32,000 nucleotides of DNA, from NCBI RefSeq assembly GCF_020969955.1, contig NZ_JAHDSX010000002.1, positions 30,001 through 62,000 of the forward strand, read 5' to 3'. Source of the DNA: Allobaculum fili. Lineage in GTDB: Bacteria > Bacillota_I > Bacilli_A > Erysipelotrichales > Erysipelotrichaceae. The position numbers and the translations under genes were made by a program. Positions 1-32,000 of this stretch are shown here, piece by piece. How positions within the stretch are numbered: the first letter of the stretch is position 1; each line of letters begins with the position of its first letter. The notes below the pieces were generated by a model. That model did not search any database and had not been told where the DNA came from. It saw only the letters and a list, made by a program, of their open reading frames with translations.

Positions 1-975
1 GACGGATCCAAAGACAATACGATGAAGGAAATTCTGGAGATCGCCAAAATCGATCCGCGCGTTCGCTACATTTCCTTTTCCCGCAACTTTGGCAAGGAAA
101 GCGCCATTTACGCCGGTCTGGAAAACTCAGACGGCGATCTGACGGTCATCATGGACGCTGACCTGCAGGATCCGCCCGCACTGCTTCCTGAAATGATTGA
201 TGCGATCGAAAAGGAAGGCTATGACTCTGTCGCTACCCGGCGCGTGACCCGAAAAGGCGAGCCGAAAATCGTTTCCTTTTTTGCGCGCCGTTTTTATCAG
301 CTGATGAATCGAATGAGCGATGTGGACATGGTCGACGGCGCCCGGGACTACCGTATGATGAACCGCGAATTTGTGAACGCCATTCTGGAACTTGAAGAAT
401 ACAACCGCTTTTCCAAAGGCATCTTTGGCTGGGTTGGATTCAAAACCAAATGGCTCGAATACGAAAACATCAAGCGGGCAGCCGGCGAGACCAAGTGGTC
501 GTTCTGGAAGCTGTTTAAATACGCCATTACCGGCATCGTTTCTTTTTCGACCGTTCCGCTTCAGTTTGCGGCAGCTTTAGGCGTACTCTTTTCCTTAGTA
601 GCGTTTGTGATGATCATCGTGATTGTCGTGCGCAAAATCTGCTTTGGCGATCCGGTGCAGGGCTGGGCGTCTACGGTATGCATAATTATGCTGATTGGGG
701 GGATTCAGCTGCTTTCGATCGGGGTGCTCAGTCAGTACATTTCCCGCATGTATCTCGAAATCAAGGATCGTCCGATCTATTTGTGCGCCAGAACGAACCT
801 CGATGACGATGCGCCCGCGTCGGCTTTGCATCATGGCCGCCGCCGTTCTGTCCGCCTGTATGCGGATCGAGAGGATTACGGATCCGCGCCGCAGCGTGCA
901 GATCAAAAAAGGATACAGGCAGGAGAAGCGGATGCAGACGATACGGTTAGACCCGCTGATCCAGCGAACGAATAA
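1..975 (+). CDS. Family-2 glycosyltransferase (GtrB/DPM1-like polyprenyl-phosphate sugar transferase), 5'-truncated by the window edge
   Basis: Frame 1 is open from base 1 (DGSKDNT precedes the listed Met at 22). It has a 'VIMDADLQDPP' DxD-type motif, two C-terminal TM helices and a GtrB-type 'YLEIKDRPIY' end, followed by a ~60-aa Arg/Asp/Ala-rich tail. Confidence 0.8.
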   Translation, partial: DGSKDNTMKEILEIAKIDPRVRYISFSRNFGKESAIYAGLENSDGDLTVIMDADLQDPPALLPEMIDAIEKEGYDSVATRRVTRKGEPKIVSFFARRFYQLMNRMSDVDMVDGARDYRMMNREFVNAILELEEYNRFSKGIFGWVGFKTKWLEYENIKRAAGETKWSFWKLFKYAITGIVSFSTVPLQFAAALGVLFSLVAFVMIIVIVVRKICFGDPVQGWASTVCIIMLIGGIQLLSIGVLSQYISRMYLEIKDRPIYLCARTNLDDDAPASALHHGRRRSVRLYADREDYGSAPQRADQKRIQAGEADADDTVRPADPANE

Positions 976-1025
976 GAATCCTGAGCTTTCCCTAATAACG
1001 GAAAGCTTATAGAAAGAAGGGTAAA

Positions 1026-1787
1026 GTGATGGAACTTCTTACCTGGAATGTGAATGGAATCCGGGCTCTGGCTCGAAAGGGCCTGGAGCAGATGCTGGAT
1101 TATCTGAATGCGGACATTGTCTGCTTTCAGGAAATTAAGGCGACGGAAGATCAGATTGAACTGAATCCTGATCTTTATCCGTATCAGTACGTGAATTCAG
1201 CCGTAAAGAAAGGCTATTCCGGAACGATGATTGCCTCCCGCATGGAAGCAAAAAAAGTCGTCCGGGGAATCGGGATCGAAGAATTCGATCAGGAAGGCCG
1301 CGTGATTACCGCATATTTTGAACACTTTGCGGTCGTCTGCGTTTACGTGCCCAACTCGCAGGAAAATCTGAAACGAATCGACTACCGTCTTCGCTTTGAC
1401 AAGGCGTTTACCGACTATCTTCGCTCCATCGATCTTCCTCTGTTGGTGTGCGGGGATTTCAACGTTGCGCGCACTGCGCAGGATATCTGGGATGAGGCCG
1501 ATGGAGAAGGAAGCGCCGGCTATTCTGAACAGGAAAGAAACAGTTTTGAAACGAACTACCTGTCCGATCTGGCTGACGTGTACCGCGTTCTGAAGCCAGA
1601 GGGCCGCGATTATTCCTGGTGGTCCTACCAGAAACGCAGCCGCGATCGCAATGCCGGCTGGCGAATCGATTACTGGCTGGCTTCCAGGGACCTCATGGAC
1701 AAGGTGGAGGACATCGAAATTCTTGGTGATCTGTACGGCAGCGATCACTGTCCGGTTCTGCTTACGATCGATCTTCCAGAAGAATAA
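1026..1787 (+). CDS. xth: Exodeoxyribonuclease III (AP endonuclease, ExoIII/ExoA family)
   Basis: 253 aa with 'WNVNGIRA', 'CFQEIK', 'VCGDFNVA' and 'GSDHCPV' EEP-nuclease motifs. Start is GTG 1026 or ATG 1029, downstream of 'gaaggg'. Confidence 0.9.
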   Translation: MMELLTWNVNGIRALARKGLEQMLDYLNADIVCFQEIKATEDQIELNPDLYPYQYVNSAVKKGYSGTMIASRMEAKKVVRGIGIEEFDQEGRVITAYFEHFAVVCVYVPNSQENLKRIDYRLRFDKAFTDYLRSIDLPLLVCGDFNVARTAQDIWDEADGEGSAGYSEQERNSFETNYLSDLADVYRVLKPEGRDYSWWSYQKRSRDRNAGWRIDYWLASRDLMDKVEDIEILGDLYGSDHCPVLLTIDLPEE

Positions 1788-1855
1788 AGGCTTTTTCTCA
1801 GCTGAGATTTCTTCTGTTCGCCTGCCGCGAGCGGATTTGCCAAATCAAAAACAGA

Positions 1856-1894
1856 CGGCCCGGTCTGACAGGACAGTCAGCCGGGCCGCTTTTT
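1856..1894 (+). terminator. Rho-independent terminator of xth
   Basis: CGGCCCGGTCTGAC / GTCAGCCGGGCCG stem (one bulge), loop aggaca, followed by CTTTTT. Confidence 0.8.
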
Positions 1895-2028
1895 GATGGC
1901 GTTATGAAATACAGGGCGAATGGAAAGCGTCGGAAAAGCCAAAATCATGGCATCCGTTCTGGTGTATTGAAAACTGGTCCAGAATGTCGCTAATCGGAAA
2001 TGAAAACTGATCCAGAGAGAGAACAAAG

Positions 2029-2075
2029 GAAAAAGCCTGAGAGGCTGCATGAGCAGTTTCTCAGGCTTGATTTTT
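2029..2075 (-). terminator. Bidirectional hairpin terminator ending the serC-serA-DUF1015 operon
   Basis: AAGCCTGAGA / TCTCAGGCTT 10-bp stem, flanked by an A-run on one side and a T-run on the other. It lies 28 nt downstream of the DUF1015 stop. Confidence 0.7.
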
Positions 2076-2102
2076 AACAGATGAATTTCAGGAGGGACAA
2101 AT

Positions 2103-3344
2103 TCAGGAATCGGATTCGTCTTTGAAACGGAGGCGCTTGCCTTCCAGGTAGTAGCGCTTTTCCTGAGCATGACCCATAGAGAACGTCTTACGCGGAAGCG
2201 AACCGTCGGCTTCGATGGTTTCAAACAGGGAATCCCGTTCGATTTTTGGAAGGAAGAATCCGATGGATCCATCCTGCGAGGCCAGATCTTCGAGATCTTT
2301 TTCGCCATGGATGTAATCGATCGTTCCTTCGTTTTCGGCCAGCCACTCGTCCAGCTGCTTCTGAAGCACAGCCAGAGGAAGCGGGGAAATCGCATCGTCG
2401 AGAACGATCGTACCGTTTTCGCCCCCGGCTGCCCATTCGATGGGGTAACCGCCCTGAGCGGGTGCTTTCTCGTTGAAATAAGCGATCAGCCCAGCCGGAT
2501 CGGTATTTTTGATGATGCGGTGAATCGGTTCGAACTTCTGGGCTTCATCCTGCAGGTTTTCCAGTTCGGCTAAGGCGAAACGGGCCGGATGAACGCGCTT
2601 TTCTTCTTCTGTAAGTGTCGGCTTGATTTCTTCCCAGATCGTTTTGGCAGCGGCAAGAGAATGGTTTCCATCGCCGACCGCATAAACGAGCGGATTGGGC
2701 AGGGAAGAACGGGTTTCGTATTCGGAAATCCAGGCGCAGACGAGATCTTTTTCTTCGCCCTGAATGATGCGTCCAGTGATGTGGCCGCCGTCTTTCATGA
2801 GGTCAAAATCGTAAAGAACCGGCAGAGTTTCCCGAATGGCGTGAAGCTGCTTGAACAGCGCGTCTTCGGCATCGTTCTGAAGCAGAAGAATGTGCGGGAA
2901 TTCAAGAATGGCATCGCGGCGAATCTGGGCACGCGGCGGAATGCGTTCCAGAATCGTGGCTTCCGTTGCACGGATCGGACGATCCGTCGGGCAATGGTAG
3001 TCGTATTCTTCGAGATCAAGCGCGCCGACCAGACCTTTACGGATCGAACCGTCGACGAGCGTACGTTCTACATAAATCAGGCAGTCCCTGAGTTCTTTGA
3101 GCACGCCGTCGTTTAAGTAGCTCGACATGTTCTGGGCAATTGTTGCCTGATGGGCTTCGCCCTGTTTCGTTTCCAGCCAGGCTTCCGGGAGGATCAGATT
3201 CAGCGTACTTGGGGAATCCTGGATTGATTTCGCCACCGAGTTCCAGTATTCGGGATTGCTGGAATACTGGTCGCAGGCGACAACCGCCCAGTCCCTGAAG
3301 TTGCCGTTGGCCGGAATGAGGATATCAGCAGAAGAGAAGATCAT
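2103..3344 (-). CDS. DUF1015 family protein (function unknown), last gene of the serine-biosynthesis operon
   Basis: 413 aa. The N-terminus 'ILIPANGNFRDWAVVACDQYSS..EYW' is the typical DUF1015 signature. The start overlaps the serA stop (TAATG). Confidence 0.75.
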   Translation of the reverse strand: MIFSSADILIPANGNFRDWAVVACDQYSSNPEYWNSVAKSIQDSPSTLNLILPEAWLETKQGEAHQATIAQNMSSYLNDGVLKELRDCLIYVERTLVDGSIRKGLVGALDLEEYDYHCPTDRPIRATEATILERIPPRAQIRRDAILEFPHILLLQNDAEDALFKQLHAIRETLPVLYDFDLMKDGGHITGRIIQGEEKDLVCAWISEYETRSSLPNPLVYAVGDGNHSLAAAKTIWEEIKPTLTEEEKRVHPARFALAELENLQDEAQKFEPIHRIIKNTDPAGLIAYFNEKAPAQGGYPIEWAAGGENGTIVLDDAISPLPLAVLQKQLDEWLAENEGTIDYIHGEKDLEDLASQDGSIGFFLPKIERDSLFETIEADGSLPRKTFSMGHAQEKRYYLEGKRLRFKDESDS

Positions 3345-4516
3345 TACTTCGCATCCTTTTCAAAGAGGTTTACGCGGATGACTTCATCCAGGCTGCGGAT
3401 GGCTTCCAGGGATTCTTCGGTCGGTTTTTCTTCGAGATCGAGAATGGTGTAGGAAATGTTGCCGCGGGATTTGTTCAGGAGGTTTTCGATGTTGGATCCG
3501 TTTGCGGACAGGATGTCAGTCATTCTGGAGAGCACTTTCGGCTTGTTGGAATGGATGACGCCGACACGGTACGGCATTCTCAGTTCGAGAGATACGTTTG
3601 GCAGGTTGACGGAGTTGATGATGCTGCCTTCTTCGAGGTAGGCACGCAGTTCCTTTGCAGCCGCAACGGCGCAGTTTTCTTCGGATTCAGCCGTGCTTGC
3701 ACCGAGGTGCGGCAGAGCAATGACACCAGGATGTCCGGCGAGCTTGGCGTCTGGGAAGTCAGTTACGTACAGAGCGACTTTTCCGGAATCGAGCGCTTCG
3801 AGGATATCGTCATCGTTAACGAGTCCGCCGCGCGCGAAGTTCATGATTTTCACGCCGTCTTTCATCTGGGCGATGGTTTCCTTGTTGATCAGGCCGCGTG
3901 TGGAATCGAGCAGCGGCAGATGGAGGGAGACGAAGTCGGCATCCGCAAGCAGATCTTTGAGATCTGTCTTGTGCTCTACCCAGCGGGAGAGTTTCAGAGC
4001 GGATTCAACGGAAAGGTAAGGGTCATAGCCCATAACGTTCATATCGAGATGGAGCGCGGTGTTGGCCAGCTTGCTTCCGATGGCGCCAAGACCGATGACA
4101 CCGAGTTTCTTTCCGGCGATTTCGTTGCCGGCGTATTTCTTTTTCTGCTTTTCTACGTCTTTGGCAAGCGTTTCGCTGCCGGCCTGGGTGTTAACCCATT
4201 CCATACCGTGATACAGATCGCGGCTGGCGAGAAGCAGTCCGGCAATTACGAGTTCCTTAACGGCGTTGGCGTTGGCACCCGGCGTATTGAATACGGCGAT
4301 GCCGCGTTTTGTGCATTCGTCAAGATCGATGTTGTTGACGCCGGCGCCGGCACGGGCGATGGCTTTCAGTGTTTCTGGATAATCCAGGTTATGCAGATCC
4401 GCACTGCGGACCATGATGGCGTCCGGGTTGGCGGCGTTGGCTTCATACGTGTAGGTTTCGTCAAATACTGCGGTTCCTTTGTCCGAAATCGCGTTCAGTA
4501 AAGAAATGGTTCTCAT
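3344..4516 (-). CDS. serA: D-3-phosphoglycerate dehydrogenase with C-terminal ACT domain
   Basis: 390 aa with a Rossmann 'GVIGLGAIGSKLA' motif, a 2-hydroxyacid dehydrogenase core ('LPHLGAST') and an ACT-like tail. It overlaps the serC stop by 4 nt (ATGA). Confidence 0.9.
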   Translation of the reverse strand: MRTISLLNAISDKGTAVFDETYTYEANAANPDAIMVRSADLHNLDYPETLKAIARAGAGVNNIDLDECTKRGIAVFNTPGANANAVKELVIAGLLLASRDLYHGMEWVNTQAGSETLAKDVEKQKKKYAGNEIAGKKLGVIGLGAIGSKLANTALHLDMNVMGYDPYLSVESALKLSRWVEHKTDLKDLLADADFVSLHLPLLDSTRGLINKETIAQMKDGVKIMNFARGGLVNDDDILEALDSGKVALYVTDFPDAKLAGHPGVIALPHLGASTAESEENCAVAAAKELRAYLEEGSIINSVNLPNVSLELRMPYRVGVIHSNKPKVLSRMTDILSANGSNIENLLNKSRGNISYTILDLEEKPTEESLEAIRSLDEVIRVNLFEKDAK

Positions 4517-5595
4517 ACGTGTTCCTCTTCAAATGCTTTCATAAAGTCGACAAGGGCTTTTACGCCTTCTACAGGCATGGCGTTGTAAATGGAAGCGCGC
4601 ATGCCGCCGACGGTACGGTGACCTTTCAGGTTTTCAAAACCGGCTTCTTTGGCTTTGGCGATGAATTCTTTATCGAGTTCCGGATCGCCGGTTACGAACG
4701 GGATGTTGACCAGGGAACGGTCTTCTACCGCTACCGGGTTAGAGAACATCTTGGAGTTATCGAGGTAGTCATAGAGAAGGCCGGCTTTTTCCTGATTGAT
4801 CTTTTCCATGTTTTCCAGACCGCCGATCTGTTCTTCGAGCCATTTGCAGACAAGGCCGACCATGTAAATGCCGTATGTAGGAGGCGTGTTGTACATGGAA
4901 TCGTGGTCTACGTAAGTCTTGTAGTCGAGCATGGCCGAAGGAATATCGTCGCGCTGCTCATCGAGCAGGTCTTTCTTGATGATGACCAGAGTAACGCCGG
5001 CAGGACCGAGATTTTTCTGGGCGCCCGCAAAGATCATGTCATACTGGGTGACATCTAGCGGTTCAGTGAAAATGCAGCTCGAAAGGTCTGCAATCAGACG
5101 CTTGCCTTCATGAGGCGGCAGATTTTTGTACTTTGTTCCGTAGATGGTGTTGTTTTCGCAGATGTAGACGTAGTCTGTATCCGGATCCAGATCTTCCTGG
5201 GTAATTTTTGGAATATATGTGAACGTTTTGTCGCTGCTGTCTCCGGCAAGATGAACACGGCCAAGTTTTTTCGCTTCTGCGATGGCTTTCTTTGTCCACT
5301 GACCGGTGTTGATGATATCAGCTCCGTTTTTGTTGAAGTTCATTGGAACCATGGAGAACTGAAGGTTTCCGCCTCCCTGCAGGAAGAGGATTTCGTAGTC
5401 TTCCGGAATGCTGGCCAGACGACGAATGGTATCTTTGGTTTCCTGAAGAATGGATTCGAAGGCCTTGGAACGGTGAGACATTTCCATCACGCTCATTCCA
5501 GATCCTCTGGCATCCAGCATTTCATCGGCTGCTGTTTTCAGCACCCATTCAGGCATACAGGCCGGGCCTGCAGAAAAGTTATACACTTTACTCAT
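4513..5595 (-). CDS. serC: Phosphoserine aminotransferase
   Basis: 360 aa with a 'YNFSAGPA' N-terminus and the 'GAQKNLGPAG' PLP-lysine motif. RBS is GGAG 7 nt upstream. Confidence 0.92.
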   Translation of the reverse strand: MSKVYNFSAGPACMPEWVLKTAADEMLDARGSGMSVMEMSHRSKAFESILQETKDTIRRLASIPEDYEILFLQGGGNLQFSMVPMNFNKNGADIINTGQWTKKAIAEAKKLGRVHLAGDSSDKTFTYIPKITQEDLDPDTDYVYICENNTIYGTKYKNLPPHEGKRLIADLSSCIFTEPLDVTQYDMIFAGAQKNLGPAGVTLVIIKKDLLDEQRDDIPSAMLDYKTYVDHDSMYNTPPTYGIYMVGLVCKWLEEQIGGLENMEKINQEKAGLLYDYLDNSKMFSNPVAVEDRSLVNIPFVTGDPELDKEFIAKAKEAGFENLKGHRTVGGMRASIYNAMPVEGVKALVDFMKAFEEEHV

Positions 5596-6044
5596 TTTGA
5601 TCTCCGTTTCTAAATTTCCAGATTCCTGTATCGATCAGAAATCGTGTACAGCGTTCACGATTCGTGATCTCAAGAGGAATATGTAAGTTATATCACTCGA
5701 AGGGAAAGTCAAAAAATCTGGATCGGCTTTTTACTAAAATTCGCCTGAGAGTGTACGCAAATGTGAAAATTTTCATTTTTCCGGACTTGCTTTCTGAAAG
5801 AAAAATTGGTTCAGAAAACAGAGATGGCTTTCAAAAGGGCGAATCCAATCCGAATTGGGCGATGCGTGCGGAAAATACGCCGCGTAACCGTCTTTTGCCT
5901 CGAATGAACGTCCATTCGCGTACAAAACAGAAAGAAAAACCGTGCTCTGTTCAGCCGGCGCATGCAGAAGCTGACAACCGCTCCATGCGCTCGTGTACGG
6001 CAAAAGGCTGCCGGAAAATGGGAAACGGCAGGCGGCAGTGGATT

Positions 6045-6053
6045 TGGTATAAT
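6045..6053 (+). promoter_or_regulatory. Extended -10 promoter element (TGgTATAAT), candidate ruvA promoter
   Basis: 'tttGgTATAAT' read directly, about 100 nt upstream of the ruvA ATG. There is no convincing -35. Confidence 0.4.
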
Positions 6054-6152
6054 GGGAAGGCTGGTCCGAGCGCGAAAATGCACAGGGAAATTCGGCGTAT
6101 TGAGTCGAATGGAAAGCGACGGAAACAGCGAGAAAAACAGGGAGGAAGGCCT

Positions 6153-6752
6153 ATGATTGGATATCTGGAAGGAACCGTTTTAAAAACGCGAAAAGACAGT
6201 CTGATTCTTCAGTGCGGACCGATCGGCTTCATCGTCTATGTGCCCGCGGCCAAAAGCTACGCGCCAGGCCAGGCTCTCTCTTTATATTGTTATCAGCAGT
6301 TCAAGGAAGACGATCAGTGCCTGTACGGCTTTGAAAGCGAAGCGCTTTACGATCTGTTCGTACTCCTGATTCAGGTCAAGGGCATTGGATGCAAAATGGC
6401 GCTCAACATGCTTGCCGCCTCGAATGAATCGTCCATTATCCGGGCGATTGAAAACGGCGATGCCGCAGCACTCAAAAAGCTGCCGGGCATCGGTGCCAAA
6501 ACCGCTGGCCAGATTCTGCTCGATCTCAAGGGAAAAGTCGTTCTTCCCGAAGACAAGCCCAAATCCAAGGACAGTGCTGCTCCATCCGATCCCGTTGTCG
6601 CGGAAGTCAGCGATGCCCTGTTATCGCTGGGCTATCGTCAGCCGGAAATCGACAGTCTGAAGCTGAACGAACAGCTGGCGCAGTATCCGCAGACCGACGC
6701 GCTTTTACGCTTTGCGCTGCGTGAACTGGCGCGCAGAAAAAAAGGCGTCTGA
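6153..6752 (+). CDS. ruvA: Holliday junction DNA helicase subunit RuvA
   Basis: Real start is ATG 6153 (MIGYLEGTV...) behind a GGAGGA RBS. Two HhH motifs are present ('VKGIGCKMAL', 'LPGIGAKTAGQI'). The listed ORF start at 5664 is a non-coding extension. Confidence 0.9.
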   Translation: MIGYLEGTVLKTRKDSLILQCGPIGFIVYVPAAKSYAPGQALSLYCYQQFKEDDQCLYGFESEALYDLFVLLIQVKGIGCKMALNMLAASNESSIIRAIENGDAAALKKLPGIGAKTAGQILLDLKGKVVLPEDKPKSKDSAAPSDPVVAEVSDALLSLGYRQPEIDSLKLNEQLAQYPQTDALLRFALRELARRKKGV

Positions 6753-7113
6753 GAGGCGCCCGGATCGTCAAGTCCAAACGCGTTTAACCTTACAACAATT
6801 TCGTTCTGTCTGAACAAATTTCTACCATATTTATTTATTTATTAGGGATCCGTTTGGGTCTCTCTTCATAGAAGGCCGAAAATGAAATCGGTAACATTTT
6901 CTGAATAAAAGAGCAGAGAGAAATCCAGAGGAACCAGATCCGAAACGAATCGGGTCCGAACGGAATCAAACGGTTCTGAAAAAAACGATCCGCAAAAGAA
7001 TACGTACCCAAAAGAAAAACTGGAACGAATGGATTCCAGTACTCATAAAGTAAAGCCCCCGATCCGGCGCAGTTTCTGGCGTCTCGATCGGAAAGTGAAA
7101 GAAAGGAGGACCT

Positions 7114-8145
7114 ATGGAAGAAGAACGTCTTGTAGATGCAGCCGAGCAGACCGAAGACAAAGATCAGGCGCTGCGTCCGGCAACGCTGGCGGAATACATT
7201 GGCCAGCAGGAACTGAAACAAAATCTTAACGTCTACATTCAGGCGGCCAGAAGCCGCAGCGAAGTTCTGGACCACGTCCTTTTATACGGACCTCCCGGAC
7301 TGGGAAAGACGACCCTGGCGATGATCATCGCCCATGAAATGAACGGCAATCTCGTGACCGCTTCCGGTCCGGCGATTCAGAAATCCGGTGATCTGGCGGC
7401 GATTTTATCGACGCTGGAAGCCGGCGATGTGCTCTTTATTGATGAAATTCACCGCATTCCGCGCCAGATTGAAGAAATTCTCTATTCGGCGATGGAAGAC
7501 TTTTATCTCGATATTGTGGTCGGAAAGGAAGGCGCTTCAGCCCATTCGATCCGTCTGGCTCTGCCGCCCTTTACGCTGGTCGGCGCAACAACCCGTGCCG
7601 GCGATCTTTCCGCGCCGCTGCGCGACCGCTTTGGCATCGTGCTGCCGCTCGAATATTACGCGCAGGCCGATCTCGAAAAGATCGTCAGCCGTACGTCGGG
7701 CATTCTCAACACATCGATTGAAGATGATGCGATTGGCGAAGTGGCCAGACGCTCGCGCGGTACGCCGCGTATCGCCAACCGCCTGCTCCGCCGCATCCGC
7801 GACTTTGCCCAGGTGTATAACGGCGGACACATTTCCCTTGATGTGGCCGGTGATGCGCTCGACCGCATGAAAGTCGACGATCTTGGTCTGGATCAGGTGG
7901 ACCGCAAATATCTCGAAGGCATCATTTTCCGCTTTGGCGGCGGACCCGTCGGTGTAGAAGCCCTCGCCAGTTCCATTGGCGAAGACGCGGCGACACTCGA
8001 AGACATGTACGAGCCGTTTCTGCTGCAGACCGGTCTGATTAACCGGACCCCGCGCGGCCGTATTGCTACGCCGAAAGCGTACGCCCATCTGCACATTACC
8101 GAGTCGGCTTTGCACGACGAGGCAGAAGACGATTCGCAGGATTAA
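7114..8145 (+). CDS. ruvB: Holliday junction ATP-dependent DNA helicase RuvB
   Basis: 343 aa with Walker A 'GPPGLGKTT', Walker B 'FIDEIHR' and '[12 protein letters not shown]'. RBS is AAGGAGG. Confidence 0.95.
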
Positions 8146-8328
8146 GGACAAATCCGGCGAATGGACAGACGCGGCAAATCTGTACTGGAAATCCGTACGG
8201 TCAATCCGTACGCTACCACCAGAACAGCCCATCTAACAAAGACAGAGTTTAAGAAGATCGCGCGGCTTTCCCTGCGCGTTTTCTTACGCTCTCTCACGAA
8301 TTTTCCATACTGAAAAGGAGAACGAACT

Positions 8329-8832
8329 ATGCGATCCGTTTCGCGGCTTTCCTCTACGCTTTCTGAAACCGCTCTGGCAGTTCTGCTCGTTTTGGGCGTG
8401 CCTTTGCTGAGCGCCTGCGGTTCGTCCAGACGGACCGTCAGCTGTACGCAGACCAACGAGAACGGAAGTCTTTCTCTTCGTATGAGCGCACCTTCCGAAC
8501 AGAGCCAGGTCGAACTTCTGGAAATTACCATGAAGTATCCGCACGATTTCGATCAGCAGCTGACCGGCTATCGGGTCCCTTTGCAGGAAGGGGACAGCGA
8601 CGGCTCCAAAACAAAAAGCGCGCTGATTGCGGATGCCCTTGCGCAGACGCTTGGCATTCAGGCCGATCTGGTCAAAGTGAAGCGAGAAGATGATGGCTAT
8701 ATCGCCAGCGCGACAATTCAGAACATCCCCGCTCTGTTTGCCTCCCTTGGTCTGAGCGCAGACGGACTCGATCTCGACGAAATTGAAGCCGCCCTCGAAC
8801 AGGATGCGCAGTTTGCCTGTCTGCCCGAGTAG
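8329..8832 (+). CDS. Small secreted lipoprotein, paralog family 1 of 3 (DUF1307/YehR-like size and layout)
   Basis: Signal peptide plus lipobox 'LLSAC'. A Cys lies ~8 aa after the lipid Cys ('VSCTQ') and another is 4 residues from the C-terminus ('QFACLPE'). Confidence 0.75.
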   Translation: MRSVSRLSSTLSETALAVLLVLGVPLLSACGSSRRTVSCTQTNENGSLSLRMSAPSEQSQVELLEITMKYPHDFDQQLTGYRVPLQEGDSDGSKTKSALIADALAQTLGIQADLVKVKREDDGYIASATIQNIPALFASLGLSADGLDLDEIEAALEQDAQFACLPE

Positions 8833-8897
8833 GATCGCCAGATCGGCAAAAGAAAAGCGGTGTTTAAACCATCGAAAACAGATGTACAGACCGATTT

Positions 8898-8928
8898 ACG
8901 GGAAGGAGCAGCGGCTCTTTCCCGTTTT
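8898..8928 (+). terminator. Rho-independent terminator after the first lipoprotein gene
   Basis: ACGGGAAGGAGC / GCTCTTTCCCGT 12-bp stem (one G-U), loop agcg, followed by TTTT. Confidence 0.75.
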
Positions 8929-9034
8929 CCGCTTTACGCCCGACTGGCTTTCCAGAAAAGAATCCTTTCTTTTTCGCACCGAGCGTAGCAGCACGAATCG
9001 TCCGTTCGGGGTGGAGAAAAAGGGCGTGGATATA

Positions 9035-10672
9035 ATGGAGATGCCTATGAAAAATGAAAAAACAACCGCGGGAACGGCAGATTTGTCCTCCGCCGCTTCC
9101 CATTCAGAACAAAGGACACCCGTTCTTTCGGGTCTGGCGTACAAGATTTTGAATCACGCCCATCTCGATGAAAAAGAGCGGGACGAAATTCTTCATCCCT
9201 CCCCGCTTCGTCCCGTCTGCACGGCTAAATGCATGCAGGACTTTGTAAAGCGTATGGAAGAGGCGAGAGAAAAGGGCCAGAAAGTGCTGATCGCGGGCGA
9301 TTACGACTGCGACGGCATTATGTCGACGATTATTTTGTATCAGGGCCTGAAACGGTATGGCCTGGAAACGATGTACTACATTCCCGACCGCTTAAAAGAA
9401 GGATACGGCTTAAGTGAGCAGACCGTTGAAAAGGCAGCAAAAGCCAGCTATGACTTGATCATCACGGTCGATAACGGCGTATCGGCTGGTTCCGCGCTGG
9501 AACAAGCCAGAGAACTTGGCGTGGATGTGATCGTTACCGATCATCATCTGTACGAAGATGAACCGGACTGCACGCTGCTCGTTCACCCGATGAAAATGGG
9601 CGAAGACTTTGATGTATTGTGCGGTGCTGGCGTCGCCTTTGAATGCGTACGGGCGTTAGGCATAGAGGAAGAAAAATTTCTGATCTATGCGGCGGTCGCT
9701 TCGATTGCCGACTGCATGCCTGTCTTTAAGGAAACCCGATCGATTATTCAGGAAGGTCTCAAGGCGCTCAACGCCCATCACGAACCGCATTTTGATCCGT
9801 TCATTCGCTCCTATCCAGTGTGTGAAACGGATATTTCCTTTCAGGTTGCTCCTTGCATCAACGCCCTGGGCCGTCTGAGCGACCGGGCCAAAGTGAATAC
9901 GTTTGTCCGCTACATGGAAAGCACGAATCCGATCGAAATTCAGAAATACGCTGCGCGTGTAATGGAAATCAACGAAGCGCGCAAAGAAATGACGTATCAG
10001 GTGCAAAGCCAGGCGCTTGCGGAAATTAATCCGCTTTCCGCCATTCTCTTTGCGATTTCCCCGAATTTCCATGAAGGCATTATCGGTCTGGCGGCCGGCC
10101 GGCTGAGCTCCCAGTTCGATAAGCCGGCGATTGTCGGAACCTTAAACGGCGATGTAGCCAAATTCAGCATGCGCGCTCCCGAAGGCTATCACTGCCTGGA
10201 ATTCCTGCAGAAATACGATGGCTTTCTTGCCCTTGGCGGTCACGCACAGGCAGCGGGATTCGCCCTGCCGGCGGGTAAAGTCGAGGATTTTCGAAGCTTT
10301 CTGATCAAAAACGCCTCCAAAATGGTGCGGACCAAAATGCCGGCTGAACCGATGGAAATCGAAGTGTCGGACATCACCGTTGAAAACATGGATTCTCTGC
10401 AGGCGATTCGTCCGTTTGGAACCGGCTTTAAAATGCCCGCATTTGAAATCGATCAGCCGCTGATTCTTAAAAGCTTCGACTTTTCGCAAGGCCGTCATCG
10501 CCGCTTTTATCTCGATGGCGGCATCAACGCGATTCATTTCAACCAGACCTCTACGGATAAGCTGGCCAAACAGGAAGGCATTGAAAAGCTGATCGGCTCG
10601 ATTTCCATCTCGACCTGGAACGGTACGCGAAAAGCCGAGTTCATGATCGACGAAATCGTCTACGAAATCTGA
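9035..10672 (+). CDS. recJ: Single-stranded-DNA-specific exonuclease RecJ (DHH/DHHA1)
   Basis: DHH motifs 'IAGDYDCDG', 'ITVDNG' and 'VTDHH', plus DHHA1 'GGHAQAAGF'. The start is uncertain among ATG 9035, 9041 and 9047. The ORF-track start at 8783 overlaps the upstream gene and terminator. Confidence 0.85.
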   Translation: MEMPMKNEKTTAGTADLSSAASHSEQRTPVLSGLAYKILNHAHLDEKERDEILHPSPLRPVCTAKCMQDFVKRMEEAREKGQKVLIAGDYDCDGIMSTIILYQGLKRYGLETMYYIPDRLKEGYGLSEQTVEKAAKASYDLIITVDNGVSAGSALEQARELGVDVIVTDHHLYEDEPDCTLLVHPMKMGEDFDVLCGAGVAFECVRALGIEEEKFLIYAAVASIADCMPVFKETRSIIQEGLKALNAHHEPHFDPFIRSYPVCETDISFQVAPCINALGRLSDRAKVNTFVRYMESTNPIEIQKYAARVMEINEARKEMTYQVQSQALAEINPLSAILFAISPNFHEGIIGLAAGRLSSQFDKPAIVGTLNGDVAKFSMRAPEGYHCLEFLQKYDGFLALGGHAQAAGFALPAGKVEDFRSFLIKNASKMVRTKMPAEPMEIEVSDITVENMDSLQAIRPFGTGFKMPAFEIDQPLILKSFDFSQGRHRRFYLDGGINAIHFNQTSTDKLAKQEGIEKLIGSISISTWNGTRKAEFMIDEIVYEI

Positions 10673-10897
10673 TCGGAAAAAAGTCGTTTTCTGCAGGAAA
10701 GCGTGTCGGTTTAAAGCGGCATATGTGCAAATTTGTGCAGAGATCTCGCAGCTGCAGAGCGCACTCGAAAAAAATACCGGTACAATCAGACTGTACAGAA
10801 GCTCAGAAATTCGGTACGCTTGATGTTCTGTTCCTCTTGGATGGAACAGTGTGAAAAAAGAAGAAGTGCTGCAAAGCAGCCAGGAGAAAATACAACT

Positions 10898-11419
10898 ATG
10901 GATTTAAAAACCAGAATCGCTTCGATTCCCGGATTTCCAAAAGAAGGCATCATTTTCCGGGATATCACGCCGATCCTTGCCGATCCGGAAGCGCTCGCGC
11001 AGACTGCGACTGAAATCGGAAATTTTGCCAAAGAAGTAAACGCGGATGTCATCGTGGCTCCGGAAGCCCGCGGCTTCATGTTCGGCATTCCAGCCGCCAT
11101 GGACGCGAAAATTCCGTTCATTCCCGTACGCAAACCGGGCAAACTCCCGCGTCGTACCATTACGGAAACATACACGCTCGAATACGGCGAAGATTCCCTG
11201 CAGATGCATGCGGAAGATCTCAAACCGGGAAGCCGCGTTCTGATCGTGGATGACCTGCTCGCAACGGGCGGAACGTGCGAAGCGATCGCCAGCATGGTTC
11301 GCAAGGAAGGCTCCGAAGTAGTCGGCTTCGCGTTCGTTGTCGAACTCGATGACCTCAAGGCCCGCGCGAAATTCGGCGATACGCCGGTTCTTTCCCTCGT
11401 TCACTACGAAGGCGAATAG
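10898..11419 (+). CDS. apt: Adenine phosphoribosyltransferase
   Basis: Start is ATG 10898 behind AGGAGAA. 'FPKEGIIFRDITP' and the PRPP motif 'VLIVDDLLATGGT' are present. It sits in the conserved recJ-apt-relA order. Confidence 0.92.
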   Translation: MDLKTRIASIPGFPKEGIIFRDITPILADPEALAQTATEIGNFAKEVNADVIVAPEARGFMFGIPAAMDAKIPFIPVRKPGKLPRRTITETYTLEYGEDSLQMHAEDLKPGSRVLIVDDLLATGGTCEAIASMVRKEGSEVVGFAFVVELDDLKARAKFGDTPVLSLVHYEGE

Positions 11420-11616
11420 ACGGCCGTAAAAGGACACGCCGATTTTTTAAAGCACAGGAAATCCGATTCTGAATTTGTTTTGAAAAGGGAAGAGGCTGGC
11501 CATATGTTGAAAATGTATAGGACAGGCATTTCCGATTGAAAAAACAAGTAAATCGAGTAAGCTTTTCCAAAAACGATTTAAAAAAACCAAGATTTCACAT
11601 AATATGAAGAATAATC

Positions 11617-11644
11617 AGCAGCCGGGAAATAAATTCCGGCTGCT
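11617..11644. other. GC-rich hairpin in the apt-relA spacer (no clean U-tract)
   Basis: AGCAGCCGG...CCGGCTGCT 9-bp stem plus 2 AU pairs. No T-run follows on either strand, so it is not called a terminator. Confidence 0.3.
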
Positions 11645-11805
11645 CGTTCATATATCCGTTTTAAAACGTGACAGAATGTTCTCATTCCAAAAACGGAAAC
11701 GATTGACCATCGCTTTGGCTTACGGCGCTCCCAACGCTAGAGCAGCAAAGAGCGCATCTGTCATAAGGAAACCCGTACGAATCAGAAGATAAAAAGGAGG
11801 CACCT

Positions 11806-14019
11806 ATGGCGACTAAACACAGCGTCACGATTGAAGAATGTATGGAACATATTCAGACCTACATTCATCGCAAAGAAAATCTTGAGCTGATCGAAAAAGC
11901 CTGGAAATTCGCAGATCATGCCCACGAGGGACAGAAGCGAAGATCGGGCGAACCGTATACGGTTCACGTCATTCAGGTCGCCGACATTCTGGCTGGACTG
12001 CACTGTTCGCCCAAAACCATTGCCGCCGGTCTGCTCCATGACACGCTTGAAGACTGCGATGATGTTACGTACGAAATTCTGGAACAGGAATTTTCTACGG
12101 AAATCGCCGATCTGGTCGAAGCCGTCACCAAAATTGGAAAGATCAAAAAGGAATTCAAGGACGAAAAGGAATACCAGGCCAGCAATCACCGCAAAATCTT
12201 TATCGCGATGGCCAAGGACGTCCGCGTCATTCTGATCAAACTGGCTGACCGTCTTCATAACATGCGCACACTGGAATACCAGTCCGAATCCGCGCAGAAG
12301 CGCATCGCCCGCGAAACGCTCCAGGTGTACGCGCCGATCGCCCATCGTCTTGGTATTTCGCAGGTAAAAAACGAACTCGAAGATCTGAGCTTCAAGTATC
12401 TCGATCCAAGAGAATACCAGAACATCAAGCAGCTCGTCGCCAACCGCGAAAGCGAACGTAACGAGCAGGTTACCGAGATGATCAACGACATCAAGACCAT
12501 TCTCGACAATTACCATATTCCATACCGTATTTTCGGCCGCTCCAAGCACTTCTACTCCATCCATAAAAAGATGGTCACCAAGCACAAACGCTTCGAAGAA
12601 ATTCTCGACTTGCAGGCGATTCGAATCATTACCGATTCCATCGCGCACTGCTACGAAATTCTCGGCTACATTCACGCCACCTATACGCCAATCCCTGGCC
12701 GCTTCAAGGACTACATCGCGATGCCAAAAAGCAACCTGTATCAGTCCCTGCACACAACGGTCATCTCCTCGGCATCCGGCAGCACGTTTGAAATCCAGAT
12801 CCGTACCGAAGAGATGGATTCCGTTGCCGAAAAAGGTGTCGCCGCCCACTGGCTGTACAAGGAAAACAAGTCTGGCATGGACGAGGGGATGCAGACGAGG
12901 GAAATGGAAGACAAGCTTTCCTGGTTCCGCGATTTCTCCATCATCACCGACGAAGACAGTGAAGATCCGCTCGAATACATGAACACGGTGCAGAAGGACA
13001 TTTTCGAAGCCAACGTCTACTGCTTCACCCCGCGCGGCAAAGTCATCTCGCTGCCCAGCGGGGCGACGCCCATTGACTTTGCCTATCGCATTCATACCGA
13101 AGTCGGCAACCATACTGTCGGCGCACAGGTCAACGGCGGCATCGTTCCGCTCAATACTCCCCTCAAAACCGGCGATGTGGTTTCGATCATGACCAACAAA
13201 GCGTCGGCCGGCCCTTCGCCCGACTGGATCAAGATCGTCAAGAGCGCCCACGCCCGAAACAAGATCCGTGCTTTTTTCCAGAAACAGGCGCAGAAAGACA
13301 AGCGCGAAGATGTTCGCAAAGGACAGGAAATGTTAATGGACGACATGAAAAAGGCCGGACTCGATCCGTCCATCGTCCGTACATCCAAGAAAATCGACTC
13401 GATTTTGCAGAGCCTTTCCTTTAAAACGAGCGACGACCTGTACGCGGGCATTGCCGCCAAACGCATTCCGACTGCGGTCGTCATTGAACGTCTGAACACG
13501 ACTAAGGCGGCCGTCGATGACAACGAAGAAATCATCAAGCTGTTCTCGAAAAACGAGAAAAAGGAAAAAGTGTCCGACTGCGGCATCGTCGTACCGGGCA
13601 TCGACACGATCAAAGTGTCCCTTTCGCCCTGCTGCTCGCCGATCCCCGGCGATGAAGTCGTCGGCTACATCACCAAGGGTCATGGCGTCAAAGTTCACTG
13701 CAGGGACTGCCCGAACATTGCCAAGGAGTCAAAGCGTCTGATTCCTGTCGCCTGGGGCGATAATCTCGAAGACAAAACGTATCCGGTTCACCTGCAGATC
13801 GAATCCAATGATCGCAATTATCTGCTTTCGGATCTCGTTACGGTTTTCCAGCAAAACGGCATTTCCATACGGGCCATCAATTCAACCGTCAATAGCGATT
13901 CGCTGACCGCGACGACCAAAATTGAAATCATGGTGCGGAATTCCGAATCTCTTGAACGTCTGATCGCCAATCTGCGCAAGGTTCGCTCCGTCCTTTCGGT
14001 CACCCGTGTCATCCTGTAA
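11806..14019 (+). CDS. relA: Bifunctional (p)ppGpp synthetase/hydrolase (RelA/SpoT homolog, long RSH)
   Basis: 737 aa with an HD hydrolase domain ('HDTLED'), a synthetase domain ('RFKDYIAMPKSNLYQSLHT'), and TGS and ACT-like C-terminal domains. RBS is AGGAGG. Confidence 0.95.
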   Translation: MATKHSVTIEECMEHIQTYIHRKENLELIEKAWKFADHAHEGQKRRSGEPYTVHVIQVADILAGLHCSPKTIAAGLLHDTLEDCDDVTYEILEQEFSTEIADLVEAVTKIGKIKKEFKDEKEYQASNHRKIFIAMAKDVRVILIKLADRLHNMRTLEYQSESAQKRIARETLQVYAPIAHRLGISQVKNELEDLSFKYLDPREYQNIKQLVANRESERNEQVTEMINDIKTILDNYHIPYRIFGRSKHFYSIHKKMVTKHKRFEEILDLQAIRIITDSIAHCYEILGYIHATYTPIPGRFKDYIAMPKSNLYQSLHTTVISSASGSTFEIQIRTEEMDSVAEKGVAAHWLYKENKSGMDEGMQTREMEDKLSWFRDFSIITDEDSEDPLEYMNTVQKDIFEANVYCFTPRGKVISLPSGATPIDFAYRIHTEVGNHTVGAQVNGGIVPLNTPLKTGDVVSIMTNKASAGPSPDWIKIVKSAHARNKIRAFFQKQAQKDKREDVRKGQEMLMDDMKKAGLDPSIVRTSKKIDSILQSLSFKTSDDLYAGIAAKRIPTAVVIERLNTTKAAVDDNEEIIKLFSKNEKKEKVSDCGIVVPGIDTIKVSLSPCCSPIPGDEVVGYITKGHGVKVHCRDCPNIAKESKRLIPVAWGDNLEDKTYPVHLQIESNDRNYLLSDLVTVFQQNGISIRAINSTVNSDSLTATTKIEIMVRNSESLERLIANLRKVRSVLSVTRVIL

Positions 14020-14317
14020 GCCGCTGCCCGCCCTGCACAAGAAAAGGCCATTGACCGCAAGATCGGACAGTTTGTACAAAACAGTTGAGCAATACTAGAA
14101 ATTGATATCGACGGAAAGGTTTGTTTCGAAAATCGATCGTCATTCGATACAATACCCATATTGAGGCGGCGCTTTCAGAGAGTTTTCAAATCGGGCAGAT
14201 CTTTCTGTTTCCGTGGGGCACTGGAAATTCGCAGTTCTGAAGGTGTGCGTCCCTTTGCGGCTTCTGGCTGCTTGACCGGAAAGCTCAAAAGGAAAAGAGA
14301 GACAGAAGGAGAATCGT

Positions 14318-14782
14318 ATGTTTAAAAAACGTTTTGCTGCGGGTCTTCTTGCAGCAGGTATGCTGCTGGCAGGATGCAGCGGTTCCGGCGGTTCCGACGG
14401 CGCAAAAGCGGTTATGACCACGTGCACCGCAGAACAGGAAGGTCAGACCATTCAGGTTGTTCTGAACGCGCCCTCCGAAAACGCACAGATCAGCAGCATG
14501 GACATCGCCATTACTATGGACCTCTCGTCTGCGGGGGTTGACGGTGAACAGCTGATAGACCTGTATGGCAGTATGATTAAAAGCCAGGTAGCCCAAGAGC
14601 TGGGAATCGACGAAGAGGATCTGAACGTTACCGCGGACGGATCAAAGCTCAGTGTCACAGTATCGCTTAAGGATCCTAAGAAATTCTTCAGCAGTGTTCT
14701 TGGAGAAGAGGAAGTCAAAGACAGCGATCTCGTTTTTTCCACAGCCAAAGCACAGCTCGAAGCACAGTTCACCTGTGAATAG
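14318..14782 (+). CDS. Small secreted lipoprotein, paralog 2 of 3
   Basis: Lipobox 'LLAGC', 'TTCTAEQEGQTIQVVLNAP' and a C-terminal '...QFTCE'. It is clearly homologous to 15266..15745. Confidence 0.8.
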   Translation: MFKKRFAAGLLAAGMLLAGCSGSGGSDGAKAVMTTCTAEQEGQTIQVVLNAPSENAQISSMDIAITMDLSSAGVDGEQLIDLYGSMIKSQVAQELGIDEEDLNVTADGSKLSVTVSLKDPKKFFSSVLGEEEVKDSDLVFSTAKAQLEAQFTCE

Positions 14783-14804
14783 TTCAAAGCTTCCCGCTGT
14801 ATGC

Positions 14805-14842
14805 AAAACCGTTTCTTCCTGTTGGGGAAGAAACGGTTTTTT
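14805..14842 (+). terminator. Rho-independent terminator
   Basis: AAAACCGTTTCTTCC / GGAAGAAACGGTTTT 15-bp perfect stem whose right arm runs into TTTTTT. Confidence 0.9.
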
Positions 14843-15265
14843 GTGGACGCCCGCCCCTCTCACACAAAGCCGAACCCTCAGCAGAGCAGAAGAACAAAGG
14901 GGGAAAGTTTCTGGTGCGCTTAATATTGTGCGAAAGAACGAGCTCCATTTCGAAGACATCTTTTCCGCCCGGATTTTGCGCGCTCAAGATGAGGAAAGCT
15001 GAATAAAGCTGTACGAAACGGATGAACTTTAAGGGGAAAGAAGAATACTTTCAAAAAAAGCAAAATCATATTTCGATCCTTTTTGAAAATCGAGCCAGAT
15101 ACAGGTGTTCCATAAGGATTGAGTGCTTCCCCCCCCTGAAAATGTCAAAACGTGCCATAGGGTATACTGGATTCAACCTGGATAATTTACCCTTCAGGAA
15201 AGAAAATGCCTGCTGGATCGCATGCGATCCGACAGGATAAGAAAACGCGAAGAGAGGTATTTTAA

Positions 15266-15745
15266 ATGAGAAAGAGAAAGAATGGCCGCGCTGTCGCATC
15301 CGCTTTACTCATAGCGGGCACACTGCTGGCAGGATGCAGCAGTTCGAAGCCAGCAGGAAGTGAGGTCAAAGCGGAGGTGCTGACCTGCACCGTTTCACAG
15401 GAAAACCCGATCGTGAAGGTTATTATAAAAGCTCCTTTCAAAGATGAAATGGTGAACTCGATGGAATACGTTGTGATCTATGATCTTGGATCCGCCGGTG
15501 TGGAAGGACAGGATCTGCTGGATCAGTATGGCGAGTCCATGAAGTCGGATATGGCTCAGGCATATGGAATACCAGAAGACAAAATCGATTTGAAGACGGA
15601 AGGGAATCTCCTCCAGGCCAGCATCGTCTTTGATGATCCCAAAGAACGTTTAACCGACATTCTTGGAAAAGAGAAAGTCAGCGACGAGGATCTGGTTTTC
15701 TCCCGTTTCAAATCGCAGATCGCCAATAAGCTGATGTGCGAGTAA
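15266..15745 (+). CDS. Small secreted lipoprotein, paralog 3 of 3
   Basis: Lipobox 'LLAGC', 'LTCTVSQENPIVKVIIKAP' and a C-terminal '...LMCE'. Confidence 0.8.
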   Translation: MRKRKNGRAVASALLIAGTLLAGCSSSKPAGSEVKAEVLTCTVSQENPIVKVIIKAPFKDEMVNSMEYVVIYDLGSAGVEGQDLLDQYGESMKSDMAQAYGIPEDKIDLKTEGNLLQASIVFDDPKERLTDILGKEKVSDEDLVFSRFKSQIANKLMCE

Positions 15746-15787
15746 TTCCATTGATCTCTGGGAAAAGAACCGTTTCCAAAAAATGAT

Positions 15788-15850
15788 AAGCTCCCCGGCG
15801 AGCAGACACGTGAAATAAACAAACGTGTTCTTCTTGAAAGGGAGCTTTTC
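15788..15850 (+). terminator. Compound hairpin with T-run; last host-like signal before the prophage-like region
   Basis: AAGCTCCC ... GGGAGCTT outer stem enclosing ACACGT...ACGTGT, followed by TTTT. The large loop lowers confidence. Confidence 0.45.
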
Positions 15851-16079
15851 TGACCTCCACAGATGGTATCTCTCGGGGTTTCTACCTTATCTCAAGCCCC
15901 TTCAATTCAGCGATAGGTAAAGCACTTTTGGTTATCCTCCAACATTTAAGAACTTTCTAAAAGCCTCTCTCCTGATACGGTGGGGTTTTGTGGAAAAAAT
16001 ACAGTATTTCTGTTATTTTGACCCTAAACCGTATATAATTTTCGAACAGGGATAAAAGCTCCAGAACAACCGAATTACG

Positions 16080-16108
16080 TATAATTTGCAGATAGGGTCC
16101 TATCTGCA
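16080..16108 (+). promoter_or_regulatory. TATAAT -10 box followed by a 10+2+10 inverted repeat (candidate operator)
   Basis: TATAAT at 16080-16085. TGCAGATAGG (16087-16096), gt, CCTATCTGCA (16099-16108) form perfect arms 44 nt upstream of the ImmA-like gene start. Confidence 0.5.
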
Positions 16109-16151
16109 TTTTGTTTCTCGTTCAAGAATTAAAGAGAAAGAGGGTGTTAAT

Positions 16152-18089
16152 GTGAAAACCATGGATGACTTCAAAGCTTATCTGTTGAAAGTATATAAAG
16201 GAAAAATCGAGGAGCGGATTTCTGAAGATTTGACAGATTTGTTTAATCAGATTTGTGAGTTCAAGAATAATTGGTGCAAACAACCAGTCATTAAGTCTGA
16301 TTTCACTCTGCTTGAATGCGAGCTAGAATTTTCTTCAATGTCGAAAATTATCGCACATCTCCTGGTCGATGTTCATTTCGCTTGTTATGAAGTGACAATG
16401 GATAATGATGGAAATGCCGACTGGGATGTCTACGCTGCTGACCAACACACTGGAGCCTATCTTAAGCTCGAGGCGGATATCAAAGACGATCTCACCTGGT
16501 TTCAAATCTGCGATTCTTCACTGATCATTTCTGAAGATCCTTTTGAATACTTCAAAGCAAGACTTCCGGAAAATGGCCTGTTCTACTCAGACAAACTTCT
16601 CCCCCAAATTACATCTCACGACCTTAACGCTGTCGCATGTAGATTCCTGGAGGACTGCTATTATTCCAACCCTGAATGTGAACGTGGCAAAGAAATCGAC
16701 CTCATGAAGTTGGCGGAAAATATGAGGCTGACCGTTAAACTGATCAGTACCCTGTGCCGTCATGAAATTGACGGACAAATCTTCTTCAGTGATGGAACAT
16801 ACACCGATTACAATATGTGGACCGATACTTGCTCACAGGAAAACGCTACTCCTGGAACTGTGGTGGTTTATACGGGCCACTCTAGCAATCGGCACAACAA
16901 CACATTAGTTCATGAGTGCTTGCACTGGTATTTGCATCGAGCATCATTCTATTTGCAGAGACTATTAGGACATGAGCTGCCGAGCATAACTTGTCGAAAA
17001 AGCACAATGCAAGGCTATGAACACGGTGATTACTGTCAAATTCGCGAGTGGCAATCCAATAAGATTTCCCCACTCGTGCTGGTTCCATCCAGTGATAACT
17101 TACTGGAGTTAGCCCATGCTGAATTTGAAAAGGTGATTCAATCAGATCCCGGGTGTTTTCAACTAGATGCGGCAGACTCTGTAATCCGATCATTGGCAAA
17201 AAAATATAACGTATCTCCTCAGCTTTTTGCGATCCGCCTCAAAGAAGAAGGGGCAAAAAACTTAGACGGCTTTTATCGGTGTCCAAACAAAAAGTCTGTT
17301 GGCTTATCTTCCTATTGCGATCCATACCTTCTTCGTGATTGGGAACTGCGATTTGGTCAAACCTATGACATTTCTTTAGAAGAGTTTGAACAGTGGCTAG
17401 AAGAGAATCCTACAATGAAAGAAGCCCACGATCTCAACATCATTAAGCATATTGACGGTCACGTGTGCCTAGTGAAACCAAATTTATGTTCGCCGGTCAG
17501 TCCATCAAATTTATCTGAGTATGCCCGAATGCATATGGATGAATTCTGCCTTGTTTTTAACGAAAACAAATCTCGAAATTCTTATGGAGACAATTCATCC
17601 ATCCAAAACCCGAATCGTGCTGTTCCTGTTGATACTTTTAAAAAGGTGAAACAGATCATTCTGACAAACCCAACCAACCAGGAAGCAATGCAGTGGATCA
17701 AGAAACAAAGTGACGATATTCGCAATACACTGCGGACACTTGTTCAAGAGTTGAGCGCCGATACCAAAACTCTAAAAAAGTGGTCTGGATATACTACTGA
17801 AGCCATAGCCTATCAGGGTCATATAAGCGAAAGTGCGTTCAAAAATATCCTTTCTAGCAAAACCGAGGAGCCAAAACTCGAGACGCTCATCTGCCTTTGT
17901 TTTGGTATGAAATTGCCATACAAGCTTTCACTTGCTCTTTTGGAAGCCGGTGGAAAACACCTCAATAATTCTGAAACGCAATCTTGCTACGATGAGATAT
18001 TGCAGAACTATACATATGATTCACTCGAAGTCGCCAACGCATATCTAGCCTGGTGCGATATAAAACCTCTAGGAAATCCGTTGGATTAG
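16152..18089 (+). CDS. Large ImmA/IrrE-type zinc metalloprotease fused to a C-terminal XRE-like HTH, with an unknown ~190-aa N-terminal domain
   Basis: 'HECLH' HExxH at 16911-16925, with a downstream 'EWQSNKISPLVLVP' that matches the ImmA 'E..AN.FA..LL.P' pattern. The C-terminus 'ISESAFKNILS....PKLETLICLCFGMKLPYKLSLALLEAGG' is XRE-HTH-like. A GTG start at 16152 with a GAGGG RBS is preferred over the TTG at 16086. Confidence 0.6.
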   Translation: MKTMDDFKAYLLKVYKGKIEERISEDLTDLFNQICEFKNNWCKQPVIKSDFTLLECELEFSSMSKIIAHLLVDVHFACYEVTMDNDGNADWDVYAADQHTGAYLKLEADIKDDLTWFQICDSSLIISEDPFEYFKARLPENGLFYSDKLLPQITSHDLNAVACRFLEDCYYSNPECERGKEIDLMKLAENMRLTVKLISTLCRHEIDGQIFFSDGTYTDYNMWTDTCSQENATPGTVVVYTGHSSNRHNNTLVHECLHWYLHRASFYLQRLLGHELPSITCRKSTMQGYEHGDYCQIREWQSNKISPLVLVPSSDNLLELAHAEFEKVIQSDPGCFQLDAADSVIRSLAKKYNVSPQLFAIRLKEEGAKNLDGFYRCPNKKSVGLSSYCDPYLLRDWELRFGQTYDISLEEFEQWLEENPTMKEAHDLNIIKHIDGHVCLVKPNLCSPVSPSNLSEYARMHMDEFCLVFNENKSRNSYGDNSSIQNPNRAVPVDTFKKVKQIILTNPTNQEAMQWIKKQSDDIRNTLRTLVQELSADTKTLKKWSGYTTEAIAYQGHISESAFKNILSSKTEEPKLETLICLCFGMKLPYKLSLALLEAGGKHLNNSETQSCYDEILQNYTYDSLEVANAYLAWCDIKPLGNPLD

Positions 18090-18123
18090 GTATTTCAAGT
18101 AACCAAATCAACCCCTGTAAAAA

Positions 18124-18167
18124 CCTCCAGAACGCGGAAACCAACCATTGTTCGGAGGCTTTTTTTG
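18124..18167 (+). terminator. Bidirectional rho-independent terminator after the ImmA-like gene
   Basis: CCTCC(a)GAAC ... GTTCGGAGG stem, with AAAAA upstream and CTTTTTTT downstream. Confidence 0.75.
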
Positions 18168-18412
18168 TGCTCGTACTTTATTTAAAGCATTAGTTGTACG
18201 TTGCTTCACCACAATCATTGGGCACTTGAAGTGCCTTTCACCATTTCCGTCACCCACGTATTCTGACTATGCGAGGCAGCCAATGCCTCTAGAAAGTCAA
18301 AATCCTACACGGTGGCCACCGGACTGGATTCATTAAACCGAATGCCGAGTCCGTCATCTTTACTACGTCTTTTTCTGTATGCCTGCGGACTCAGTCTGCA
18401 GGTTTTTTGTTT
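18168..18412 (+). promoter_or_regulatory. Highly structured leader or small RNA ending in an intrinsic terminator (attenuator candidate)
   Basis: Hairpins at 18221-18235, 18273-18289 and 18320-18353. A terminator, CCTGCGGAC-tca-GTCTGCAGG plus TTTTTTGTTTT, lies at 18382-18412. Mutually exclusive CGGACT/GAGTCCG pairings are described in the findings. Confidence 0.5.
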
Positions 18413-18439
18413 TCCGGTCGGTGGGACCGAGTCGGAAAA

Positions 18440-18904
18440 GTGCTCATCAGATATGAAGACAACTACATCGAAATCCCAGTAAACCCAGAAGAATGCCCCT
18501 ATGACCAGGAGTGGTTCGAAGAAAACATCAACAAGCCGGAATACAACATCTGGCACCGTGAAACCCGCCATCTTGATGGCCGTTATAACGGAACCGACGA
18601 AGCAACACTTTATCTGTGGGACCAGGTAGCCGCCAATGCTCCATCGCTCGAAGAGACGGTCTCCAACAAGATCCTCGAAGAAGACATCCACGCCTGGATT
18701 GACCAGGTCTTGGACGAATACGAGAAAGACCTGTTCCTCTCCGTCGCCTACGATCGTGTCTGCACCACTCAAGAGTATGCCGCGATGCACGATCTCAAAG
18801 CTACAACAGTCAGAAAAAGACTGGAGCGTGTTCGAACAAAAATGAAAAAAGCTGTCACGCAGTCCCCATTCTCGTGGCTAACCAGTGAGGAGGTATCCAA
18901 ATGA
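18440..18904 (+). CDS. Sigma-70 region-4-like HTH regulator (early)
   Basis: The C-terminus 'LDEYEKDLFLSVAYDRVCTTQEYAAMHDLKATTVRKRLERVRTKMKK' fits the sigma region 4 pattern. There is no in-frame ATG. The only candidate starts are TTG 18407 (inside the terminator T-run) and GTG 18440, so the start is uncertain. Confidence 0.55.
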   Translation: MLIRYEDNYIEIPVNPEECPYDQEWFEENINKPEYNIWHRETRHLDGRYNGTDEATLYLWDQVAANAPSLEETVSNKILEEDIHAWIDQVLDEYEKDLFLSVAYDRVCTTQEYAAMHDLKATTVRKRLERVRTKMKKAVTQSPFSWLTSEEVSK

Positions 18905-19266
18905 AAAACTTGGAAGCAATCAGCCAGGAAATGCTGAAAGCCAGCATCGACCTTTTCTTAAAAGCCGAAGACGAAGAAGCAATCTTCTCTCTGCTCCATC
19001 GTATCACTGAGAATCCCGCACCAGTCGGAATTATCCAGATCGCCAAAGACTACGATCAATCACCGTTTGTGATGGAAGAAATGCTCGATGCCATGGATTG
19101 GACTTATCACGGGTTCGTCAATCCAACACACCTTGCACAGGGTCTGTGCGTCGTTGACCGAAAAGGTCAGCTGAGAATCACACCAGCAGGTCGAATCAAA
19201 CTTCTGCTGGACTTCATGAAGGATGGGTTTCTTCCCGTCGTCAAAGAAAACAAGGAGGCAGCATGA
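18901..19266 (+). CDS. Hypothetical protein with a KilAC-like C-terminal motif
   Basis: 121 aa with a GAGGAGG RBS and an ATGA overlap with the upstream gene. 'IAKDY..S' and 'ITPAGRIKLLLDFMKDGFLP' parallel the next two genes. Confidence 0.5.
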   Translation: MKNLEAISQEMLKASIDLFLKAEDEEAIFSLLHRITENPAPVGIIQIAKDYDQSPFVMEEMLDAMDWTYHGFVNPTHLAQGLCVVDRKGQLRITPAGRIKLLLDFMKDGFLPVVKENKEAA

Positions 19267-20006
19267 ACGAATTGATCCGCTACAACACCGAAAACGAACC
19301 CTACATCGAGGGTCGCGCGCTCCATCAGGCACTGGGCGTTAAGTCGAAATATGCCGACTGGTTCTCCAGAGCGTGTGAATACGGCTTCGAAGACGGAAAG
19401 GACTTTTTCTCAAAAATGAGAAAAAGTTCCGGTGGCCGTCCCACAGTCGATCATGACCTGACCATCGACATGGCTAAAGAACTCTGCATGCTCCAGCGTA
19501 CCGAAGGCGGACGGGTCATCCGTAAATATCTGATCGAAGTCGAAAAAGCCTGGAACGATCCGGAAACCGTGATGGCCAGAGCCCTTGCTTTCTCCAAGCA
19601 GACCGTTGCCAAGCTGGAGCAGAAATGCTCTGCGCTGTTGCTCGACTGCTCCATCAAAGACCAGGTGATCTCCGAGCTGCAGCCCAAAGCGACCTATCAC
19701 GATCTGGTGCTCCGCTCGAAAGATCCGCTGCCCATCTCGAAGATTGCTAAGGACTACGGTTTCTCCGGCCAACATCTCAATGGTCTTCTGCACGAACTCG
19801 GAGTCCAGTTCAAACAGTCCGGAACATGGCTGCTCTACCAGCAGTACGCGGACAAAGGATATACAAAAAGTCACACCTGGGAGAATGGCGGACACACCGG
19901 CATTCACACCTACTGGACTCAGAAAGGGCGCTTATTCATCTACGAGCTGCTCAAAAGTAAGCTCGGAATCCTGCCAAAAGTCGAGCGGGACCAAGACGAT
20001 GAATGA
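19263..20006 (+). CDS. Phage antirepressor (AntA/AntB-like N-terminal domain plus KilAC C-terminal domain)
   Basis: 247 aa. 'RALHQALGVKSKYADWFSRACEYGFEDGKDF' is AntA-like. 'ISKIAKDYGFSGQHLNGLLHELGV...WLLYQQYADKGY' is KilAC-like. Confidence 0.8.
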   Translation: MNELIRYNTENEPYIEGRALHQALGVKSKYADWFSRACEYGFEDGKDFFSKMRKSSGGRPTVDHDLTIDMAKELCMLQRTEGGRVIRKYLIEVEKAWNDPETVMARALAFSKQTVAKLEQKCSALLLDCSIKDQVISELQPKATYHDLVLRSKDPLPISKIAKDYGFSGQHLNGLLHELGVQFKQSGTWLLYQQYADKGYTKSHTWENGGHTGIHTYWTQKGRLFIYELLKSKLGILPKVERDQDDE

Positions 20007-20355
20007 TCACGATTATAAAGAGCCAGGATTTTTCCTGGTGCTTTTCCCGGATCACGCTCTCAACCATATAAGAGCCGTCCTTCCAGATGGGCAAAGCTTC
20101 GAGCAGCTGAAATTGTCAGACCACGGCAGATCTACTTCTGAAATCGCAGAAGTCTATGGCTTTACCGGCACATTGCTTAATCAGTTTCTGGAAGCTCACC
20201 TAATTCAGCAATGGATCTGTACGTCCTGGCAGTCTAGTGGCGGCTATCAGCTTTTTGCCAACGGACATCACTATCAAGACGTTGTCTGGAATATTGCTGG
20301 TCAGCTTTTGATCCACGGAATGCTTCAGGACATTGGTCTTATCCCACTGAACTAA
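19999..20355 (+). CDS. Stand-alone KilAC-like domain protein
   Basis: ATG 19999 overlaps the upstream stop by 8 nt. 'TSEIAEVYGFTGTLLNQFLEAHL...WNIAGQLLIHGMLQDIGLIP' aligns with the C-terminal half of the preceding antirepressor. Confidence 0.55.
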   Translation: MNDHDYKEPGFFLVLFPDHALNHIRAVLPDGQSFEQLKLSDHGRSTSEIAEVYGFTGTLLNQFLEAHLIQQWICTSWQSSGGYQLFANGHHYQDVVWNIAGQLLIHGMLQDIGLIPLN

Positions 20356-20366
20356 TACAAAAAACC

Positions 20367-20390
20367 GGAAAGGTCCGTTTGGGCCTTTCC
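20367..20390. terminator. Hairpin terminator (bidirectional in form) ending the early regulatory module
   Basis: GGAAAGGTCC gttt GGGCCTTTCC stem. An A-run lies upstream and gives a good U-tract for the minus strand. Downstream is only ATATATTTAT. Confidence 0.55.
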
Positions 20391-20479
20391 ATATATTTAT
20401 AGGTCTGGCGGATGGGTCGATTTTATACGGATTTATCCGTCATGTCTTGTCGCCTAGACAGATGAAAGGAGTAAGCAAA

Positions 20480-22846
20480 TTGGAAGATTTGAAAAAGCAA
20501 AATATCTGGATTTGTTGGACCCTCAAGAACGGCAAGAAAACTCCAATTGGCGCTTATGGCGAGGCTACCAGCGCTGATCCAGATAAACATGGCTCGACTT
20601 ATGTGACCTATGAAGAAGCCATGAAAGCTAAAGAGAAACGAAACTATGCAGGCGTTGCCTTCGTTTTGCCTGCTGGATATTTCTTCCTGGACATCGACAA
20701 TCGCTCTCTTGACGATTCCCTGACAAAAAGGCTCATGACTCGCTTCAAAAGCTATGCAGAAAAGTCCCAGAGCGGAAACGGCTATCACATCTATGGCAAA
20801 TGCGATCCCTCGCAGATTCCATCAGAAAACGGAAAGCTGTCCTCTCGCTTTTACGTCAAGCATCCCGACAAGAAGCTGGAGCTGTATGTTGGCGGACTCA
20901 CCAAGCGATTCTGTTGCTTTACAGGAGATGCCATCAACGAATACCCGCTGCGCGAATCGACACAAGCTGTGTTGGTAACGTATCGGCATGAAATGCTGCG
21001 CAAGAAGCTGCAGCGAAAAATGGTCCCGGAAATTGATGGAGATGATGAGGAGTTATTCGACATCATCTGTGATTGCCGAAGATTCAAAAATAGTGACAAG
21101 TTTGCAAAACTGTACGACCAGGGAGATATCAGCGACTACGGAAGCCATTCTGAGGCTGATTTAGCTCTATGCAGCATGCTTGCATTTCGGATTGGCAACT
21201 GCCCCAGTCTGATTGATACCGCATTTCGCAACTCTGCCCTGTACAGGCAAAAGTGGGAGCGGGACGACTATCGAATCAGCACCATCACAGGTGCTGTAGA
21301 AGGTCAGAACGGCAATTTCTATGATCCCCATAAGGGAATGCCGGACTTTATCGTCCTGGACGACAAGAAGCGTCCGAAGGTCTCTCCCGTCAAGCTGGTA
21401 GAGTGCCTCAAGGAGCGTTATCACTTCATCCAGGTTAAGAACTCCGGAAAAGAAACCGCCCAAAAGTACGTATACGAAAAAGGTCGCTACTTTTGCTATT
21501 CCGACGATATGTTCCGCTCTTTGCTTAAAGGGCTGATCGAAGAATATGACCCGATGTTCGTCAACAGCCACGTCATCAACGAGGCTTTGCGCTTGATCAT
21601 GATGCAAAAGGATTATGTAACCCACGAACAGCTGGACGGAAACGAGGATTACATCAACTTTGAGAATGGCTTGTTGTATCTGCCGACATTGGAGCTTTTC
21701 GAACACAGTCCGGACGTCTACTCCACCATTCAAATTCCATGCCGGTGGACTGGAGAACCAGAAGATACTCCGGTGTTTGACAAGTACATGGATGACCTGT
21801 TTCCAGGCGATTCTCAAAGCCAGAAACTCGTTATGCAGTTCATGGGTGTTGCAATCTCCAACATACACGGTTACCGGATGAAAAAGGCGCTATTCATGAT
21901 TGGTCCTGGTGATACTGGAAAATCCCAGATTCGCAAATTCGTCGAGATGACCATTGGTTCGTACTATTGCACCTCCATGGAGTTGGACGATCTTGAGAAG
22001 CGGTTCGGTACTTCCCAGATGTATGGAAAGCGGATCTGTGGGTCTGCCGATATGCGGTTTAGCAGAGTTCCAGAGCTCAACATCTTCAAGAAAGCTACGG
22101 GTGGAGATTCGCTGCCAGCAGAGTTCAAGGGAGAAGCCGCATTTGAGTTTGTCTACAAAGGTGTGCTCTGGTATTGCGGAAACAGGCTCCCTCGATTTGG
22201 TGGTGATGATGGCTCGTGGGTATATGACCGGATTTTGCCTCTGGAATGTAACAACGTTATTCCTAAAGAGAAGCAGGATGTTGAGCTCATCGACAAGATG
22301 CTAGCGGAACGACAAGGGGTCATTTTTAAAGCGGTGCTGGCAGCTAAAGAAGTGGTTGAAAATGAGTATCGCTACACCGAGCCGTCCACCAGCATCGGGC
22401 TGCGTCAGGAGTTTAGGCAGGACAACAACAGTATTCTTGCCTTCATGGCGGAGTGTTTGGAGATCACAGATGATACCAGCTGCATGGAACCTTGGTGTAC
22501 ATCGGGTAAGGTCTATGACATCTACGCTCGTTGGTGCCAGGACAATGGACGAAGAGCCAAGTCTTCTTCCGAGTTTCGAAAGCAGCTCTCTTCTGAGCTC
22601 AACAAACCTTATCCGGCTTTAGTCCAACGCAAAAACACCGGACGATTTTTCAACTGTATCCGGCTCACGGATGAAGCGATCCACGAATATCGATCACGTG
22701 TTACCGGATCAGATGATACGAATTCTGAGTTTTCGCCTGAAAGCTCTGAAGAGTCTCCTGCAAACAATACGGCAGAATCCACCAACACATGTTCGTCTCA
22801 AGAAGAGGATTTTTCCTTCCTAGACGATCCTGATTTGCCTTTCTAG
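20480..22846 (+). CDS. Bifunctional primase-polymerase / D5-P4-type SF3 helicase (replication initiator)
   Basis: Prim-pol motifs 'FFLDIDN' and 'SGNGYHIYG'; a PriCT-like 'HSEADLALCSMLAFR...ALYRQKWERDDY'; Walker A 'GPGDTGKSQ'. TTG 20480 has AGGAG 8 nt upstream. Alternative starts are ATG 20462 and TTG 20447. Confidence 0.85.
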   Translation: MEDLKKQNIWICWTLKNGKKTPIGAYGEATSADPDKHGSTYVTYEEAMKAKEKRNYAGVAFVLPAGYFFLDIDNRSLDDSLTKRLMTRFKSYAEKSQSGNGYHIYGKCDPSQIPSENGKLSSRFYVKHPDKKLELYVGGLTKRFCCFTGDAINEYPLRESTQAVLVTYRHEMLRKKLQRKMVPEIDGDDEELFDIICDCRRFKNSDKFAKLYDQGDISDYGSHSEADLALCSMLAFRIGNCPSLIDTAFRNSALYRQKWERDDYRISTITGAVEGQNGNFYDPHKGMPDFIVLDDKKRPKVSPVKLVECLKERYHFIQVKNSGKETAQKYVYEKGRYFCYSDDMFRSLLKGLIEEYDPMFVNSHVINEALRLIMMQKDYVTHEQLDGNEDYINFENGLLYLPTLELFEHSPDVYSTIQIPCRWTGEPEDTPVFDKYMDDLFPGDSQSQKLVMQFMGVAISNIHGYRMKKALFMIGPGDTGKSQIRKFVEMTIGSYYCTSMELDDLEKRFGTSQMYGKRICGSADMRFSRVPELNIFKKATGGDSLPAEFKGEAAFEFVYKGVLWYCGNRLPRFGGDDGSWVYDRILPLECNNVIPKEKQDVELIDKMLAERQGVIFKAVLAAKEVVENEYRYTEPSTSIGLRQEFRQDNNSILAFMAECLEITDDTSCMEPWCTSGKVYDIYARWCQDNGRRAKSSSEFRKQLSSELNKPYPALVQRKNTGRFFNCIRLTDEAIHEYRSRVTGSDDTNSEFSPESSEESPANNTAESTNTCSSQEEDFSFLDDPDLPF

Positions 22847-23100
22847 TGACAGCATAAACACAATTATGTCGGCTTCATGTACGGCAAAGCTTTTCTCCGA
22901 CATGCTTATTTCTCCTTTACCTATCCCTCTTTCTTATTATTAGTGACACTAGTGACACCTTTTTTAAAGAAAAGAGAAAAGAGAAATAAAAAAATAAATA
23001 TAGGTATAGGGTATATAGAAAAAAGAAAAAATATAAATAGAGGAGTATGAAAAAAGCCGACATACGACATGCGTCATGCTCAAGAAAGGCAGCCCCATGT
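22844..23100. repeat. Iteron-like repeats plus a ~95-bp A/T- and purine-rich tract (candidate replication origin)
   Basis: TAGTGACA at 22844. Tandem TAGTGACAC TAGTGACAC at 22941-22958. GGTATAgGGTATA lies within a poly-purine AT tract at 22959-23055. CGACATGC-type repeats occur at ~22898 and ~23066. Confidence 0.5.
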
Positions 23101-23126
23101 GTTTGTGATGAACGAAAGGAGCCGCT

Positions 23127-23423
23127 ATGCGTGAAAAAGAAATCGAGGCCAAACTGACCAAAGCCGCAGCTGATTGTGGTGGCTGGGCTTTGAAGCTAGC
23201 CTCTCCAACCGTTTCTGGGCTTCCCGACAGACTGGTTCTGTTGCCTTGTGGAGTCGCTTTGTTTGTTGAAGTCAAAGCTCCAGGCCAAAAGCCCAGACCG
23301 CTGCAAAAGGTCATCCATCAAAAACTCCGAAAGCTGGGGTTTTCTGTGTATGTGTTGGACGACCCAAAGCAGATTCCATACATCCTTGAGGAGGTGAAGC
23401 ATCATGCAGTTCATCCCTCATGA
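23127..23423 (+). CDS. VRR-NUC domain nuclease
   Basis: 98 aa with 'GLPDRLVLLPCGVALFVEVKAPGQKPRPLQ', the PD-(D/E)xK VRR-NUC pattern. RBS is AAGGAG. Confidence 0.8.
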   Translation: MREKEIEAKLTKAAADCGGWALKLASPTVSGLPDRLVLLPCGVALFVEVKAPGQKPRPLQKVIHQKLRKLGFSVYVLDDPKQIPYILEEVKHHAVHPS

Positions 23424-24738
23424 GTACCAAAACTACGCTGTCGATTTTGTTGAGAATCATCCCGTGTGTGCGTTGATCATTTCCATGGGACTTGGTAAAA
23501 CAGTCATCACACTGACCGCCTTACTGGATCTGCTCTTCGATAGCTTTCTGGTCCACAAGATCCTGATTATCGCTCCACTTCGAGTAGCCAGAAACACCTG
23601 GCCAGAGGAGCTGGATAAGTGGGACCACTTGAAGTCCCTGGAATACTCTCTGATTTCAGGCACTCCCCAGGAAAGACTTCAGGCGCTGGCCAAACCAGCA
23701 GACATCTACATCATCAACCGGGAGAACGTTCCCTGGCTGTGTTCGCTTCCTGGCTGGGATTTCGACACGGTCGTAATTGATGAACTCTCCAGCTTCAAAA
23801 ACCACAAAGCCAAGCGCTATCAAGCCCTGATGGCCAAAAGACCCATGGTCAAACGGATCATTGGGCTAACAGGAACGCCTTCTCCCAACGGTTTAGAGGA
23901 TCTGTGGGCTGAGTTCAAGCTGCTGGATATGGGTAAACGGCTGGGCAGGTTCATCGGCCAGTTTCGAAACCAATACATGATGCCTGGTCGTCGAAACGGA
24001 TACATCGTCTACAACTACCTGCCGCTTCCAGGAGCAGCCGAGCAAGTGTATGAAAAGATCTCGGATATTGCCATCTCCATGAACTCTGTGGATCATTTGA
24101 AAATGCCCGATCTTGTCATGATCGAACAAAGAGTTCTGCTCTCTACTCCGGAGCAGGATCTGTACCAGCAGATGAAACGGGATCTGGTTTTGCCCTTCAT
24201 GGACCAGGAAATTACCGCTGCCAATGCTGCGGTTCTTACCGGAAAGCTTTCTCAGATGGCATCCGGAGCAATCTACTCCGAATCAGGCGAAAGCATCCAC
24301 ATTCACTCGCGGAAGCTGGATGCGTTGGAGGATCTGATTGAAGCCGCTGCTGGAAAGCCGGTTCTCATTGCCTACTGGTTCAAACACGATCTGGAAAGAA
24401 TCCAGTCGAGATTTCCGGTTCGAGTGCTGAACACCGACAAGGATATTCAGGACTGGAATGCCGGAAAGATAGTGATTGCCGCCATCCATCCTGCTGCTGC
24501 AGGGCATGGACTGAACTTGCAAAGTGGAGGAAGCACGATGATTTGGTTCTCCTTGACCTGGTCTCTGGAGTTGTACCAGCAGACCAACGCAAGACTGTAT
24601 CGGCAAGGACAGAAAGAGACGGTCCGGATCTATCACCTCATCACAGCTGGAACAATCGACGAAGAGATCATGAAAGCATTGAAATACAAAGACGTCAGCC
24701 AGGCGAGGCTGATTGAAGCCGTGAAGGCACAATTCTAG
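23404..24738 (+). CDS. SNF2-family DEAD/H helicase
   Basis: 444 aa with 'MGLGKT', 'VIDELSSFKN', 'LTGTPSPNGLEDLW', 'AAGHGLNLQ' and 'QQTNARLYRQGQ'. Confidence 0.88.
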   Translation: MQFIPHEYQNYAVDFVENHPVCALIISMGLGKTVITLTALLDLLFDSFLVHKILIIAPLRVARNTWPEELDKWDHLKSLEYSLISGTPQERLQALAKPADIYIINRENVPWLCSLPGWDFDTVVIDELSSFKNHKAKRYQALMAKRPMVKRIIGLTGTPSPNGLEDLWAEFKLLDMGKRLGRFIGQFRNQYMMPGRRNGYIVYNYLPLPGAAEQVYEKISDIAISMNSVDHLKMPDLVMIEQRVLLSTPEQDLYQQMKRDLVLPFMDQEITAANAAVLTGKLSQMASGAIYSESGESIHIHSRKLDALEDLIEAAAGKPVLIAYWFKHDLERIQSRFPVRVLNTDKDIQDWNAGKIVIAAIHPAAAGHGLNLQSGGSTMIWFSLTWSLELYQQTNARLYRQGQKETVRIYHLITAGTIDEEIMKALKYKDVSQARLIEAVKAQF

Positions 24739-24753
24739 AAAAGGAGTCGCTGA

Positions 24754-25227
24754 ATGGATAACAAGACATACCTTGACCAGCTGGATCGGATCAAGAAATC
24801 CATCTGGCTGCTCGATTTGAAAATTGAACGCAAGGAGCAAGCCCTGCACAGCATTTCTTCTCCAGGTTTTGAACCGCACTATTCGAACGGTGGTCCATCC
24901 GGTGATGCTGCTCATGCCAAGAGAATCATTGAGCTGGAAACCTTAAGAGCCAACCGGAAGACCATCATGGAAATCTACCAGCACTTTGAGCAAGAATTGG
25001 AAACCATTCTGGACCAACAGAACTCAGAATGCTCGGAGATTTTGGCCGATCGCTACCTCAAAAACATGACTTTGAGAGAAATCGGCTACCACTTCGGCTA
25101 CGGGAAAACGACCATCAGCCGAAAGATGATGCAAGGAATCGACAGCTTAGTCCTCCCAAAACAGCCCTTTATCGCTGAAAATGCCTTCAAAGCAAAGGGC
25201 CTTCAGGAGTTTTTGGTCGCTGCTTGA
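24754..25227 (+). CDS. Late-gene transcriptional regulator, sigma region-4-like (RinA/ArpU/DUF1492-type position and motif)
   Basis: 157 aa. 'ILADRYLKNMTLREIGYHFGYGKTTISRKMMQG' is a region-4-type HTH. The gene lies just upstream of the packaging module. Confidence 0.6.
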   Translation: MDNKTYLDQLDRIKKSIWLLDLKIERKEQALHSISSPGFEPHYSNGGPSGDAAHAKRIIELETLRANRKTIMEIYQHFEQELETILDQQNSECSEILADRYLKNMTLREIGYHFGYGKTTISRKMMQGIDSLVLPKQPFIAENAFKAKGLQEFLVAA

Positions 25228-25232
25228 AAAAA

Positions 25233-25289
25233 GGAACAAGTGGGACAAAAGGGACAAGCGGGACGAGCGTCTTTGTGATATGGTAGACT
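25233..25289 (+). promoter_or_regulatory. Four 9-bp phased repeats (GG[G/A]AC[A/G]A) followed by an extended -10-like TGgTAGACT
   Basis: Repeat cores start at 25233, 25242, 25251 and 25260, exactly 9 bp apart. TGGTAGACT lies at 25281-25289. Confidence 0.4.
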
Positions 25290-25308
25290 CACAAGAAAAG
25301 TAAAGAGA

Positions 25309-25338
25309 GGTCACAGCGAATAGGTTGTGGCCTTTTTT
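25309..25338 (+). terminator. Rho-independent terminator 14 nt upstream of the DUF3310 start
   Basis: GGTCACA / TGTGGCC stem (one G-U), 10-nt loop, followed by TTTTTT. Confidence 0.7.
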
Positions 25339-25351
25339 CATGGGGGCTTGT

Positions 25352-25567
25352 ATGAATGGACAGGAACATTACAACGGCTGGGATTGCTTCGATAAGATGG
25401 TCGAGCTCTATGGAATTGATGAAGTACGAATCTTCTGCAAACTGAATGCCTTTAAGTATCTGTATCGCTGCAAACACAAAGCCGGTGATGATGACCTGTC
25501 CAAAGCTCTCATGTATCTTCAGAAATACTTTGAACTGAAATCCCTGCGCGATGTGCAGTCTACATAA
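25352..25567 (+). CDS. DUF3310 family phage protein
   Basis: 'HYNGWDCFD...FCKLNAFKYLYRCKHKAGDDDLSKALMYL' is the DUF3310 pattern. ATG 25352 follows GGGGG. The listed start at 25325 lies inside the terminator. Confidence 0.7.
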   Translation: MNGQEHYNGWDCFDKMVELYGIDEVRIFCKLNAFKYLYRCKHKAGDDDLSKALMYLQKYFELKSLRDVQST

Positions 25568-25598
25568 AACTTTCGCCCATTTTTGAGCGAAAGTCCCT

Positions 25599-25623
25599 CC
25601 CGTCTTGTGGCGGGTTTTCTTTT
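25599..25623 (+). terminator. Rho-independent terminator abutting the next RBS (preceded by a second hairpin at 25569-25594)
   Basis: CCCGTC ttgt GGCGGG stem plus TTTTCTTTT, immediately followed by the GGAGGTG RBS. The upstream hairpin is ACTTTCGC/GCGAAAGT. Confidence 0.6.
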
Positions 25624-25636
25624 GGAGGTGAAGTCT

Positions 25637-25939
25637 ATGCCTGGCTACAGAGTAAGAAAACGTGATGACAAGTACGAGGTTCTCTATCCCAGCGGGAAGG
25701 TTCGCTGCCGTGTGGATGATGGCGAGCTTGCCTATGAGATCGCTAATGATCTCATGAGAGAGCGATCTCAGGAGCCCACACCCGTGAGGTGCGTGGAGTC
25801 CGGAGAGATCTTCAAAGACCACTACGAAGCGGCCAGAGAGTATGGCGGTAATCCTAACGGGATCAAGCGTTGCTGCCTTGGAATCATCTCCCGTTCGTGT
25901 GGTCTTCATTGGGAGTTTGCCGATGCCCTTGAAGCCTAA
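25637..25939 (+). CDS. Small phage protein with a homing-endonuclease-associated (NUMOD-like) DNA-binding motif
   Basis: ATG 25637 follows GGAGGTG. 'VRCVESGEIFKDHYEAAREYGGNPNGIKRCCLG..RSCGLHWEF' resembles the 'V.C.eTGe.F.S..eAa...g.....I..cc.g....agG.hW.y' motif of phage endonuclease DNA-binding modules. Confidence 0.4.
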   Translation: MPGYRVRKRDDKYEVLYPSGKVRCRVDDGELAYEIANDLMRERSQEPTPVRCVESGEIFKDHYEAAREYGGNPNGIKRCCLGIISRSCGLHWEFADALEA

Positions 25940-26276
25940 ACACCCATGCGGCTGGCCAGGCTGTCCCAACCTCACCGACAAAGCCTATTGCCCTGAACAC
26001 ACCAAAGCAGCCAACAGACGCTACGAAAAGTACAGACGTGATCCCGGAACAAGATCCCGTTATGGAAAAGCCTGGCAGGTTGCTCGTAAGAAATACAAAG
26101 CGAAGCATCCGCTCTGTGAGATGTGTCTGGCTGATGGCAAAGCCGTGCCCATGGAGCAGGTTCATCACATTGTTCCGCTCTCACAGGGTGGAACCCATGA
26201 CGAAAGTAACCTTATGAGCTTATGCAAAAGCTGCCACTCCAGGATTCATGCAAAAGAAAAAGGACATTGGAGGTAA
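25923..26276 (+). CDS. HNH endonuclease (terminase-associated type)
   Basis: 'CEMC...HHIVPLSQGGTHDESNLMSLCKSCHSRIH'. ATG 25923 follows GGGAG. The gene is positioned directly upstream of terS, as in HK97-like cos phages. Confidence 0.85.
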   Translation: MPLKPKHPCGWPGCPNLTDKAYCPEHTKAANRRYEKYRRDPGTRSRYGKAWQVARKKYKAKHPLCEMCLADGKAVPMEQVHHIVPLSQGGTHDESNLMSLCKSCHSRIHAKEKGHWR

Positions 26277-26450
26277 AAAATGTATGATTTTCACCATTTT
26301 TTGCCCAGGGGCGGTCTAAATCTCAAGCCTGCTGCTTGACAAATAACGAGGGCGGCCTTTAACGCACGAAAATTCGATTTCAAACGGGTAAATAGGCCGA
26401 AGCAAAAAATCGAAAGAAAAAAATTTTTTAATCCAAAAGGAGGGTGAGAA

Positions 26451-26618
26451 ATGAAGCAATACAAATTTGAAATCATGAGGTCAGGCAATCTTGTCTCATC
26501 ACTTACTGAAATGGAGAGTTTTGTTAACAAATATGCAAAAAAGGGATGGGATTTGAAGTCTATTCAGCATTTCCCAGATATGTCGACGTACCTCTTCATA
26601 TTCACCAAAACAGTTTAA
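26451..26618 (+). CDS. 55-aa DUF4177-like protein (not in the ORF track)
   Basis: A strong AAAGGAGGGTG RBS sits 5 nt before the ATG. The protein is MKQYKFEIMRSGNLVSSLTEMESFVNKYAKKGWDLKSIQHFPDMSTYLFIFTKTV. The 'YK..........e....n.ya.kGWdL.s' pattern is typical of DUF4177. Confidence 0.55.
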   Translation: MKQYKFEIMRSGNLVSSLTEMESFVNKYAKKGWDLKSIQHFPDMSTYLFIFTKTV

Positions 26619-26641
26619 GGAGCTTTGAAAGGAGGTCCGAA

Positions 26642-27172
26642 ATGGCAAAAGACGGTACTAGACGAGGCGGAGCAAGACCTGGAGCAGGTCGAAAAAAGAA
26701 GTCCGCAATTGAAAAAATGGATGCTGGAGAGGCCATTTCTTTGATCTTACCAGAACCGGTAGACCTGATTGGGACGGATTGTCCTCCGGTCAAGGAATAC
26801 CTGAAAGCCAATCAGAAATGCGGCATTGACCTGTCCGCAGCCGATGTGTTTGAGGATACATGGAAGTGGCTGGCTGCCAGAGGGTGCGAAAAGCTGGTCT
26901 CTCAAAATCTGATCGAGCAGTACGCAATGTCCGTTGCTCGATATATTCAGTGCGAGACCGCTATTTCTGACTACGGATTTCTGGCTAAACACCCTACAAG
27001 TGGAAATCCAATGCAGTCTCCCTATGTGGCGATGAGCCAGAACTACATGAAGCAGGCCAACCAGATCTGGTATCAGATCTTCCAGGTGGTAAAGGAAAAC
27101 TGCACCGAGTCCTGGAGCGGAAACACACCGCAGGATAACGTGATGGAGCTGTTGCTCCGGAAAAAAGGATAG
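26642..27172 (+). CDS. terS: Terminase small subunit, P27 family
   Basis: ATG 26642 follows GGAGGT. The N-terminus is basic ('GGARPGAGRKKKS'). 'LIEQYAMSVARYIQCETAISDYGFL...SPYVAMSQNYMKQANQIW' is P27-type. Confidence 0.8.
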   Translation: MAKDGTRRGGARPGAGRKKKSAIEKMDAGEAISLILPEPVDLIGTDCPPVKEYLKANQKCGIDLSAADVFEDTWKWLAARGCEKLVSQNLIEQYAMSVARYIQCETAISDYGFLAKHPTSGNPMQSPYVAMSQNYMKQANQIWYQIFQVVKENCTESWSGNTPQDNVMELLLRKKG

Positions 27173-27183
27173 GAGGTCCTCTC

Positions 27184-28434
27184 TTGATTATCGAAACGAA
27201 AAAACTGCAGGAGCTTATCCCTGCTGACTATAACCCGCGAAAAGATCTGCAGCCTGGTGATCCAGAATATGAAAAACTCAAACGCTCCATCGATGAGTTT
27301 GGTTATGTCGATCCCATCATCTGGAACAAAAGAACCGGTAGAATCTGTGGAGGACATCAGAGATTTAAAATTTTGAAGGCCCAGGGTGTAGAAGAAGCCG
27401 AAGTAGTGATCGTCGACTTCGACGAGGAGAAGGAGAAAGCCTTCAATATTGCTCTCAACAAGGTAAATGGTGATTGGGACAAGGACAAGCTGGCCCTGCT
27501 GATCACCGATCTGCAGGCCTCGGACTTTGATGTATCTCTGACCGGCTTTGACCCTGCGGAGCTGGATGATCTGATGGGCAGCGACAGTGATGCAAAAGAC
27601 GATAACTTTGATGTGCAGGCTGAATTGGAGAAGCCTGCTTTTTCTTTGCCCGGAGATATCTGGACCATCGGAAAACACCGAGTCATCTGTGGGGATTCAA
27701 CGGACCCAACGGTCTTTGAACGACTGCTCCAGGACACCAAGGTCAATCTGGTGTGCACCGATGCTCCCTATTTCGTCGATCTGAACAGCACGTCCGGAAA
27801 GATCAAAAACGACAACCTCAACGACAAGGAAGCCTACGAATTCCTGATGAAGGTCTTCACCAATCTCAAAAACGCCATGGCTATTGATGCTTCCATTTAC
27901 GAGTTCTACGCGACGATGAAATCCAGAATTTTCTATGACGCATTCGAAGATGCTGGTTTCAAAGTCGGAGCAGGTCTCGTCTGGAAGAAACCTCGGGCTC
28001 CCTTCATGCGAACCGACTGGAAATTCAACATGGAGCCCATCATCTTCGGCTGGCGAAAAGATGGAAAGCACAAATGGTATGGCGACCAGAAGCAGACGGC
28101 TGTGTTTGAATTCGACGGAATTAAGGATTCCAAAAAAGACGGACACGGCCATCCATCTTCCAAGCCAATCCCGCTGATTGCTTATCTGATTGAGCAGTCC
28201 ACTGCGACCAACGGACTGGTGCTGGATTGCTTCCTGGGTTCTGCTTCCACCCTGATGGCCTGCGAACAGATCAATCGCATCTGCTACGGCATCGAGCTGG
28301 AACCGAAGTTTGTCGATGTAGCCGTCAAGCGATACATCGAGTACACGGGTTCTAACCAGGATGTGTTTGTCATTCGTGATGGTAAAAAGCTCCCGTACTC
28401 CGCTGTTGTTCCTGCTTCGGAAGAGTCGGAATAA
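27184..28434 (+). CDS. ParB-like nuclease domain fused to a beta-class N6A/N4C DNA methyltransferase
   Basis: The TTG start follows AGGAGG. The ParB-N region is 'ADYNPRKD...FGYVDPIIWN...GGHQRF'. Motif IV is 'CTDAPYF'. Motif I, 'VLDCFLGSASTLMA', is C-terminal (IV before I means beta class). Confidence 0.8.
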   Translation: MIIETKKLQELIPADYNPRKDLQPGDPEYEKLKRSIDEFGYVDPIIWNKRTGRICGGHQRFKILKAQGVEEAEVVIVDFDEEKEKAFNIALNKVNGDWDKDKLALLITDLQASDFDVSLTGFDPAELDDLMGSDSDAKDDNFDVQAELEKPAFSLPGDIWTIGKHRVICGDSTDPTVFERLLQDTKVNLVCTDAPYFVDLNSTSGKIKNDNLNDKEAYEFLMKVFTNLKNAMAIDASIYEFYATMKSRIFYDAFEDAGFKVGAGLVWKKPRAPFMRTDWKFNMEPIIFGWRKDGKHKWYGDQKQTAVFEFDGIKDSKKDGHGHPSSKPIPLIAYLIEQSTATNGLVLDCFLGSASTLMACEQINRICYGIELEPKFVDVAVKRYIEYTGSNQDVFVIRDGKKLPYSAVVPASEESE

Positions 28435-28468
28435 AGTGCTTTATCTATCGGTCTTTTTCCTAATTATA

Positions 28469-28508
28469 GCTTGCTATGTATCTCCTTTAGAGTGATATAT
28501 ACAGTGCC
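28469..28508 (+). promoter_or_regulatory. Promoter-like 40-bp repeat, copy A (TTGCTA ... TGaTATATA)
   Basis: GCTTGCTATGTATCTcCtTTAGAGTGATATATACAGTgCC matches copy B at 37/40 positions. It ends 22 nt upstream of the amidoligase ATG. Confidence 0.55.
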
Positions 28509-28530
28509 CGGAGGGCAAGGGAGAACAAGC

Positions 28531-29457
28531 ATGAAGAACACAGCGAAACAGATCGAAAACATGAAGAAACAGACGATTGGGGTCGAGATCGAAATGGCAG
28601 GCATTACTCGCAAGGCAGCCATCAAGGTCATCGCAAAGTACTTCAACACCGAAGACACCATCGAACACCAGGGTGGCGGATACGACCGCTACACCTGCGA
28701 AGACAACCAGGGCAGAACCTGGCAGATCATGAAGGACGTCAGCATCCAGGACACCTTCAGCAAGCAGACCGAGATGGTTACCCCGATTCTTCACTACGAA
28801 GACATCGAAACCCTGCAGGAGCTGGTCAGAGCCCTTCGCAAACGCGGAGCCATTTCCAACCCGGAACACGGATGCGGAGTTCACATCCACATCGGAGCCG
28901 ACGGCCACAACGCAAAAGCCCTGCGGAATCTGGTCAACATCATGGCAAGCCATGAAGCCCTGATCAAAGAAGCCTTGAACCTCGACAACGCACGCGTTAG
29001 ACGCTATTGCCGGATGGTTGACCAAGACTTCCTCGAAAAGCTCAACGACAAAAAGCCAGCCACCATGAGCCAGCTTGCAGACCTTTGGTACGCAGGAACC
29101 TGGGGTTCCAGAAACGCCCACTACAACGAATCGAGATACCACATGCTTAACCTCCACGCCACCTTCACCAAGGGAACCATCGAGTTCAGACTTTTCCAAT
29201 TTGACAACCCAACCGAAGATCGCAAGGGCGGCCTTCACGCAGGACAGCTCAAGAGCTACATCCAGTTTTGCCTGGCACTGAGCCAAATGGCCAAAGATGC
29301 CAAGAGCGCTTCCCCAAGGCCACAGCAGAACGAAAACCCCAAGTACGCGATGAGAACCTGGCTCCTTCGCCTGGGCTTCATTGGAGAAGAATTCAAAACC
29401 GCACGCGAAACCCTGACGAAGAGACTGAGCGGAAACGCAGCCTTCCGGATGGCTTAA
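28531..29457 (+). CDS. Amidoligase_2-family enzyme (glutamine-synthetase/GCS-like putative amide-bond ligase)
   Basis: 308 aa from ATG 28531 (RBS AAGGGAG). 'IGVEIEMAG', 'TEMVTPIL', 'GCGVHIHIG', 'RYHMLNL' and 'GTIEFRLFQ' are the recalled pattern of the phage/plasmid 'putative amidoligase enzyme' family. Confidence 0.7.
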   Translation: MKNTAKQIENMKKQTIGVEIEMAGITRKAAIKVIAKYFNTEDTIEHQGGGYDRYTCEDNQGRTWQIMKDVSIQDTFSKQTEMVTPILHYEDIETLQELVRALRKRGAISNPEHGCGVHIHIGADGHNAKALRNLVNIMASHEALIKEALNLDNARVRRYCRMVDQDFLEKLNDKKPATMSQLADLWYAGTWGSRNAHYNESRYHMLNLHATFTKGTIEFRLFQFDNPTEDRKGGLHAGQLKSYIQFCLALSQMAKDAKSASPRPQQNENPKYAMRTWLLRLGFIGEEFKTARETLTKRLSGNAAFRMA

Positions 29458-29467
29458 GGAGGACAAC

Positions 29468-29920
29468 ATGAAAAACTACGCAGCCTACGGCAGCAACCTC
29501 AACATCGGTCAGATGAGCCACAGATGCCCAGGAGCCAAGCTCCTGGGTACTGCCTGGCTTGAAGACTGGCAGCTTCTCTTCAAAGGAAGCAAGACCGGTT
29601 CCTACCTGACGATCGAACCAAAGAAAGGCAGCCGGGTCCCACTTGGGATCTGGAAGGTGAGCAAAGCCGATGAGCAAATGCTTGATATCTACGAAGGCTG
29701 CCCGGACTTTTACCAGAAGTACGAACAGACGTTGAACGTGTGTCTGGAAGGTGGAACCACCAAACGTATGAAGGTCTTCTTCTACGCAATGCCCACCAGT
29801 GCAAAACTGGGTCTTCCCTCCAGGCGCTACCTTCTGGTCTGTCTTGAAGGCTACCGGGGCTTCGGATTTGACTCGGCCTTTTTAGAAGAAGCCTTGAGGG
29901 CTTCAAGGAGAACGAAATGA
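29468..29920 (+). CDS. Gamma-glutamylcyclotransferase (GGCT/AIG2-like) family protein
   Basis: 150 aa with the typical GGCT N-terminus 'AAYGSNLNIGQMSHRCPGAKLLG' and 'LDIYEG.P..Y'. RBS is AAGGAGG. Confidence 0.75.
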   Translation: MKNYAAYGSNLNIGQMSHRCPGAKLLGTAWLEDWQLLFKGSKTGSYLTIEPKKGSRVPLGIWKVSKADEQMLDIYEGCPDFYQKYEQTLNVCLEGGTTKRMKVFFYAMPTSAKLGLPSRRYLLVCLEGYRGFGFDSAFLEEALRASRRTK

Positions 29921-30135
29921 AAGACATCCCTGCAACAACCCAGATCTGTCCACGGTGCGGACGAAAGTACAAAGAACCGCCTGCTATTTCCAGGCAGGAC
30001 AACAAAACGGAAATCTGCCCCTTGTGTGGGACCAGAGAGGCTCTGGACGCTCTTGGAATTGACCGGCTGGAGCAAGAACACATCCTTTGTACCATCGATT
30101 TCTACAGCCATCAGGCACGCAAAAACAAGAAGTAA
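29917..30135 (+). CDS. Small zinc-ribbon protein (CxxC...CxxC)
   Basis: 72 aa with 'CPRCGRKY' and 'CPLCGTREAL'. An ATGA overlap with the GGCT stop indicates translational coupling. Confidence 0.6.
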   Translation: MKDIPATTQICPRCGRKYKEPPAISRQDNKTEICPLCGTREALDALGIDRLEQEHILCTIDFYSHQARKNKK

Positions 30136-30141
30136 ACCGGT

Positions 30142-30180
30142 AGAATCAGAGAAAGAAAAAGCTCTGATTCTGCTTTATTT
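30142..30180 (+). terminator. Rho-independent terminator closing the amidoligase cassette
   Basis: AGAATCAGAG / CTCTGATTCT 10-bp perfect stem, 10-nt loop, followed by GCTTTATTTAT. Confidence 0.65.
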
Positions 30181-30191
30181 ATCGCTGATTT

Positions 30192-30231
30192 GCTTGCTAT
30201 GTATCTTCGTTAGAGTGATATATACAGTACC
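30192..30231 (+). promoter_or_regulatory. Promoter-like 40-bp repeat, copy B
   Basis: GCTTGCTATGTATCTtCgTTAGAGTGATATATACAGTaCC ends 18 nt upstream of ATG 30250. Confidence 0.55.
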
Positions 30232-30249
30232 AAAACGGAGGACAGAACA

Positions 30250-30564
30250 ATGACAAACAAAGAAGCAAAACATCAGGTATTCATGGAGGCGCATGCAAGA
30301 TGGCTGGCCAACCAGGAGAAACATTACGGATACAACGAGAACGTTGGAAAATACCAGGACGACCTCAACGAGATGGTTTGGGCAGACTGGGAATTCACCG
30401 AAGCCCACGAAAAACTCTGGAGCGACTACATCAGATACTTCGAAGAAGGCATCAGCCCCTACAAAGCAAAGCTGAGCAAGAAAGAAATCGAACGCCGCCT
30501 GGAAAAGAAAATGGACGACATGGTTCAGGCCGAGTTCAAACGCTACGCGAAAGCGACCTACTAG
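30250..30564 (+). CDS. Hypothetical helical protein (104 aa)
   Basis: It has a GGAGG RBS and its own promoter-like repeat and downstream terminator. I recognise no family. Confidence 0.5.
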   Translation: MTNKEAKHQVFMEAHARWLANQEKHYGYNENVGKYQDDLNEMVWADWEFTEAHEKLWSDYIRYFEEGISPYKAKLSKKEIERRLEKKMDDMVQAEFKRYAKATY

Positions 30565-30576
30565 AAAGCAATACCC

Positions 30577-30596
30577 AAAGGCCTGCGGGCCTTTTT
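30577..30596 (+). terminator. Short intrinsic terminator 17 nt upstream of the terL start
   Basis: AAAGGCC tgcg GGCCTTT plus TTTTT, then the GGAGG RBS of terL. Confidence 0.5.
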
Positions 30597-30613
30597 AGAT
30601 TGGAGGTTTCCTT

Positions 30614-32000
30614 ATGGCAATGCGAAAGCTGAAAAAATACAAACCTACAAAGTTCAAGGCTCGCACATCTTATTACGATAAGGAAGCAGCCGACTATGCG
30701 GTTAACTTTATCCAGTGCCTGTGCCACACCAAAGGAACCTGGGCTGGTAAACCCTTTGAGCTGATCGACTGGCAGGAACAGATCGTGAGGGATCTGTTTG
30801 GAATCAAAAAAAAGAACGGTTATCGTCAGTTCAATACAGCCTATATTGAGATAGGAAAAAAGATGGGCAAACAAGTTGCGTTAAATACATTAATTCCTAC
30901 TCCAAAAGGCTTTACCACGATGGGGGAGATCAAGGTTGGCGATACCGTATTCGATGAAACCGGATCTCCGTGTCACGTAGTGGCCAAGAGTCAGGTCGAT
31001 TTTGACGAGCAGGCCTATCGTATTGTGTTCAAAGATGGAGAGGTCATCGAAGCTGGTGAGAACCATCAGTGGATTGGAGAGAAGCATCAAAAACCGATAA
31101 TGATGACAACCGGTGACTTGTACAGGTATTTCCAAACCAAATCCTACAATTTTCGGATTGCTGTCAATGGAGCGCTGGAAGCCCCTGAAGCGGAGCTGCC
31201 GATCGATCCATACCTGATGGGGTATTGGCTTGGTAACGGACATGCCACCAAGCCAGAAATTACTGTAAAGACTTCCGATGTTCCGGAAGTCCTTTTTAAT
31301 GTCCAGCAGAACACTGTAGTCAACAACGCCTGGTTGAATGTTGGCGACTCACTAATTTTCAAAATCAACGAGCTGAAGCCAGTCCTGCTCAAGTCATTCC
31401 ATGACAAAGTGATTCCGATTGAATATCTTCGTGCCTCTAAAGAACAACGGCTCCGCCTTTTGCAGGGATTGATGGACTCTGATGGATGTATCTCAGGAGT
31501 AAAAGGACAAGGAGTTTACTACTCCACAGAAAAGAGGTTAGCGGAAACAGTTAGTGAACTCCTGTGGACGCTGGGAATCAAAAATGCGATCACCTCAACT
31601 CCATCTACGCAACCGGCTAATAGGGATATGCCAAGCCAGGAATGTGGCAGAGTTGCTACCGGTGAAACCTGCTATATGATCAAATTCACCTGCTTTGACG
31701 ATGTGAAAGTTGCTGGTCTATCCAGAAAACTAAAGAATCGGATTCCCAGAAATCCAACGACCAGATCCCATTTTCGATATATCGACTCGATTGAGAAAAT
31801 CGAGAACCGAGGAATGCAATGCATCCAGGTGGATAGCCCGTCCCATCAATACTTGATTGGCAAAAGCTGTCTTCCAACGCACAACTCAGAGCTTGCAGCG
31901 GCCATTGCATTGCTCCTCACCTGCGGAGATGGAGAGCAGCGAGCTGAAGTGTACGGCTGCGCTTCGGATCGTCAGCAGGCATCCATTGTTTTTGATGTTG
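30614..32000 (+). CDS. terL: Terminase large subunit (Terminase_1-like), intein-containing, 3'-truncated by the window edge
   Basis: An open frame runs from ATG 30614 (RBS GGAGG) to the window end, and I checked it codon by codon. It is missing from the ORF track because it has no stop. The exteins join as 'YIEIGKKMGK|SELAAAIALLLTCGDGEQRAEVYGCASDRQQASIVFDV', giving Walker A GKKMGKS and the typical TerL continuation. Confidence 0.85.
   Translation, partial: MAMRKLKKYKPTKFKARTSYYDKEAADYAVNFIQCLCHTKGTWAGKPFELIDWQEQIVRDLFGIKKKNGYRQFNTAYIEIGKKMGKQVALNTLIPTPKGFTTMGEIKVGDTVFDETGSPCHVVAKSQVDFDEQAYRIVFKDGEVIEAGENHQWIGEKHQKPIMMTTGDLYRYFQTKSYNFRIAVNGALEAPEAELPIDPYLMGYWLGNGHATKPEITVKTSDVPEVLFNVQQNTVVNNAWLNVGDSLIFKINELKPVLLKSFHDKVIPIEYLRASKEQRLRLLQGLMDSDGCISGVKGQGVYYSTEKRLAETVSELLWTLGIKNAITSTPSTQPANRDMPSQECGRVATGETCYMIKFTCFDDVKVAGLSRKLKNRIPRNPTTRSHFRYIDSIEKIENRGMQCIQVDSPSHQYLIGKSCLPTHNSELAAAIALLLTCGDGEQRAEVYGCASDRQQASIVFDV
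30872..31885 (+). mobile_element. 338-aa intein with a LAGLIDADG homing-endonuclease domain, inserted in the TerL P-loop
   Basis: Block A 'QVALNTLIPTPKGFTTMGEIKVGD', block B 'GENHQW', LAGLIDADG motifs 'YLMGYWLGNGH' and 'LLQGLMDSDGC', block F 'MQCIQVDSPSHQYLIG', and block G 'CLPTHN' followed by a +1 Ser. Confidence 0.8.

Follow-up and report, generated by a model that had tools for sequence, protein, structure and literature searches.

The window, that is the whole stretch of 32,000 nucleotides that was analysed, carries an Allobaculum prophage that is kin to Ca. Heliusvirales. A cassette of three genes lies in its packaging module, between terS and a ParB-methyltransferase gene on one side and terL on the other. 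The features of the region are as follows:

24754-25227: sigma-70 region-4-like regulator, context
25842-26276: HNH endonuclease, 5′ of terS, context
26546-27172, + strand: terS, small terminase subunit of the P27 / Terminase_4 type
27184-28434, + strand: fusion of a ParB-N domain and an N6-N4 DNA methyltransferase (ParB-MTase), directly upstream of the cassette
28469-28508, + strand: promoter-like element, copy 1, 23 nt before the AL ATG
28531-29457, + strand: AL, Amidoligase_2 ligase, 308 aa, ATG start
29468-29920, + strand: GGCT/AIG2-like cyclotransferase, 150 aa
29917-30135, + strand: ZnR, zinc-ribbon protein with CxxC/CxxC, 72 aa
30139-30182, + strand: intrinsic-terminator-like hairpin and U tract, 4 nt past the ZnR stop codon
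30192-30231, + strand: promoter-like element, copy 2, before orf104 and terL
30614-32000, + strand: terL, large terminase subunit, continuing beyond the end of the window

The coordinates of the open reading frames confirmed what the preliminary description had claimed, namely three tightly linked genes inside the packaging module. AL and the GGCT gene are separated by 10 nt (29458-29467) containing a GGAGG, and the ATG of ZnR at 29917 overlaps the TGA of the GGCT gene (29918-29920) in an ATGA. The ParB-MTase matched the Pfam profiles N6_N4_Mtase (2.7e-25) and ParB_N (1.6e-4), phrog_498 (3.9e-156) and the PADLOC model MTase_II (6.7e-141). On the other side of the cassette, terL is split by a 338-aa intein-like insertion (30872-31885).

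The first gene had been described as an Amidoligase_2 enzyme, and profile searches bear this out. AL matched PF12224 (Amidoligase_2) over residues 13-250 with an E-value of 1.3e-56 (192.7 bits, for a cut-off of 22), and phrog_2443 with an E-value of 2.4e-109. A sequence search of the PDB detected no relative of AL. Using Foldseek with the AF2 model (pLDDT 88), the best PDB fold matches were YbdK/GCS2, GshF, plant GCL, GS and Dop; the probability was 1.00 for YbdK (1tt4, 1r8g), GshF (3ln7), plant GCL (2gwc) and GS (9n4x), Dop stood at rank 33, and TM-scores were modest (0.34-0.49). Residues E19, E21, E81, H118, H120, E218 and R220 were invariant among 46 aligned homologues, and we take these ExE, E, HxH and ExR residues to be equivalents of the GCL metal ligands. 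The YbdK/GCS2 enzymes, gamma-glutamylcysteine ligases, glutamine synthetases and Dop all activate the gamma-carboxylate of glutamate. Model and alignment indicate that AL is a predicted carboxylate-amine ligase of the GS/GCL-type fold, with its catalytic residues intact.

We also considered whether the 75 C-terminal residues of AL are a mobile domain with informative fusion partners, and rejected this. An exhaustive search with this segment gave 1955 cluster representatives; 54 of the 63 long matches were amidoligases, and the other Pfam matches found beside it had one or two members each, with no recurrent partner. The segment looks like a "separate domain" because a degenerate, inactive paralogue of AL, hereafter pseudo-AL, is present in relatives.

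The second gene product, announced as GGCT/AIG2-like, scored above the cut-off for the Pfam GGACT profile PF06094 (E-value 7.5e-10, 39.9 bits, cut-off 22.8) and matched phrog_2520 with an E-value of 8e-41. Its score against AIG2_2 (PF13772) was 23.7, under the cut-off of 27, and its subfamily is GGCT or GGACT. The best PDB sequence match was human GGCT (2i5t/2pn7), the alignment covering both the YGSNL motif and the glutamate of LDxYEG; E76 aligns with the DEQEG glutamate of the human enzyme. Both Y7-G-S-N-L11 and E76 were invariant among 65 distinct homologues. The protein is, judging from these alignments, a GGCT/AIG2-fold enzyme that has kept its catalytic residues.

The third product is indeed a 72-aa CxxC/CxxC protein, with pairs reading CPRC...CPLC in a motif CPxCG-x(19)-CPxCGTREAL followed by two helices. 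It matched phrog_2945 (E-value 4.9e-19) and has 33 database homologues. Its AF2 model has a pLDDT of 87; a fold search with this model found no PDB match at E ≤ 0.001, and Pfam returned generic zinc-ribbon matches only, all below threshold. In the alignments, invariant residues were limited to the Cys ligands and a PA-S-D-T / G-A core; the C-terminus varied in length and sequence, and neither a conserved C-terminal Gly-Gly-Gln/Glu nor an invariant acceptor Lys was found. ZnR directly follows GGCT at 72 of the 73 genome loci, and it is absent from distant Bacillus and Arthrobacter phage lineages that retain an AL-GGCT-type pair. By its distribution, ZnR would be a partner restricted to the phage clade of the Allobaculum prophage. 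Its proposed role as a substrate is weakened by the variable C-terminus, the lack of an invariant Lys and its absence from the distant pair-bearing phages; a specificity, scaffolding or regulatory subunit appears more likely. None of the three proteins has a model in NCBIfam, and PADLOC-DB 2.0 has no defence model for AL or GGCT, ZnR giving just sub-threshold zinc-ribbon noise.

A survey of gene neighbourhoods found the trio tightly linked over about 150 related loci, as the preliminary description would have it. Among close relatives, 72 of 73 genome loci had the full trio, as did 71 IMG/VR loci; in all 73 genome loci, which come from diverse Bacillota, AL and GGCT were adjacent. The surroundings were more variable: in the 71 IMG/VR loci, 7 different neighbours occurred upstream and 11 downstream, with terS on either side. 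A conserved block can nevertheless be recognised in relatives, made of terS, a SAM synthetase-like gene, ParB-MTase, a C5-MTase, pseudo-AL, DUF4314, AL-GGCT-ZnR, Nmad4 and terL, with PAPS-reductase-like genes at times just downstream of terL. A literature search on Nmad and DUF4314 returned nothing useful.

More widely, the cassette is very common, with at least 8000 proteins matched at E ≤ 1e-5, 375 relatives in IMG/VR, and 198 matches among species-representative genomes (Lachnospiraceae, Oscillospiraceae, Erysipelotrichaceae and others). That the cassette is mainly cargo of ICEs or plasmids was rejected, as 6 plasmid records matched and none was in a conjugative-element context. By a hand tally of accession lists, about 41 of the 45 phage-collection records with a GGCT homologue also hold AL, and GGCT lies at most about 1 kb downstream of AL where both phage-collection matches are comparable. 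Faecalibacterium phage Taranis and Porphyromonas phages have AL but no GGCT; the cyclotransferase step is therefore not obligatory. The ligase-cyclotransferase pairing recurs in unrelated phages whose AL is only 23-25% identical and whose GGACT proteins show no BLAST similarity: AL and GGACT are found in Bacillus phage PBC5, and Arthrobacter phage Waltz has the order GGACT-AL-GATase. In Arthrobacter phages, AL occurs with both types of remover, GGCT-fold and GATase-like. Class-II GATase-like enzymes such as EgtC (PuuD being a class-I analogue) likewise strip gamma-glutamyl groups. As both types of partner remove gamma-glutamyl, the product of AL is indicated to be a gamma-glutamyl amide.

The cassette had also been said to have its own promoter-like element and terminator and to be possibly expressed from the lysogen. 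Both elements were found. The two promoter-like copies are identical at 37 of 40 positions (0 expected by chance) and are the only ones in the 32-kb window. Copy 1 reads TTGCTA, a 17-nt spacer and GATATA (or TGaTATATA), with TTAGAG just 5′ of the -10; the -35 and -10 hexamers match sigma-A only moderately, and the elements escaped the consensus scan. Of 124 distinct related regions preceding AL, 71-88 have a homologous element 30-61 nt upstream of the gene. Across about 1 Mb of related loci, all 112 matches of the motif fell on the coding strand and none on the opposite one, and it stands before AL, the AL pseudo-paralogue, Nmad4, DUF7698 and terL. The terminator hairpin (30139-30174) has a 13-bp stem and a 10-nt loop, followed by UUUAUUUAU; its dG is -20.6 kcal/mol (z -3.68), and 1 of 200 shuffles folds equally well. 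The consensus scan overlooked it, presumably because the 10-nt loop exceeds the 8-nt limit of the scan.

Phage morons, accessory genes that bring along a promoter and a terminator of their own, lie within late operons, and the classical ones are expressed from the prophage. The cassette resembles them in having a promoter-like repeat upstream, a terminator-like hairpin downstream and variable flanks, the genes on either side of its site being adjacent or differently filled in relatives. It differs in that its putative promoter is a copy of that of terL, so that late expression is more likely. Indeed, the duplication of the element before orf104-terL suggests co-regulation with late genes. We conclude that the cassette is probably expressed at a late stage of the lytic cycle along with the DNA-methylation genes that share its island; the part of the initial proposal that concerned the lysogen is disfavoured by this inference. 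The 40-nt repeats may also be recombination sites for gain or loss of the cassette, which leaves room for a promoter function.

We favour, with about an even chance of being right, a gamma-glutamyl attach-and-remove module that a temperate Bacillota phage carries as accessory cargo, near its packaging genes in the late region. AL would use ATP to activate the gamma-carboxylate of glutamate as an acyl-phosphate, as its fold, conserved residues and superfamily chemistry suggest, and would then join the activated glutamate to an amine acceptor, giving a gamma-glutamyl amide. Glutamate as the carboxylate substrate is a choice that we infer at the level of the superfamily only. The GGCT-fold enzyme, from its family and catalytic residues, would cyclise the gamma-glutamyl group into 5-oxoproline and free the amine. 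The net outcome would be either a transient masking of the amine, or a conversion of glutamate and ATP into 5-oxoproline in which the amine is catalytic. All this would be driven from the cassette's own copy of the terL promoter type and bounded by its own terminator.

Similar logic is known elsewhere. In the gamma-glutamyl cycle, glutamate-cysteine ligase and GGCT jointly ligate, then cyclise; the AL fold (glutamate-cysteine ligase / YbdK) and the GGCT motif (human GGCT, C7orf24) are alike, but the cassette has no glutathione synthetase or transpeptidase partner. Butirosin BtrJ/BtrG, ergothioneine EgtA/EgtC and putrescine PuuA/PuuD are gamma-glutamyl "protecting group" pathways, in which a ligase that uses ATP first forms a gamma-glutamyl amide and a GGCT-fold or GATase-like enzyme later strips it; BtrJ is of the ATP-grasp type rather than GS-like. 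The same attach and remove logic applies to the cassette; however, these pathways have chemistry between both steps, for which the window cassette has no gene. A ligase and a cyclotransferase without an intermediate step form a futile cycle, which is odd while the phage needs ATP for packaging.

This cycle might itself be the function, although we find this unlikely: run late in infection, it would drain glutamate and/or raise 5-oxoproline, or a host gamma-glutamyl compound would be destroyed. The minimal cassette of the window, with nothing between ligase and cyclotransferase, fits such a metabolic manipulation of the host, and in glutathione synthetase deficiency GCL and GGCT together form the known futile cycle that yields 5-oxoproline. 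Wasting ATP during packaging seems counter-productive, though, and the conserved ZnR and the pseudo-ligase are left unexplained.

Another reading, which we regard as distinctly unlikely, is an undescribed phage system that acts late: AL, GGCT and ZnR, with pseudo-AL in relatives, would covalently and reversibly gamma-glutamylate a macromolecular target during packaging, with ZnR doing the targeting. The target would be DNA of the phage, the counter-ions of this DNA, or a protein of the terminase, portal or capsid. If true, this would be a new phage modification or counter-defence chemistry in a highly prevalent order of human gut phages.

Modification of DNA or nucleotides, with a glutamyl added to a base or nucleotide, or used there transiently, to let progeny DNA evade restriction, has in our view little chance of being correct. 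In relatives the trio does sit in the methyltransferase, SAM synthetase-like and Nmad4 block with its occasional PAPS-reductase-like genes, which this reading takes as a DNA-modification island; the promoter class is common to the cassettes of the block and terL, and in Streptococcus phage Javan108 pseudo-AL adjoins two MTases and Nmad4. But no nucleic-acid-binding or base-flipping domain was found in AL, GGCT or ZnR, the window holds no hydroxymethylase, DNA kinase, DpdA-like or glycosyltransferase partner, and ParB-MTase was the sole DNA-modifying enzyme among the prophage genes scanned. The additional C5-MTase, SAM synthetase-like, Nmad4 and PAPS-reductase-like genes of relatives were none of them tied to AL, and the pair is not beside methyltransferases in PBC5 or Waltz. 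Moreover, the cyclotransferase would restore the starting amine and leave no mark.

Equally hard to credit is a tagging of proteins or peptides, in which AL would conjugate glutamate or a glutamate-ended peptide to a protein amine, or modify ZnR in a PafA/Pup-like manner, with GGCT as the eraser. AL belongs to the PafA/Dop fold superfamily, and a small protein gene is nearby in pupylation as in the cassette. However, ZnR appears as a structured, Cys4-type zinc ribbon without the features of a tag described above, the cassette has no proteasome context, and its remover is a cyclotransferase, not a Dop-like depupylase. Known enzymes of the GGACT and GGCT type take free gamma-glutamyl compounds as substrates rather than ones attached to protein, which counts against tagging. 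The small conserved ORF beside the pair was not reported in the 2008 analysis, whose authors, Iyer et al., argued against a tagging role for the amidoligase family (PMC2588565). The pair also does without ZnR in the Bacillus and Arthrobacter phages.

Cytoplasmic peptidoglycan precursors bear free Lys or mDAP amines and gamma-linked D-Glu. A role at the envelope, AL adding an amino acid to the amine of a peptidoglycan or teichoic-acid precursor so as to block adsorption of other phages, was predicted for the phiEco32 amidoligase by Iyer et al. 2009, according to authors citing that work, but is highly improbable here: the three proteins have no obvious signal peptide or membrane segment (read by eye), the promoter is common to terL and not to lysogeny genes, and GGCT would reverse the modification.

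The ligase-cyclotransferase pairing at the heart of the attach-and-remove module is prior art, not new. The ligase/AIG2 pair of Firmicutes was published from comparative genomics by Iyer, Burroughs and Aravind in 2008, with a class-II GATase-like hydrolase as the alternative partner in proteobacteria (PMC2588565); ligase family, partner family, host phylum and prophage location are the same as here, and prophage examples from Clostridium clostridioforme and Terrisporobacter fit the same description by earlier authors. Our literature searches found no experimental function or biochemical data for any family member, in agreement with the preliminary remark that the family is known solely from comparative genomics, and no paper joining cyclotransferase, prophage and 5-oxoproline. 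The cassette adds one more example to a known but uncharacterised type of module and does not amount to a new kind of system. The new elements are the conserved ZnR partner, the inactive paralogue of the ligase that relatives carry, and the promoter class that AL shares with terL. The 2008 analysis states that the pair lacks a small conserved ORF (PMC2588565), whereas nearly all close relatives of the cassette have ZnR after GGCT; the paralogue, the promoter class and the fixed place between terS and terL are absent from the earlier accounts consulted.

The pairing, first flagged 18 years ago, is very common in gut phages. Its conserved position, shared promoter, invariant active sites and extra partners make it a small, clonable system. 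Ca. Heliusvirales are reported to be widespread in the human gut and associated with disease states (PMC11283538), and most of the deposited genomes of this order that we sampled carry the cassette.

The cassette was found inside the packaging module of a prophage, as the preliminary description had placed it, between the small terminase (terS) and ParB-methyltransferase genes on one side and orf104 and the large terminase gene (terL) on the other. The features concerned are the following:

28531-29457, + strand: ligase, 308 aa; Pfam Amidoligase_2 (E 1.3e-56), phrog_2443 ('amidoligase')
29468-29920, + strand: cyclotransferase, 150 aa; Pfam GGACT/AIG2-like (E 7.5e-10), phrog_2520 ('gamma-glutamyl cyclotransferase')
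29917-30135, + strand: zinc-ribbon protein, 72 aa, two CxxC pairs; phrog_2945 ('unknown')
28469-28508: promoter-like copy 1, ending 23 nt 5' of the ligase ATG; TTGCTA, 17 nt, GATATA, with TTAGAG just upstream
30192-30231: promoter-like copy 2, 5' of orf104 and terL; same elements and spacing
30614 to beyond 32000: terL, interrupted by a 338-aa insertion at 30872-31885

The tight linkage that had been described was recovered, with a 10-nt gap containing GGAGG between ligase and cyclotransferase, and an ATGA overlap between cyclotransferase and zinc ribbon. Profile searches upheld both enzyme families; for the zinc-ribbon protein, Pfam gave only sub-threshold zinc-ribbon matches. Reading rightwards, the prophage carries a sigma-like gene, an anti-repressor, a primase, an SNF2 helicase and a sigma-70 region-4-like regulator (24754-25227), followed by HNH, terS (P27 type), the ParB-N6/N4 methyltransferase, the trio, orf104 and terL. 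Host genes occupy window positions 1 to about 15,000 (GtrB-like glycosyltransferase, endonuclease, clamp-loader-like ATPase, RecJ, and RelA/SpoT at 11806-14019), and the left boundary of the prophage lies somewhere around 15-16 kb. At this left end, a 667-aa ORF (16086-18089) belongs to phrog_4031 and has no Pfam match.

The linkage of the three genes held in a neighbourhood survey. Of 80 loci examined in IMG/VR (65-88% ligase identity), all that had downstream DNA kept cyclotransferase and zinc ribbon behind the ligase, in that order. A second set of 80 loci came from species-representative genomes of diverse Bacillota; here ligase and cyclotransferase occurred together in 73 of 73, and 72 of these 73 had all three genes. 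The flanks varied (7 upstream and 11 downstream neighbour families; terS on the upstream side in 36 loci and on the downstream side in 9), and the trio therefore moves as one unit. In a phage collection of 50,697 records, about 41 of the 45 cyclotransferase-positive records also carried the ligase (hand tally), and the cyclotransferase lay within about 1 kb 3' of it where both matches were comparable. Ligase without cyclotransferase was seen in Faecalibacterium phage Taranis and in Porphyromonas phages. The pair recurs in unrelated phages at a ligase identity of only 23-25%: Bacillus phage PBC5 has Amidoligase_2 (8e-34) and GGACT (2e-23), and Arthrobacter phage Waltz has consecutive GGACT, Amidoligase_2 and class-II GATase genes. 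By BLAST, the cyclotransferases of these two lineages showed no similarity to that of the window. No other evidence speaks as strongly for joint action of the two enzymes as this recurrence in separate lineages.

The zinc-ribbon gene is limited to the close clade, with two exceptions: Taranis has a distant copy alongside its ligase, the cyclotransferase being undetectable, and FP_Mushu has a copy and is absent among the ligase or cyclotransferase matches listed for the phage collection. A Cys-rich element lies beside the cyclotransferase in three lineages, since the PBC5 GGACT protein (L089:5685-6341) ends in a 70-aa Cys-rich tail (CDNC...CGCNCCECG...CNC) and a Cys-rich 175-aa ORF of Waltz (L086:2650-3177) overlaps the GGACT gene start; neither element has evident sequence similarity to the window zinc ribbon.

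Allobaculum mucilyticum strain 128 has the closest relatives of the ligase, three copies of 97-98% identity at three chromosomal sites, which implies several related prophages in this one genome. The closest deposited phages are Ca. Heliusvirales, an order prevalent in the human gut (PMC11283538). In relatives, the consensus order is SNF2, sigma-like regulator, HNH, terS, SAM-synthetase-like, ParB-methyltransferase, C5-methyltransferase, a 230-300-aa protein, DUF4314, (DUF6809), the trio, (Nmad4, DUF7698, DUF7678), terL, portal and capsid; in the window, the island is present in minimal form. The 230-300-aa protein is a degenerate ligase paralogue (hhalign probability 99.9%, E 5e-31) that has an internal deletion and lacks the ExE, HxH and ExR residues, while retaining basic C-terminal helices (...KYAFRxFLLRLGFIGxEYKxxRKxLLxNLxGSSAFK). 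This pseudo-ligase, absent from the window, stands just upstream of the ligase in most relatives (for example L001:4915-5853, L082:3584-4234 and L083:4136-4900), which explains the 'two amidoligases' before the cyclotransferase reported by other authors. Streptococcus phage Javan108 carries a pseudo-ligase ('virulence-related protein') with none of the trio. DUF4314 is usually a small gene of its own directly 5' of the ligase (L003-L081); in one cluster of 63 contigs it is fused to the amidoligase N-terminus (P0089, Ileibacterium valens, 411 aa), a fusion that hints at linked functions. A literature search on DUF4314 found nothing.

The cassette had been credited with its own promoter-like element and terminator, and both are present. 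The two 40-nt promoter-like copies are identical at 37 of 40 positions; within the prophage part of the window no direct repeat is longer, and no such match is expected by chance. Between the zinc-ribbon stop codon and copy 2 lies a 13-bp hairpin followed by UUUAUUUAU (dG -20.6 kcal/mol, z -3.7). In the window and loci L002-L081, the motif reads TTGCTA/TTGATA, about 17 nt, GAATAT/TAATAT/GATATA, preceded by TTAGAG. A regular expression found 112 coding-strand copies and 0 on the opposite strand of ~1 Mb of related loci, where copies stand before ligase, pseudo-ligase, Nmad4, DUF7698 and terL; of 124 distinct regions upstream of the ligase, 71-88 contain a version 30-61 nt from the gene. The motif is phage-specific, and a conserved ACCGAAAGGGAAAACAC leader often follows it. 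Because motif copies head several cassettes as well as terL, the island is a row of cassettes under one putative promoter class. Expression from the lysogen, proposed earlier, is disfavoured, as the element of the cassette duplicates the one preceding the terminase/structural operon; we infer late, lytic-cycle expression, possibly via the adjacent sigma-like regulator. Besides its putative promoter role, the motif could provide a patch of homology through which cassettes are exchanged.

Sequence searches detected no relative of the ligase in the PDB. Its AF2 model is confident (pLDDT 88, pTM 0.89) and by fold comparison is nearest to YbdK/GCS2, bifunctional and plant gamma-glutamylcysteine ligases, glutamine synthetases and Dop. 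Residues E19, E21, E81, H118, H120, E218 and R220, invariant in 46 homologues, form what we take to be the ExE / E / HxH / ExR pattern of the superfamily. The cyclotransferase aligns best with human GGCT, and its YGSNL motif and LDxYEG glutamate are conserved, being invariant in 65 homologues. The zinc-ribbon model (pLDDT 87) is a ribbon with two helices that matched no fold among solved structures; four Cys and a PA-S-D-T / G-A core are invariant.

So far as is known, every characterised member of the ligase superfamily (GS, GCL, PafA, gamma-glutamyl-polyamine synthetases) activates the glutamate gamma-carboxylate. The ligase has two recurrent partners, the GGCT-fold cyclotransferase (as in the window) and a class-II GATase-like hydrolase (proteobacteria, Arthrobacter phages), and both are enzyme types that cleave gamma-glutamyl amides. 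The best-supported chemistry, on these two grounds, is thus one in which the ligase would use ATP to form a gamma-glutamyl amide on an amine, and the cyclotransferase would take the glutamyl group off as 5-oxoproline. We give this generic small-molecule model an even chance. Its 'install then remove' logic is that of BtrJ/BtrG, EgtA/EgtC and PuuA/PuuD, but unlike them the cassette encodes no intervening enzyme: a host step might come in between, the gamma-glutamyl adduct might itself be the functional species, or the pair might run as a glutamate-to-5-oxoproline cycle.

Four alternatives each have some support and clear weaknesses, and fall well short of even odds. Protein tagging would make the zinc-ribbon protein a tag or target; its role as substrate, suggested at first, is disfavoured by homologue alignments, in which the C-terminus varies and no lysine is invariant. 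Iyer, Burroughs and Aravind (2008) favoured peptide-metabolite synthesis over protein conjugation, and noted the absence of a small Pup-like ORF (PMC2588565). Modification of DNA or nucleotides is an unlikely reading, as are envelope modification and a deliberate metabolic drain.

The novelty of the system had been overstated, the ligase/cyclotransferase pairing having been published in 2008 (PMC2588565). That the family is known from comparative genomics alone was borne out: our literature search found predictions, merely restated in later genome papers, and no experimental work on the pair. No PADLOC or NCBIfam model covers any of the trio. Added to the known pair are a conserved zinc-ribbon partner, the pseudo-ligase, the shared promoter class with a late-operon position, and recurrence in three phage lineages. 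The cassette is widespread, well-defined and experimentally tractable; specialists are unlikely to be surprised.

Three further observations concern the surrounding genes. The ligase protein is identical in CP078088.1 (assembly GCA_022701175.1, a 2.73-Mb chromosome; locus L090), where, compared with window 30250-32000, orf104 and terL are frameshifted and terL is broken into several ORFs, probably through long-read indel errors of that assembly, unless the window derives from the second sample with this contig. An A/T-rich 270-nt stretch (26277-26545) separates HNH from terS, and could contain the cos region given the HNH/P27-terS arrangement; the longest terS reading frame begins within a 55-aa ORF (26451-26618). 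Finally, the terL insertion splits the P-loop, between residues that read GKKMGK and SELAAA in intein-free relatives. It carries a LAGLIDADG_3 domain (E 6e-10) and has ...THN|S at its end; it starts with QVALNT instead of Cys, and may therefore represent an intein of a non-canonical kind (class-3-like?) with a homing endonuclease.

Follow-up and report, generated by a model that had tools for sequence, protein, structure and literature searches.

A probable class 3 intein with a LAGLIDADG endonuclease domain in the Walker A loop of a prophage large terminase from Allobaculum fili

RESULTS

The large terminase subunit (TerL) gene found at the end of the window, i.e. the whole 32,000-nucleotide stretch of Allobaculum fili DNA that was analysed, very probably carries a mobile class 3 intein equipped with a LAGLIDADG homing endonuclease, which interrupts this prophage TerL of the Terminase_1 type within its Walker A loop, after the invariant Lys and before the Ser. 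The intein call is supported by homology, predicted fold, conservation and the existence of empty-site alleles; splicing, branched intermediates and endonuclease activity are what we infer for this element.

The 5' part of the TerL gene occupies positions 30614..32000 of the forward strand, on which all the features described here are located. It is a single open frame that starts with an ATG at 30614, just downstream of a GGAGG at 30603-30607, and its translation (MAMRKLKKY...NTAYIEIGKKMGK / QVALNTLIPTPKG...KSCLPTHN / SELAAAIALLL...) opens with the MAMRKLKKY start common to TerL homologues. The gene was missing from the ORF track, as the preliminary description had pointed out, for the trivial reason that its ORF runs off the window end and that such ORFs are unlisted. 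The window thus stops inside TerL, and the rest of the gene and the integrity of the prophage are seen only in a related locus (L002, 92% nucleotide identity to the window locus), where the TerL counterpart is an intact ORF of 873 aa followed by portal, ClpP protease and capsid genes. In a second Allobaculum copy (L003), a lysin-like gene comes after TerL in place of the portal gene. The two Allobaculum TerL proteins have no exact match in the protein collection. A hairpin is visible by eye upstream of TerL, at a place where the terminator scan made no call, and tRNA and Rfam scans of the window returned no matches.

Direct translation confirmed every coordinate initially proposed for the interruption of TerL. 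The insert corresponds to TerL residues 87-424 (30872-31885, 338 aa) and lies in frame between GKKMGK and S. The N-extein (86 aa, 30614..30871) ends with GKKMGK, the first part of Walker A, and its assignment is based on the match of TerL_ATPase profile positions 1-37 to residues 52-89 and on the alignment of the junction to empty-site alleles. The C-extein, of which the first 38 aa (SELAAAIALLL..., 31886..32000) are present in the window, begins with the Ser+1 that completes the motif as GKKMGKS. Removal of the insert restores the P-loop, as anticipated in the preliminary description, and also a contiguous TerL_ATPase match. The window TerL scores 20.6 bits with the insert, over profile positions 1-37 only, and 38 bits without it, in a match that spans the junction. 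Similarly, the full-length L002 homologue, which scores 62.7 bits over profile positions 41-177 as it stands, reaches 79.2 bits over positions 1-177 once spliced in silico, and its spliced form also matches TerL_nuclease with 168 bits. The layout expected from a Terminase_1-type protein (contiguous ATPase with GxxxxGK[ST], then nuclease) is therefore observed only after in-silico splicing.

The same boundaries emerge from the comparison with intein-free alleles. Alignment by blastn to intein-free Ileibacterium and Absicoccus prophages leaves out exactly 30872-31885, intein-free alleles in P0125, P0140 and P0160 read ...KKxGK/SELAAA..., and empty-site alleles were aligned to these junctions at the codon level; the insertion is thus in frame, with homologues that precisely lack it. 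Boundaries that would give the intein a nucleophilic first residue (Cys, Ser or Thr) were rejected, since no such residue occurs within five positions of the junction. The boundaries used here were retained because they are alone in restoring GKKMGKS and in agreeing with the empty-site alleles at every codon.

The nature of the insert is indicated by both its sequence and its predicted structure. A phmmer search against the PDB gave 6rix, 6riy and 6bs8 as the best matches (E 2e-18 to 3e-17), which are the class 3 MchDnaB1 and MsmDnaB1 inteins (PMC7664689), and the anticipated alignment to class 3 inteins could be made over both the N lobe (residues 2-70, with HQW) and the C lobe (residues 304-338, RCVEVD...PTHN). 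The AlphaFold2 model of the insert (mean pLDDT 92.8, pTM 0.90) retrieved PI-SceI as the top Foldseek match in the PDB (E 5e-18, TM 0.72-0.74 on the query), next to the TliVMA and PhoVMA inteins, PI-PfuI and I-DmoI, and aligned with the class 3 mini-inteins 6bs8 and 6rix at TM 0.84-0.89 on the target. Predicted model and sequence thus agree on a HINT fold with N- and C-terminal splicing lobes. The preliminary description had also counted on a hit to an intein or Hint profile, and on this point it was not borne out, since the Pfam and NCBIfam Hint/intein models gave no significant match to the full intein, a natural mini-intein or an artificial mini version. The matches of these libraries to the insert were confined to the LAGLIDADG domain and to weak ones with intein-containing equivalogs. 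We judge this absence to reflect a sensitivity limit of the Pfam and NCBIfam libraries, and it is discounted as counter-evidence because the PDB sequence and fold searches are unambiguous and place the insert among inteins.

The 338 residues, from Gln1 to Asn338 (30872..31885), contain the complete class 3 signature, composed of Gln1, His65, Trp67, Cys317, Thr336-His337-Asn338 and Ser+1. Splicing block A (QVALNTLIPTPKG, 30872..30910) starts with the non-nucleophilic Gln, which was read in frame as initially reported, and aligns to positions 2-13 of 6rix and 6bs8. Block B (GEVIEAGENHQWIG, 31037..31078) brings Gly62 (B:7), His65 (B:10) and, two residues further, Trp67 (B:12, first residue of the WCT triad), and is aligned to the HQW of the same two inteins. 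Block F (GMQCIQVDSPSHQYLI, 31811..31858) contains Cys317 (F:4), the predicted class 3 nucleophile, and aligns to their RCVEVD, while block G (SCLPTHN/S, 31865..31888) supplies Thr336 (G:5), His337, Asn338 and Ser+1 and aligns to their PTHN. The triad codons were read directly at the positions announced for them, i.e. TGG at 31070-31072, TGC at 31820-31822 and ACG at 31877-31879, the last being followed by CAC AAC (His-Asn) and TCA (Ser+1).

This signature is strongly conserved. Among 60 distinct TerL inteins located at the same site, with identities down to 47%, the Trp, Cys, Thr, His337, Asn and Ser+1 are invariant (60/60) and His65 is kept in 59. At residue 1, Q predominates (54 sequences) over E (4) and L (2), with no Cys, Ser or Thr in any of them; a Gln1 is thus what this clade normally has. 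At a larger scale, 15,752 cluster representatives are related to the insert, and a non-nucleophilic residue 1 combined with WCT is present in 104 of the 110 fully aligned relatives among the 147 listed from a library of 1.84 billion proteins. Position B:7 is less typical, as it is a Thr in class 1 inteins and an Asp in the crystallised class 3 DnaB inteins. The Gly found here counts against a class 3 reading, but its weight is reduced because the prototype class 3 intein can do without B:7 (PMC2807308) and because Gly is frequent in relatives, where it is the second commonest state (23/133).

Between the two splicing lobes sits a LAGLIDADG homing-endonuclease domain (~aa 101-295, 31172..31756). 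Its presence, part of the original claim, is attested by two motifs, LMGYWLGNG (aa 115-123, 31214-31240) and LQGLMDSDG (aa 197-205, 31460-31486), and by a Pfam LAGLIDADG_3 match on the insert (E 3e-10). The predicted model displays the pseudo-dimeric alpha/beta fold of the monomeric type, in line with the Foldseek matches to I-DmoI and PI-SceI. An acidic residue is expected at the end of each motif, and it is found in motif 2 (Asp204) but replaced in motif 1 by Asn122 (GNG), at a position that we take to be catalytic by correspondence with PI-SceI block C. Since Asn stands where the catalytic Asp of motif 1 normally is, endonuclease activity is uncertain. Of the 39 clade sequences that retain the motif, 37 have an Asn at this position, which is an Asp in 126 of the 147 wider relatives listed.

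The element appears to be both mobile and constrained. In the 79 best loci from species-representative genomes, 35 display an intein-free site and 32, mostly from Bacillota, a full intein. Mini-inteins of 145-170 aa that lack the endonuclease domain also occur at the same TerL site, and insert length ranges overall from 145 to 346 aa with invariant junction residues. The family is abundant in genomes of Bacillota, Actinomycetota and Succinivibrionaceae. Comparison of the window with the second Allobaculum copy yielded a dN/dS of 0.075 for the intein and 0.068 for its endonuclease part (dS ~0.8-1.0), and values of ~0.07 indicate that the splicing and endonuclease parts are both under constraint.

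DISCUSSION

The intein described here is of a kind that is common and had been described before. The definition and the mechanism of class 3 inteins were established by Tori et al. (2010), in whose paper P-loops and the large subunits of phage terminases already figure as typical hosts (PMC2807308). The suggestion of the preliminary description that a Gln1 class 3 intein would be unusual in a TerL from a Bacillota prophage is therefore not upheld, all the more so as Gln1 prevails at this site and as the loci with a full intein are mostly from Bacillota.

The closest precedent is the TerL intein of cluster E mycobacteriophages (Cjw1 gp8, Rakim gp10 and Kanye gp10), which is listed by Kelley et al. 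(2016, mBio, Table S2) and most likely corresponds to their 'TerL1-a' P-loop site. Its host protein is of the same Pfam family and its insertion point is identical, at the Lys/(Ser/Thr) of Walker A, with junctions ARKNGK/A...THN/TELLAG compared with GKKMGK/Q...THN/SELAAA here. Both inteins measure about 331-338 aa and include a LAGLIDADG endonuclease; neither has a nucleophile as residue 1, and HxW, the block F Cys and T-H-N are found in each. They share 31% identity over their full length (E 2e-40). They differ by Ala1, Thr+1 and Ser at B:7 in cluster E versus Gln1, Ser+1 and Gly at B:7 here, by the Asp (AWLGDG) versus Asn (YWLGNG) of LAGLIDADG motif 1, and by their hosts, which are phages of Actinomycetota in one case and a Bacillota prophage in the other.

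The best solved-structure sequence matches, MsmDnaBi1 (6bs8) and MchDnaB1 (6rix, 6riy), align over blocks A, B, F and G (E 2e-18). These mycobacterial DnaB-1 mini-inteins share with the TerL intein the WCT triad, the P-loop site and Ser+1, but they reside in a replicative helicase, have lost the endonuclease and carry Ala1 and an Asp at B:7. The mycobacteriophage Bethlehem DnaB intein, the class 3 prototype, can be likened by description to the present one as an element of phage origin with a homing endonuclease (341 aa), Pro1, WCT, His at B:10 and Thr/Ser at +1 (PMC2807308), although its host protein is another one. PI-SceI and the VMA inteins follow the same two-domain plan, in which a LAGLIDADG endonuclease is inserted into a HINT splicing domain, but they are class 1 inteins that use Cys1 as nucleophile, lack WCT and display only 13-15% sequence identity. 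A survey by Tori and Perler (2011, J Bacteriol) is said to cover class 3 inteins and their phage origin, and InBase reportedly contains an entry for a class 3 intein in the terminase (TerA) of Clostridium thermocellum, for which a literature text search gave nothing. We found no report of splicing experiments on immediate clade members or on the TerL studied here.

The pathway that we propose is borrowed from the published class 3 mechanism. A TerL precursor of ~873 aa would be translated first and, because its ATPase P-loop is split, it should be unable to package DNA. Cys317 (F:4), assisted by His65 and Trp67 of block B, would then attack the Lys86-Gln1 peptide bond to form a thioester branched intermediate on the intein. 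Transfer of the N-extein to the side chain of Ser+1 would generate the block G branched ester, after which cyclisation of Asn338, aided by His337, may free the intein, and an O-to-N acyl shift would create the native peptide bond of a 535-aa TerL with GKKMGKS. As for mobility, the endonuclease would cleave TerL alleles free of the intein upon co-infection or in a polylysogenic host, leading to homing by copying of the intein.

Three other explanations have to be weighed against a splicing class 3 intein. The intein could have decayed to a non-splicing form, the TerL copy being a dead gene in a defective prophage, and such a fate has been published for the inactive class 3-like intein of Arthrobacter FB24 Arth_1007, a pseudogene (PMC3196547). 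That the window ends within TerL, with downstream integrity known only via L002, and that the L003 TerL precedes a lysin-like gene instead of a portal gene leave some room for this scenario. We regard it as very improbable, since all catalytic positions are intact here, whereas the Arthrobacter case has WDT in place of WCT (PMC2807308), and since dN/dS is 0.07 over the intein. Moreover, the L002 counterpart is a full ORF succeeded by portal, protease and capsid genes, and an insert in the essential P-loop would inactivate packaging if it did not splice.

In a different scenario, splicing would bypass the block F Cys, for instance if Ser+1 attacked the N-terminal junction directly, in the class 2 style of KlbA, and the absence of an N-terminal nucleophile is indeed shared with class 2 inteins. 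Yet these have Ala1 and Cys+1 and are devoid of WCT, and the prototype class 3 intein depends absolutely on its block F Cys (PMC2807308); the full and clade-invariant triad, as well as nearest solved relatives that are of class 3, reduce this route to a very slim chance. Finally, the insert might be an ordinary and permanent terminase domain that is never excised, as could be suspected from public records that call its relatives just 'terminase' or 'LAGLIDADG family homing endonuclease' and from the silence of the Pfam Hint models. This is hardly credible for a segment that splits the Walker A motif, is of intein type in both fold and sequence, varies in size at a fixed site with constant junctions, and is precisely missing from TerL proteins that share 89-97% identity with the spliced query.

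Retaining the class 3 intein, two more speculative roles may be considered, which we find improbable when taken jointly: the intein, instead of being only a parasite, would act as a conditional DNA-packaging switch and, separately, its endonuclease would be a natural single-strand nicking homing enzyme. For the switch, Cys317 could be trapped by oxidation in the strictly anaerobic gut host, with the clade-invariant Cys34 as candidate partner. The model for this idea is the Cys48-Cys118 redox trap of the class 3 intein MsmDnaBi1, whose Cys48 aligns to Ala48 of the TerL intein. If correct, TerL would be active as an ATPase only in reducing conditions. Regarding nicking, it can be observed that the first catalytic Asp is replaced by Asn, yet the endonuclease shows strong purifying selection and a recent presence/absence polymorphism.

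To conclude, these results leave knowledge of intein mechanisms and of terminases unchanged, and their value lies mainly in annotation. Genes of this kind are labelled 'terminase' or 'LAGLIDADG homing endonuclease', or are split into fragments by gene callers, with the consequence that many prophages of the gut and rumen are annotated with a TerL of the wrong size or with none, while recognition of the intein restores a normal terminase of 535 aa. Besides, the clade is large: three phyla provide near-identical exteins in which the intein is full, partly deleted, reduced to a mini form or absent. It can also supply compact class 3 mini-inteins (145-170 aa) of mesophilic anaerobes, and this allele series offers convenient natural material for studies of the intein homing cycle.

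An intein splits the terminase P-loop

The large terminase gene (TerL) of the prophage starts at ATG 30614 with a GGAGG seven bases upstream, and it runs on the forward strand as a single uninterrupted open frame to the window end. Its N-terminus (MAMRKLKKY...) was found in database searches to be common to many terminase large subunits. TerL is absent from the ORF track because its frame leaves the window, and such ORFs are omitted by design. Between a 104-aa ORF and the TerL ribosome-binding site, a GC-rich hairpin with Ts can be seen by eye (30578-30597, aaaggcc-tgcg-ggccttttt); it was not called on the forward strand by a consensus terminator scan. Translation gives the insert exactly the limits claimed for it in the preliminary description (30872-31885, forward strand, 338 aa). 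The N-extein covers TerL residues 1-86 and ends with ...NTAYIEIGKKMGK, the intein occupies residues 87-424 (QVALNTLIPTPKG ... KSCLPTHN), and the C-extein begins at residue 425 with SELAAAIALLLTCGDGEQ....

Within the insert, Pfam and NCBIfam searches returned a LAGLIDADG domain (E 3e-10) and weak matches to intein-containing equivalogs. A Hint model was matched in neither collection, even with a mini version of the element. The first PDB matches with phmmer are the class 3 DnaB-1 inteins 6rix, 6riy and 6bs8 (E 2e-18 to 3e-17; PMC7664689), in alignments that take in the N-terminal lobe (2-70, with HQW) and the C-terminal lobe (304-338, RCVEVDxPxHLYL...PTHN). An AlphaFold2 model built with 40 homologues (mean pLDDT 92.8, pTM 0.90) resembles in Foldseek the bifunctional inteins PI-SceI (E 5e-18, TM 0.72-0.74), TliVMA, PhoVMA and PI-PfuI, as well as class 3 mini-inteins (TM 0.84-0.89 normalised on the target), while its endonuclease part resembles I-DmoI. 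With the insert in place, the window protein scores 20.6 bits against Pfam TerL_ATPase (profile 1-37); without it, the score is 38 bits and the match crosses the junction. In the full-length Allobaculum mucilyticum homologue, removal takes the score from 62.7 bits over profile 41-177 to 79.2 bits over profile 1-177, and TerL_nuclease follows downstream. PDB sequence search, predicted structure and the effect of insert removal concur, and the insert is unambiguously an intein.

The class 3 signature and its conservation

Class 3 inteins are defined by a non-nucleophilic residue 1, the WCT triad (Trp B:12, Cys F:4, Thr G:5) and a Ser or Thr at +1 (PMC2807308; PMC5050341). The window intein displays Gln1, His65 (B:10), Trp67, Cys317, Thr336, His337, Asn338 and Ser+1, and the codons proposed for the triad are read as such in the sequence (TGG 31070-31072, TGC 31820-31822, ACG 31877-31879). 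Among 60 distinct same-site TerL inteins, the triad, the penultimate His, the Asn and Ser+1 are unchanged in all 60, down to 47% identity, and His65 is kept in 59; residue 1 is Gln in 54, Glu in four and Leu in two. With PDB matches, fold model, signature and empty sites (see below), the assignment to a class 3 intein in the TerL P-loop is upheld, and splicing is predicted.

HMMER, run exhaustively over 1.84 billion cluster representatives, yielded 15,752 relatives of the intein (10,148 with E<=1e-10). The signature was scored on 147 listed hits. All nine scored positions were aligned in 110 of them; 104 of these combine a non-nucleophilic residue 1 with WCT, five pair WCT with Ser or Cys as residue 1, and one has WCV. 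Where aligned among the listed relatives, residue 1 is most often Ala (70), followed by Leu (11), Pro (9), Gln (4) and Met (4), and the -1 residue is Lys in most of them, which indicates P-loop sites. Position B:7, dispensable in the prototype class 3 intein (PMC2807308), is Gly in the window intein and Asp (91), Gly (23) or Ser (8) among the listed relatives. The non-catalytic Cys34 (30971-30973) is unchanged throughout a 40-sequence clade alignment, and 77 of 132 wider class 3 relatives have Cys there as well. In MsmDnaBi1, the redox partner of the block F Cys is the non-catalytic Cys48, whereas the window intein has Ala48 there.

Relationship to known terminase inteins

The paper that defined the class already names DnaB, RecG, SNF2 and the large subunit of phage terminases as hosts of class 3 inteins, which are mostly found at ATPase P-loops (PMC2807308). 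TerL1 inteins have been described in mycobacteriophages of clusters A1, E, J and X, and one of their sites separates the invariant Lys of Walker A from its nucleophilic Thr; for inteins at several further TerL sites splicing was demonstrated, and two of these also showed endonuclease activity (Kelley et al. 2016). In actinobacteriophages, a 2025 survey counted 287 class 3 inteins, whose hosts are largely terminases and Cas4 exonucleases. In a tblastn search of 50,697 phage records, the best full-length matches to the window protein are TerL of cluster E phages, e.g. Cjw1, Rakim and Kanye. The Kanye gp10 intein (ARKNGK/ALDVETPILT...HHLW...VCIQID...TPTHN/TELLAG, with "/" for splice junctions) shares the insertion site and the class 3 signature, with 31% of residues identical along the entire intein (E 2e-40), and its 331 aa are listed with identical boundaries in Table S2 of Kelley et al. 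2016. The closest relatives outside the clade also lie in terminases, of the TerL_ATPase, T4-type and lambda gpA-type families.

A Gln1 class 3 intein in a Bacillota prophage TerL had been viewed as unusual. This view does not hold, because Gln1 is the norm of the clade, and because isolates as well as metagenome-assembled genomes carry members of it in abundance. The clade is found in Bacillota (Ruminococcus, Acetobacterium, Megasphaera, Selenomonas, Acidaminococcus and a Streptococcaceae genus), in Actinomycetota (Gleimia, Mobiluncus, Coriobacteriaceae) and in Succinivibrionaceae. Our literature search found no publication on this TerL intein clade.

Empty, mini and full alleles

Polymorphism at the site was searched with an in-silico spliced TerL, made of the window extein and the rest of the homologue P0077. 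Three database terminases of 533-535 aa (P0125, P0140, P0160) are 89-97% identical to this query and carry an uninterrupted ...KKxGKSELAAA..., while P0126 is an 880-aa version with a full intein and P0077 a 686-aa version with a 151-aa mini-intein. Among the 79 best loci, taken with one genome per species, 32 hold a full intein (338-343 aa), four a mini-intein and 35 an empty site, the site being unreadable in eight; one empty call (L041) is doubtful, query residues 3-230 having been matched there in the locus scan. Codon-level alignments place empty sites in Ileibacterium, Absicoccus, Succinimonas, Lachnospiraceae, Lacrimispora and Clostridium fessum, and in blastn both flanks of the window align to the intein-free Ileibacterium and Absicoccus prophages with 30872-31885 skipped.

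Insert lengths at the TerL site range from 145 to 346 aa with unchanged junction residues, in groups of 145-170, 225, 255-261, 283-296, 316 and 335-346 aa (database proteins P0013, P0019, P0028, P0049, P0057, P0099, P0114, P0066-P0120). Such a spread is the pattern expected if the endonuclease were recurrently deleted in the intein homing cycle, and it points to many separate partial and complete deletions.

Predicted splicing and homing

The predicted splicing steps follow the published class 3 pathway. As long as the intein divides the P-loop, the terminase should lack ATPase activity. Cys317 would attack the Lys86-Gln1 bond to form the block F thioester branch, the N-extein would be transferred to Ser+1, and cyclisation of Asn338 followed by an O-to-N shift would restore GKKMGKS.

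We infer homing via the LAGLIDADG domain from three signs: sites that are empty in some alleles, the purifying selection that acts on the endonuclease, and extein identity that drops locally. Between the intein-bearing Ruminobacter sp. RM87 locus (L081) and four intein-free Succinivibrionaceae alleles (L048, L057, L067, L049), nucleotide identity is 0.70-0.75 within ~50 nt of the site (TerL nt ~181-300) versus 0.9-1.0 elsewhere, and all three positions of the Ser+1 codon differ. The altered site is possibly a cleavage-resistant target. A co-conversion tract is only suggested by this drop, because the same genes have other low-identity patches.

Motif 1 of the endonuclease (LMGYWLGNG, 31214-31240, intein aa 115-123) has Asn at the usual catalytic Asp position, as do 37 of the 39 clade members retaining the motif; Asp is found in 126 of the 147 wider relatives listed, and motif 2 retains its Asp. 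Despite this Asn, the endonuclease part is under strong purifying selection, with dN/dS 0.068 between the window and L003, one of two intein-bearing copies in Allobaculum mucilyticum strain 128 (Erysipelotrichaceae, Bacillota), compared with 0.073 for the N lobe and 0.075 for the whole intein (dS ~0.8-1.0). The enzyme may be active at one site (as a nickase?) or may use another residue.

The two copies in Allobaculum mucilyticum

The other copy of strain 128, L002, is 99% identical to the window in amino acids and 92% in nucleotides over 4.6 kb; L003 is 93% identical in amino acids. The L002 TerL ORF is complete (873 aa), and after it come genes for a portal protein, a ClpP-type protease and an HK97-type capsid. 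Directly after TerL, L003 encodes a 707-aa protein (8738-10861) with peptidoglycan-binding and Rv2525c-like glycoside-hydrolase domains and has no portal gene there; this element may be rearranged or defective. The two TerL genes are mostly 67-91% identical through the intein and 100% identical over ~400 nt across the C-terminal splice junction (gene nt ~1171-1575), a tract that suggests gene conversion or recombination between resident prophages.

Prophage context and host spread

Up to ~14 kb, the window holds host genes (serA-like, serC-like, ruvA, ruvB, recJ, phosphoribosyltransferase, relA/spoT), and beyond lie phage genes for an antirepressor, primase, helicase, HNH endonuclease (25842-26276, just 5' of the small terminase), small terminase (26546-27172), ParB-methyltransferase, amidoligase and gamma-glutamyl cyclotransferase. 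Between relA/spoT (end 14019) and these phage genes, no integrase was identified. A 667-aa ORF close to the left edge of the phage region (16086-18089) has no Pfam match and matches only PHROG 4031 (unknown function, E 6e-55). The gap of ~3.4 kb between small terminase and TerL contains the ParB-domain DNA methyltransferase, the amidoligase, the gamma-glutamyl cyclotransferase and two small ORFs.

Exteins 80-88% identical to that of the window TerL are found in isolates of Succinimonas and Ruminobacter (Pseudomonadota) and of Ileibacterium, Absicoccus and Clostridium fessum (Bacillota), and intein-bearing TerL proteins of Mobiluncus and Gleimia (Actinomycetota) are ~67% identical to the window protein. 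Upstream of TerL, the Ruminobacter locus has the same amidoligase/GGACT genes, and downstream the same portal, ClpP and capsid genes, as the window or L002, the homologue of the window. For a single packaging module, this is an unusually broad distribution over hosts.
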